Source: a virus (taxonomy: Duplodnaviria; Caudoviricetes). Taken from it: a stretch of 40,466 nt of DNA. The first letter of the stretch is position 1; each line of letters begins with the position of its first letter. Under the pieces are notes generated by a model that did not search any database, was not told the origin of the DNA, and saw only the letters and a list, made by a program, of their open reading frames with translations. The position numbers and the translations under genes are program-made. Below, in pieces: positions 1 to 40,466 of this stretch. The stretch is from IMG/VR virus record IMGVR_UViG_3300049730_000275, positions 1 to 40,466 of that record, one strand, 5' to 3'.

Positions 1-170
1 CCCGGTTTGTGACGCTTCTAAACCGGGCCGCGGCCCGGTTTGTGGGGCAGGCGGCCCGGTTTGTGACGCTTCTAAACCGGGCCGCGGCCCGGTTTGTGGG
101 GCAGGCGGCCCGGTTTGTGACGCGCGTAAACCGGGCCGCGGCCCGGTTTGTGGGGCAGGCGGCCCGGTTT
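1..170. repeat. 54-bp tandem repeat (~3 units here) with a perfect 22-bp palindrome per unit
   Basis: Unit cccggtttgtgacgc(ttc/gcg)taaaccgggccgcggcccggtttgtggggcaggcgg starts at 1, 55 and 109. Palindrome aaaccgggccgcggcccggttt at 20-41, 74-95 and 128-149. Encodes QTGPPAPQTGPRPGL(E/R)AS on the minus strand. Confidence 0.97.
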
Positions 171-1344
171 CTCCGCCCACGTCGGGGCTGCGTACATGAC
201 TCGCGGCGTGGCGCCCCAAGCCCGATCGGCTGATGCCGTGGTACCGGGCGACGAGCTCGCGGTGCGACGTCCCAACGCCGAGCGCCGCGTCGATCGCTGC
301 ACGTTCCGGGTGCGCGCACACGGCGCAGTGGCCCCGGCCGCCACTTGCTGTGGCCAGCCCATCGAGTCCCATCTCGGCCAGCGTCAGCCGGGGCCGTTCG
401 TGGTACGTCTCACGGGCGGTGGCCACGGCGTGGGCGACGGTCTGGGCGCCGTATGTGTCCGCGCCCCGGCGCTCGTCCCACTTGGGACGGTAGAGCCCCG
501 AACGGCGAAACAGCGCGTCCATGCGGGCGAGATCGCGCCCGGTCCAGAACGCCAGCAGCCCGCACAACGCGGCGTCGGCCTCGCTCTGGCTGCTGTACTC
601 CCCTGTCCACTGGCCTGCCCACAGCCGGCCGAACTTGGCGCCGTTGGCGGCCCGCAGAGCGGTGGCCACCAATTCGTCGTCGCCCAGGAAGGTGCCAATC
701 GGCGTGATGGGTGGCGGCGGCACGAGCGGTGGCCCGAACAACTCCGCGTAGAGCGCGTCGAGCGCATCCTGGCGGGGGCACACGTCGCGGGGCGTGCCGG
801 CCAGATGCAGGCCGGTGCAGGTGAAAAACCGCCCGCTGCCGTACAGCTCGACGTGCCCCCCCCCGCCGTCGGGCGCCCCGGGGGGCCAGGGTGCGCGCCG
901 CCCGCGGCCGTCCCCTGGCAGCGCCGCGGCTAGCAGCACGTGCACGCCAGTGCCCGACGGCGACGCCTCGGCGTAGCTGTCCAGGCGCTCGACCAGACGC
1001 TGCGCCCACGGCGCCAGCGTGCCCGTGTCCGGTGCCCGGCAATGGTCGAGATCCAGCCCGGCAACGTCGCCGGCGAACACCACGCCGACACCGTCCAGCT
1101 TGGCGCGCGTGGCGTAGTCGCAGGCCTGCACGAACCCGCCCCAGGTGTCGGGATCGGTGGTCGAGGCGCGCCGGCCGGTCAGCGGACTGTAGGGCACTTT
1201 CGTCGGTTTGCCGGCCCGACGCTCGGTGCGCCAGGCCACCCACTGCGGACGGCAGACCAGATCGATCGGCAGCGCGGCCGCGAGGTGTGCGGGGTCAAAG
1301 CGTGGGCTGGAGGAGGCGGGAGACGCGTTGCCGGCGGCGACCAT
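1..1344 (-). CDS. Primase-helicase, N-terminal half: AEP/primase-polymerase (NrS-1-like) domain, helical bundle, Zn-finger/HTH and repeat linker; runs off the window start
   Basis: Manually translated from ATG at 1344: QWVAWR..KPTKVPY..TG..ASTTDPDTW..GVGVVF..GLDLDHC..YAEASPSGTGVH..VELYGSGRFFTCTG..SQSEADAALCGLLAFWTG..MDALFRRSGLYRPKWD. No stop down to base 1. It is missing from the ORF track because the frame is open-ended. Confidence 0.9.
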   Translation of the reverse strand, partial: MVAAGNASPASSSPRFDPAHLAAALPIDLVCRPQWVAWRTERRAGKPTKVPYSPLTGRRASTTDPDTWGGFVQACDYATRAKLDGVGVVFAGDVAGLDLDHCRAPDTGTLAPWAQRLVERLDSYAEASPSGTGVHVLLAAALPGDGRGRRAPWPPGAPDGGGGHVELYGSGRFFTCTGLHLAGTPRDVCPRQDALDALYAELFGPPLVPPPPITPIGTFLGDDELVATALRAANGAKFGRLWAGQWTGEYSSQSEADAALCGLLAFWTGRDLARMDALFRRSGLYRPKWDERRGADTYGAQTVAHAVATARETYHERPRLTLAEMGLDGLATASGGRGHCAVCAHPERAAIDAALGVGTSHRELVARYHGISRSGLGRHAASHVRSPDVGGETGPPAPQTGPRPGLRASQTGPPAPQTGPRPGLEASQTGPPAPQTGPRPGLEASQTG

Positions 1345-1367
1345 CGGCTCGTGGCAGGAACGGGTAG

Positions 1368-1907
1368 TCAACCTACGGCGGCTCTGGCCGTCGCGCCCGC
1401 CCGGCCTGCCCGTGAGTCGGGTGGTGGCAGCCGGCGCTGCTGCTCGGCGTACAACTCGTAGACCGTGGTCTGGCCATTTGCGCCGTCGACGAGTTGGTAC
1501 GGCAGCATGACCTCGTCGAGGGCGACCATCCCCGTCTGCACCATCGCGAGCTGCACGTCGAGCCAGTCGCGAGCGATGCGCCAGGCGACCCGTTCGGGTT
1601 GCTCGCGGTACAGCCGGTCGACCCGCTCGCGCTCCTCCCGCATGCGCCGGTAGTCCGAGAACGTGCGCGCCGGCTTGAGCACACCCTCGCGCACGAGCAC
1701 GCGGCGCACGGCCGCCACGCGCACCGGCAGCGCGTAGTCGAGGGCACCGGCCGGCGTGTCCACCCGAAACGCGACGCCGGTTGGCCGTCGTGTGGCCCGA
1801 TCGTAGGTCGTGCTGATCCCCGAGGCGCCGGCCCGCAAGAGCATCCCCTGGATCTCGGCCAGGCTCTTCTCAACGGCGACGCTCGTGGTGTAGTTGAGTA
1901 AGGCCAT
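1368..1907 (-). CDS. Conserved phage hypothetical protein (NYTT...RVAWRI..DW family)
   Basis: MALLNYTTSVAVEKSLAEIQGML...PERVAWRIARDWLDVQLA. The start was shortened from the 1368..2225 ORF because the longer form overlaps vWA. Confidence 0.75.
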   Translation of the reverse strand: MALLNYTTSVAVEKSLAEIQGMLLRAGASGISTTYDRATRRPTGVAFRVDTPAGALDYALPVRVAAVRRVLVREGVLKPARTFSDYRRMREERERVDRLYREQPERVAWRIARDWLDVQLAMVQTGMVALDEVMLPYQLVDGANGQTTVYELYAEQQRRLPPPDSRAGRAGATARAAVG

Positions 1908-1915
1908 CGTGCCCG

Positions 1916-2470
1916 CTACGCGGTGAGCAGTGGCTTGACCACGTCGGCCAGCTCGCGTACCCGATCCGCCGTCGCATGCCGACCTCCCGACGCGGTGGCC
2001 AACCGCCGGAGAAACGCCGCGCCCGGTCCGCCTTCCGGGCCGACGAACACCGTCGAGATGGGACCGGCGAATCCGCGCGCCGTTGCCAGCGCTTTGGCCT
2101 GGTCGTCTGGTTCCCCGTCCGATACGACGACGAACCGCATCCCGCCCTGGTCGAAGGTTTTGGCGAACGCCAGCGCGCCGGCCAGGTCGGTGCCCCCCAT
2201 CGGCTCCGGCGGGACGCCGCCCCACATGAGCTGGGCGTGGCCGGCGAAACAGACCAGCGCGAGTTTGCCGGGTAGGTCGCGTTGCAGCGTGGCCAGTTCC
2301 TCCCGAGCCGAATCAATCCGTCGCCGGCTACCCCGCGAATCAGCGGTAGCCATCGACCCGCTGCAATCAAGTAGGATCAGCGACTCGACATCGAGTAACG
2401 CCTCGGCAAGCGGCACTCCCTTTACGGCCGCGGCTGATGCCACCGACCCAGCCACGATTGCCGGGCTCAT
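1916..2470 (-). CDS. Stand-alone vWA domain protein
   Basis: MIDAS DCSGS, GGTDL, VVSDGEP, and C-terminal FLRRLATASGG. Confidence 0.88.
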   Translation of the reverse strand: MSPAIVAGSVASAAAVKGVPLAEALLDVESLILLDCSGSMATADSRGSRRRIDSAREELATLQRDLPGKLALVCFAGHAQLMWGGVPPEPMGGTDLAGALAFAKTFDQGGMRFVVVSDGEPDDQAKALATARGFAGPISTVFVGPEGGPGAAFLRRLATASGGRHATADRVRELADVVKPLLTA

Positions 2471-3111
2471 CCGGCGGCCGCCATGGCCGCGCCCGCTGCC
2501 TCGTTGCGCTGCGCCTCCTGGGACGTGGCCTCCTGGGTGGGTGGCAGCCGGTAGACACCGGTCAACACGCGCACCAACTCGCCCCTGGCGACGAGATCGC
2601 TCAGCGCGTTGTAGAGCCCGTTGCTGTGGCCCTCGGTGTGCGCCGCGATCTCCGGCGCCAGCTTGAGGTCGAGCGCCGTGGTGGGGATGCCGTCGTGCTC
2701 CTGTTGCCGGCGGACCAGCTCGAGAATCGCCAGCCGCAGCGCCGTCTTGGAGAACCTCTGCCGGCCCGGCGTCACCGGCGTCACCGGCGTCACGGGTGCC
2801 CCGGCTGCCGGGGGGGGCGCCGCCGGCGGCGCCACCCGACCCGCCCCGATCTGCCCCGCCCTCGCCTTGCGCTTGCGGTAGAAGGCCAGCGCCTCGCGGA
2901 TCGGCTTGAGGGCGGTCTCGATGGTGGCGATCGCCTTTGCCGACTGCGCGTGGTGGGCCTGGTGCTCGCGCAGCCGTTGCTCGCCCTCGGCGATCAATCC
3001 CCCGACAAGAGTCTCAAACCCGTCGGCCACGTCGAGCTCGCGGGACGCGCTCGCGCGGTCGACCGGCGGGACGGCTACTGGCGTAGGGCGGGCGGCGCCG
3101 TTCGGACTCAT
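2467..3111 (-). CDS. Coiled-coil + winged-helix-like hypothetical protein
   Basis: ATGA overlaps at both ends. Heptad-like N-terminus, Pro-rich linker, then LYNALSDLVARGELVRVLTGVYRL (wHTH-like wing). Confidence 0.6.
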   Translation of the reverse strand: MSPNGAARPTPVAVPPVDRASASRELDVADGFETLVGGLIAEGEQRLREHQAHHAQSAKAIATIETALKPIREALAFYRKRKARAGQIGAGRVAPPAAPPPAAGAPVTPVTPVTPGRQRFSKTALRLAILELVRRQQEHDGIPTTALDLKLAPEIAAHTEGHSNGLYNALSDLVARGELVRVLTGVYRLPPTQEATSQEAQRNEAAGAAMAAAG

Positions 3112-4028
3112 AGCCACTCCTCTCGAAAGTGTTTGGCGTTCGGCGGCCAGCTCGTACACAACACCTTGCCATCGGCCCGGCGAATGTCCTCCCAGCTGGT
3201 AATCCGGCTGACGGAGAACTGCCCCAGCCGCGGCCGGCCCTCGCACAACACCCAGCCACAGCGCAGCAGCGGCCGGAAGCGCGCCCCGTCATTGGCGGCG
3301 GCCGAGGGTGGCGTGGCTTGGGCTGCGTAGCGCAACCCCAGCTCGTAGCGGGCGCGCGTGGCCGGGTCGCCGAGCACCTCGTACGCCCGCTGGAGCCGGC
3401 GGAACTGGTCGGCGGCGTCGGGCTCGTGGTTCACGTCGGGGTGGGTGGCCCGCGCCAGCCGGCGGTAGGCGGCCTTGACCTCCTCCAGCGTGGCCGTCTG
3501 GGCCAGCCCCAGCACGCCGAACAGGGTGATCGTCGCGGCCGAGCGGGCCATCCTGGCTGGCTGCTGCGGTTTGCCCGGTGCCGCGGGATCGTGGGGTTGG
3601 GGGCACCACCAGTCCAGCAGCACCGCCTCCGGAAATACCAGCGTCCAGCCCCCGTCGGCCCAACCCGAGGCGGTGACCAAGCCGTCGCCGCGTGCCTTGC
3701 AGCCGCCCAGGTACTCCAGCTGTACCAGCCGTGTCTGGAGCGCGGCGGGCATGGCGTCCAGCCGGGGCGCGCTGATCGTCACGCCCAGGTGGCGCTGCGC
3801 CAGGTCGACGCACGTCTGTGCATGCAGCGGATCGACCAGCCAGCGCTTGCGCTCGCCGTCCCAGTGCCGGCCGGAGGAGGGGATACGGCGCTTCAGCTCG
3901 GCCACCAACTCGGGCCGATAACTGCTCTCGAACGCCAGCGCGCCGTCGTCGAGAGGCCGCAGCCGGGCGTACCGGCGGCCGGTTCCATGCGGGACTGACG
4001 CCGCCAGCGGGGTACCGGTGGTCGCCAT
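3108..4028 (-). CDS. J-domain (DnaJ-like) protein with N-terminal HARP-like segment
   Basis: LFGVLGLAQTATLEEVKAAYRRLARATHPDVN..AADQFRRLQRAYEVLGDPATRARYE with intact HPD at 3435-3443. N-terminus YRPELVAELKRRIP..RHWDGERKRWLV. Confidence 0.9.
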   Translation of the reverse strand: MATTGTPLAASVPHGTGRRYARLRPLDDGALAFESSYRPELVAELKRRIPSSGRHWDGERKRWLVDPLHAQTCVDLAQRHLGVTISAPRLDAMPAALQTRLVQLEYLGGCKARGDGLVTASGWADGGWTLVFPEAVLLDWWCPQPHDPAAPGKPQQPARMARSAATITLFGVLGLAQTATLEEVKAAYRRLARATHPDVNHEPDAADQFRRLQRAYEVLGDPATRARYELGLRYAAQATPPSAAANDGARFRPLLRCGWVLCEGRPRLGQFSVSRITSWEDIRRADGKVLCTSWPPNAKHFREEWL

Positions 4029-4300
4029 CAGCGGGCTCCCGCCTCCGCCTCCCGCGCTAGCTGGTGCAGGCGCTCGAGCACCACCTCGGCGTCGCGATCG
4101 TCCGCCCGCAGGATGACGCCGTTGCGGGTGGCGGACCCGTAGTGCCACGGCTGGCCGTCGCGCAGGCCGCCGCCGAGTTGCACCTCCCACCCGGCGGCGC
4201 TGAGGATGGACCAGGGATCGGGTAGCAGCGGTCGCTGCTCGTAGCGCATGCGTTGGGCCCTTGCCCGGCCTGCCGAGCGCGTCGATCGTCTACCCGCCAT
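4028..4300 (-). CDS. Small hypothetical protein
   Basis: Fills the gap between neighbours; TGATG-coupled to the J-domain gene. Confidence 0.55.
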   Translation of the reverse strand: MAGRRSTRSAGRARAQRMRYEQRPLLPDPWSILSAAGWEVQLGGGLRDGQPWHYGSATRNGVILRADDRDAEVVLERLHQLAREAEAGAR

Positions 4301-4622
4301 CGGTCGCGTCCTCCGCCCGCACGCGGTCGACCAGTCGGGACAGTGCCGAGTCGGGTTCGGCTCCGGCCGCGGCCGCGCGGCGGGCCGCGTCGAGCTTGGC
4401 CACGATCCCCATCAACAGCAGCTCGCGGGCGTCCCACCGTTGCTGCTCCTCGCGGGACTGCCGTTCGTTGGTGGCGTTCGACGTGGCCACCGCGGCCTGG
4501 AGGAGCACCGCTGTCCGCACGTGACGCGCCTCTTCGAGGGTCAAGGTGAGCGAGATCTCGGCCGTCGTCCCGGTCGTCGCGGTCGTCCCGGTCGTCGCCG
4601 GCTCACTGGCCGCATTCGTCAT
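4290..4622 (-). CDS. Hypothetical helical protein
   Basis: MTNAASEPATTGTTATTGTT...LTLEEARHVR; high GC3; fits the operon. Confidence 0.55.
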   Translation of the reverse strand: MTNAASEPATTGTTATTGTTAEISLTLTLEEARHVRTAVLLQAAVATSNATNERQSREEQQRWDARELLLMGIVAKLDAARRAAAAGAEPDSALSRLVDRVRAEDATDGG

Positions 4623-6033
4623 CGGCGTCACTCCAGTCCACGAGATCGCACCCCAGAAACCGCCGGCCCATCTCGGCGGCCACCTCGAGTACCCTCCCGC
4701 TCCCGGCGAACGGATCGAGCACCGCGCCACCGGGCGGGCAGGCGTGGCCGATACACCGGCGCACCAGCCCGCTCGGAAACACGGCCGGATGGGCGCCCAC
4801 GTCGGCAGTGCCGTTCGGCTCCCGCCCGACGGCGATGGGCCACACGTCGACGACTCCTGCGGGGCCGCCGGCCTCCCGATCGAAATAGGGGTGCGCGCTC
4901 CGCGTGAGGGCGAACACCGGTTCCCAGGCCTCGGTCAGCCGGTCGAACACGTTGGCCGGCAGATGGTTGGGCTTGGTCCAGGCGATCACGTTGCGCAGGC
5001 GCCAGCCGTCGGTCTGCACCAACGCGGTCACCAGCCGCCAGGGCACCAGGCACAGACTCTTCGACGGCACATCGAACCGGCGCCCATCCGGCGCGCCTGC
5101 GCTCTGCCGGCGGGCGGTGTCCGAGATGCCCCGCCGGCGCTCGGGCTTGCCGCGCTGCTGCCCCGGCTGCGAGGCGTAGGTGTCGCCGAGCACCAGGAAC
5201 AGCCAGCCGGTCGGCGTAAGCACCCGCCCGATCTCTCCGACGATCCGGCGCAGCGCCTCGACGTACGTCTGGGGATCGGCTTCCTGGCCCAGCTCGTCGG
5301 CATCACCGGCGCTGTACACGCGCTTTGCCCAATACGGCGGGGAGGTAACGCACAGGTCGACGCACCCGTCCGGCAGCGCGTGCAGGTAGCTCAAGGCGTC
5401 GATCGGCGCCACGCGGTCGTACCAGTCGCGGGGGGGCGCGCCGGGCGTGGCGCCGGCCAGGAACCGCGCCTCCCGTTCGAGCACCTGTTCCGCGAGTGCG
5501 CGGTTGCGGTCGGCGTGCGCGTCACGGTGCGACCGCACCTGGCGGTCGGCGTGCGCGTCACGGTGCGACCGCACCTGGCGGTCGGCGTGCGCGTCACGGT
5601 GCGCCAGCGGCCGCCGCCCGGCAACCACCGTCGCCACGTGCGCGGCGGTCAGGCCGGTTGCAGGCGCCGTCGCCACGGCTTCTGCCCAGGCCGCGCGCAC
5701 CGCCTCGGGGTCATCCTTGAGCGCCACCAGCGGCCGCGCCTCTCGCTCGCTGCGCGGTGGTTGTAGACCATGGTCTACATTTCCCTCGATTGCGCGCACC
5801 ACACGCGCCGCGTTGAGCAGCTTGTGCCCGTAGTCCCTCGTCCACCCCCACCGCACCCGGCAGTACGTCTCGAAGGTGCCGATGCCCAACTGGCGGTACA
5901 GACGCCGGTCGCGCACCTCAGCCAGCGCCTCGCCGACCTCGACAAACGCGGCCTTCCCGCGCTCGATTACGGATTCGCACTCGGCCAGCGTGCGCTGCCA
6001 GGGCTTCGGTTGCTGATCGAGGGTCAACGTCAC
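4603..6033 (-). CDS. Beta-class N4-C/N6-A DNA methyltransferase fused to an N-terminal phage helical domain (DUF3102-like)
   Basis: Motif IV VTSPPY precedes HPAVFP and motif I DPFAGSG. N-terminus FVEVGEALAEVRDRRLYR..TFETYC..RWGW. GTG start overlaps the upstream stop (GTGA). Confidence 0.9.
   Translation of the reverse strand: MTLTLDQQPKPWQRTLAECESVIERGKAAFVEVGEALAEVRDRRLYRQLGIGTFETYCRVRWGWTRDYGHKLLNAARVVRAIEGNVDHGLQPPRSEREARPLVALKDDPEAVRAAWAEAVATAPATGLTAAHVATVVAGRRPLAHRDAHADRQVRSHRDAHADRQVRSHRDAHADRNRALAEQVLEREARFLAGATPGAPPRDWYDRVAPIDALSYLHALPDGCVDLCVTSPPYWAKRVYSAGDADELGQEADPQTYVEALRRIVGEIGRVLTPTGWLFLVLGDTYASQPGQQRGKPERRRGISDTARRQSAGAPDGRRFDVPSKSLCLVPWRLVTALVQTDGWRLRNVIAWTKPNHLPANVFDRLTEAWEPVFALTRSAHPYFDREAGGPAGVVDVWPIAVGREPNGTADVGAHPAVFPSGLVRRCIGHACPPGGAVLDPFAGSGRVLEVAAEMGRRFLGCDLVDWSDADDECGQ
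5506..5603. repeat. 36-bp in-frame tandem repeat (~2.7 copies) in the MTase linker
   Basis: gcggtcggcgtgcgcgtcacggtgcgaccgcacctg at 5506 and 5542, partial at 5578; encodes HRDAHADRQVRS. Confidence 0.95.
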
Positions 6034-6473
6034 GGCACCACCTCCGTAGGCCATCCCGCGTAGGTGCGCCGTAGCGCCCGTTCCCAGCGCCGGAACGCCG
6101 CCCAATCCGCGCACACCGCGACGGGCTCGAGCGCGACCTCCGGCGGGCGCGGCTCCCAATCACCCGTACGGTAGCGCCGGATCGCGAACGGGCCCGTTAG
6201 CGGATCGTCCACCTCCACCAGGTAAACCGGCGCGACCGACAGCAGCGCGGTGTAGGCCAGCACTTCGGCGAAGCTCACCGGCTCACCCGGCTGCTTGCAG
6301 TCGACGATCGCCACCACCCCCGGCGGCCGTTTCTCGACCAGCACCAGGTCGACGTCCGTCGCGTAGAACCCGTGGCCCAGCATCGCCTTGTGCGCGTGTT
6401 TGAAGGCATCGCGCCGTGGACTGCCCCGTAGGCGCAGCGCGTGGTCGAAGTCGTCGACGAGCAACCGGCTCAT
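6030..6473 (-). CDS. Small PD-(D/E)XK-like (restriction-fold) protein
   Basis: TDVDLVLVEK...VAIVDCK pattern; ATGA/GTGA coupled to both neighbours. Confidence 0.55.
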   Translation of the reverse strand: MSRLLVDDFDHALRLRGSPRRDAFKHAHKAMLGHGFYATDVDLVLVEKRPPGVVAIVDCKQPGEPVSFAEVLAYTALLSVAPVYLVEVDDPLTGPFAIRRYRTGDWEPRPPEVALEPVAVCADWAAFRRWERALRRTYAGWPTEVVP

Positions 6474-7258
6474 CTACCCCATCCTTTGCCCACGCAGTCG
6501 CCCCACACGGGGCAGGTCGGGGTACAGCGCCACGAGCCCGGGTTGGGGACGAAGGCGCCCGCTTCCATCGCCCGCCACGCCGCCTGGATGTACTCGACCA
6601 CCCAGAAGAGCCGCGCCGGCCGGTACTCGACTTCGAGCACCTGCACCTGCGGACGGTGGCCCTTCACGAACACCCACCAGCGGAAGGCCAGGCGGGGCAG
6701 CGTGTGGCCCATCTGGAGCAGCGCTGCCAGGTAGATCAGCGGTTGCACCTCGCGCTCGGCGCGTTCCTGCGTCCACGGCCGGGCCGAGGTCTTGATGTCC
6801 CCCGGCACGCCATCGGCGCACACCACGTCCGCGAATCCGATCACCGGGATCGGCACCCCCGGCACCCGCAGCTCGAGGCGCTTCTGCAGCTGGGGCGTCC
6901 CGTCCTCGACGGACACCTCGATGTGATCCAACGCCTCGCGGGTGCCCGCATACGTCACCAGGCGCCGGCCCTGGGCCTCGACCTGTTCGGGCAGCTCGCC
7001 GTTCCACGCCACGCCGGGGTGCTCGCCGGCGCGCCCCGACCACGCTTCCGCCCAGAGCGTGGGCAGATCGCCGTGATCGCCCAGCGCTCGCGTGCGCAGA
7101 TAGCGCTCGACGCACGCGTCGAACACGCTGCCCAGCAGCAGCGCGGGCGTCACCGGCGTGGCCAGGCCGTCGACATAGCGCGCACGCCACGCCCGACCAC
7201 AATCACTGAATAAATGGAGCGATGAGTGACTCAAGTGATCCAGGCGAAGCTCACTCAT
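6470..7258 (-). CDS. Cas4/RecB-like PD-(D/E)XK exonuclease with Fe-S cysteines
   Basis: LSHSSL..FSDC, GFADV, DIKTS, QPLIY, and C-terminal C-x3-C-x5-C. Confidence 0.88.
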   Translation of the reverse strand: MSELRLDHLSHSSLHLFSDCGRAWRARYVDGLATPVTPALLLGSVFDACVERYLRTRALGDHGDLPTLWAEAWSGRAGEHPGVAWNGELPEQVEAQGRRLVTYAGTREALDHIEVSVEDGTPQLQKRLELRVPGVPIPVIGFADVVCADGVPGDIKTSARPWTQERAEREVQPLIYLAALLQMGHTLPRLAFRWWVFVKGHRPQVQVLEVEYRPARLFWVVEYIQAAWRAMEAGAFVPNPGSWRCTPTCPVWGDCVGKGWGR

Positions 7259-8034
7259 CGCACGTGCTTCCACATCTGCCGCAAGATGACCTTGCTGATG
7301 ACGGCCTGACTGACGCCGTACTGTTGGGCGAGCTCGTGTTGCACAATGCCGCCTCGGGCAAAAGTTGCGCGTATGGCTCTGACCTTGTCGTCGTCGAGCT
7401 TGGCTTTGGGCTGCTGCACGCCGCGACGCAAACGTTCTGGATGGGTGCGCGACCCGTGGCGATCTCCCCTCGGGCGACGCTCCGGCGGCGTATGGACGAA
7501 CCCTCGCCCCTTGGCAAACATGTCGGCCATGTTCTCGGCGTGCGTACCAAGAAAGAGATGCGCCGGATTGACGCAGCGGGGATTGTCGCCGCCAGGGCAG
7601 TTGTGGCAGACGTGCAAGCCGGCGGGAATAGGGCCGCGGTGCAGCTGCCACGAGTACCGGTGTGCGGTCGTGTGTCGGCCGTTCACGTAGAACTGTCCAT
7701 AGCCGGTGGGCATCACCGGGCTGGTCCACACCCAACAGCCCATTTCCTGCTTGTCCACCTTGGCCCAAAAACGCGATTCCGGGGTCCCGAACGCCGCAAA
7801 GAAGCAGGCCCGACTACAGAAGCGTGTCGCTCGTGTTTTGACCGCAGAGGGGGTGACCCAAAACGTCGCGCCGCACTGTTCGCACCGCCGTTCGCTCCGT
7901 GGCTCGGTCACCATCGCGCGCGCTGCGCACGTCTGTCCGCAGTACCGCCCCTTCCCTCGCCTCACGAGATCCAGCCGAGCACGGAACTCCATGCCACAGT
8001 GCGCACACGTCCGCGGGATCGTTGAGCGCCCCAT
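7255..8034 (-). CDS. Free-standing HNH homing endonuclease 1 (two Zn fingers, HNH, C-terminal HTH)
   Basis: CAHC/YCGQTC/CEQC/FCSRAC; [40 protein letters not shown]; QHELAQQYGVSQAVISK; lower GC than neighbours. Confidence 0.92.
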   Translation of the reverse strand: MGRSTIPRTCAHCGMEFRARLDLVRRGKGRYCGQTCAARAMVTEPRSERRCEQCGATFWVTPSAVKTRATRFCSRACFFAAFGTPESRFWAKVDKQEMGCWVWTSPVMPTGYGQFYVNGRHTTAHRYSWQLHRGPIPAGLHVCHNCPGGDNPRCVNPAHLFLGTHAENMADMFAKGRGFVHTPPERRPRGDRHGSRTHPERLRRGVQQPKAKLDDDKVRAIRATFARGGIVQHELAQQYGVSQAVISKVILRQMWKHVR

Positions 8035-8429
8035 CAGCAGTAGCCCCCCCAATGCCGTAATCCACCCGTCCACGGATGGGCAATCACCCACGCCGCCACA
8101 CGTGCGGCCGCGGAGGCGTCGTACCGCAGCGCAAGCACCGGCGAATACCCGGCCTGGGGCGCCGCCCACTGCCAGAGCCGCGGCATGAACTGCATCAAGC
8201 CCGCAGCGCCACTGCCCTGGAAGTTGTTGGCCCACGGATCGAACCGTGACTCCCGCCACGCAATCCGGCGCAGGCACCACTCGGACACGCCATGCTCCTG
8301 TGCAGCGACCGCAATCGCCGTGGCCACCTCGGCCGACTGTGCGTGGCTGTCGTGCGCCGCCATGCCCACGCAGCCGCCCAGGTAGCCGGCGACAAAGCCG
8401 ACCAGCACCAGCAGCGTGGTGCGCGTCAT
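8034..8429 (-). CDS. SLT-family lytic transglycosylase with N-terminal signal/anchor
   Basis: IAWRESRFDPWA (catalytic Glu) and GAAGLMQF; hydrophobic Gly-rich N-terminus. Confidence 0.85.
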   Translation of the reverse strand: MTRTTLLVLVGFVAGYLGGCVGMAAHDSHAQSAEVATAIAVAAQEHGVSEWCLRRIAWRESRFDPWANNFQGSGAAGLMQFMPRLWQWAAPQAGYSPVLALRYDASAAARVAAWVIAHPWTGGLRHWGGYC

Positions 8430-8701
8430 CGCCGCTCCACCTCGCGGCCGATCCACCAGTACCGCACGTCCGCCACATCTTCGGTGCACTCCCCATCGGG
8501 ACTCTCCCGGGGCGAGGGATGCAGCACGTGCGCGGCCGCCCGCACGCCCGGCGGCAGGCCCTGCTGGCAGGCCGGACAGTCCCGCCGTGCCAGGTCACGA
8601 CGAAACCGCACCAGCACCTCGGGATGGTCGACGGGGTACGTGATGCTGGCCAGGGCGCCGCACCGGAACGGCACTCCCGTCACCTCGATCAAGTCGCTCA
8701 C
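8426..8701 (-). CDS. Small hypothetical protein (CxxC)
   Basis: GTGA/ATGA overlaps at both ends; DCPAC. Confidence 0.6.
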   Translation of the reverse strand: MSDLIEVTGVPFRCGALASITYPVDHPEVLVRFRRDLARRDCPACQQGLPPGVRAAAHVLHPSPRESPDGECTEDVADVRYWWIGREVERR

Positions 8702-9453
8702 GATTTCACCTCAGCCTCGCGTCCCAATTGCGCCGCCACCGCCTCCACCGCCGCGTCGTCGGCCGGGATCGTCCCGCCGGCCGCGGCCAGCACCCGCTCG
8801 GCGCCGAACTCGTCGACCAGCGCCTGCAGGCTGCGCCCGTTGGCCGCCGGCTGCCACGCCGCGTCGACGATCGCCCCGTCGGCCCCCCCGCGCGTGTCCT
8901 GCGCGTTCGGGATGGCGATCACGTTGCCCGCCTCGTCGACGTCCGCCCCGAATTCGTCGGCCCGTTTCATCCCCCCGATCACGTCGGCGAACAGCACGTC
9001 GGCGACGAAGCCCACCGCCCGCCACTTGCACATGTTGCGCGGGTACGTCTCCCACGCGCCGCCGGGCTTGATCAGCCCGGCCCGCCTGGCGTCGGCGATC
9101 GTCCAGCCCGTCTCGTACTCCAGCTCCCCGCGCTTCATCCACACCGAGCAGCCGTCCGCGCTCTCCGTGATCCGCAGGCCGTCCAGCTCGCCGGAGCGCA
9201 TCACCAGCGCCAGCGCCCCGCGGGGCGAGAGCGTGGGCTTCCCCTGGATGACCTGGATCAGCTCGAAGCTGGCGGCCAGGCCCAGGCCCAGCTCGGTGCC
9301 CTTCAAGCAAATCGCCATAGCAGCCTCCACCGAACTACAGCCAAACAAGCGTGACTTGTGGAGCACGGGCGCAACTACCTCAATGAGATGCCACCGTTCG
9401 TTGGTCAATGCGTAGTCCGGCGCAACTCGTTCTTGGCGTGGCGCGTCGCTCAT
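8698..9453 (-). CDS. RecT/Red-beta-like single-strand annealing protein
   Basis: GTELGLG..SFELIQVIQGKPTL..ALAL..WTIADARRAGL..WETYPRNM..RA..FADVIGG; sits close to the exonuclease gene. Confidence 0.85.
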   Translation of the reverse strand: MSDAPRQERVAPDYALTNERWHLIEVVAPVLHKSRLFGCSSVEAAMAICLKGTELGLGLAASFELIQVIQGKPTLSPRGALALVMRSGELDGLRITESADGCSVWMKRGELEYETGWTIADARRAGLIKPGGAWETYPRNMCKWRAVGFVADVLFADVIGGMKRADEFGADVDEAGNVIAIPNAQDTRGGADGAIVDAAWQPAANGRSLQALVDEFGAERVLAAAGGTIPADDAAVEAVAAQLGREAEVKS

Positions 9454-10028
9454 CAACTCTTCTCCCGAACACCCATACCTGGCTTGACACCACGAACGAT
9501 TTTGCTGATGGTGGTTTGCGCTACGCCGTGCTGTACTGCAAGTTCGTTTTGCGTGACCGTGCCAGTCCGGTAAAGGCCGCGAATCGCATTTCGTTGATCT
9601 AGCGACAGCGATCCACCGTGCCGCCAGTGCCGCGCACCGCGCGGTGTTGCCTCGGGTTTTGTGTGGCGACCGTGTCGCATTCCCGTTGGTCTTCTGCCGG
9701 GGCGGTTTTTGCTCCAATGGGTCTCCCCATGGACTTGCCGCCCCTTTACTGAGCGATCCGCATGGTTGGTCGCGGGGGTGCCCAAAAACAGGTGCGCCGG
9801 GTTCACGCACGGCGGGTTGTCGCACCCATGACAAATGACGAGACCCTCGGGAATGGGACCGTTTTCGGCGAACCACGCGAACCGGTTTGCACGCCAATTG
9901 CGACCCTGGTACGAGAACACGCCGTAGCCTTTCGGATTACGAAAGCCCGTCCACACCCAACACGCTTTGGGGCCGCAACTCGTATCGACGCGCTGCCAGA
10001 AATCTCGCGCAGTGTTCTTGCGGCCCAT
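9453..10028 (-). CDS. Free-standing HNH homing endonuclease 2 with C-terminal HTH
   Basis: [36 protein letters not shown]; [18 protein letters not shown]; TAATG overlap in and TGATG overlap out. Confidence 0.92.
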
Positions 10029-10129
10029 TACCACCACGGCATCTCCTGTGTTTCCCCCACGCGGGTGATCAGCTCCCACGTCTCGGGGCGCAGCGCGAGC
10101 GCGGTCGACTGCCCGCTCCTGCTGCTCAT
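10028..10129 (-). pseudogene. 33-aa mini-ORF, probable orphaned original N-terminus of the RecT-like gene
   Basis: [13 protein letters not shown] aligns with ALTNERWHLIEVV of the RecT-like N-terminus (7/13 identical); coupled at both ends. Confidence 0.65.
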
Positions 10130-10542
10130 GGCCGGCATCCCGGGGATGCCGGTGTCCCCATCCACGTGCCGCGCGGTCGGCCGTCCGGTCGGCCCTCCAG
10201 CTGCCCGAGCACGGCCCCCACGTGGATCCGGCTGGCGACGGTCACGCGCCGGCCCCGTTCCAGGTCGCTCACCAATCCCCGCGAGCAGCAGGCCGACCTG
10301 GCGAGCGCCGCCTGCGTCAGCCCCAGCGCCACCCGCCGCACGCGCAGCTCCGCGCCGTACGGCAGCGGTGTCGGCGTGCCGGGCGACGGGGCGAGCGGTG
10401 GCCAGCGGAGGCGCGCCTCGAGCGCGTGGAGTCGCCGGCGCACCGTCCATAGCGCCTGCTCGATGGCCTCCACCGCGTCCCACAGCCGGTCGACGTCGTC
10501 ACGGTCGTCACGCGGGCTTCGCGCTGGCGCGGCCTCGGTCAT
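10126..10542 (-). CDS. Coiled-coil + XRE HTH protein
   Basis: [35 protein letters not shown]. Confidence 0.85.
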
Positions 10543-10796
10543 CGGTCTGCCTCCAGGAGCGCTTGCTCGGCGGCCCGGTAGGCCGCGCGCAACTCGGCCA
10601 GGGTCTGGCGCGGTGGCGGCACCGGTACGGGATTTCCGTTCACCCGCACCACCCGCCGGGCGCGATCGGCGAGGTCCGGGGCGAACTCGAAGACCAGCGC
10701 CGCGACCAGCGCCGCGCTCTTGAGCACGCGCAGGTGCTCGACCGCAATGCACGCCTTCGGCGCCGTCGGCACCGTCGGCAGCGTCGGCGTCGTCAT
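10539..10796 (-). CDS. Small hypothetical protein
   Basis: ATGA overlaps at both ends; GGCGAGG RBS-like sequence upstream. Confidence 0.6.
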   Translation of the reverse strand: MTTPTLPTVPTAPKACIAVEHLRVLKSAALVAALVFEFAPDLADRARRVVRVNGNPVPVPPPRQTLAELRAAYRAAEQALLEADR

Positions 10797-11287
10797 GTGG
10801 CCTCGCCTTCCTGGGCAGCACGTGCCTCCAGCCGGTCCAGCGCCGCGGCCAGCGCCAGACGCAATCCGGCGCTGTCGTGGTCGACGCGCTCCAGCTCGGC
10901 CAGCGCGCTGCGCGACCCACGAACCCAAAGGGCCAGCTGGCGCTGGCTCAGTCCCAACGCTTCCCGTCGAGCACGGAGGGCAGCGCCCGTGGGGCGCGGC
11001 GCATCCGCCGGCGGGATCGCAAATCGCGCACGCGGCACCCGCGGCACGCTCGGGCGTGCCCTCGGATTGTGAAACAGGCCGCGAAACGCCCGACCCATGG
11101 CGTCCTCGGCTGCCGGGGCTGCCGGTCTGGCCCCTGGCGCCCCACTCGCGGACTCCGCGGCGGCGTCGCGCCGCGCCCGAGCCTCGGCCAGGCGCTGTTC
11201 GATACTGGCCCGCAGCGTCCGCAGGCGCTCGAGTGCGCCGTCAATCGCCGTCCTGTCAAGCCCCAACGCGAGAGTCCTCTCGCTCAT
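10793..11287 (-). CDS. Coiled-coil + XRE HTH protein
   Basis: GAALRARREALGLSQRQLALWVRGSRSALAELER; GGAGG RBS. Confidence 0.8.
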   Translation of the reverse strand: MSERTLALGLDRTAIDGALERLRTLRASIEQRLAEARARRDAAAESASGAPGARPAAPAAEDAMGRAFRGLFHNPRARPSVPRVPRARFAIPPADAPRPTGAALRARREALGLSQRQLALWVRGSRSALAELERVDHDSAGLRLALAAALDRLEARAAQEGEAT

Positions 11288-12141
11288 GCACCCACCTCCA
11301 CAGCCGGCACTGCCGGTGAATCAGGCGAATCGGGATCCAGCTCCGGAAGGCCCTCCGCGCGGGCTATCCGCGCCTCCAGCAGCGCGTCGGCGTCGGCGTC
11401 GTCGACGATCGCCAGCCAGCAGCCGGCGTCGAGCCCCAGCGCGCCGTTGACCAGCCGTTTGGTGCCTCCCGACACGCCGGGTACGGGGCCGTGGCCACCG
11501 GCGTTGTTGGCGTCGGTCAGGTACTCCAGCGCCCAGGCCACCGTGCCACAGTGGCGCAGCAGGGCCCGCGCCCGTTCGGGGCCCACGCCGGGCAGCGCGG
11601 CCAGGATCGCCTCGTCGTCGTCGACCACGCCAAACGGCCGCGCCGGCGCCACCCGTACCCCCGCACGCGACCGGTTGCCCAGGCGCACCACGGCTGGCCC
11701 GTAGTCCAGCTCCCCGTTCACCGTCACCACCCCCACGCCGGCCTCGTGCAGGTCGAGCAACGCGCCCTGCAGCGCCGGCCAGTCCCAGCCCGTTTCCCGC
11801 CACCCTTGGGTGTAGCCCAGGGCCGAGCCGTCGCCGAACCACGTTTTGCCGTTGGCGCCGAAGTGCAGGTCGCCCGTCACGACCAGGTAGGTCCACGGGG
11901 TGAGCGCCCGGCAACCGGCGAGCTGCTCGTACAGCCGGCCCGATCGCAGCGAGGACAGGAAGTCGCTCGGCGTCTTGCGCTCGACGCAGAGCAGCGCGCC
12001 GTCGTCGGCCACGGCCTGGACGTCGCCACAGCCGAGCGTGGCCACGCTGCTGTCGACGCGCTGGTCGCGGAGCGCGCGTTGGAGGCCGTCGATGACGTGT
12101 TTGGGTTCGCGGGAGTCGATCACGGCGGTGAGCAGTCCCAT
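11284..12141 (-). CDS. ERCC4/XPF-family structure-specific nuclease with HhH (probable resolvase)
   Basis: VIDSREP, GD, VERKTPSDF..S..GRLYEQL; HhH LPGVGPERARALL. Confidence 0.9.
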   Translation of the reverse strand: MGLLTAVIDSREPKHVIDGLQRALRDQRVDSSVATLGCGDVQAVADDGALLCVERKTPSDFLSSLRSGRLYEQLAGCRALTPWTYLVVTGDLHFGANGKTWFGDGSALGYTQGWRETGWDWPALQGALLDLHEAGVGVVTVNGELDYGPAVVRLGNRSRAGVRVAPARPFGVVDDDEAILAALPGVGPERARALLRHCGTVAWALEYLTDANNAGGHGPVPGVSGGTKRLVNGALGLDAGCWLAIVDDADADALLEARIARAEGLPELDPDSPDSPAVPAVEVGA

Positions 12142-12207
12142 CGTGTGCCTTGCCTGTGACCTATTTGTGACTTGGTGCGACTTGGCGCGCTTTGCTGCGA
12201 CGGAGTG

Positions 12208-13044
12208 CTACACACCCGCGCCGGCGGCGGCAGCAAACGCGGCCACCACGTCCGGATGGTCGACGCCACCGTAGACCCGCTTGAGCAGCCCGTTCTGCTC
12301 GATCAGGGCAGCCAGCCGGTCGACATCGCCCTTCGACGCGGCGACGATCGGCGCCAAGAACTTGGCGGCGGTCTGCGCCTCGACGGCGTCGACCGGGCCG
12401 AGGTCACCGCCGGCCCGCCCGGCGTGCCGGCCGGCGCCAGACGGCGAAGGATTCCCCGGTGCGTCCTCGGGCAAGGGCCGATCGGCCGGCGGCGCGGCAC
12501 CGTTCGGCGACGCGCCGGCTGCCGGCCCACTTGGACCACGTCGAGTCTGGGCAGCCACGAAGCAGGCCTGCTCGTCGCCGAACAGCCGGACGAACTTGAA
12601 CGTCGTGGCGTCGCGTACCTCACCCGCCGCGTTGGTGTACTTGCGCCCCGACGGCACCAGCTGGGCCTCGACGTACTGGTTGTGGAGCTGCTTGGCGTTC
12701 AGGCCCAGCGCCCTGATCGACGGGTTGACGAGCTGCGTCCACTCCCGGCTCTCGGCGATCAGGTCGCGCTCGGTCGTCTCGCGGCCCGGCACCACCGGGA
12801 TCACCGCCAACTGGACGGCGGTGTAGCAGTTGTCGCCGTGCAGCGCCGGGTCGTAGGGCACCTTGCCGGCCCCTTTCACCAGCGCGCAGGTCCAGACCTC
12901 GATCTGTGCCTGCCCGAACACGGTGAAGGTGGGGTCCCAGGTCGCCGTGTCGGCCCGCGCCCAGGGATCGTCCGGTGTCGGTAGCTGCGTTTTTTGCGCG
13001 TGTGCCGTCTGTGCGGTCTGTGCGGTCTGTGCGGTCTCTACCAC
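12208..13044 (-). CDS. Putative single-stranded DNA-binding (OB-fold-like) protein
   Basis: AAGGAGG RBS before GTG at 13044; beta-rich core with RKYTNAAGEVRDATTFKF; located in the recombination module. Confidence 0.5.
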   Translation of the reverse strand: MVETAQTAQTAQTAHAQKTQLPTPDDPWARADTATWDPTFTVFGQAQIEVWTCALVKGAGKVPYDPALHGDNCYTAVQLAVIPVVPGRETTERDLIAESREWTQLVNPSIRALGLNAKQLHNQYVEAQLVPSGRKYTNAAGEVRDATTFKFVRLFGDEQACFVAAQTRRGPSGPAAGASPNGAAPPADRPLPEDAPGNPSPSGAGRHAGRAGGDLGPVDAVEAQTAAKFLAPIVAASKGDVDRLAALIEQNGLLKRVYGGVDHPDVVAAFAAAAGAGV

Positions 13045-13232
13045 GGTCGTGGGCCTCCTTGTGTTTGGTTGTGCCGGCGCACCTGCCCGCGCCTGCGCCG
13101 GTAGGCCTCTGCCTGGCTTGCCAGCTCCCGCGCGTCCGGGTCGTAGATGCCCACCAGCGCCAGCAGGAGCGCCAGGATCAGAAAAGTCGCGGAGACGAAG
13201 CCGATGCCGAACGCGAGCCAAAACCCGTCCAT
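13038..13232 (-). CDS. Small single-TM membrane protein
   Basis: FWLAFGIGFVSATFLILALLLALVGI followed by a basic tail; TGATG-coupled. Confidence 0.7.
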   Translation of the reverse strand: MDGFWLAFGIGFVSATFLILALLLALVGIYDPDARELASQAEAYRRRRGQVRRHNQTQGGPRPW

Positions 13233-13642
13233 CAGGCGCTTGCCCGGGCCCGCAGGCGGGGCAACGGCCCTTCGGTGAGATGTCCGCCGGCACGGTCACC
13301 CGCCTGATGTGCCAGTCGCTCGACGCACCGCGCCGCGACCCGCGCCAGCTCGCCGGCCGCGAGCTCGTCGACGAGGGCCACCGCCCGTTCTACGGCCGGC
13401 GGGATGGGCGCGTCGTGCGGCAGCAGCCGCTCCACGGCTGCCCGGTTGAGCACCACCCGCCCGCGCACCTTGCGCCCCGCCAGCGTGCCCTCCCGCCAGT
13501 GGCGCCGGACTGTCTCCGGCGAGAGTGAGAGCAGCGCCGCTGCCTCGTTCGGGGAGACGGTCGGCCCGGTCGGCCCGGTCGACGCCGGCGAGACGGGTGG
13601 CGCGTCAGGCCTCCCGGCCGCGCTCGGTAGAATCACGGTCAC
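13232..13642 (-). CDS. Excisionase-like HTH_17 protein
   Basis: SPNEAAALLSLSPETVRRHWREGTLAGRKVRGRVVLNRAAVERLL; second gene after cro. Confidence 0.8.
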   Translation of the reverse strand: MTVILPSAAGRPDAPPVSPASTGPTGPTVSPNEAAALLSLSPETVRRHWREGTLAGRKVRGRVVLNRAAVERLLPHDAPIPPAVERAVALVDELAAGELARVAARCVERLAHQAGDRAGGHLTEGPLPRLRARASA

Positions 13643-13673
13643 ACCTGCCTTTCGTGCGCGTGTCGTGCACGTG

Positions 13674-13728
13674 CGACGCGCCCCGCCGGGTTTCCAGGCC
13701 CAGGCCGCGGGGCGCGTCGTCGTTTTCT
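13674..13728. terminator. 13-bp GC stem-loop between cro and xis (T-run on plus strand)
   Basis: cgacgcgccccgc (13674-13686) pairs perfectly with gcggggcgcgtcg (13707-13719), followed by tcgttttct. Confidence 0.55.
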
Positions 13729-14026
13729 AGGCTTGCCCGGCCTGCCGGCCAACGCCGCGCAGTCCTCCCCGAGGCGCTGCCCGTTCGGGTAGCAGTTCCG
13801 GCACTTGAGTAGCACGCCGGGCAACGAGAGACGCCGCCACCTCGCGCAAGTCGCCGAAGTTCGCCATGACACCGCCCAGCGAATGGAGGCCCAACCCCCG
13901 CCGGTAAAGGCGGATGTGGCCCCACTGCGCGCGGCCCACACACAGCAGCTTCGCCATCTCGGCATCGCTCAAATTGCGCGCTCTTTGGATGGCGATCAGC
14001 GCCTCCACCAACTGGCGTTCGTCCAT
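13727..14026 (-). CDS. Cro-like HTH regulator
   Basis: Divergent from the repressor; QRARNLSDAEMAKLLCVGRAQWGHI. Confidence 0.75.
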   Translation of the reverse strand: MDERQLVEALIAIQRARNLSDAEMAKLLCVGRAQWGHIRLYRRGLGLHSLGGVMANFGDLREVAASLVARRATQVPELLPERAAPRGGLRGVGRQAGQA

Positions 14027-14028
14027 CG

Positions 14029-14096
14029 GCTACCAAAGTAGCACCACCGCCCATTCTTGTCAACCACATTTCGACCGTTCTTGCTACCACAGTAGC
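14029..14096. promoter_or_regulatory. Two palindromic operators GCTAC-caNa-GTAGC
   Basis: gctaccaaagtagc at 14029-14042 (covers the cro -10) and gctaccacagtagc at 14083-14096 (in the cI promoter region). Confidence 0.85.
14035..14063 (-). promoter_or_regulatory. Strong sigma70-type lytic promoter for cro (near-leaderless)
   Basis: TTGACA-N17-TACTTT with extended TGn; ATG lies 8 nt after the -10. Confidence 0.85.
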
Positions 14097-14112
14097 GTAT
14101 GCTAGCGCCACC

Positions 14113-14784
14113 GTGGGCATGCGGGAGGTGGGCGCCTTCGTGCGCCAGCAGCGCGACCAGCGCGGCTTTAGCCAGGCCGACCTTGCAGAGGCGGTCGGGA
14201 TCGCCCGCTCGTACGTGTCGAAGATCGAGCGCGGCGACGTGGACGGGCTCGGCCACGACGTGGTGCGTAACCTCGCCGGTGCGCTCGGCGTGCCCCAGGA
14301 GCACCTCGAGGCGTTGCTGTACGACCGTGATCCGGCACGCCCGATCACGCCCGAGCCGGTGCTCCCGTTTGCGGTCGGCGTCGTGGCCCAAGCCAACGCG
14401 GGGAGGGCAGGGGGAGGGTACGTGGAGGACTTCGTGTACCTGCCGCCGTCCGAAGCCCGCGGGCGCTTCCTGCAGGTGGTGCGCGTCACCGGGGACTGCA
14501 TGGAGCCGGAGCTTTCGCCCGGCGATCACGTGCTCATCGACCGCCGGGCGGTGCCCCAGGACGGGCAGATCGTGGTGTTCACCCTCGACGGCGGCGACGT
14601 CCTGATCAAGCGCTTCCACCGCGGCAACGGCTACCTGCTGCTGTGGTCGAACGGCGGCGATCACCTGCGACTCGCACCCGAGTCGGTGCAGATCGAGGGC
14701 GTGGTGCTGCGCATCATGAAAGTGCCCGAGCGGCGGGCCATGCCCGCTGTCCCCGCGGTCCCGGCTGGCTCGTTGGCCTCATGA
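14113..14784 (+). CDS. CI-like repressor (XRE HTH + S24 peptidase)
   Basis: FSQADLAEAVGIARSYVSKIERG; ANAG cleavage-like site; VTGDCMEP..GD.VLID..LIKRF. Confidence 0.93.
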   Translation: MGMREVGAFVRQQRDQRGFSQADLAEAVGIARSYVSKIERGDVDGLGHDVVRNLAGALGVPQEHLEALLYDRDPARPITPEPVLPFAVGVVAQANAGRAGGGYVEDFVYLPPSEARGRFLQVVRVTGDCMEPELSPGDHVLIDRRAVPQDGQIVVFTLDGGDVLIKRFHRGNGYLLLWSNGGDHLRLAPESVQIEGVVLRIMKVPERRAMPAVPAVPAGSLAS

Positions 14785-14809
14785 CCGCCGCCACACGGGT
14801 GGGCTAGCC

Positions 14810-15970
14810 GTGTCCACCGTGCCAGGCCGGCACAAGCGGGGACAGGGCGACGGTTCGTACGACCGGCTTCCCAACGGCACCTGGCGCGGGCGCGTGACCC
14901 TCGACGGCGCGCGGCGCGCGGTCTACGGCCCGACGCGGGCCAACGTCGTCGCCCAGGCCGACGCGCTGCGCCGCCGCCACCGCGAGGGGCGGCTGCCCGC
15001 GTGCGTACCGGCCCACACCACCCTGGCCGGCGCGCTCGAACGGTTGCTCGAGGCGAAGGTAGCCGGGGGGCTCACCGGCCGACACCTGGACACGCACCGG
15101 CGCAACACCGCGACGCACCTGGCGCCCCTACACGCCGTGCGGGTCGAGCAGCTGGCCGCCGCCGACGTGCGCGGGCTGCTGGCGGCGCTGCTCGCGACGC
15201 GCGCCCCTGCCACGGTGCGCCACGTGCGCTCGACGCTGCGCCAGGCGATGGCCCTGGCGGTCGTGGACGGGCTGGCGGTGCGCAACGTGGTCGACGACGT
15301 CCCCGCTCCCCGGCTGCCGCGCCGGCCGCCGCGGGCGCTGCAAGACGCCGAGCTGGCGCGGTTCTGGCGCGCGGCCCGGAAGCACCGGCTGTACGCCCTG
15401 TGGCTGCTGGCGGCCCGCACCGGCCTGCGCCAGGGCGAGCAGCGGGCGCTGCGCTGGACGGACATCGACAAACGCGCCGGCACCCTGACCGTCCAGCACA
15501 CCATGCCGTGGCCGGGCACGCCCGACGGCGAGAAGGCGGCTAAGTCACTCGCCGGCGACCGCACGTTCGGGCTGACGCCGGGCATCCTCGCCGCGCTGGC
15601 CGCGCACCACGACCGGCAGGACGAGGAGCGCGCGCACGCCGGCACGCGCTGGCGCGAATCCGGTCTGGTGTTCACCACCGTGTGGGGCCGGGTGCTGCGG
15701 AACAACGCCATCTGGCGGGCGTTCCAGGAAGTCAAGTGCGCCGCGGCCCTCGCCGACCGGGTCCGGCCCCACGACCTGCGCCACACCGCCGCGTCGCACC
15801 TGCTGGCGGCTGGCGTCTCGCCCGCGGAGGTGGCCCAAATCCTGGGCCACGCCAGCGTGGCCGTGACCACGTCGATCTACGCCGGCTGGATTCGGCGCGG
15901 GGGCAGCGCCGCGCTGCAGGCCGTCGAGGACCGGGACCAAGGTTGGTCAACGAGTGACCAACCGGAGTGA
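14810..15970 (+). CDS. int: Tyrosine integrase
   Basis: TGLRQGE, HDLRHTAAS, LGH, TTSIY; N-terminal arm-binding-like GQGDGSYDR..GTWRGRV. Confidence 0.96.
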   Translation: MSTVPGRHKRGQGDGSYDRLPNGTWRGRVTLDGARRAVYGPTRANVVAQADALRRRHREGRLPACVPAHTTLAGALERLLEAKVAGGLTGRHLDTHRRNTATHLAPLHAVRVEQLAAADVRGLLAALLATRAPATVRHVRSTLRQAMALAVVDGLAVRNVVDDVPAPRLPRRPPRALQDAELARFWRAARKHRLYALWLLAARTGLRQGEQRALRWTDIDKRAGTLTVQHTMPWPGTPDGEKAAKSLAGDRTFGLTPGILAALAAHHDRQDEERAHAGTRWRESGLVFTTVWGRVLRNNAIWRAFQEVKCAAALADRVRPHDLRHTAASHLLAAGVSPAEVAQILGHASVAVTTSIYAGWIRRGGSAALQAVEDRDQGWSTSDQPE

Positions 15971-16193
15971 CGCGGTGCCGTGCGCGCTGTGCGCCGCGTG
16001 CGCCGTGGGCGCGTTCTACCAGGAGTAGCCCGTGCACGGTCGGCAGGCTCGTTGGCGGGGCAAGTCGCTTACGGGCCTGCTTGGCTTGGACACGCGCGCA
16101 GCCGGTTCCGCCCATTGCCTCCCTGGCTGGATCGCAGCACGCACGCGGTAGGGCACACCCGCGTGGGCGTAGTGACCAACCGCTGACCAACCG
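15941..16193. other. Putative attP with arm-type sites TGACCAACC
   Basis: ggttggtca at 15941-49 (inverted); tgaccaacc at 15955-63, 16173-81 and 16184-92; located between int and the convergent late operon. Confidence 0.7.
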
Positions 16194-16219
16194 GGTCATC
16201 CGTCCAGGCGCACCGTGCC

Positions 16220-16276
16220 TCAGCCGAACAGCAGCGCCGCCGCCGTCACGAACGCCAGGCACAACCAGGCGATCAC
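16220..16276 (-). CDS. 18-aa hydrophobic micro-peptide
   Basis: GGAGG RBS; GTG overlaps the upstream stop (GTGA); MIAWLCLAFVTAAALLFG. Confidence 0.5.
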   Translation of the reverse strand: MIAWLCLAFVTAAALLFG

Positions 16277-16476
16277 GGCGCCCGCCTCCACTGGTCGGCG
16301 GCGTGGTTCTGCTGCCGGTCGGCCAGGTGCGCCAGGGTGTCGATGAGCTTGGCGTTTTCGTCGCGGAGCGCCCGCATGTTGGCGCGGCATTCTCGCACGT
16401 GGAGCACCCAGCCGGTCAGGGCGATGGCGAGCGCTGCCGCCGTGCCGGTGAGATTGGCGAGCTGCTCGCCGGTCAT
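16273..16476 (-). CDS. Holin-like single-TM + coiled-coil protein
   Basis: GTAAALAIALTGWVLHV then RALRDENAKLIDTL; at the end of the tail operon. Confidence 0.6.
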   Translation of the reverse strand: MTGEQLANLTGTAAALAIALTGWVLHVRECRANMRALRDENAKLIDTLAHLADRQQNHAADQWRRAP

Positions 16477-16481
16477 GGCAC

Positions 16482-17510
16482 CTAGGCAATCTGCCGGACG
16501 CCAAACTGGCTGGCATTGAGGTCGGCGATGGTCCACGCCGCGGCGGTATCCGGATTGGTATCCCAGCGTTCGCTGGCCATGCCGTAGGCGACGCCGAGGC
16601 CCTGCGTCGCGCCGACGTGGTTGGTGCTTCCCGGCCGCGCAACGAGCGCGATACTCCCCGACCCGGCGGCGTCGTCGCGCGCCAGCGCCGTCGCCTGGAC
16701 CGCCTGGATCGTGCCGCTGAGGGTGAGGAGGTCGGCGAAGGTATAGGTATCGGTATTGCCGGCCGCCGCCGACGAGACGTAATCGGTATCGCCGTTGGGC
16801 GGCGCGTCGTCGACGCACTGGTAGTTGCTGCCGGCCGACGGCGTCCATGCCGTACTGGCTCCGGCGCCGTTGGGCACGATCTGCTCGACCCGGCAGTCGC
16901 CCGCAAAGTCGTTGTTGACGCTGCCGGTCGCATCGAAGATGTAGATATCGTCGTAGTCGTCGTTCGCGCCCGTAACGGCGACGCCGAAGTGGCCGAGCCG
17001 GACGACGCCCGCGTACGCCCCGGCGCCGTTCCGCGTGTCGACGCCGGTCAGGTTGAGGATGGTCGTGCCGTTCACCCGTACGACGACGACGCCGGCGGTG
17101 TCGTCGATCGTGCATTTCACCTCGATATAGGCCCAGGTGTTCGGCATCGGCGACCACGGCGTCGAGCTGAGTCCGGTACTCGGCGTCCCGCGCCAGGCGA
17201 AGAGGACGCCGGTATCGGTAGTAAGGGAGATACCGCAGTGCTGCGTGCCGCCGTCGTGGAAGGAGAGCAGCATCAACGGCGCGTTGGGCAGCGCAGAGAT
17301 ACGGAACGCGAAGCCGACGATCCAGGTCGCGAGCGGATCGCGGGTGAGCTGCATGGTGCCATTGGTGCTGCCGGTCGCGCGTCGGATGCCGTTGCCGTAG
17401 CGGCCGAACGACGGATCGATCGACAACCCGCCGCCGAGCGACGACCACTTGCCGGCGTAGTCCGCGATCGTTGTACTGCTCTCCCATCCCTCGATCAAGC
17501 GCGCGACCAT
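16482..17510 (-). CDS. Putative receptor-binding/tail protein (LamG-like beta-sandwich)
   Basis: NTWAYIEVKCTI..VVVRVNG..YDDIYIFD; C-terminal NPDTAAAWTIADLNASQFGV; late position. Confidence 0.75.
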   Translation of the reverse strand: MVARLIEGWESSTTIADYAGKWSSLGGGLSIDPSFGRYGNGIRRATGSTNGTMQLTRDPLATWIVGFAFRISALPNAPLMLLSFHDGGTQHCGISLTTDTGVLFAWRGTPSTGLSSTPWSPMPNTWAYIEVKCTIDDTAGVVVVRVNGTTILNLTGVDTRNGAGAYAGVVRLGHFGVAVTGANDDYDDIYIFDATGSVNNDFAGDCRVEQIVPNGAGASTAWTPSAGSNYQCVDDAPPNGDTDYVSSAAAGNTDTYTFADLLTLSGTIQAVQATALARDDAAGSGSIALVARPGSTNHVGATQGLGVAYGMASERWDTNPDTAAAWTIADLNASQFGVRQIA

Positions 17511-17554
17511 CGTTGGCGTGTCCTTCTGCCGTCTCGACTATCTCGGCTATCGGG

Positions 17555-17740
17555 CTACTCTAACCAGATGATCCACGCGCGCCGGCCCGGTAGCGGGCCG
17601 ATGACGAGGACGTCGACGACGAGCTGCGTCGTCCGGACCGCGGGCGCGGCGACCATCGCCTCGACGGCGAGCTGCGTCGTGCGGACCGCGCCGCTGGCGA
17701 CGAGCACCTCGACCGTAACCTGCGTCGTCCGGACCGCCAT
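17555..17740 (-). CDS. Small tail protein with three AVRTTQxxV(E/D) repeats
   Basis: AVRTTQVTVEV / AVRTTQLAVEA / AVRTTQLVVDV. Confidence 0.75.
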   Translation of the reverse strand: MAVRTTQVTVEVLVASGAVRTTQLAVEAMVAAPAVRTTQLVVDVLVIGPLPGRRAWIIWLE

Positions 17741-17746
17741 CGCCGG

Positions 17747-18259
17747 TCAGGCCGCCTGCCAGTGGAGGATCAGCGTGGCTCGGGTAATCCCGCTCACACT
17801 CTCGTTGACCAGTTGCAGCACGCAATTCGCCTCCAAGTCGACGTCCCATCCGGTCACCGGCTGGTCGGCCGCCTTGCGCGCGCTCGATAGGGTCGGCTTG
17901 CTGCCCCCGCAGATCGACGCGCCGGCCGCGAGGTCGCCGGCCGTGGCCGGGAAATCGGCCCACGTCGCGGCCTTCCGGACGTCGATCACCATCGAGCCGA
18001 CCTCCTTGGACACCAGCGACCACGCCGTGAGCGTGCGCGCGGCCGCCGGCATCTCGAATTCGACCGCGCTGCCGGTCGCCAGTACGGCGCCGCCGCGGTC
18101 GAGCACGATAGCCACGCCGACCGGCCGGTGCAGGTTGTGGACGTGGGCATCGAGCAGCAGCCGCACCGAGCGCAGCGCGACACCGGCCGCCTTGCGGTAG
18201 ACGTTGCGCCACATGCCGTCCAACCGGGCGGCGCCGGGGTCGTAGAGGTCGGTCGTCAT
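17747..18259 (-). CDS. Minor tail / tail-tip protein
   Basis: GSMVIDVRK..SKPTLSSARK..TGW pattern seen in fibre-tip domains; follows the hub gene. Confidence 0.7.
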   Translation of the reverse strand: MTTDLYDPGAARLDGMWRNVYRKAAGVALRSVRLLLDAHVHNLHRPVGVAIVLDRGGAVLATGSAVEFEMPAAARTLTAWSLVSKEVGSMVIDVRKAATWADFPATAGDLAAGASICGGSKPTLSSARKAADQPVTGWDVDLEANCVLQLVNESVSGITRATLILHWQAA

Positions 18260-18289
18260 CGGCTCACCATCGGCTCACCATCGGCTCAC
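18257..18289. repeat. Perfect 11-bp tandem repeat x3 in the translation initiation region
   Basis: catcggctcac at 18257, 18268 and 18279. Confidence 0.95.
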
Positions 18290-18304
18290 TGCCCGCTCGC
18301 GCGC

Positions 18305-19501
18305 TCACGTCCGGCGCGTCGCCGTCATGCGCTGGCGGAACGTCCCGCGCTCGTCGACCTCGACCTCCAGGTGTTGCAGCCAGTACCGCTCACCGGCGTC
18401 GATCCCCAGGCGTGGCGAGGTAAACGCGATGGTTTGCCCCGGCCCGAGCAGATCATCGCGCGGTGTGGCGACGCGCAGCGTGTCCAGGACGGCGTTGTTT
18501 TCGGCCAGCAGCAGGTTGGCCACTTGCTCGCACGACACCACGTCGCCGGTGTCGGCGATCAGCGCTTTCTCGATCATCAGCGACGAGAACGGCGACGCGC
18601 TCACCTGGCGGTAGCCGTCGGCGCTGACCGGCACGACGGACGGAATGTACGGCGACGCCAGTACGCCGACTGGCGCCTTGGCCGTGTACTGGTACGACCC
18701 GAGTCCCGAGTAGTGCGGCGCCCCGGTCACGACCACCCGGTTGGCGGCGCCGGACGGGTCGCGCTCGATACTGGCGCCGGGCAGGATATCGGTGCCCTCC
18801 ACGAACGAGAAATCGGCCGTGCCCGCCGGCTGCGTGGACAGCTTGATGCGGTACACCGTGCCGTCGAGCGACTCGAACGTGCGGTACCGCCCGCTGTAGT
18901 CGACCGGCACGCTGATGGCGTCGAGCTGCTCGATGTAGCTCAGACCGGTCTCGCCCTCGCGCCACCAGAACGGCGTCGGCGGCGTGAACGGCCCAAACGG
19001 GCTGGCGCCGATCGCGGCCAGGTCACGAAACCGGCTGCCGAGCAGATGGCCGGTGCCCAGGATGTTGCCGGCCGTGAAGGACACGCCGCACTGCGTCAGC
19101 ACCGCCTGGACCTGATCCTCGTCGGCCATGCCGGCGCCGGCGCCGCTCAGGTTGGTGCCGTTCGTCACCTCGTTCTTGACGAATTCGGCGAGGTACAGCT
19201 TGCCCTTGCAGATGAGCGTGCCCTGCTGCGGCCACAGGTCGTTCGAGAGCGGCACCACCCACCCCCGGAAGCGCGTCTCGACGGTGGCCGGCGTGGCGCC
19301 CATCTTGATCTCCACGTCCGACCAGTACTCGATGGGCAGGGCAGCCGGGTCGCTCGGGTAGCCGGTGCCACCGGCACGGAGGACGCGCGCCTCGGCGTAC
19401 CGCTGGTCGTACCCAAACGAGCACGTGGCGGCGCGCGCCCGCGCATCCAGCTCGCCGTCGATGTAGACCTCGAGCACCGGCTGGCGGACGGTGACGGCCA
19501 T
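18305..19501 (-). CDS. Baseplate hub / Tal-like protein
   Basis: Follows the Dit-like gene; ANRVVVTG and LLGPGQTIAF..YWLQHLEV motifs; GAGG RBS. Confidence 0.7.
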   Translation of the reverse strand: MAVTVRQPVLEVYIDGELDARARAATCSFGYDQRYAEARVLRAGGTGYPSDPAALPIEYWSDVEIKMGATPATVETRFRGWVVPLSNDLWPQQGTLICKGKLYLAEFVKNEVTNGTNLSGAGAGMADEDQVQAVLTQCGVSFTAGNILGTGHLLGSRFRDLAAIGASPFGPFTPPTPFWWREGETGLSYIEQLDAISVPVDYSGRYRTFESLDGTVYRIKLSTQPAGTADFSFVEGTDILPGASIERDPSGAANRVVVTGAPHYSGLGSYQYTAKAPVGVLASPYIPSVVPVSADGYRQVSASPFSSLMIEKALIADTGDVVSCEQVANLLLAENNAVLDTLRVATPRDDLLGPGQTIAFTSPRLGIDAGERYWLQHLEVEVDERGTFRQRMTATRRT

Positions 19502-19526
19502 CGTGGTCGCCTCTTCGCTCGCTCGC

Positions 19527-19874
19527 CTAGTCCAGCTTGAGGAAGCTGGCCCGACTCTCGGCCTGGCCGCTGGCGTAGAGGCGGGTTTGCGCGACCGGCG
19601 CCAGCAGGAGCGCGTCGCTGGTGCCCTCGGCCCATACGAGCGTCCCGGCCTGCCCGACCAGCGACTCGAGGGTGTCGTACTCGGCCGCCGTGTCGTGCAG
19701 CAGAGACAGGTCCCACCGGCGCGGCAGCCGGCCGCCCACGTCCACGAACACGGCGTCGCCGCCGGGAATGTGGGCGACCGTCGTTTCGGCGTCGCGCGAG
19801 CGCTCGCGCCGGTCGGGCGCGTCGAGCACCTGGAACGTGGCCACGGTGGCGCCGACGGTGAACGTGTCAGGCAC
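19527..19874 (-). CDS. Distal tail (Dit-like) protein
   Basis: VAHIPGGD..VDVGGR; located after the tape measure gene. Confidence 0.6.
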   Translation of the reverse strand: MPDTFTVGATVATFQVLDAPDRRERSRDAETTVAHIPGGDAVFVDVGGRLPRRWDLSLLHDTAAEYDTLESLVGQAGTLVWAEGTSDALLLAPVAQTRLYASGQAESRASFLKLD

Positions 19875-19919
19875 GGTCCGTGTCCCGGTCCGGCGCCGTG
19901 CCGGTGGAAATTGGGGGGC

Positions 19920-20399
19920 TTAGCCGGCCGTCTCGTGGCGGCAGCGATCGAGGATCGCCGCGAGGAGGTAGGCGAACTCCTCGCCGTTTTGGTGCCGCCG
20001 GCGCTCGAACTCGTCGAAGCGCATCCTGCCCTGCACCGCCTGCTGGGCGCATCGTGCCGCCGGCCCCGAGGTACCCCGAACAGTGCGGAAGAACGCCTCC
20101 ACGGCGATGGCATCGGTGGCTGTCCAGCCCGTGGCCGCGGCGCGCGTCGCCTCTATGGCCTGGACGGTGGCTGATGCATCGGCGAAGCGCTCCGCAATGG
20201 AAGGGGTGGGGGTCGGCGGCGGCGGCGGCGGCGATGCAAGCGGTTGGGCCGCCGGCAATGGCACGAGCGTTGGTTGCGCAGTCGACGGCGGCACCGGAGC
20301 AGTCCGCGCACAGGCGAGGCCGGCCGCGAGTATCCCCAGCGCAAGAACGGGAGCGAGCCATGGCCATAGCGGCCTGGGAGGCGTGAACCGATACTTCAT
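19920..20399 (-). CDS. Putative lipoprotein moron (possible superinfection exclusion)
   Basis: Basic N-terminus, hydrophobic helix, lipobox-like GLA-C, Pro/Thr linker; inserted between TMP and Dit. Confidence 0.6.
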   Translation of the reverse strand: MKYRFTPPRPLWPWLAPVLALGILAAGLACARTAPVPPSTAQPTLVPLPAAQPLASPPPPPPTPTPSIAERFADASATVQAIEATRAAATGWTATDAIAVEAFFRTVRGTSGPAARCAQQAVQGRMRFDEFERRRHQNGEEFAYLLAAILDRCRHETAG

Positions 20400-20483
20400 G
20401 GCCGGCATACGTGGCCGGCCGCCGGTGCGGCCGGCCACCCACCCGAATGGGCCATAGGGCGCCGCGATCTCCTGGAACGACGC

Positions 20484-22616
20484 TCATCGCCGTGCCCCGT
20501 GCAGCTCGGGATCGGCGCCCGGATCGGTGGCCGCCTCCGACGCGATGATGGCGGCGATCGCGTCGGCACCGGCGCCGGTCATCTCACTGGTGGCCGTGTA
20601 CGGCGGCGGCGGGAGCGGCCGGCGCGACGTGGTGGCCTGGCGCGCGCGCTGCCGGGCGATCCAGTCCGCGACGGCCTGCGCCGAGCCGGTCCCCCACGGC
20701 GTCTCCACGAACAGCGCGTCGGCGATGCCCTCGGCGACGGCGACGCCGATCTTGCCGCCGAGCGCGTTCAGCTGCGCCTTGCCGGTCGCGTCGTACCAGG
20801 CGTTGGCGCTGTCGGTGATCGAGGTCCACAGCCCGCCCTGGGTGATTTTCGCGTCCCACCCCCTGGCGATCGCGTCGGCCCACGCCTCGCCGGCCTGCCG
20901 GAACGGGTCCTGGCGCTTCTGGGCCTCCCGCACGGCGTCATCCGAGGCCTTGCCCACGGCCGGCGCGATCTTCTGCACGCCCTCCACCGCCGCGTCGATC
21001 TCGCCCTGGATCAGCTGCCACGCCCGGCGCTGCGCCTCGAGCGCGTCCGTCGTGTCCTGGGCCGCCTTGAGCTGCGCCTCGATCGGGGTGAGCGCGTCCT
21101 CTTGCGCGTCGCGGACCTCCTGGATGCGGTCCTCCAGCGTGGCGATGGCCGGCGCCTGCTGCTGCTCCAGGCGCAGCGCCTCGCGGCGCTGCTCCATCTC
21201 CTGCACCATCAGCGCGCCGATGCGCTCGCGCAGGTCGAGCGCCGGGTCGTTCGGGTCGACGTTGCCCACCATCTGGCGCGCGGCCTCGATTTGCGCGTCG
21301 AGGATCAGCCCCTCCTGGGTGGCCCGGTTGGCGGCCAGCGCCCGGTTGACGGTCTGCAGGTCGCGCGCCTGCTGCAGCGCGCGGAGCTGGCGCTCGAGGG
21401 GCCGGAGCTGCGCGTCGTAGCGGTCGCGCACGTCCTGGGCGCGGCGCTGCAGCTCGGCCGTGTGCTGGCCGGCGGCGAGGAGCGCGCGCTCCAGCGCCGC
21501 CACCGGCTGGTGGGTTTGCGCGGCCAGCGAGCGGAGCTTCTCCACGTCGCCGGCCGCGGCGCGCAGCGCCGTGTGCGCCGCCGGCAGCGTGAGCGCCTCC
21601 CTGAACCGCTCCACGGCCGGCGCCGCCTGTTTCGCCGCGTCGCCGGTGTCGGCAACCGCATCCGGGATGGCGGCCAGCGCCTCGCGCACCTGCGTGGCCA
21701 CGTCGGGCGCGAACCGGTCGAGCACGCCAAGCAGGGCGTTCTGGATGTGCGTCGCCAGCCGGCCGAACACGGCGCCGATGCGCGAGCCAATCAGCGACGC
21801 GACGTCGTAAAACTGCTCGCCGTACTTGGCGATGGCGTCGACCATGCGCCCCATCGCCTCGCTCACCCGGACGAAGATGCCCTCGCCGAGCCGGCGCTTG
21901 ATCTCGTCGAAGAACGACACGATCGTGGACTTGCGCCCCTCGAAGGTGTTGGCCAGCTGGTCGATCAACCGGCGGTCGGCGCCCAGCTCGGCGAGCGCCC
22001 GCCGGATGACCTCGATGGCCGGCACCCCCTCGGCACGCAGCCGGTTGATCGCCTCGCGGGAGAGGTCGAAGCGGTTGATCAGCGACTCGAAGTCGCCGCC
22101 CAACGCCTCGCGGATGGCCACGGCGGCGCCCTCCAGCCCCTGGGCCGGGTTGAGCGCGGCCAGGATCTCGGCCGTCTTGATCAGGTCCATCAGCGCGTCC
22201 TGTGAGCCCCGCGCGCTGCTGATCAGCGCCTGGCCGGCAGCGATCATCTCGGCCGTGTCGAACGGCGTGACGTCCGCCTCGCGGCGCAGCGCCTCCACGA
22301 TGTCGGCCGCCGCGCCGGCCGAGCGGGTGAACGCCGTGAACCGCGCCGTGGCCTGCTCCAGCCGGCTGTTGGCGCCGAAGATCGCCTCGCCGACGCCACC
22401 GGCGACCGACATCACGCCGGCCATGGCCGCCTGAACGGCGCCGAACCCGGTGGCGATGCCGGCGCCGAGCTTGAGCGCGCCGAAGGCGTCGAGCTGTTTC
22501 TGAGTCTGGGCCGTCGTGGCGCCGAGGTCGCGCAGTGCGCCCTGGAGTTGCCGCACGCTTCGCTGAGCTGAGGCACTCGACCCAGAAATTTGGAGCGCGA
22601 GCTGGAGATCCGCCAC
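20484..22616 (-). CDS. Tape measure protein
   Basis: 710 aa, Ala-rich and helical; ADVTPFDT motif; directly after the chaperone genes. Confidence 0.9.
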   Translation of the reverse strand: MADLQLALQISGSSASAQRSVRQLQGALRDLGATTAQTQKQLDAFGALKLGAGIATGFGAVQAAMAGVMSVAGGVGEAIFGANSRLEQATARFTAFTRSAGAAADIVEALRREADVTPFDTAEMIAAGQALISSARGSQDALMDLIKTAEILAALNPAQGLEGAAVAIREALGGDFESLINRFDLSREAINRLRAEGVPAIEVIRRALAELGADRRLIDQLANTFEGRKSTIVSFFDEIKRRLGEGIFVRVSEAMGRMVDAIAKYGEQFYDVASLIGSRIGAVFGRLATHIQNALLGVLDRFAPDVATQVREALAAIPDAVADTGDAAKQAAPAVERFREALTLPAAHTALRAAAGDVEKLRSLAAQTHQPVAALERALLAAGQHTAELQRRAQDVRDRYDAQLRPLERQLRALQQARDLQTVNRALAANRATQEGLILDAQIEAARQMVGNVDPNDPALDLRERIGALMVQEMEQRREALRLEQQQAPAIATLEDRIQEVRDAQEDALTPIEAQLKAAQDTTDALEAQRRAWQLIQGEIDAAVEGVQKIAPAVGKASDDAVREAQKRQDPFRQAGEAWADAIARGWDAKITQGGLWTSITDSANAWYDATGKAQLNALGGKIGVAVAEGIADALFVETPWGTGSAQAVADWIARQRARQATTSRRPLPPPPYTATSEMTGAGADAIAAIIASEAATDPGADPELHGARR

Positions 22617-22632
22617 CGTGTATCCTACGGTC

Positions 22633-23297
22633 TCACCGCCGGCCCTCGCGTTCGGCCCGCCACGCCGCCGCCTCGCCCTCGATGGCCATCAGCTTGAGCG
22701 CCAACGCGACCTCACTTGCGGGTGCCTCGTCGACCTGCCATGGCGCAACATGCCACTCGGCAGCCAACTGCTTACGCACGAACAGCCAGGGCACCGGCAA
22801 CCCGACGCGCTGCGACGCGCGCAGCCAGATTCTCAAGTCTCGTTCTTCGCGCTCAGGCGAAAATTTGGCAGGTTGGTCGGCTCCTGGTCGACCAGCCGGA
22901 TGAGGGCGATGGCGCAGTCGAGCGGGATGGCCTGCCAGAACGCCGGATCGCCCGGCAGGGGCAGCTCGCTGCCGTCGAAATCGCGCCACGGGCCGGCGTC
23001 CTCGCCGTCCACGATGAGCCGGTGGCGCAGCACGACCTCGCCGAGCGCGTGGGCGACGTCGTCGCCGAACACGTCGCCGGTGCGGATGCGCTCGCGCAAG
23101 CGTTGGGGGTAGTTCACCCACAGCTCGACCTCGTAGGTGACGCTCGGCGCGTCGGTATCGGTCGCGCTCTGGACAAAGTCATAATCGGGGACTCTTACCC
23201 ACCTGGTCTTGCGGACGAAGGCGTACACGGCCGCTGGCGTGGCCACGTGCCCGTTCAGGCTCGACGCTGCCGGTTTGCGCGTGCGTGTCTGGGCCAT
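22633..23297 (-). CDS. Tail assembly chaperone G (22833-23297) and G-T fusion via programmed -1 frameshift
   Basis: Slippery A AAT TTT at 22866->22860 near the end of G. The -1 frame reads KFSPEREER...LAAEWHVAPWQVDEAP to a stop at 22633. Confidence 0.85.
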
Positions 23298-23320
23298 ACG
23301 TCGTGCTCCAGGCGTGCCAG

Positions 23321-24331
23321 CTAGGCCGCCCATGCTGTGGTGCGGGCGTTCTTACAAGCCACCTGGACGCCATACCCCAAGGAACTGCTGTACAAGTACG
23401 TCCCACGCAGCTCGTACACACGGGTGCCATCGGCCGACTGCCCGAGGTCGAACGCCGTCCAGTACAGCGGAAGCACGAGCACCACCTCGGCGTTCTGGCC
23501 GGTTTCGATCTCCTGGGTGCCGAACACGATGGTCACCAGCCGCGGCGTCGGCGCGATCCAGTTGGCGAATTCGGCGGCCACCACGGCATCAGACGCCTCG
23601 ACGGTGAGCGTCGACTCACACGTGAGCTCGCCGACGGTGATGGCGCACGCCTGTTGCGAGGCGTGCGCGCCGTACTTGCGCCCCAGGTTGTTGCCGATGG
23701 TCACGTCCCACGACAGCAGCACGCACGGCTCTTCGGTGGTCCTGGCCGGCCCCTCGATGTCGTCGATGTAGAAACTGGTCTCCCACCCGGAGATGAAGTC
23801 GGGCGTGCGGTCGGCGAGCGCCGGGGTGAGCGTTTCCAGCTCCAGCGCCGTGCCGAACAGCTCGCAGGTCACGATGTGCTCGCCGTTGGCCGCGCCGGCA
23901 AACCGGATGGTGTTGCCGTAGCAGCCGTGCTCGGCCCACGCACGGGCGCCGTCGTGCCATTCGATGGTGGCGCTGTCGAGCGCGGTCGATCCGCCGGCGC
24001 CGCTCGGCTCGAATTCCCACAGGCGGGCCAGCGTGGCACCGCCCGGCGTGCTCGGCGTCACGCCACCCCGTACCGACATCAGCAACGGCTCGATAATCTC
24101 GCTCGAGGACATGGGCAGCGACACCGTGCCGCCGGCGACTTGCGGCCCGAGGGTGAACCCGCGCACGTTGTCGCGCGTGCCGGTGGCGAAGCGGTACGGC
24201 CGCGGCTCGTGCTCCCGACTGAGCCGCGAGTCCTCGGTGCGGAAGTACATAACGCGGGTTGCCGGCGTATCGCTACCGTACACGCTTTCGTGTGCTATCT
24301 GGAATTTTGCTTGCCACAGCTCGCCGCTCAA
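23321..24331 (-). CDS. Major tail tube protein
   Basis: AGGAGGAGG RBS and TTG start; HESVYG, GGTVSLP, WDVTIGNNL motifs; position before the chaperones. Confidence 0.85.
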   Translation of the reverse strand: MSGELWQAKFQIAHESVYGSDTPATRVMYFRTEDSRLSREHEPRPYRFATGTRDNVRGFTLGPQVAGGTVSLPMSSSEIIEPLLMSVRGGVTPSTPGGATLARLWEFEPSGAGGSTALDSATIEWHDGARAWAEHGCYGNTIRFAGAANGEHIVTCELFGTALELETLTPALADRTPDFISGWETSFYIDDIEGPARTTEEPCVLLSWDVTIGNNLGRKYGAHASQQACAITVGELTCESTLTVEASDAVVAAEFANWIAPTPRLVTIVFGTQEIETGQNAEVVLVLPLYWTAFDLGQSADGTRVYELRGTYLYSSSLGYGVQVACKNARTTAWAA

Positions 24332-24355
24332 CGCCGGATACCTCCTCCTGTATGG

Positions 24356-24814
24356 CTAGGCCGCGAAGTTGCCGGCGAGGTCACACCGGACCTCGCCGGC
24401 TACGACGAGCCCGTAGTAATTTTGCTCCGCGTATTCCAGCACGCCCATCCGCCAGCTCGTGACGCGGCAATCACGACACGCGCCGTGCATCGTCTTGTGC
24501 CCGTTGACCAGCCGGCGCAGCGCGTCCTTGATCGGCAGCAGTTGGGTGCGCGCCCGCAGCGCGTCGGTCTGGTCGCTGAACACGTAGACCTCGAACACGT
24601 CGATCTCGTGCTGGCGCTGCGTCTCGACCATTCCCCAGCCGGGTTCCTCCCAACTCCCCGTGGCGGCCGAATTGACGACCGCCGGCAGCGCGGCCAGGTT
24701 CTCCGGCGGGTGGTCGTAGATGGCGCGCACCCCCTCGATGCCCACCGCGCGCTCGACCTGCGCCAGCGCCGCGAGGAACGCCTCGAGCCGGGAGGTAGGG
24801 AGCACAACGGCCAC
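24356..24814 (-). CDS. Tail terminator-like protein
   Basis: TAGTG-coupled; IYDHPPENL..LPAVV; position before the tube gene. Confidence 0.65.
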   Translation of the reverse strand: MAVVLPTSRLEAFLAALAQVERAVGIEGVRAIYDHPPENLAALPAVVNSAATGSWEEPGWGMVETQRQHEIDVFEVYVFSDQTDALRARTQLLPIKDALRRLVNGHKTMHGACRDCRVTSWRMGVLEYAEQNYYGLVVAGEVRCDLAGNFAA

Positions 24815-25344
24815 TACGCGCCGCCCTCCGTGGCCCCAGCGCCCGACGCGCCGCCAGCGGACCCGGCGGACCAGGCGGCCTGGATCTCCCGCGCGGCGCC
24901 GTTGAGCAACTTCCGGAACTGCCCGCGCAGCCAGGTCCGGGCACCCGACAGCCAACCCCGCGTCGGCCGGCCCTTCATGGGTCCCGAGCGGTAGTGGAAC
25001 CGTGGCCCGCCCTCGAGCGCGCCGGGGTAGCGGAACCCGTCGCGGGTGGGCATCGGCCGGCCGCGGCGCGGGTAGCCGATGGCCACGAAGCGCGGGACGG
25101 GGCGGTCGTCGAGCACGTGGGTGACGGCGTTGGCCAACGATCCGCGCCGGCGCGGCGCCCGCGCCCGGACGTACGCCTGCCCCAGCTTGCCGATGTCGGC
25201 GAACGCCCGATGCACGGCCGGCGCGTAGAACGGGTTGGCCGGATCGAGCTTGGCCATGGCGGCGCCCAACCCGCGGACCTGGATGCGGTAGCTACCCCGT
25301 CCGATCGACCCGCTCGCGGTTCCGGCGGCGCGTTCCTGGCTCAT
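24814..25344 (-). CDS. Neck / tail-completion protein (HK97 gp10-like)
   Basis: IQVRGL..ARAPRRRGSLANAV..YPGALEGG. Confidence 0.7.
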   Translation of the reverse strand: MSQERAAGTASGSIGRGSYRIQVRGLGAAMAKLDPANPFYAPAVHRAFADIGKLGQAYVRARAPRRRGSLANAVTHVLDDRPVPRFVAIGYPRRGRPMPTRDGFRYPGALEGGPRFHYRSGPMKGRPTRGWLSGARTWLRGQFRKLLNGAAREIQAAWSAGSAGGASGAGATEGGA

Positions 25345-25351
25345 CCGTGGC

Positions 25352-25957
25352 TCAGCCGATCGTCACGATCTTGTAGCTATCCAACACCCCACGCACGAAG
25401 GGATGAATCCCCGTCCCGAGTCCGGGCGTGCGGATTTCGGTATCCAACTCGACGCTGCCGGTGACGCCGTGCGGCGCCGAGCGCGCCCTGAACTGCAGGA
25501 CACACTGGTCCAAACACGCCTCCTGCACCGGCGCCGGGACCTCGGCGCCAAAGCCCCACGCCGCCGTCACGCGCACGCCTCCCGGCCACGGTGGAAACAC
25601 CCGCGGCGCGCTGGTGGGCCAGGTGGTGCGGATCTCCCAATAGGGACCGGGCGGCACGCCGTAGGCCGCGTTCAGCGGGTAGAGCGCATAGTCGGCGGCG
25701 TCCCAAATGGTTTCGTGCGTGCCGTCGTGGTCGTCGTCGGTGGCGACCTCGCTGACCGCGCCGGCGTCATCGATGAACACGCGGCCGGCCGCCGCGGCCG
25801 TGTAGGTGCGCGCCCCACTGCCGGCGGCGAATACGCGCCCGCAGTAGTTCTGGATCGAGTCGGAGACGGCCAGAATCAGCGCCGCCAGCGCTGCGTCGTC
25901 GCGGGTGTCGGCGATGCCCAGGCGGGCCTTGAGCTGCGAGAGACTACAAAGCGCCAT
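25352..25957 (-). CDS. Head-tail connector (gp6/gp15-like)
   Basis: LCSLSQLKARLGI..DDAAL..IQNYCGR..VTAAWGF..VPAPVQEAC. Confidence 0.85.
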   Translation of the reverse strand: MALCSLSQLKARLGIADTRDDAALAALILAVSDSIQNYCGRVFAAGSGARTYTAAAAGRVFIDDAGAVSEVATDDDHDGTHETIWDAADYALYPLNAAYGVPPGPYWEIRTTWPTSAPRVFPPWPGGVRVTAAWGFGAEVPAPVQEACLDQCVLQFRARSAPHGVTGSVELDTEIRTPGLGTGIHPFVRGVLDSYKIVTIG

Positions 25958-25988
25958 AGGGGCTGCCTCCGGGCTCCCTCCCGGCCGC

Positions 25989-26267
25989 CTACCGGGTCCG
26001 CCCCGTCCGTCCCGTGCGCATCGCGCCGGCGGGCGCGCGCCGGGATCGCGCGGGCTCGGGTTCCGGCTCGGGCTCCGGCTCGGGTTCGGGCTCCGGCTCG
26101 GGCTCCGGCTCCGGCTCCGGCGCGGGTGTCCCGACCACTTCGACCACTTCGGCGAAGCCGGCGGCGAACCACGCCGGGTCGACCTCGGCGTCGGGCACCT
26201 CGGCCACCTGGCCGGGACCGAAGCGCCCGCTGGGCGTCCCCACCGTGGTCAGGAACCGGAGCCTCAC
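25989..26267 (-). CDS. Small head-associated protein with poly-(PE) tract
   Basis: RFGPGQVAEV..AGFAE followed by ~11 PE units; GTGA-coupled. Confidence 0.65.
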   Translation of the reverse strand: MRLRFLTTVGTPSGRFGPGQVAEVPDAEVDPAWFAAGFAEVVEVVGTPAPEPEPEPEPEPEPEPEPEPEPEPARSRRAPAGAMRTGRTGRTR

Positions 26268-26713
26268 GCCACCACCTCGTCGACCGTCGTGGCGTCGGTG
26301 GCCGGCTGGTAGCGCGCGTCGTGGCCCAGCAGCAACCCGGCGACGAGCGCCGCCGCCGCCGCCGTGGTCACGGTCAGGCGCACGTGGGTGAAGGCGTTGT
26401 TGACGTCGAGCTCCTCGGCGCCGCAGTTGAGCACGGCCTGCTTGTTGCTGTCGGTGCCGGCCGCGGTCAACTGCGTGATCGCCTTGCCGGTGACGTCCTT
26501 GGCGCCGGCGCCGGCCGCGCTGGTGGCCTGCTCCAGCTTGGCGTCGACCGTGCCGGTGGCGGTGATCGCGCCCACGACGACGACACCCTGGACGGCGCTG
26601 TAGGTCGCCATCGACACCCAGCCGGTGCTGGCGCTACCCGGCGCCAGGCTCTGGGGGTTGATCACGCCGGCGATGGTCGCCCGGTCGGACGGATTCGCGT
26701 TGGGGGTGCTCAT
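26264..26713 (-). CDS. Capsid decoration/cement protein
   Basis: AAGGAG RBS; directly after MCP; beta-rich TGWVSM..KLEQATS..FTHVRL. Confidence 0.7.
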   Translation of the reverse strand: MSTPNANPSDRATIAGVINPQSLAPGSASTGWVSMATYSAVQGVVVVGAITATGTVDAKLEQATSAAGAGAKDVTGKAITQLTAAGTDSNKQAVLNCGAEELDVNNAFTHVRLTVTTAAAAALVAGLLLGHDARYQPATDATTVDEVVA

Positions 26714-26742
26714 GGCCTGTCTCCTTACGGGTCGGGCGACGG

Positions 26743-28158
26743 TTACGGCCGGACGGCCAGGGCCACGAAGTGCGACTTGGTGTTGCCGCCGTGCGCCGGC
26801 GAGACGGCCGCCGACAGGTACGGCTGCCCGCCCAACCGGAACGTCCAGCGGAACGCGTCGATGTTGTAGTCGAAGTACAGGTGGATACTCGACGCGAACT
26901 GCGGGCTGTCCGTCCGGCGGGTGGCGTAGTACCCGGTCGGGTCGACCAGTTGGATGTCGCCCGCGGCGCCCAGCGTCTGGCAGTGCTCGCTGGGCTGGAC
27001 CGGGCGCCCGAAGAGGAACCCCCCGGGCGCGCCCGCGAACCCGGTGGCCGGGGGCGTCCAGATGGGCTGGTCGCCCAACGTGAGCTGCACCAACTGGGGC
27101 AGCACGTCGGGGTTGATCTTCCAGACGGCGCGGCCCAGCGAGCCGGCCAGCAGCCGGCCGAGCATGTTGGCCACGTTGGCGGCGATGACGGTCGCCGTGG
27201 TCTGGCTGCTCTCCTTGGCCACGCTGATCAGCGCGCCCGAGGTCATCCAGCCCAACGGCTGCCCCGCGCCCGTCCCCCACATGATCGCGTCGCTGGTCTT
27301 CCAGGCGATCGCGCGGGCCGCGCCCCGCGAGAGCCGGTCGTTCAGCCGGGGCGCGTCCTGCAGCAACTCTTCGGTGGCCAACACGAAGGCGTAGAGCGGG
27401 TGGAGGGGGACCTGCACCAGGTCGGTGTCCAGCCGGCTGGGCGTCATCTGGGTGCCCTCGGCACGCCAGCGGGCCTGGATGCCGGTGGCACCCCAGGGCG
27501 TGCTCTCGTCCTTGAGCAGCTCGACCACGTTGCTGCTGGTCATCTCCGGCCCGACCTGGGCCAGCAGGTTGTCCTCGTCGGCCGCGACCAGCTCCCAGAT
27601 CCCGTCGCGGAAGTCCGGCGGCACCATGTACCCGTCGGGCGTGGCGCTCTCCAGGTGGAAGTTGGCCGGCGCGGCGCCGTACTGGCCGGGCTGGCCATAG
27701 CCGGTGCCTAGCCCGCGCAGGCGGTCGTCGACCGGCCCGCCGGGCAGGAGCGCGCCCTTGACCGCCAGGGCAAACTGGGCCAACGTCGCGAACCCGCGCC
27801 GCGGGTCGTCGAGGCGCCGCTCGTGGAGCAGCGCCACCGCTGCTCCGGCTGCCCCGAATCCGGTCGCGGCCGGTGCGGGAGACGGGGGCGCCGGCCCGCC
27901 CGCGACCGCGGCCGGCAGCGCGGGCTCGAGGCGCAAGCGCTCGCGCTGGCGTTCCTCGCGCTCGATCTCGCCGGCGAGCGCTTCCAGGCGGGCCTGGATG
28001 GCGTCGTCACGCCGGCGTTCGTCGTCGGTCAAGTCGCGGGCGTGCCCGTTCTGGGCGTCCTGGGCGTCGGCCTCGACGGCGGCGAAGAGGGCCTGCCCCT
28101 CGCGCACGAGCGCCGCCCGCTCGTCGAGGAGGTGCTGGTAGCGTCCGGGCATCGGCAT
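26743..28158 (-). CDS. HK97-family major capsid protein
   Basis: Coiled-coil delta domain, GYMVPPDF, TEELLQDA, GTGAGQPLG, LFGRPV. Confidence 0.95.
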   Translation of the reverse strand: MPMPGRYQHLLDERAALVREGQALFAAVEADAQDAQNGHARDLTDDERRRDDAIQARLEALAGEIEREERQRERLRLEPALPAAVAGGPAPPSPAPAATGFGAAGAAVALLHERRLDDPRRGFATLAQFALAVKGALLPGGPVDDRLRGLGTGYGQPGQYGAAPANFHLESATPDGYMVPPDFRDGIWELVAADEDNLLAQVGPEMTSSNVVELLKDESTPWGATGIQARWRAEGTQMTPSRLDTDLVQVPLHPLYAFVLATEELLQDAPRLNDRLSRGAARAIAWKTSDAIMWGTGAGQPLGWMTSGALISVAKESSQTTATVIAANVANMLGRLLAGSLGRAVWKINPDVLPQLVQLTLGDQPIWTPPATGFAGAPGGFLFGRPVQPSEHCQTLGAAGDIQLVDPTGYYATRRTDSPQFASSIHLYFDYNIDAFRWTFRLGGQPYLSAAVSPAHGGNTKSHFVALAVRP

Positions 28159-28367
28159 CGCTGGCTCCCTGGCTCCTGGGCTGCTCCGTGGTGGAGCTGG
28201 TGGAGCGGCGGGCACCAAAAAGGTGCGCACCGCGGCCTGCGGACCATCCCGGTGGGGATCGTCCGGCAACCGACGGTCGCGCACCTCGCGACGGCGCGGC
28301 GCTTCCGTGTTACCCCCGCGGACACCAGATCGCGTCGGCGCTGGACTAGGCGGGAGCCTTCGAGCGC

Positions 28368-29009
28368 TTACTGTAGCCGCGCCACCGAGAGGTCGTCAAG
28401 CACGGCCATCCGCACCAGCCCCAGCACCGCAGCATGGCCGGCCAGCGCCTCATCCCAAGTGCGATAGCGCTCGCAGATCTCTTCGTCTGCCTGCGCTTCA
28501 CCAGCCGCGGCCGGCATCCCCTTCGCAGCCTTCGTATAGAACACCATCGTTTCGAACAGCACCGGACCACGCGCCGACCCCTCGAAATTGTGATCGACCC
28601 CCAGGAAGACGGTAGACACGCGCGCCGTCGAACCGCTCGGGAGTGCCACGGCGTCATCGGCAACCTGCCGATCGGCATTGGCCCACCATTCCGACCATTC
28701 GAGCCAGTCACGCGCCGGGCGCGGCACGTGGCCGTCGAGCACGTAGTTGAGGCGCAGATTCATCCCAAGTGGCACCGTCGCGCGCGCTGGGCGCGGCCCC
28801 TTAGCCCCGGTCTGGTGGGCAGCCTGGTGGGCGTTCGCCCATGCACCGAGACAGGTGAGTGAGCAGAAGTGGTGTGGCGCGTCGTGGATGACTGCCGGGT
28901 CGGCATTGCATGTGAAGAGCACCTGGCCGTACACATCCAGTTCCCACCAATTCACCGGCGGCTCCGGCGCCTCAACATGGCATTGGTTGCATCGAGTCGA
29001 CATGGCCAT
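28368..29009 (-). CDS. Moron: Zn finger fused to VSTVFLG..FETMVF-family phage protein
   Basis: CNQC...HFCSLTC; VSTVFLGVDH..PVLFETMVF..RYRTWDEALAGH; lower GC. Confidence 0.7.
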   Translation of the reverse strand: MAMSTRCNQCHVEAPEPPVNWWELDVYGQVLFTCNADPAVIHDAPHHFCSLTCLGAWANAHQAAHQTGAKGPRPARATVPLGMNLRLNYVLDGHVPRPARDWLEWSEWWANADRQVADDAVALPSGSTARVSTVFLGVDHNFEGSARGPVLFETMVFYTKAAKGMPAAAGEAQADEEICERYRTWDEALAGHAAVLGLVRMAVLDDLSVARLQ

Positions 29010-29073
29010 TGCGGCCCCCTTCCAGACCGAGAGCACGCGAGGCGCGCCGGCGGAAGGACACCGCAGGGGCTGA

Positions 29074-30138
29074 TCAGGCCACGCGCCTGCGCATGCTACG
29101 AGTGTGCGCCAGATGATACCCGGCCGCCTGCGTCTCGCGGAACCGTTGCCGGCGCCGGCGCCAGTCCAGCCCGCTGACCAACTCCCAGGGCGGTTCCTCG
29201 CAGTGCCGTCCGGCGTCGGCGCGGAGCTGCGCCTCGGTAGCCGGCCCGGCATTGGCCACCAGCGCAGCGGCCCGCTGGCCAAGCTGCGCCCGCCCGCGCG
29301 CCGACTGCAGCCGCGCGATGGTTTGGGGCAGGCTTTCCACCCGATCGGCCATCCCCAATTCGACCGCCTCGCGGGCGCCCACCACGCGCCCCTCGCCGAA
29401 CCCGTTGCGGACCGTGGCCACGGACACGCCCCGGTGGCGGGCCACGTCGCGGGTGAACATGCCGTAGTAGTCGTCGACCCGCGCCTGGATCGCCGCCCGC
29501 GCCTCGGCCGTGAGCGGCGCGAAGGGGCTGGCCTCGCCCTTGTACGTACCGGCGTTGATCAAGCTGACGGTGACCCCTTCCTGGTCGAGGCGCCGGCTGT
29601 GATCTTCGTGGGCGGCGAGCACGCCGATGCTGCCGACCTCGCCCGACGGCGTGACGACCAGCTCGTCGACCGCCGTGGCCAGCCAGTAGGCCGCGCTCGC
29701 CGCCAGGCTGTTGGCCACGGCGACGAGCGGCTTGCTGCCACGTGCCTCGTACAGGGATTGCGCCAGCTCGGGCACGCCGAAGACCGCGCCACCCGGTGAG
29801 TCGACGTCGAGGAGGACCGCCGCCACCTCGGGATTGGCGATGTGCGCGCGCAGGTCGGCCGCGATCTGCTCCGTACTCGTGCCGCCGCTGGAGGCGCCCA
29901 GCAACCCGGCGCGCTGGGCGATCACGCCGTGCACCGGGATCACCGCCACGCTGCCGTCGTTCACCCTCCCCGCCCCCGACGGTCCGTCTCGCGGCGGGCC
30001 AATGCGGGCGGCGATCTGCTCGACGGGGAGGCGCCCGCCCGCTGCCCGGAAGGCCAGCAGCTCGACGATGACGCCGAGCATCTCCGGCCGAATGGCCCAG
30101 GGCGTGTCGAAGACGAAGCGGGCGATGCGGTCGTACAC
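29074..30138 (-). CDS. S49-family prohead protease
   Basis: DVDSPGG, AASAAYWLA, VGSIGV, AGTYK. Confidence 0.93.
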   Translation of the reverse strand: MYDRIARFVFDTPWAIRPEMLGVIVELLAFRAAGGRLPVEQIAARIGPPRDGPSGAGRVNDGSVAVIPVHGVIAQRAGLLGASSGGTSTEQIAADLRAHIANPEVAAVLLDVDSPGGAVFGVPELAQSLYEARGSKPLVAVANSLAASAAYWLATAVDELVVTPSGEVGSIGVLAAHEDHSRRLDQEGVTVSLINAGTYKGEASPFAPLTAEARAAIQARVDDYYGMFTRDVARHRGVSVATVRNGFGEGRVVGAREAVELGMADRVESLPQTIARLQSARGRAQLGQRAAALVANAGPATEAQLRADAGRHCEEPPWELVSGLDWRRRRQRFRETQAAGYHLAHTRSMRRRVA

Positions 30139-30141
30139 AGA

Positions 30142-30396
30142 CTAGCCCTCCTGGGCATCCTCGGGGACGCGGTGCAGGCGCACCACCGGCGGGCGCACGA
30201 ACCGCTCCTGGTCCGGTCCGTCCCGCCACGCGGTGGAATGGACCTCCAGGCGCACGCGCGCGGTGCCCCACAGCGTCGCGTCGGCGGGCAGCGGGTACTC
30301 GACCGAGTAGCGCCGCCGCGCGCCAGCCGGCGTCCGCAGCAGGTCGACCAGCAGGCGCAGGTCCAGCTCAAGCCAGCGCGTGCCCGGTGTGGCCAT
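30142..30396 (-). CDS. Small hypothetical protein
   Basis: GAGGAGG RBS; fills the portal-protease gap. Confidence 0.6.
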   Translation of the reverse strand: MATPGTRWLELDLRLLVDLLRTPAGARRRYSVEYPLPADATLWGTARVRLEVHSTAWRDGPDQERFVRPPVVRLHRVPEDAQEG

Positions 30397-32059
30397 CGTC
30401 GTCCTCCTCAGCCTCCGCAGCGTCTTCCAGTGCCGCCTCGTCGTCCTCAGCAGGGGCGGCGCCCGGCAGCAGCACGCCGGCGGCCACCAGCGCCAGCCGG
30501 GTGAGGGCCTCCCGCCTCCCGTCGAGCCAGCCGGGCACCGCCTCGGGCAGCACGGCCGCCAGCGCCGCCGCCTGCGCGGCGCAGTAGCCCGCGGCGACGT
30601 CGTCGGGCAGGCGCAACGCCGCCGCCACCGTTGCCCGATGGCCCGCATAGAACGCGTCGAGCGCCGCCCGCCACGCCGCCGGCTGCCCCACGCAGCGGTG
30701 GGCCGCCTTGCCCAGCGCGGCCTGCTCTTTCCGGATGAGCCGCGCGGCCGCGTCGCCGACGAAACCCTGGATCGTGGCCCCGGTGGCCCCGGCGGCCAGT
30801 GCCGGCACCGCCATCGCGCCGCGCTCGGGTGGGACCGGCCCCATCCCGGCCGGTGCCATATTCACCGGGACCAGGTAGTCGTCGAGGCCCGCAACCGGGT
30901 TGAGGTTCTCGTAGCGCCGCACGTCGTTGGCGCTGAGCCAGCCCCACTGCCGGCCGGTGGCGTAGGCGTCGTAGCGGTCCTTCTGGTTGCCCCGCAGCAG
31001 GCCGTCGACCAGGAACTCGGCAAAGAACCGCTGCGGGGCCAGGATCAGGTCGGCATTGATCCCGTTCTCCCACCGGCGCAGCCAGGGCAGCAGCGCGTAG
31101 GTGACGAACTCGATGCCCATACTCTCGATGCCGGAGCCCCAACTGCTCGACTTCGACACCAGCTGCACCAGGTGCAGGGGCACGCCGAAGAACCGGCAGA
31201 TGTCCTCGACCTCGAACTCGCGCAGGCTGACCCACTCGGCGTCCTTGGGGGCCACGCCCATCGCCTTGTAGGACATGCCCTCGTCGAGCACGGCGGTCGA
31301 GTAGGCGTTGCCCAGCCCGGCGTGCGCCTCCTGCCACGCGGCGCGCAGTCGACGCTTGGCGTCGAGCGACAGCACCCCGGCGTACTCGATCACGCCCTTG
31401 GGCGCCGCGTCTTGGCTGAAGAAGCGGGCGCCGTAGCTCTCGGCCGCCAGCGACAACCCGATCGTCTCGCGGGCGTAGCCGAGCACGCTGAGCCCGCGCT
31501 TGCCGTCCAGCGTCAGCCCCAGCAGGCGCCACACCTCGTCGTCGAGCAGCACCCGCTGGCTGCCGTCCGGCTCGGTCACGCGGTAGCGCTGCCGGCCCGA
31601 GGGCAGCGCCTCCACGGCCACCCGGTCGGGCGGGAGCGGGAGGAGCTGGTCGACCGGGCCGCGCGGTCCCGGCACGATCCGGGCGTAGGCCTCGCCCCGC
31701 AGCAGCAGAGCCAGCATCATGGCCACCTTGAAGTCGAAGGCGGTCATGTGCTCGTTGGGCGCGTGCTGCAGCCGGTCGTAGAGCGGGTGGTTCGGCGCGC
31801 GCTGCCTGGCGCCGTCGGGGAAGCGCTCGTAGACCGGCAGCGGCAGTCCGGCCAGGCTCTCGCTGAGGAGCTTGCAACAGCCCCAAATGGCGCTGGCACA
31901 GAGCGCCGTCTGCTCGCTGACGTAGACGCCGGACACCGCGGGACCGGCCACGCTGGTCGGGCCGGCGGACCGCCACCAGAAGTCGTCGCCGGGGTCGCGG
32001 GCCACGCTCCCCCCGGCCTCCATGGCCGCGGCGGCCCACGCGCGGCGGACCAGACTCAC
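30368..32059 (-). CDS. HK97-family portal protein
   Basis: LAGLPL, PNEHMT, GEAYA, ICRFFGVP, GWLSANDVRRYENL. Confidence 0.96.
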   Translation of the reverse strand: MSLVRRAWAAAAMEAGGSVARDPGDDFWWRSAGPTSVAGPAVSGVYVSEQTALCASAIWGCCKLLSESLAGLPLPVYERFPDGARQRAPNHPLYDRLQHAPNEHMTAFDFKVAMMLALLLRGEAYARIVPGPRGPVDQLLPLPPDRVAVEALPSGRQRYRVTEPDGSQRVLLDDEVWRLLGLTLDGKRGLSVLGYARETIGLSLAAESYGARFFSQDAAPKGVIEYAGVLSLDAKRRLRAAWQEAHAGLGNAYSTAVLDEGMSYKAMGVAPKDAEWVSLREFEVEDICRFFGVPLHLVQLVSKSSSWGSGIESMGIEFVTYALLPWLRRWENGINADLILAPQRFFAEFLVDGLLRGNQKDRYDAYATGRQWGWLSANDVRRYENLNPVAGLDDYLVPVNMAPAGMGPVPPERGAMAVPALAAGATGATIQGFVGDAAARLIRKEQAALGKAAHRCVGQPAAWRAALDAFYAGHRATVAAALRLPDDVAAGYCAAQAAALAAVLPEAVPGWLDGRREALTRLALVAAGVLLPGAAPAEDDEAALEDAAEAEEDDDGHTGHALA

Positions 32060-32364
32060 GCCGCCCTCCGATCACCCGGGGGCGGGGCGGCCCGCGTCCC
32101 CTGCAAGCGCCCGTGCCCGGCCTGCTGGCCCGGGCTGCCGGCCCCTCCCAAGGCCCGCAAGCTGGCCCAATCGACCAGGTTGAGCACCGCGCTGTAGGCG
32201 ATCCCGAACACCCCACCGGCGAGCAGCGTCCACCCCAGGCCACACAGCAGGTAGACGCCGGCGAGGGTCAACCCCGCGCCCAGCCAGAGCCACAGATCGG
32301 CCGCACCCGGAAGGTGCGGCCACCAGCGGGCTCCCGTGGGACCACCCAGGCCTGCGCGGGCCAT
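32056..32364 (-). CDS. Small two-TM membrane protein between terL and portal
   Basis: AGGAG RBS; LWLGAGLTLAGVYLL..WTLLAGGVFGIAY; TATAGT -10-like element at 32398->32393. Confidence 0.7.
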   Translation of the reverse strand: MARAGLGGPTGARWWPHLPGAADLWLWLGAGLTLAGVYLLCGLGWTLLAGGVFGIAYSAVLNLVDWASLRALGGAGSPGQQAGHGRLQGTRAAPPPGDRRAA

Positions 32365-32404
32365 CGGCTCCTGGTGCCTCTCCCGGCGCGTAACTATACG
32401 CGGT

Positions 32405-33958
32405 CTACACCACCAGAAGCGCCTCGCCCTCGCGTTCCCAGCGCGAGGCCCGTCGTTCGCGACGGATCGCCCGGTCCAGCGCCATAACAAGCCCCAACAT
32501 CCCGTCGATCTTCTCGGTGCTCTTCTGCTTGTCGGGCTTGAGGTTGCCGGCGGGGTCGGTGCGCACCACCAGGTTGTCGGCGTTCCAGCGCAGCACCGGG
32601 TGCCCGCCGTGGCGCAACCGGCCGGCCAGGACCAGGTTGAGCAGCTCCTTGGTCGGCGGCGAGAGGGTGGCGAAGCCCTGGCCCATGGCCACCACGGGCA
32701 GGCCGTCGTCGCCAAGCTCCTGGGCCAGTTGCGTGGCCCCCCAGCGGTCGAAGCCCAGCTCGCGGATGCGGAACTCGGCACCCACATCGCGCAAGGTCTG
32801 GCGGATCGCGCCGTAGTCGATCACGTTGCCCGGCGTCGCCTGCACCAGGCCCTGGCGCACCCACAGGTCGTAGGGCACGCGGTCGCGGCGGGTCCGCTCC
32901 GCCACGGTGGCCGCCGGGACCCAGAAGAACGGCAGCACGTCGTACCCCTCGGGCTCGGCGCCGTCGGGAAAGACCAGCACCAGCGCCGCCAGGTCGGTCG
33001 TGCTGGCCAGGTCGAGGCCGGCGTAGCAGTCGCGCCCGCGCAGCGCCGCCCGGTCGACCGCGCCGGCGCAGGCGTCCCACCGGTCGAGCGCCAGCCAGCG
33101 CGTCTCGCTCGCCGTCCACTGGCACAGGTACAGGCGCCGGAAGGCGTTCTCCAGCGCCGGCACCTGGCGCGCCCGCTCCGCCAGCGCCCGCATCTCGTCG
33201 AGCGAGCGGAAGTCGCCCAGCGCCGGGTTCGCCGCGCGCCATACCGCCTCGTCGGTCCAGTCGGCGTCCTCGGGCGCCGCCCGGATGTAGGCGAAGAAGG
33301 ACGGATCGTCGACCGTGCCGTCGAGCACCTGCCGGGCGTGCTCGTGCAGCTCCCAGCAGATCGAGTGCCGGTCGAACCCGGCCGTGGTGATCGCGAACGT
33401 GAGCGGCTGCCGGCGGGCCCCGGTCGACGTGGTGAGCACGTCCCACAGGTCGCGGTTCGGTTGGACGTGCAGCTCGTCGACGATCACGCCGTGGGCGTTG
33501 AATCCGTGCGAGCCGGCCGCGTCGGCCGGGATCGCCCGGTAGAAGCCGCCGTCGGGCAACAGCAGGCGCTTGGTGGCGTCGAGCACCTGGCAGCGCCGGG
33601 CCAGCTCGGCCCGGCGCTTGACCATCTGCGCCGCCACGCCGTAGACCAGACTGGCCTGGTCGCGGTCACCGGCTGCGCCGTAGATTTCCGCGCCCGGCTC
33701 CCCATCGGCGAACAGGAGGTACAGCGCGATCCCGGCCGCCAGTTCGGTCTTACCCTGCTTGCGGGGCATCTCCACGTAGGCGGTGCGGTAGCGCCGCGTG
33801 CCGTCGGCGTTGAGCGTGCCGAACAGCGGGCGGATCAGCTCGTGCTCCTGCCACGGCGCCAGCACGAACGGCCGGCCGGCCCACTCGCCTTTGGTGTGCA
33901 CCAACAGCCGGCTGAACCAGTTCACGGCGCGATCAGCCGCCCTAGCCGAGTAGGGCAT
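32405..33958 (-). CDS. terL: Terminase large subunit
   Basis: PWQ, RKQGKT (Walker A), IVDELH, ITTAG, GLDLASTTD, KIDG. Confidence 0.97.
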   Translation of the reverse strand: MPYSARAADRAVNWFSRLLVHTKGEWAGRPFVLAPWQEHELIRPLFGTLNADGTRRYRTAYVEMPRKQGKTELAAGIALYLLFADGEPGAEIYGAAGDRDQASLVYGVAAQMVKRRAELARRCQVLDATKRLLLPDGGFYRAIPADAAGSHGFNAHGVIVDELHVQPNRDLWDVLTTSTGARRQPLTFAITTAGFDRHSICWELHEHARQVLDGTVDDPSFFAYIRAAPEDADWTDEAVWRAANPALGDFRSLDEMRALAERARQVPALENAFRRLYLCQWTASETRWLALDRWDACAGAVDRAALRGRDCYAGLDLASTTDLAALVLVFPDGAEPEGYDVLPFFWVPAATVAERTRRDRVPYDLWVRQGLVQATPGNVIDYGAIRQTLRDVGAEFRIRELGFDRWGATQLAQELGDDGLPVVAMGQGFATLSPPTKELLNLVLAGRLRHGGHPVLRWNADNLVVRTDPAGNLKPDKQKSTEKIDGMLGLVMALDRAIRRERRASRWEREGEALLVV

Positions 33959-34397
33959 CGAGGCCTCCGTCGGCCGGCCGTTCGGGCACCGTCATGCGCG
34001 CGCGCGCTGACGGGGTCAGGCCGAACTCGTGGCAGAACGCGCGCACCAACGCGAGACTCTTCTGCGCGATCGCCACCTCGGGCCGCACGCCGACAAACCC
34101 CGTCTGGGTGGTGAACGTGAGCTCGCCGTCGCGCACCCGTTCTTCAGCCGCGCGCCACCGGCTGTACGCCTGGCAGTACCCCGCCAGCGCCGCGCGATCG
34201 ACCACCGTGAGCAACCCCAACCGGCGCAGCTCGGGCGCCACCCGGCGCCACTCGCGCTTGGCTTCGGGCTCGAGCCACGCCGGGCACGCCGGAAGCCCCC
34301 CCCCGCCGCGCGGGGGGGGGCCCCGGGGCGGCCGCGGGGCGGGGGCCGTGAGCACCTTGAGCGCCAGCGGTTCGGGTGCCGGTCCGCGCAACCCCAC
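33942..34397 (-). CDS. terS: Terminase small subunit, P27 family
   Basis: GPAPEP, PAWL..EAKREW, D..ALAGYC..Y, EFGLTPSAR. Confidence 0.93.
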   Translation of the reverse strand: MGLRGPAPEPLALKVLTAPAPRPPRGPPPRGGGGLPACPAWLEPEAKREWRRVAPELRRLGLLTVVDRAALAGYCQAYSRWRAAEERVRDGELTFTTQTGFVGVRPEVAIAQKSLALVRAFCHEFGLTPSARARMTVPERPADGGLDALLG

Positions 34398-34544
34398 GCG
34401 CTACCCCCCGACGAGAAACACCGCGGCGTTCGCACGGTGCTGCCCGCCCGGTTGGACGCCTCCCGGCCGGACTTTCGACCCCCCTACCCCCTCGGCCCAC
34501 TCGCACCCCGGTCGTGGCTCGTGACGCATCGTATCGCCCTCCCT
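34398..34544. other. Probable cos region
   Basis: Non-coding gap between the packaging HNH and P27 terS, the usual cos location in such phages; G-rich gggggtaggggggtcgaaagt on the minus strand. The exact cut site cannot be determined. Confidence 0.45.
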
Positions 34545-34886
34545 TCACGCCACCCGATCGCGCCGCCGGCTGTTGCAGCGCAAACATAACACTCTGCAAT
34601 TTGCCCGCGTCGCCGACCCGCCGTGGCTCGCCGGCACGATGTGGTCGCCGGTGAGCGGGTTATCGGTCGTGCCGGTGGTGCCACACCAGCTGCACCACGG
34701 TTGGCGCTTGAGCGCTGCTGCGACGACACGCCTCCACGCGCCGGTGTAGCCGCGCTCGGTGGACGTGCCCCGCCGCCCGGTATCGGTGCGCCACTGCGCG
34801 GCGCGGCACACCCGACAGCGCTGGCCGCCGGGCACCACCGCCCGGCAGGTAGGACAGACGCGCGCCGCACGCACCGCTGCCGTCAC
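34545..34886 (-). CDS. Terminase-associated HNH endonuclease (HK97 gp74-like)
   Basis: RGY..AW..CSWC..DHIVP..GG..NCRVLCLRCNSRR, immediately before terS. Confidence 0.88.
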   Translation of the reverse strand: MTAAVRAARVCPTCRAVVPGGQRCRVCRAAQWRTDTGRRGTSTERGYTGAWRRVVAAALKRQPWCSWCGTTGTTDNPLTGDHIVPASHGGSATRANCRVLCLRCNSRRRDRVA

Positions 34887-34942
34887 GCCAACGCCCCCAC
34901 GATCTCAATCTGGAGGTGCGCGTCGTTTGGTACGCTGTAGGC

Positions 34943-35482
34943 ATGAGAGACATGCGGATCGAGCGCCGGTGCGCAACCTGCGGTGGCCCATTCCTCGTTT
35001 CGCCATCCCGCCTGGCGCAACCGAATGGGGGCCGCTTCTGCTCGGTGCGCTGCCGCGGCGCTGCCCGCAAGGGCGTCCGCCTGGGAGAACGCTCGTCGCA
35101 GTGGAGGGGAGGAAAGGTTACCCGCCCCTGCGCTACCTGTGGCCGGGCGATTACCCGTTTCCCATCCAGGCTCAGGAGAGGACCAGCGTGGTACTGCTCG
35201 CACGCGTGCGCCAGCACACGGCGGGGTGCGGAGGCCAATCCGTGGAAGGGTGGGAGGTACATCAGGAAGGACGGGTACGTCCGCATCACCTTGCCCGATG
35301 GCCGAAAGGTGCTCGAACACCGCCACGTGGTGGAGCAACGGATTGGGCGCCCGCTGCTGGCCGGCGAGCACATCCACCACCGGAATGGCGACAAGGCCGA
35401 CAACCGGGATGAGAACCTGGCGGTCCTGACCAACAGAGAACATCGATTGCTGCATGTCAGGCAAGCTGGTCGACAATCCTGA
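34943..35482 (+). CDS. Antisense-inserted HNH homing endonuclease 3
   Basis: Two CxxC..CSxxC fingers, NPWKGG, GYV, EHRHV, IHHRNGDKADNRDENL; extended -10 TGgTACGCT at 34928-34936, 6 nt before ATG (leaderless). Confidence 0.9.
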   Translation: MRDMRIERRCATCGGPFLVSPSRLAQPNGGRFCSVRCRGAARKGVRLGERSSQWRGGKVTRPCATCGRAITRFPSRLRRGPAWYCSHACASTRRGAEANPWKGGRYIRKDGYVRITLPDGRKVLEHRHVVEQRIGRPLLAGEHIHHRNGDKADNRDENLAVLTNREHRLLHVRQAGRQS

Positions 35483-35798
35483 GTGTGAGATAGGAGTCGT
35501 TCGGAAACGACTCCTGGCCCGCCTCCCACGTGGCCGTAAATTCGCCCCAGAACACGCCCGCCGTCGTGGTATCGGCCGGTAGCCAGTCGTAGCGCACGCG
35601 CCCGCTGGTCGCGTCGTCGTCGATCACACACGGCCGCCGGTCGATAATCGGCTCGGCACCGGGCGGCGCCTGCTCGGGCACCATCGTGAACACGACGGCG
35701 GCGCCGGTGAGGTCGACGGCGTTGCCGTCGGCGTCTTGCAGCGTGACTCGCAAGCTCGGCAACGCGTCGCCCTGTTTCATCCATATGTCGGCAGCCAT
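35457..35798 (-). CDS. BppU-like Ig-fold virion protein
   Basis: KQGD..VTLQD..AVDLTGA..GRVRYDW..DT..AG.F.GEF. Confidence 0.78.
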   Translation of the reverse strand: MAADIWMKQGDALPSLRVTLQDADGNAVDLTGAAVVFTMVPEQAPPGAEPIIDRRPCVIDDDATSGRVRYDWLPADTTTAGVFWGEFTATWEAGQESFPNDSYLTLRIVDQLA

Positions 35799-36080
35799 CT
35801 ACCGTGCCCTCCCGTGCTGCATCCCGCCCGGTGGCTCGGTCTGTACCCGCGTACGGCGCGTGCCGCTGAGCACGACACCAGTAGCCGACGCTGCGGCGAG
35901 CACGGCGCTGTGCCGGCTACCGTCGAGCGCCACGCGCGTCGGCGTCACGATGTCGGCGCCCGGCGGAAGGTCCGCTATCCAGACCAGTTCGTACCACGTG
36001 AGGCCCGTCGCGTGGAGTTCCCCCCACGTCAGGCCACTCTCGTGCATGCCCCGCCACGAGCCGTAGCGAAGCGTCGGCAT
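35799..36080 (-). CDS. Small virion-associated protein with TW.EL repeats
   Basis: GLTWGEL / GLTWYEL; abuts both neighbours. Confidence 0.55.
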   Translation of the reverse strand: MPTLRYGSWRGMHESGLTWGELHATGLTWYELVWIADLPPGADIVTPTRVALDGSRHSAVLAAASATGVVLSGTRRTRVQTEPPGGMQHGRAR

Positions 36081-36082
36081 CG

Positions 36083-36355
36083 CTACCGCCCTCCCCTCGA
36101 TGGCCCGCCGTTTACCGCTGCTTGGGCAACTCGCGGCACCACGTCGCCGTCATCGGGCCGGAATTGGAGCGGACCGGCCAGCCACGGTGCCCGCGGCAGC
36201 AGCGCCAACGCGTAGCCGCGCCAGAGCGCCGCGCCGACCTCCGTCCGGAGCGCGATCTGGATGAGGCTCGCCGAGAGCTGCGCCGGCAGCGGCACGGCGA
36301 CCGTCTCGCCGCGCCTTTCCTCGGCGAGGTCGATACCTGGGGCCGTATCGTTCAT
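36083..36355 (-). CDS. Small hypothetical protein
   Basis: AAGGAG immediately upstream of ATG at 36355; fills the gap. Confidence 0.5.
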   Translation of the reverse strand: MNDTAPGIDLAEERRGETVAVPLPAQLSASLIQIALRTEVGAALWRGYALALLPRAPWLAGPLQFRPDDGDVVPRVAQAAVNGGPSRGGR

Positions 36356-36360
36356 CTCCT

Positions 36361-38628
36361 TCAACTCATCCCGTAGAGGGCGCACCAGCTCCCGGCGGCG
36401 AGGTTCCCCGAGTTGGCCGAGACCGTCAGTTGGGTGATCGCCGCCGTACTGCGCCAGTGGGACATGACCAGCCCGGCACCCATCCCGCTCGACGAGGCCG
36501 CCGTCTTCTGCCCGAACTCGCAGCGCGCCGTCTTGTGGAAGGTCGTCGCCGCGTAGCGCAGCAGCTCGACGCGGGCTGTACTGGTGGCCCCGGACGCGGC
36601 GCCGCTCAAGGGGATATCCCCCATCCCCATGCCGGTGGCCGCGGCGATCCCTCCGGTGGCGGCCGTGCTGCTGCTGCCGGTGAAATACTGGAAATCGTAG
36701 TTGGCCGCCGAGTCCCCGTTCGCCCGCAGGGTCAGGCCGGTAACGCCCGATCCCGCCCCGGTGGAGCGCCCATTGAAGAGCAGGACCAGGGCGCTAAACG
36801 TCTGGGGGATAGAGGTAAAGCTCACGCTCGCGGTATCGGCGCCGAGAGCCTGCTCGGCGATCTTGGTGAGCCCCCCCGCCCACTTGACGCCGAGGCTCTG
36901 CGTGCTATCGGCGGTCAGGACGTGGCCATCCGTGCCCACGGCGAGGCGCCCGATCGCGTCGGCCGCACTGGCCGCGAACAGGTCGCCCTTGGCGTCGGCC
37001 AGCGGGTCGGTGGCGAGGCCGCCGGCGGCCGGCGCCTCGGCCCGCCACTTGGCGGCCCCGCTGTTGTAGGTGAGCACGTCGCCGTTGGCCGGCGTGTCGG
37101 CGGCGTCGACGTCGGGATGGTCGGCGGCGAAGAGGTTATGCGCCTGGGCGTGGTGGGCGTTGGGGAGGGCGGCGTGCGCCGTAACCGGGTTGGCCACCCA
37201 CCTGATGCCCGCCGCCTGGGCGCTATCGGCGCTGAGAAATTGCCCGTTGCTACCCACGGCCACCCGCGCCGCAGTGTCCGCCCCGGTGCCCGCCGCCAGG
37301 TCGCCCTTGGCGTCCCAAATCGTGTCCGTGGCCACGTCACCGCCGCCACCGGCACCCCCGGCGCCGACGTTAATCACCATCGTCACCGGTCCAGCGTTGG
37401 CGATCGCGCTGCCCTGCGTGCCGTCTTGCGTCACGCTCATCGACCACCAGCCGGTATTGTTCGTCGGCGTCGCCGTCAACCGCAGCCGGGCGTACCGGGT
37501 GTGGTCGTTTTTCTGCTGGACGTACAGCGTGTCGCCCTCGAGCAGCGAGCCGAATACCGGCGCGGCGTCGACCCCGTCGTTGGTGAGCGTATCGATGGCC
37601 AGCGTGCCCGCCGTGGCCAGGTTGCCGGTGTTGCAGCGGATGTTCCCCTGGCCGGGATCGGCCAAGGTCGTGTTGGTCGAGAAGTAGAACTGCCCGTGCA
37701 GCGGCCACTCCGACGCGCCCGGCGAGTAGAAGCCGTCCACGCGCCACTCGAAGACGTTGCCGGCGTCACCCGACACGGCCACCGGACTGCCGGCCACCGT
37801 GAGCGTGTCCGCCAGATCGGCCGCAAGCGCGTTGAGCACGCGGAAGCGGTTGGATGCCGTGCCCAGGTAGCCCTCGCCGTCGACGGTGGGCAGGAACGTC
37901 TGGTCGCCCACCACGTAGAGGGGATCCTGCAGGTACGTGGTGCTGTCCAGCACCAGGCCGCCCTCCGCGTGAATCTCGTTCTCGTAGGTGGTGATCCCGG
38001 AGAGAGTCTGATCGGCAGTAAGACTGGCGTAGCGCAAATCGGCCGCGGCCGCAGTGAGCGCGCCCACGTCGGCCGCGTCGAGCAGCACAGTGCCGGTTTG
38101 GCCGTTGACGCTCGATACGCCGGTAACGGTGCCGCCGACCAGGTACCAGTTGGCGAGCGTGGTCGGCGGCGCGGCGCCCAGAATGTAGGTTTCGTTGCTG
38201 TCGCTGCGGATGGCCACGTCGCCGACTTGCGCCGACAGCGCCAGCATGGCGGCCTGCGACGTGACGACGTAGGTATCGGTAATGGCCAGCGGCGGCAGAT
38301 GCACGCTCGGAATGAACCCACCGGCATCGAGCGGCGCGTACCCATCGGCTTGCCCCCTGGCGCTGAGCGCTTGGTACGCAGCCAGGTCGGCATCGGTGGC
38401 GTATTGCGGATGCGGGTTGGTGCCCGGTTGGTGCGACACCGGCAGGTAGCGCAGATCGGCCGCGTCGAGAGTCAGATACCCGCCGTCGTTAGCTGGGTCG
38501 TTGAGCCAGGCCGGCACGCCCGCGTCGACGTCGAGCAGGGCGTCGTCGATCTGCCGCCAGTCGTTGACGGCGTCACCGTCGAGCAAGCGGATGCCCAGAT
38601 TCGGCGTGAGCGGCGGGTAGATGGTCAT
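36361..38628 (-). CDS. Mosaic fibre protein (755 aa)
   Basis: NPHPQY, VSSVNGQTG, two DAKGDL..R.AVG..G..L.ADS modules; C-terminal VSFTSIPQTF..WRSTAAIT..LYG tip. Confidence 0.85.
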   Translation of the reverse strand: MTIYPPLTPNLGIRLLDGDAVNDWRQIDDALLDVDAGVPAWLNDPANDGGYLTLDAADLRYLPVSHQPGTNPHPQYATDADLAAYQALSARGQADGYAPLDAGGFIPSVHLPPLAITDTYVVTSQAAMLALSAQVGDVAIRSDSNETYILGAAPPTTLANWYLVGGTVTGVSSVNGQTGTVLLDAADVGALTAAAADLRYASLTADQTLSGITTYENEIHAEGGLVLDSTTYLQDPLYVVGDQTFLPTVDGEGYLGTASNRFRVLNALAADLADTLTVAGSPVAVSGDAGNVFEWRVDGFYSPGASEWPLHGQFYFSTNTTLADPGQGNIRCNTGNLATAGTLAIDTLTNDGVDAAPVFGSLLEGDTLYVQQKNDHTRYARLRLTATPTNNTGWWSMSVTQDGTQGSAIANAGPVTMVINVGAGGAGGGGDVATDTIWDAKGDLAAGTGADTAARVAVGSNGQFLSADSAQAAGIRWVANPVTAHAALPNAHHAQAHNLFAADHPDVDAADTPANGDVLTYNSGAAKWRAEAPAAGGLATDPLADAKGDLFAASAADAIGRLAVGTDGHVLTADSTQSLGVKWAGGLTKIAEQALGADTASVSFTSIPQTFSALVLLFNGRSTGAGSGVTGLTLRANGDSAANYDFQYFTGSSSTAATGGIAAATGMGMGDIPLSGAASGATSTARVELLRYAATTFHKTARCEFGQKTAASSSGMGAGLVMSHWRSTAAITQLTVSANSGNLAAGSWCALYGMS

Positions 38629-38696
38629 CGGCGGCCGGTCTCGAGGCAGGAGTATAGGCGCCGGCGGGCAACCCGAACTCGACCATCTACCGGCAC

Positions 38697-38927
38697 GGGG
38701 TAGCCGCGGTAGCCGCGGTAGCCGCGGTTTCTTGAATCGTTACCCCTTCTACCTCTGTCCCTCCCGCCTCCCATCTCCCTCGCTTCCTCCCGCGTGCGAC
38801 AGTGGAGAAAAGTTTTCAAAAAACCGCGGCTACCGCGGCTACCCCGACTATTTCCAGGAGTGGACCGGTGCCCGCGGCCCCCCAAACCGCGGCTACAACC
38901 CCGCTAAAACCGCGGCTACCCCGACTA
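38697..38927. repeat. Direct and inverted (A)CCGCGGCTA(C) repeats, candidate replication origin
   Basis: (tagccgcgg)x3 at 38701-38727; inverse copies at 38821-38845, 38884-38896 and 38907-38927; pyrimidine-skewed spacer and an AT patch lie between. Confidence 0.8.
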
Positions 38928-38958
38928 CTCGCCAATCGATCGCCGCGCTCACCGCCGA

Positions 38959-40466
38959 CTACGGACTGACTGGTTGCGCAACCGGTTGCGCGAGCGCCAG
39001 GCCATCATAGTGCCACTCCTGCCGGTTGCCAATAACGTGCCTCGTCAGCGCCAACTTGGGCCGTAACCGCTTCACGGCCAGCCCAAACGCGGTGTCGCTG
39101 GGCACCGGTCGACCCTCGCGCCGGCAGGCCTGTTGGTAGGCCACGCGCACCAGCCGGCAGGGCGTGGACGCCGCTGGGTCGTCGCGCGTTTCGGCATCCA
39201 GCCAGATCGCAACGGGGTCCGTGGTAGCCCGGAATTCGAGCCACGCGGCGCGCATGCTCGGCGTTTCGGCGATGCCCCGCACCTGCACCGCCGACAGCAC
39301 GTCGAGTGCCCGGTTGAGCACCCCCGACAGCTCATGGGGGTCAGCCAGCTCGGCGTCCAGCGTCTCGCGTGGCCGGGTGCCGGCCACGCCGGGCTCGAAC
39401 TGGCGCTCGAAGGGCAGCACCAGCCAACGTCGAAAGAACGCGTGGCTACTATCGTTGCTGCGGGGCAGGTGGTTGGCGCTGAACACCAGCCGACAAAAGG
39501 GGTACAGGTCCCACTGGCGGCCGTACTTGACCTCGGCGTGCACGCTATCGTCGCCGTCCGTCAGCGCCTTAAACACGCTGGTCGACGCTAGGTGCTCGCT
39601 GGGCAGATCGGGGCAGATATTGGCCAATTTTCCCTGGAGCCGGGCCGCCGCGAAGCGATCCGCTTCCAGCCGGTGCAGGCTGATCCCGGCAGTGTTCTGG
39701 CGACCCAGCAGCGCCCGGTAGGCGCGTAGCATGGTGGATTTCCCGTTGGCGCCCTCGCCGGTGAGCAGGACGGCCTGCTGCACGCTTTTGGTGGGGCACA
39801 GCAGCAGCGCGGCCAGCTGCCACGGCACGCCGGCGGCCACGCAGTCGGCCGGCCACACCTCGCCAACGAAGCGCTCCCAGGCGGGACAGGTGGCTTGCGG
39901 GTCGTAGCGGATGGGCAGCTGGATGGTGGTGCGGTAGTCCGGATCGTGCGGACGCAGCACACGCGTGGGCCAGTCGAGCAGCCCGTTGCGCACGTTCAGC
40001 ACGCCCCAACGGGGGCGCTCTTCGAGCTCGGGCGCGTCGATCGCCAGACGGTTGGCCGCTTCGGTGACGAGCTGGCTGGTCCACAGGCCGGGTAGCTTCC
40101 AGCCGTCAAGCAACGCTGTAATACGCTGGCCCAGGGAGCGGTGCGCGCGGTCGCCGTAGACGCCGGCACGGTACAGGTACAGGGTGTCGCTGGCGTCGAC
40201 GGCGAACCGCTCGCTGGACGCCAACGCCTCGACACAGCGCCACACCAGCCAGCTGCCGCCCCGTGCCGGCGGCGTGCTGGTCGCGGTGCTACCGGTTCCA
40301 CTGCCGGTACCGCTGCTCCCGCCGCCAGGAGATCCGGCAGCAGCACCCGGCGGCCCGGTTTGTGCGCCAGTCGCTGCCATTTGTATGACAATTGAGTCGG
40401 CTTCTAAACCGGGCCGCGGCCCGGTTTGTGGGGCAGGCGGCCCGGTTTGTGACGCGCGTAAACCGG
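38959..40466 (-). CDS. Primase-helicase, C-terminal half: D5/P4-family SF3 helicase
   Basis: D5_N-like LNVRNGLLD..PHDP; Walker A GEGANGKS; Walker B ANICPD; motif C FSANHLP. The frame is open from 40465 (GLRASQTGPP..LEADSIVIQM). Confidence 0.94.
   Translation of the reverse strand, partial: GLRASQTGPPAPQTGPRPGLEADSIVIQMAATGAQTGPPGAAAGSPGGGSSGTGSGTGSTATSTPPARGGSWLVWRCVEALASSERFAVDASDTLYLYRAGVYGDRAHRSLGQRITALLDGWKLPGLWTSQLVTEAANRLAIDAPELEERPRWGVLNVRNGLLDWPTRVLRPHDPDYRTTIQLPIRYDPQATCPAWERFVGEVWPADCVAAGVPWQLAALLLCPTKSVQQAVLLTGEGANGKSTMLRAYRALLGRQNTAGISLHRLEADRFAAARLQGKLANICPDLPSEHLASTSVFKALTDGDDSVHAEVKYGRQWDLYPFCRLVFSANHLPRSNDSSHAFFRRWLVLPFERQFEPGVAGTRPRETLDAELADPHELSGVLNRALDVLSAVQVRGIAETPSMRAAWLEFRATTDPVAIWLDAETRDDPAASTPCRLVRVAYQQACRREGRPVPSDTAFGLAVKRLRPKLALTRHVIGNRQEWHYDGLALAQPVAQPVSP
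40400..40466. repeat. Other end of the 54-bp array
   Basis: Identical to 68-134; one extra isolated ggcccggtttgtg near 40352. Confidence 0.95.

Follow-up and report, generated by a model that had tools for sequence, protein, structure and literature searches.

A hidden, out-of-frame HNH endonuclease, the ShiLan domain, has been described in actinobacteriophage DNA methylase genes (PMC11855218). In fungal mitochondria, homing-endonuclease inserts in Allomyces atp6, Ophiostoma rps3 and Phlebia atp6/cox2 are reported to bring a new C-terminus to the host gene and to displace the old one (PMC4019555). In phage T4, segD is a free-standing gene that lies antisense between genes 23 and 24, reportedly with no dedicated promoter; among the sense mob/seg genes, cases of overlap and of translational coupling are described (PMC2988022). 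In ambigrammatic narnaviruses, a real gene is overlaid by a reverse ORF that has no homologues, and translation itself has been proposed to be the function of this ORF (PMC8316113). Antisense genes are also described as nested within the transcripts of noncontiguous operons, a regulatory device that entails mutual exclusion (PMC11034616, PMC11087260). Polarity is attributed to untranslated RNA, with an optimal Rut length of 60-90 nt (PMC12360218).

Here we analyse an HNH gene (HNH3) that lies backwards in a phage operon. The window, i.e. the whole 40,466-nt stretch of DNA under analysis, is a 40.5-kb temperate phage of about 71% GC that encodes an integrase, repressor, portal, S49 protease and capsid, and DNA of this phage is present in soil metagenome runs. 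Genes on the minus strand follow the order tail-fibre-like gene, two small genes, bppU-like gene, packaging-type HNH, terS and terL. HNH3, in plus orientation, separates bppU from the packaging HNH. The features at the locus are as follows.

33942..34397, minus strand: terS (Pfam Terminase_4, E 9e-28).
34545..34886, minus strand: packaging-type HNH gene (Pfam HNH, E 2.8e-11), located before terS/terL; downstream partner of the bridge ORF.
34883..35455, minus strand: bridge ORF of 190 codons, comprising the antiparallel frame of HNH3 and then, in frame, a putative relic BppU tail.
34943..35482, plus strand: HNH3, a zinc-finger plus HNH_3 endonuclease of 179 aa (Pfam HNH_3, E 2.7e-10), antisense to the operon.
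35457..35798, minus strand: bppU-like gene of 113 aa with an Ig-like baseplate/virion domain; upstream host gene of HNH3.

The bppU-like protein scores below the curated cut-off of Pfam BppU_N (20.2 versus 23.1; E 5e-4). Its AlphaFold model has a confident Ig-like fold (pLDDT 93.7), and a Foldseek search with this model matched baseplate proteins of phages 80alpha and TP901-1 (TM 0.57-0.72). The 34545..34886 gene we take to have a packaging role, as is established for HNH genes of cos phages; GTG at 34874 is an alternative to GTG at 34886 as its start. The tail-fibre-like and bppU-like genes (35457-38628, minus strand) lie upstream of terS, away from the main tail genes. Elsewhere in the window, short GC-rich repeats at 1-130 and 40400-40466, between primase-polymerase-like and D5-type helicase genes, possibly mark an origin of replication, and inspection of the gap at 28158-29074 revealed no second antisense insert. 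A stretch of G/C runs in the 5' part of terS (34300-34350) differs at 12 bases between the window and locus L011 plus three runs, reflecting either strain variation or an assembly error.

HNH3 is likely a free-standing homing endonuclease. Its N-terminal half has Cys-rich repeats, and residues 56-167 show about 50% identity to the HNH found inside mycobacteriophage methylase genes, e.g. ShiLan gp65. Placement within an intron or intein was ruled out, as no Rfam match at E<=1 occurs within 34300-36200 and no Pfam intein family was matched. A search for target-site repeats around the insert gave nothing past chance-like pairs. The codon score of HNH3 is non-native, and hence the gene may have arrived recently. 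No insert-free allele was seen among 91 bppU-bearing and 22 packaging-HNH-bearing loci or, by blastn, in annotated phages; indeed, 0 of the 91 bppU loci hold a packaging-HNH match or HNH3. Nor did contigs of eight runs, four of them perhaps this DNA's own source, contain a joint that skips the insert. Foreign codon use and a duplicated tail (described below) are indirect signs that the presence of HNH3 is optional. HNH3 would be a homing element, and bppU and the packaging HNH would once have been adjacent, as judged from the relic only. One metatranscriptome run yielded a contig identical to the window at 35106-35341; such contigs are strandless and DNA carry-over is possible, and we do not count this contig as evidence.

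A preliminary description of the locus reported that, on the operon strand, an ORF begins 1 nt after the bppU stop, stays open for 190 codons and ends in an overlap with the packaging HNH. All of this holds in the sequence, coordinates included. The bppU stop (TGA, 35459-35457) is followed by C and then by ATG (35455-35453), and the bridge stop (TGA, 34885-34883) overlaps the GTG at 34886, giving GTGA. The bridge is offset by +1 from bppU and is a separate ORF, with no stop across the insert. A +1 frameshift fusing BppU with the bridge was considered and rejected, as no motif or homologue supports it.

How often would such a frame be open by chance? The frame of the bridge is exactly antiparallel to that of HNH3, so a stop in it requires a TTA, CTA or TCA codon in HNH3. 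These three codons account for 23 of the 8,702 codons in 27 native genes, and the antiparallel frame is fully open in 14 of those genes. When native sequence is divided into non-overlapping segments of 179 codons, 24 of 34 are equally open; the preliminary description had itself cautioned that long antisense ORFs are common at this GC content. Under a model trained on sense-inserted HNH relatives, the probability that HNH3 contains no such codon is 0.11-0.22. Two sense HNH_3 genes lie in the early region of the window (7255-8034 and 9453-10028, both on the minus strand); they have one antiparallel stop in 259 codons and two in 191, respectively, and in the former the frame is open for 256 codons. 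As for the 5' junction, the bridge ATG is the CAT codon for His171 of HNH3 read backwards, and it has no well-spaced Shine-Dalgarno sequence. Near HNH ends, CAT, CAC and CAA make up 48 of 600 codons. Taken alone, the openness and the 5' junction of the bridge are no evidence. The GTGA at the 3' junction is not due to chance, yet it accompanies a 17-codon copy of the BppU C-terminus. The coupling at the two ends thus adds no independent evidence here, the ATG being an HNH His codon and the GTGA coming with the relic tail.

These figures allow for a shadow ORF, with the same insertion history as we propose below and with a bridge that is neither translated nor selected here. High GC content would open the frame, the His codon would give the ATG, the relic would give the GTGA, and initiation of the packaging HNH would depend on a weak G-rich site of its own within the relic. 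The openness of native segments and of the sense gene at 7255-8034 speaks for this, as do the identity of the ATG with His171, the value of 0.11-0.22 even under the stricter model, and the one-in-three chance that a relic is in frame. On the other side, four joint coincidences are needed, namely an open frame, a +1 start, an in-frame relic and a stop-free spacer. The pattern of a shadow ORF (codon-aligned, length within the prediction from codon use) holds for this locus when it is taken by itself, though not for antisense relatives as a class.

The copy at the 3' junction and its counterpart in bppU are the following.

35457..35510, minus strand: present bppU C-terminus, 17 codons plus stop, SFPNDSYLTLRIVDQLA; its last 26 nt overlap the 3' end of HNH3.
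34883..34936, minus strand: likely relic of the BppU C-terminus, with sequence SVPNDAHLQIEIVGALA and a stop codon that forms the GTGA overlap with the start of the packaging HNH.

Two homologous host-gene 3' ends thus flank the HNH3 ORF. To score them, we used a stop-anchored PSSM built on 31 distinct ends from 47 unique homologues (68 loci), with the window's own copies excluded. The profile gives the present bppU end 28.9 bits. The relic, at 21.2 bits, ranks second of 66,644 17-mers in the window; the next scores 8.5. Among the 703 stop-anchored peptides of the window, the next score below the relic is 1.4 bits. Gene ends of bppU aside, a single one of the 33,684 stop-anchored peptides from 319 other loci attained at least 12 bits (14.4, in L117). 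The relic falls just under the weakest leave-one-out family member (22.1 bits), and the Val that precedes its conserved Pro recurs in 15 of 133 scored family ends. Its detection needed the stop-anchored profile, as the relic is missed by the whole-domain approaches (0.8 bits with the full-length BppU HMM, no significant BLASTP match). The relic starts at a distance of 6 nt from the start codon of HNH3, continues the antiparallel frame of HNH3 without a shift, and keeps the hydrophobic pattern of the BppU family as well as the stop.

The relic and the present end are identical at 28 of 54 bases; by codon position, the matches number 9 (first), 13 (second) and 6 (third), each out of 18. This pattern fits two ends that diverged while coding, rather than a recent local duplication. 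In bppU, codons 1-96 have a codon adaptation of 0.66 and the present last 17 codons one of 0.32. For the relic the value is 0.49, or 0.64 when its first three codons are set aside; 2 of 30 gene ends lie below 0.32. These values, from only 14-17 codons, modestly favour the relic as the native end. The present last 17 residues contain the last predicted strand (residues 104-109), so that, going by the model, bppU could not have done without an end. We consider it likely that the relic is the displaced native end of bppU, and hold the reading of this sequence as a relic with good confidence; the present end would then be a replacement, foreign or remodelled. The GTGA overlap was likely inherited, because the relic likely carried the old coupling. 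Relics were seen in 0 of 14 and 0 of 16 relatives from the two sets described below (pairwise score against upstream-gene tails at most 6, versus 44 here).

Could the bridge product itself be functional, for instance as a spare terminal strand for BppU or as a regulator? The hydrophobic pattern and stop retained by the relic are what such a role would predict. The product has no Pfam or PHROG match, however, and the codon score of the bridge frame is strongly negative (-49). Moreover, the bridge ends of the 14 and 16 relatives share nothing with upstream-gene tails, and the end of BppU is already complete. We regard a functional product as very improbable. A single-sequence AlphaFold model of it gave a pLDDT of 30.9, to which we attach little weight, such models often being poor. 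The claim in the preliminary description that translation rather than the product is the function finds support at the family level and in a product without family match or predicted fold, though not in the local argument that was offered for it. The base composition of the bridge shows a slight excess of C (196 C versus 182 G), and with an excess so slight we do not claim a Rut site.

A comparison proposed with the preliminary description was that of stop depletion in antisense versus sense HNH homologues. We assembled two sets of relatives. Set 1 came from 81 loci, in which 78 distinct HNH matches were classed; L137 (broken ORF) and L187 (near-duplicate) were then dropped. Hand curation, done after the counts had been seen, gave 49 sense, 14 antisense-in-operon (window copy excluded), 6 embedded and 6 unclassified. 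The 13 antisense loci of the automatic classes had 11 antiparallel stops where 24-32 were expected (p 0.0003 by permutation), and the curated antisense class had 12 against 27-34 expected. The odds ratio for CTA plus TCA in antisense members was 0.26, compared to 0.81 for control A-ending codons. Over about 110 codons, the antiparallel frame was open in 12/14 antisense versus 11/49 sense members (p 3e-5; p 3e-4 with all six unclassified loci added), and in 11 of the 14 antisense loci the open frame spans the HNH gene.

Set 2 was collected with a different motif, and 52 of 120 loci were kept after length and redundancy filters; automatic classification put 28 loci in the sense class and 15 in the antisense class, leaving 8 others and one locus that has a long antisense ORF. 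The frame was open in 12/15 antisense versus 5/28 sense loci (p 1.6e-4). Nine of the 15 antisense loci share two insertion sites; after merging, eight sites remain, of which 5 or 6 have an open frame (p 0.024 and 0.005, respectively). With all eight other loci counted as antisense, p was 0.016. Our gene caller is crude, and some classes in either set may be wrong. Stops were present in 3/14 antisense relatives of set 1 (L148, L169, L184) and in 3/15 of set 2.

Depletion was thus seen in both sets, and antisense-inserted HNH members, as a class, avoid TTA, CTA and TCA. Avoidance by orientation was seen at 44-55% GC as well, and of 11 sense HNH relatives that are long and high in GC, only 2 had no stop. 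These data argue against the shadow ORF described above, which we consider unlikely, though still a serious alternative. They also bear on the earlier claim that the antisense frame is kept open, which is supported for the antisense relatives as a class and does not follow from openness at the window locus. In a quick tree with weak support, the antisense members of set 1 were scattered among sense members, and the embedded members fell on one branch.

Exact coupling recurs less well. Of nine scorable relatives in set 1, six have the bridge stop between -8 and +1 nt from the following start, where 1.0 would be expected; this range was picked after seeing the data, and junction starts were chosen by hand. 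Two relatives (L136, L182) show coupling at the 5' and 3' junctions alike, as in the window. Tight 3' coupling was found in 3/12 relatives of set 2 by our own reading, with no null for comparison. Many relatives, including several in set 2, have no start within 50 nt past the upstream stop. Hence coverage of the insert by an open frame repeats better than exact coupling. One relative of 44% GC (L209) has a Shine-Dalgarno-like site and an ATG 21 nt past the upstream stop, and its frame ends 1 nt before the next start. In L186, the gene after the bridge seemingly has no ATG, GTG or TTG start and may begin with ATT after a strong Shine-Dalgarno-like site (1706-1680, minus strand). One antisense HNH family (L218, L219, L223, L230, L255, L259, L264) lies repeatedly just upstream of a capsid-like gene; its antiparallel frame is open in 6 of 7, and the HNH and upstream stops often overlap by 4 nt.

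In the six embedded relatives (L141, L147, L160, L165, L171, L185), the HNH lies antisense and in frame within host ORFs of 645 to >1,400 codons, with HNH matches at about 2001-2500 of their loci. The antiparallel frame must be translated in these cases, because it is part of a real gene. Five of the six host ORFs match polyvalent-protein domains at E<1e-3; by domain, four match ART-PolyVal or LPD, one has GNAT domains and one has no Pfam match. L147 apparently has two reverse-read HNH motifs in its host ORF, and L165 and L171 share a common insertion loop. For one embedded host domain, seven proteins have a reverse-read HNH in the same loop and two are shown without it.

The embedded relatives suggest another origin for the bridge. 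HNH3 may first have sat in frame inside bppU, as a 170-residue loop before the last strand, and bppU may have regained an end later by recombination; the open frame would now be a vestige, or be read by occasional +1 slippage at the bppU stop. This would account for a relic that is in frame with the antiparallel frame of HNH3. It also has precedents in the six embedded relatives, one of whose host domains has insert-free homologues, and in the ShiLan element, which follows the same logic on the same strand as far as it is described (PMC11855218); the non-native codon use of HNH3, which may be recent, agrees with it too. Going by its predicted structure, however, an Ig-like domain of 113 residues would probably fail to fold if 170 residues lay between it and its last strand. 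A second illegitimate event is required, and no known +1 shift motif is apparent at the bppU stop. We therefore think this course of events improbable. It concerns origin and is partly compatible with the explanation that we prefer, in which the native end was displaced.

How might HNH3 be expressed? Within 34300-36200 we found no sigma-70 two-hexamer promoters and no intrinsic terminators. Two sites match an extended -10 element.

34928..34936, plus strand: candidate promoter of the extended -10 type, TGGTACGCT, which ends 6 nt before the ATG of HNH3.
34583..34591, minus strand: promoter-like TG-extended -10 site pointing at terS, one of four pattern matches in the window.

The first of these had been pointed out in the preliminary description, and it is placed as was said there. 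TGGTACGCT is the reverse complement of the first three codons of the relic, two of which are used in 3% of cases. The pattern TGnTAnnnT has four matches in the window versus 8.95 expected from shuffles; being rarer than shuffles predict, it makes for a weak match when taken alone. Across 21 antisense HNH loci (window included), TANNNT occurs 5-7 nt before the start in 9, of which 6 have TG, a count with no null attached. This recurring spacing in relatives supports TGGTACGCT as a candidate promoter for a predicted leaderless HNH3 mRNA. The second site lies inside the 3' end of the packaging HNH, uses a rare TTA codon and is 186 nt upstream of the terS start; it may be a separate promoter for terS/terL. 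Polarity on the packaging genes had been suggested as the reason for keeping the frame open. The part of that suggestion that concerns terS/terL is doubtful in view of this site, and how far a polarity effect would reach is uncertain, as terS may have its own promoter.

Taking the locus and its relatives together, we narrowly favour a scenario in which HNH3 lies between the complete bppU gene and that gene's displaced native end and carries on its other strand a stop-free frame that takes ribosomes to the packaging HNH. A homing HNH would have entered the bppU tail at conserved Pro-Asn-Asp codons. The gene would have been completed by a foreign or remodelled end, which would also have supplied the last residues and stop of HNH3, and the old bppU end would have been left behind with its old GTGA overlap. 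On the other strand, the first three relic codons would act as the promoter for a leaderless HNH3 mRNA, enabling expression apart from the operon. Avoidance of TTA, CTA and TCA, shown in relatives, would keep the operon-strand frame open in the window too. Having finished bppU, ribosomes would reinitiate at TGA C ATG, traverse the insert and, at GTGA, pass on to the packaging HNH. Translation of the 573-nt frame would preserve coupling to the packaging HNH, and, given a host with Rho and with transcription-translation coupling, translating ribosomes would shield ~570 nt of mRNA from Rho-type polarity. The bridge product would be junk, its translation being the function.

We lean towards translation of the bridge being under selection in the present day. 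The idea put forward in the preliminary description is likely right for the class and plausible at this locus. On a wider reading, phage HNH homing endonucleases would have a general, splicing-free stealth mode: backward insertion, selected avoidance of TTA, CTA and TCA, and a host strand that is read through, yielding either a loop in a large host protein or, between two genes, a dummy ORF. This locus would then be a fossil of the birth of a bridge, by tail insertion, tail replacement and reuse of the old tail as ribosome hand-over and promoter. To us, the case for and against this generalisation is evenly balanced.

If true, this model accounts, without invoking splicing, for selfish nuclease genes in backward orientation within essential phage operons. 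The bridge would be an ORF that functions by being translated and not by its product, held open through avoidance of three codons on the opposite strand. For annotators, it implies that reverse-read HNH genes account for some of the called hypothetical proteins and for some inserts in polyvalent proteins. It also suggests that insertion with a displaced C-terminus, known from fungal mitochondria, occurs in phages.

No description of antisense HNH bridges was found in the literature searched, most subscription papers being outside its reach. The word 'antisense' is absent from the main text on ShiLan (PMC11855218), as are 'reverse' and 'opposite', although its supplements might list opposite-strand cases. 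T4 segD, like HNH3, is a free-standing antisense endonuclease gene. Its antiparallel frame contains 9 stops over 223 codons, and the coupling described in T4 serves the endonuclease and not a bridge (PMC2988022). Narnaviruses, as portrayed in PMC8316113, differ in being RNA viruses of eukaryotes with whole-genome overlap and with no operon or mobile element. Noncontiguous operons likewise nest an antisense gene, and the accessible text of those reports has no word on an open covering frame (PMC11034616, PMC11087260).

The ShiLan element and HNH3 belong to the same HNH plus zinc-finger family; both have no intron or intein features, and in both the host-strand frame is free of stops across the insert (PMC11855218). 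ShiLan, so far as that account goes, lies on the same strand and inside the host ORF, whereas HNH3 lies on the other strand and has a candidate promoter to itself, bppU ends (35457) before HNH3, and a separate ORF crosses the insert. The ShiLan-type arrangement occurs in eight loci of set 1 (L127, L128, L129, L130, L139, L142, L153, L162), where the shifted same-strand frame has 0 stops in 8/8; long methylase-like host ORFs were present in the three loci inspected. The fungal inserts resemble this locus in having an endonuclease ORF between two 3' ends of a host gene (PMC4019555). They differ in that they are mitochondrial and encode LAGLIDADG or GIY-YIG enzymes, and no bridge frame or coupling to a next gene is described in the accessible part of that work. 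The closest published arrangements thus appear to be the same-strand hidden HNH of ShiLan together with the fungal displaced C-termini, and what sets the bridge of the window apart is its duplicated bppU tail.
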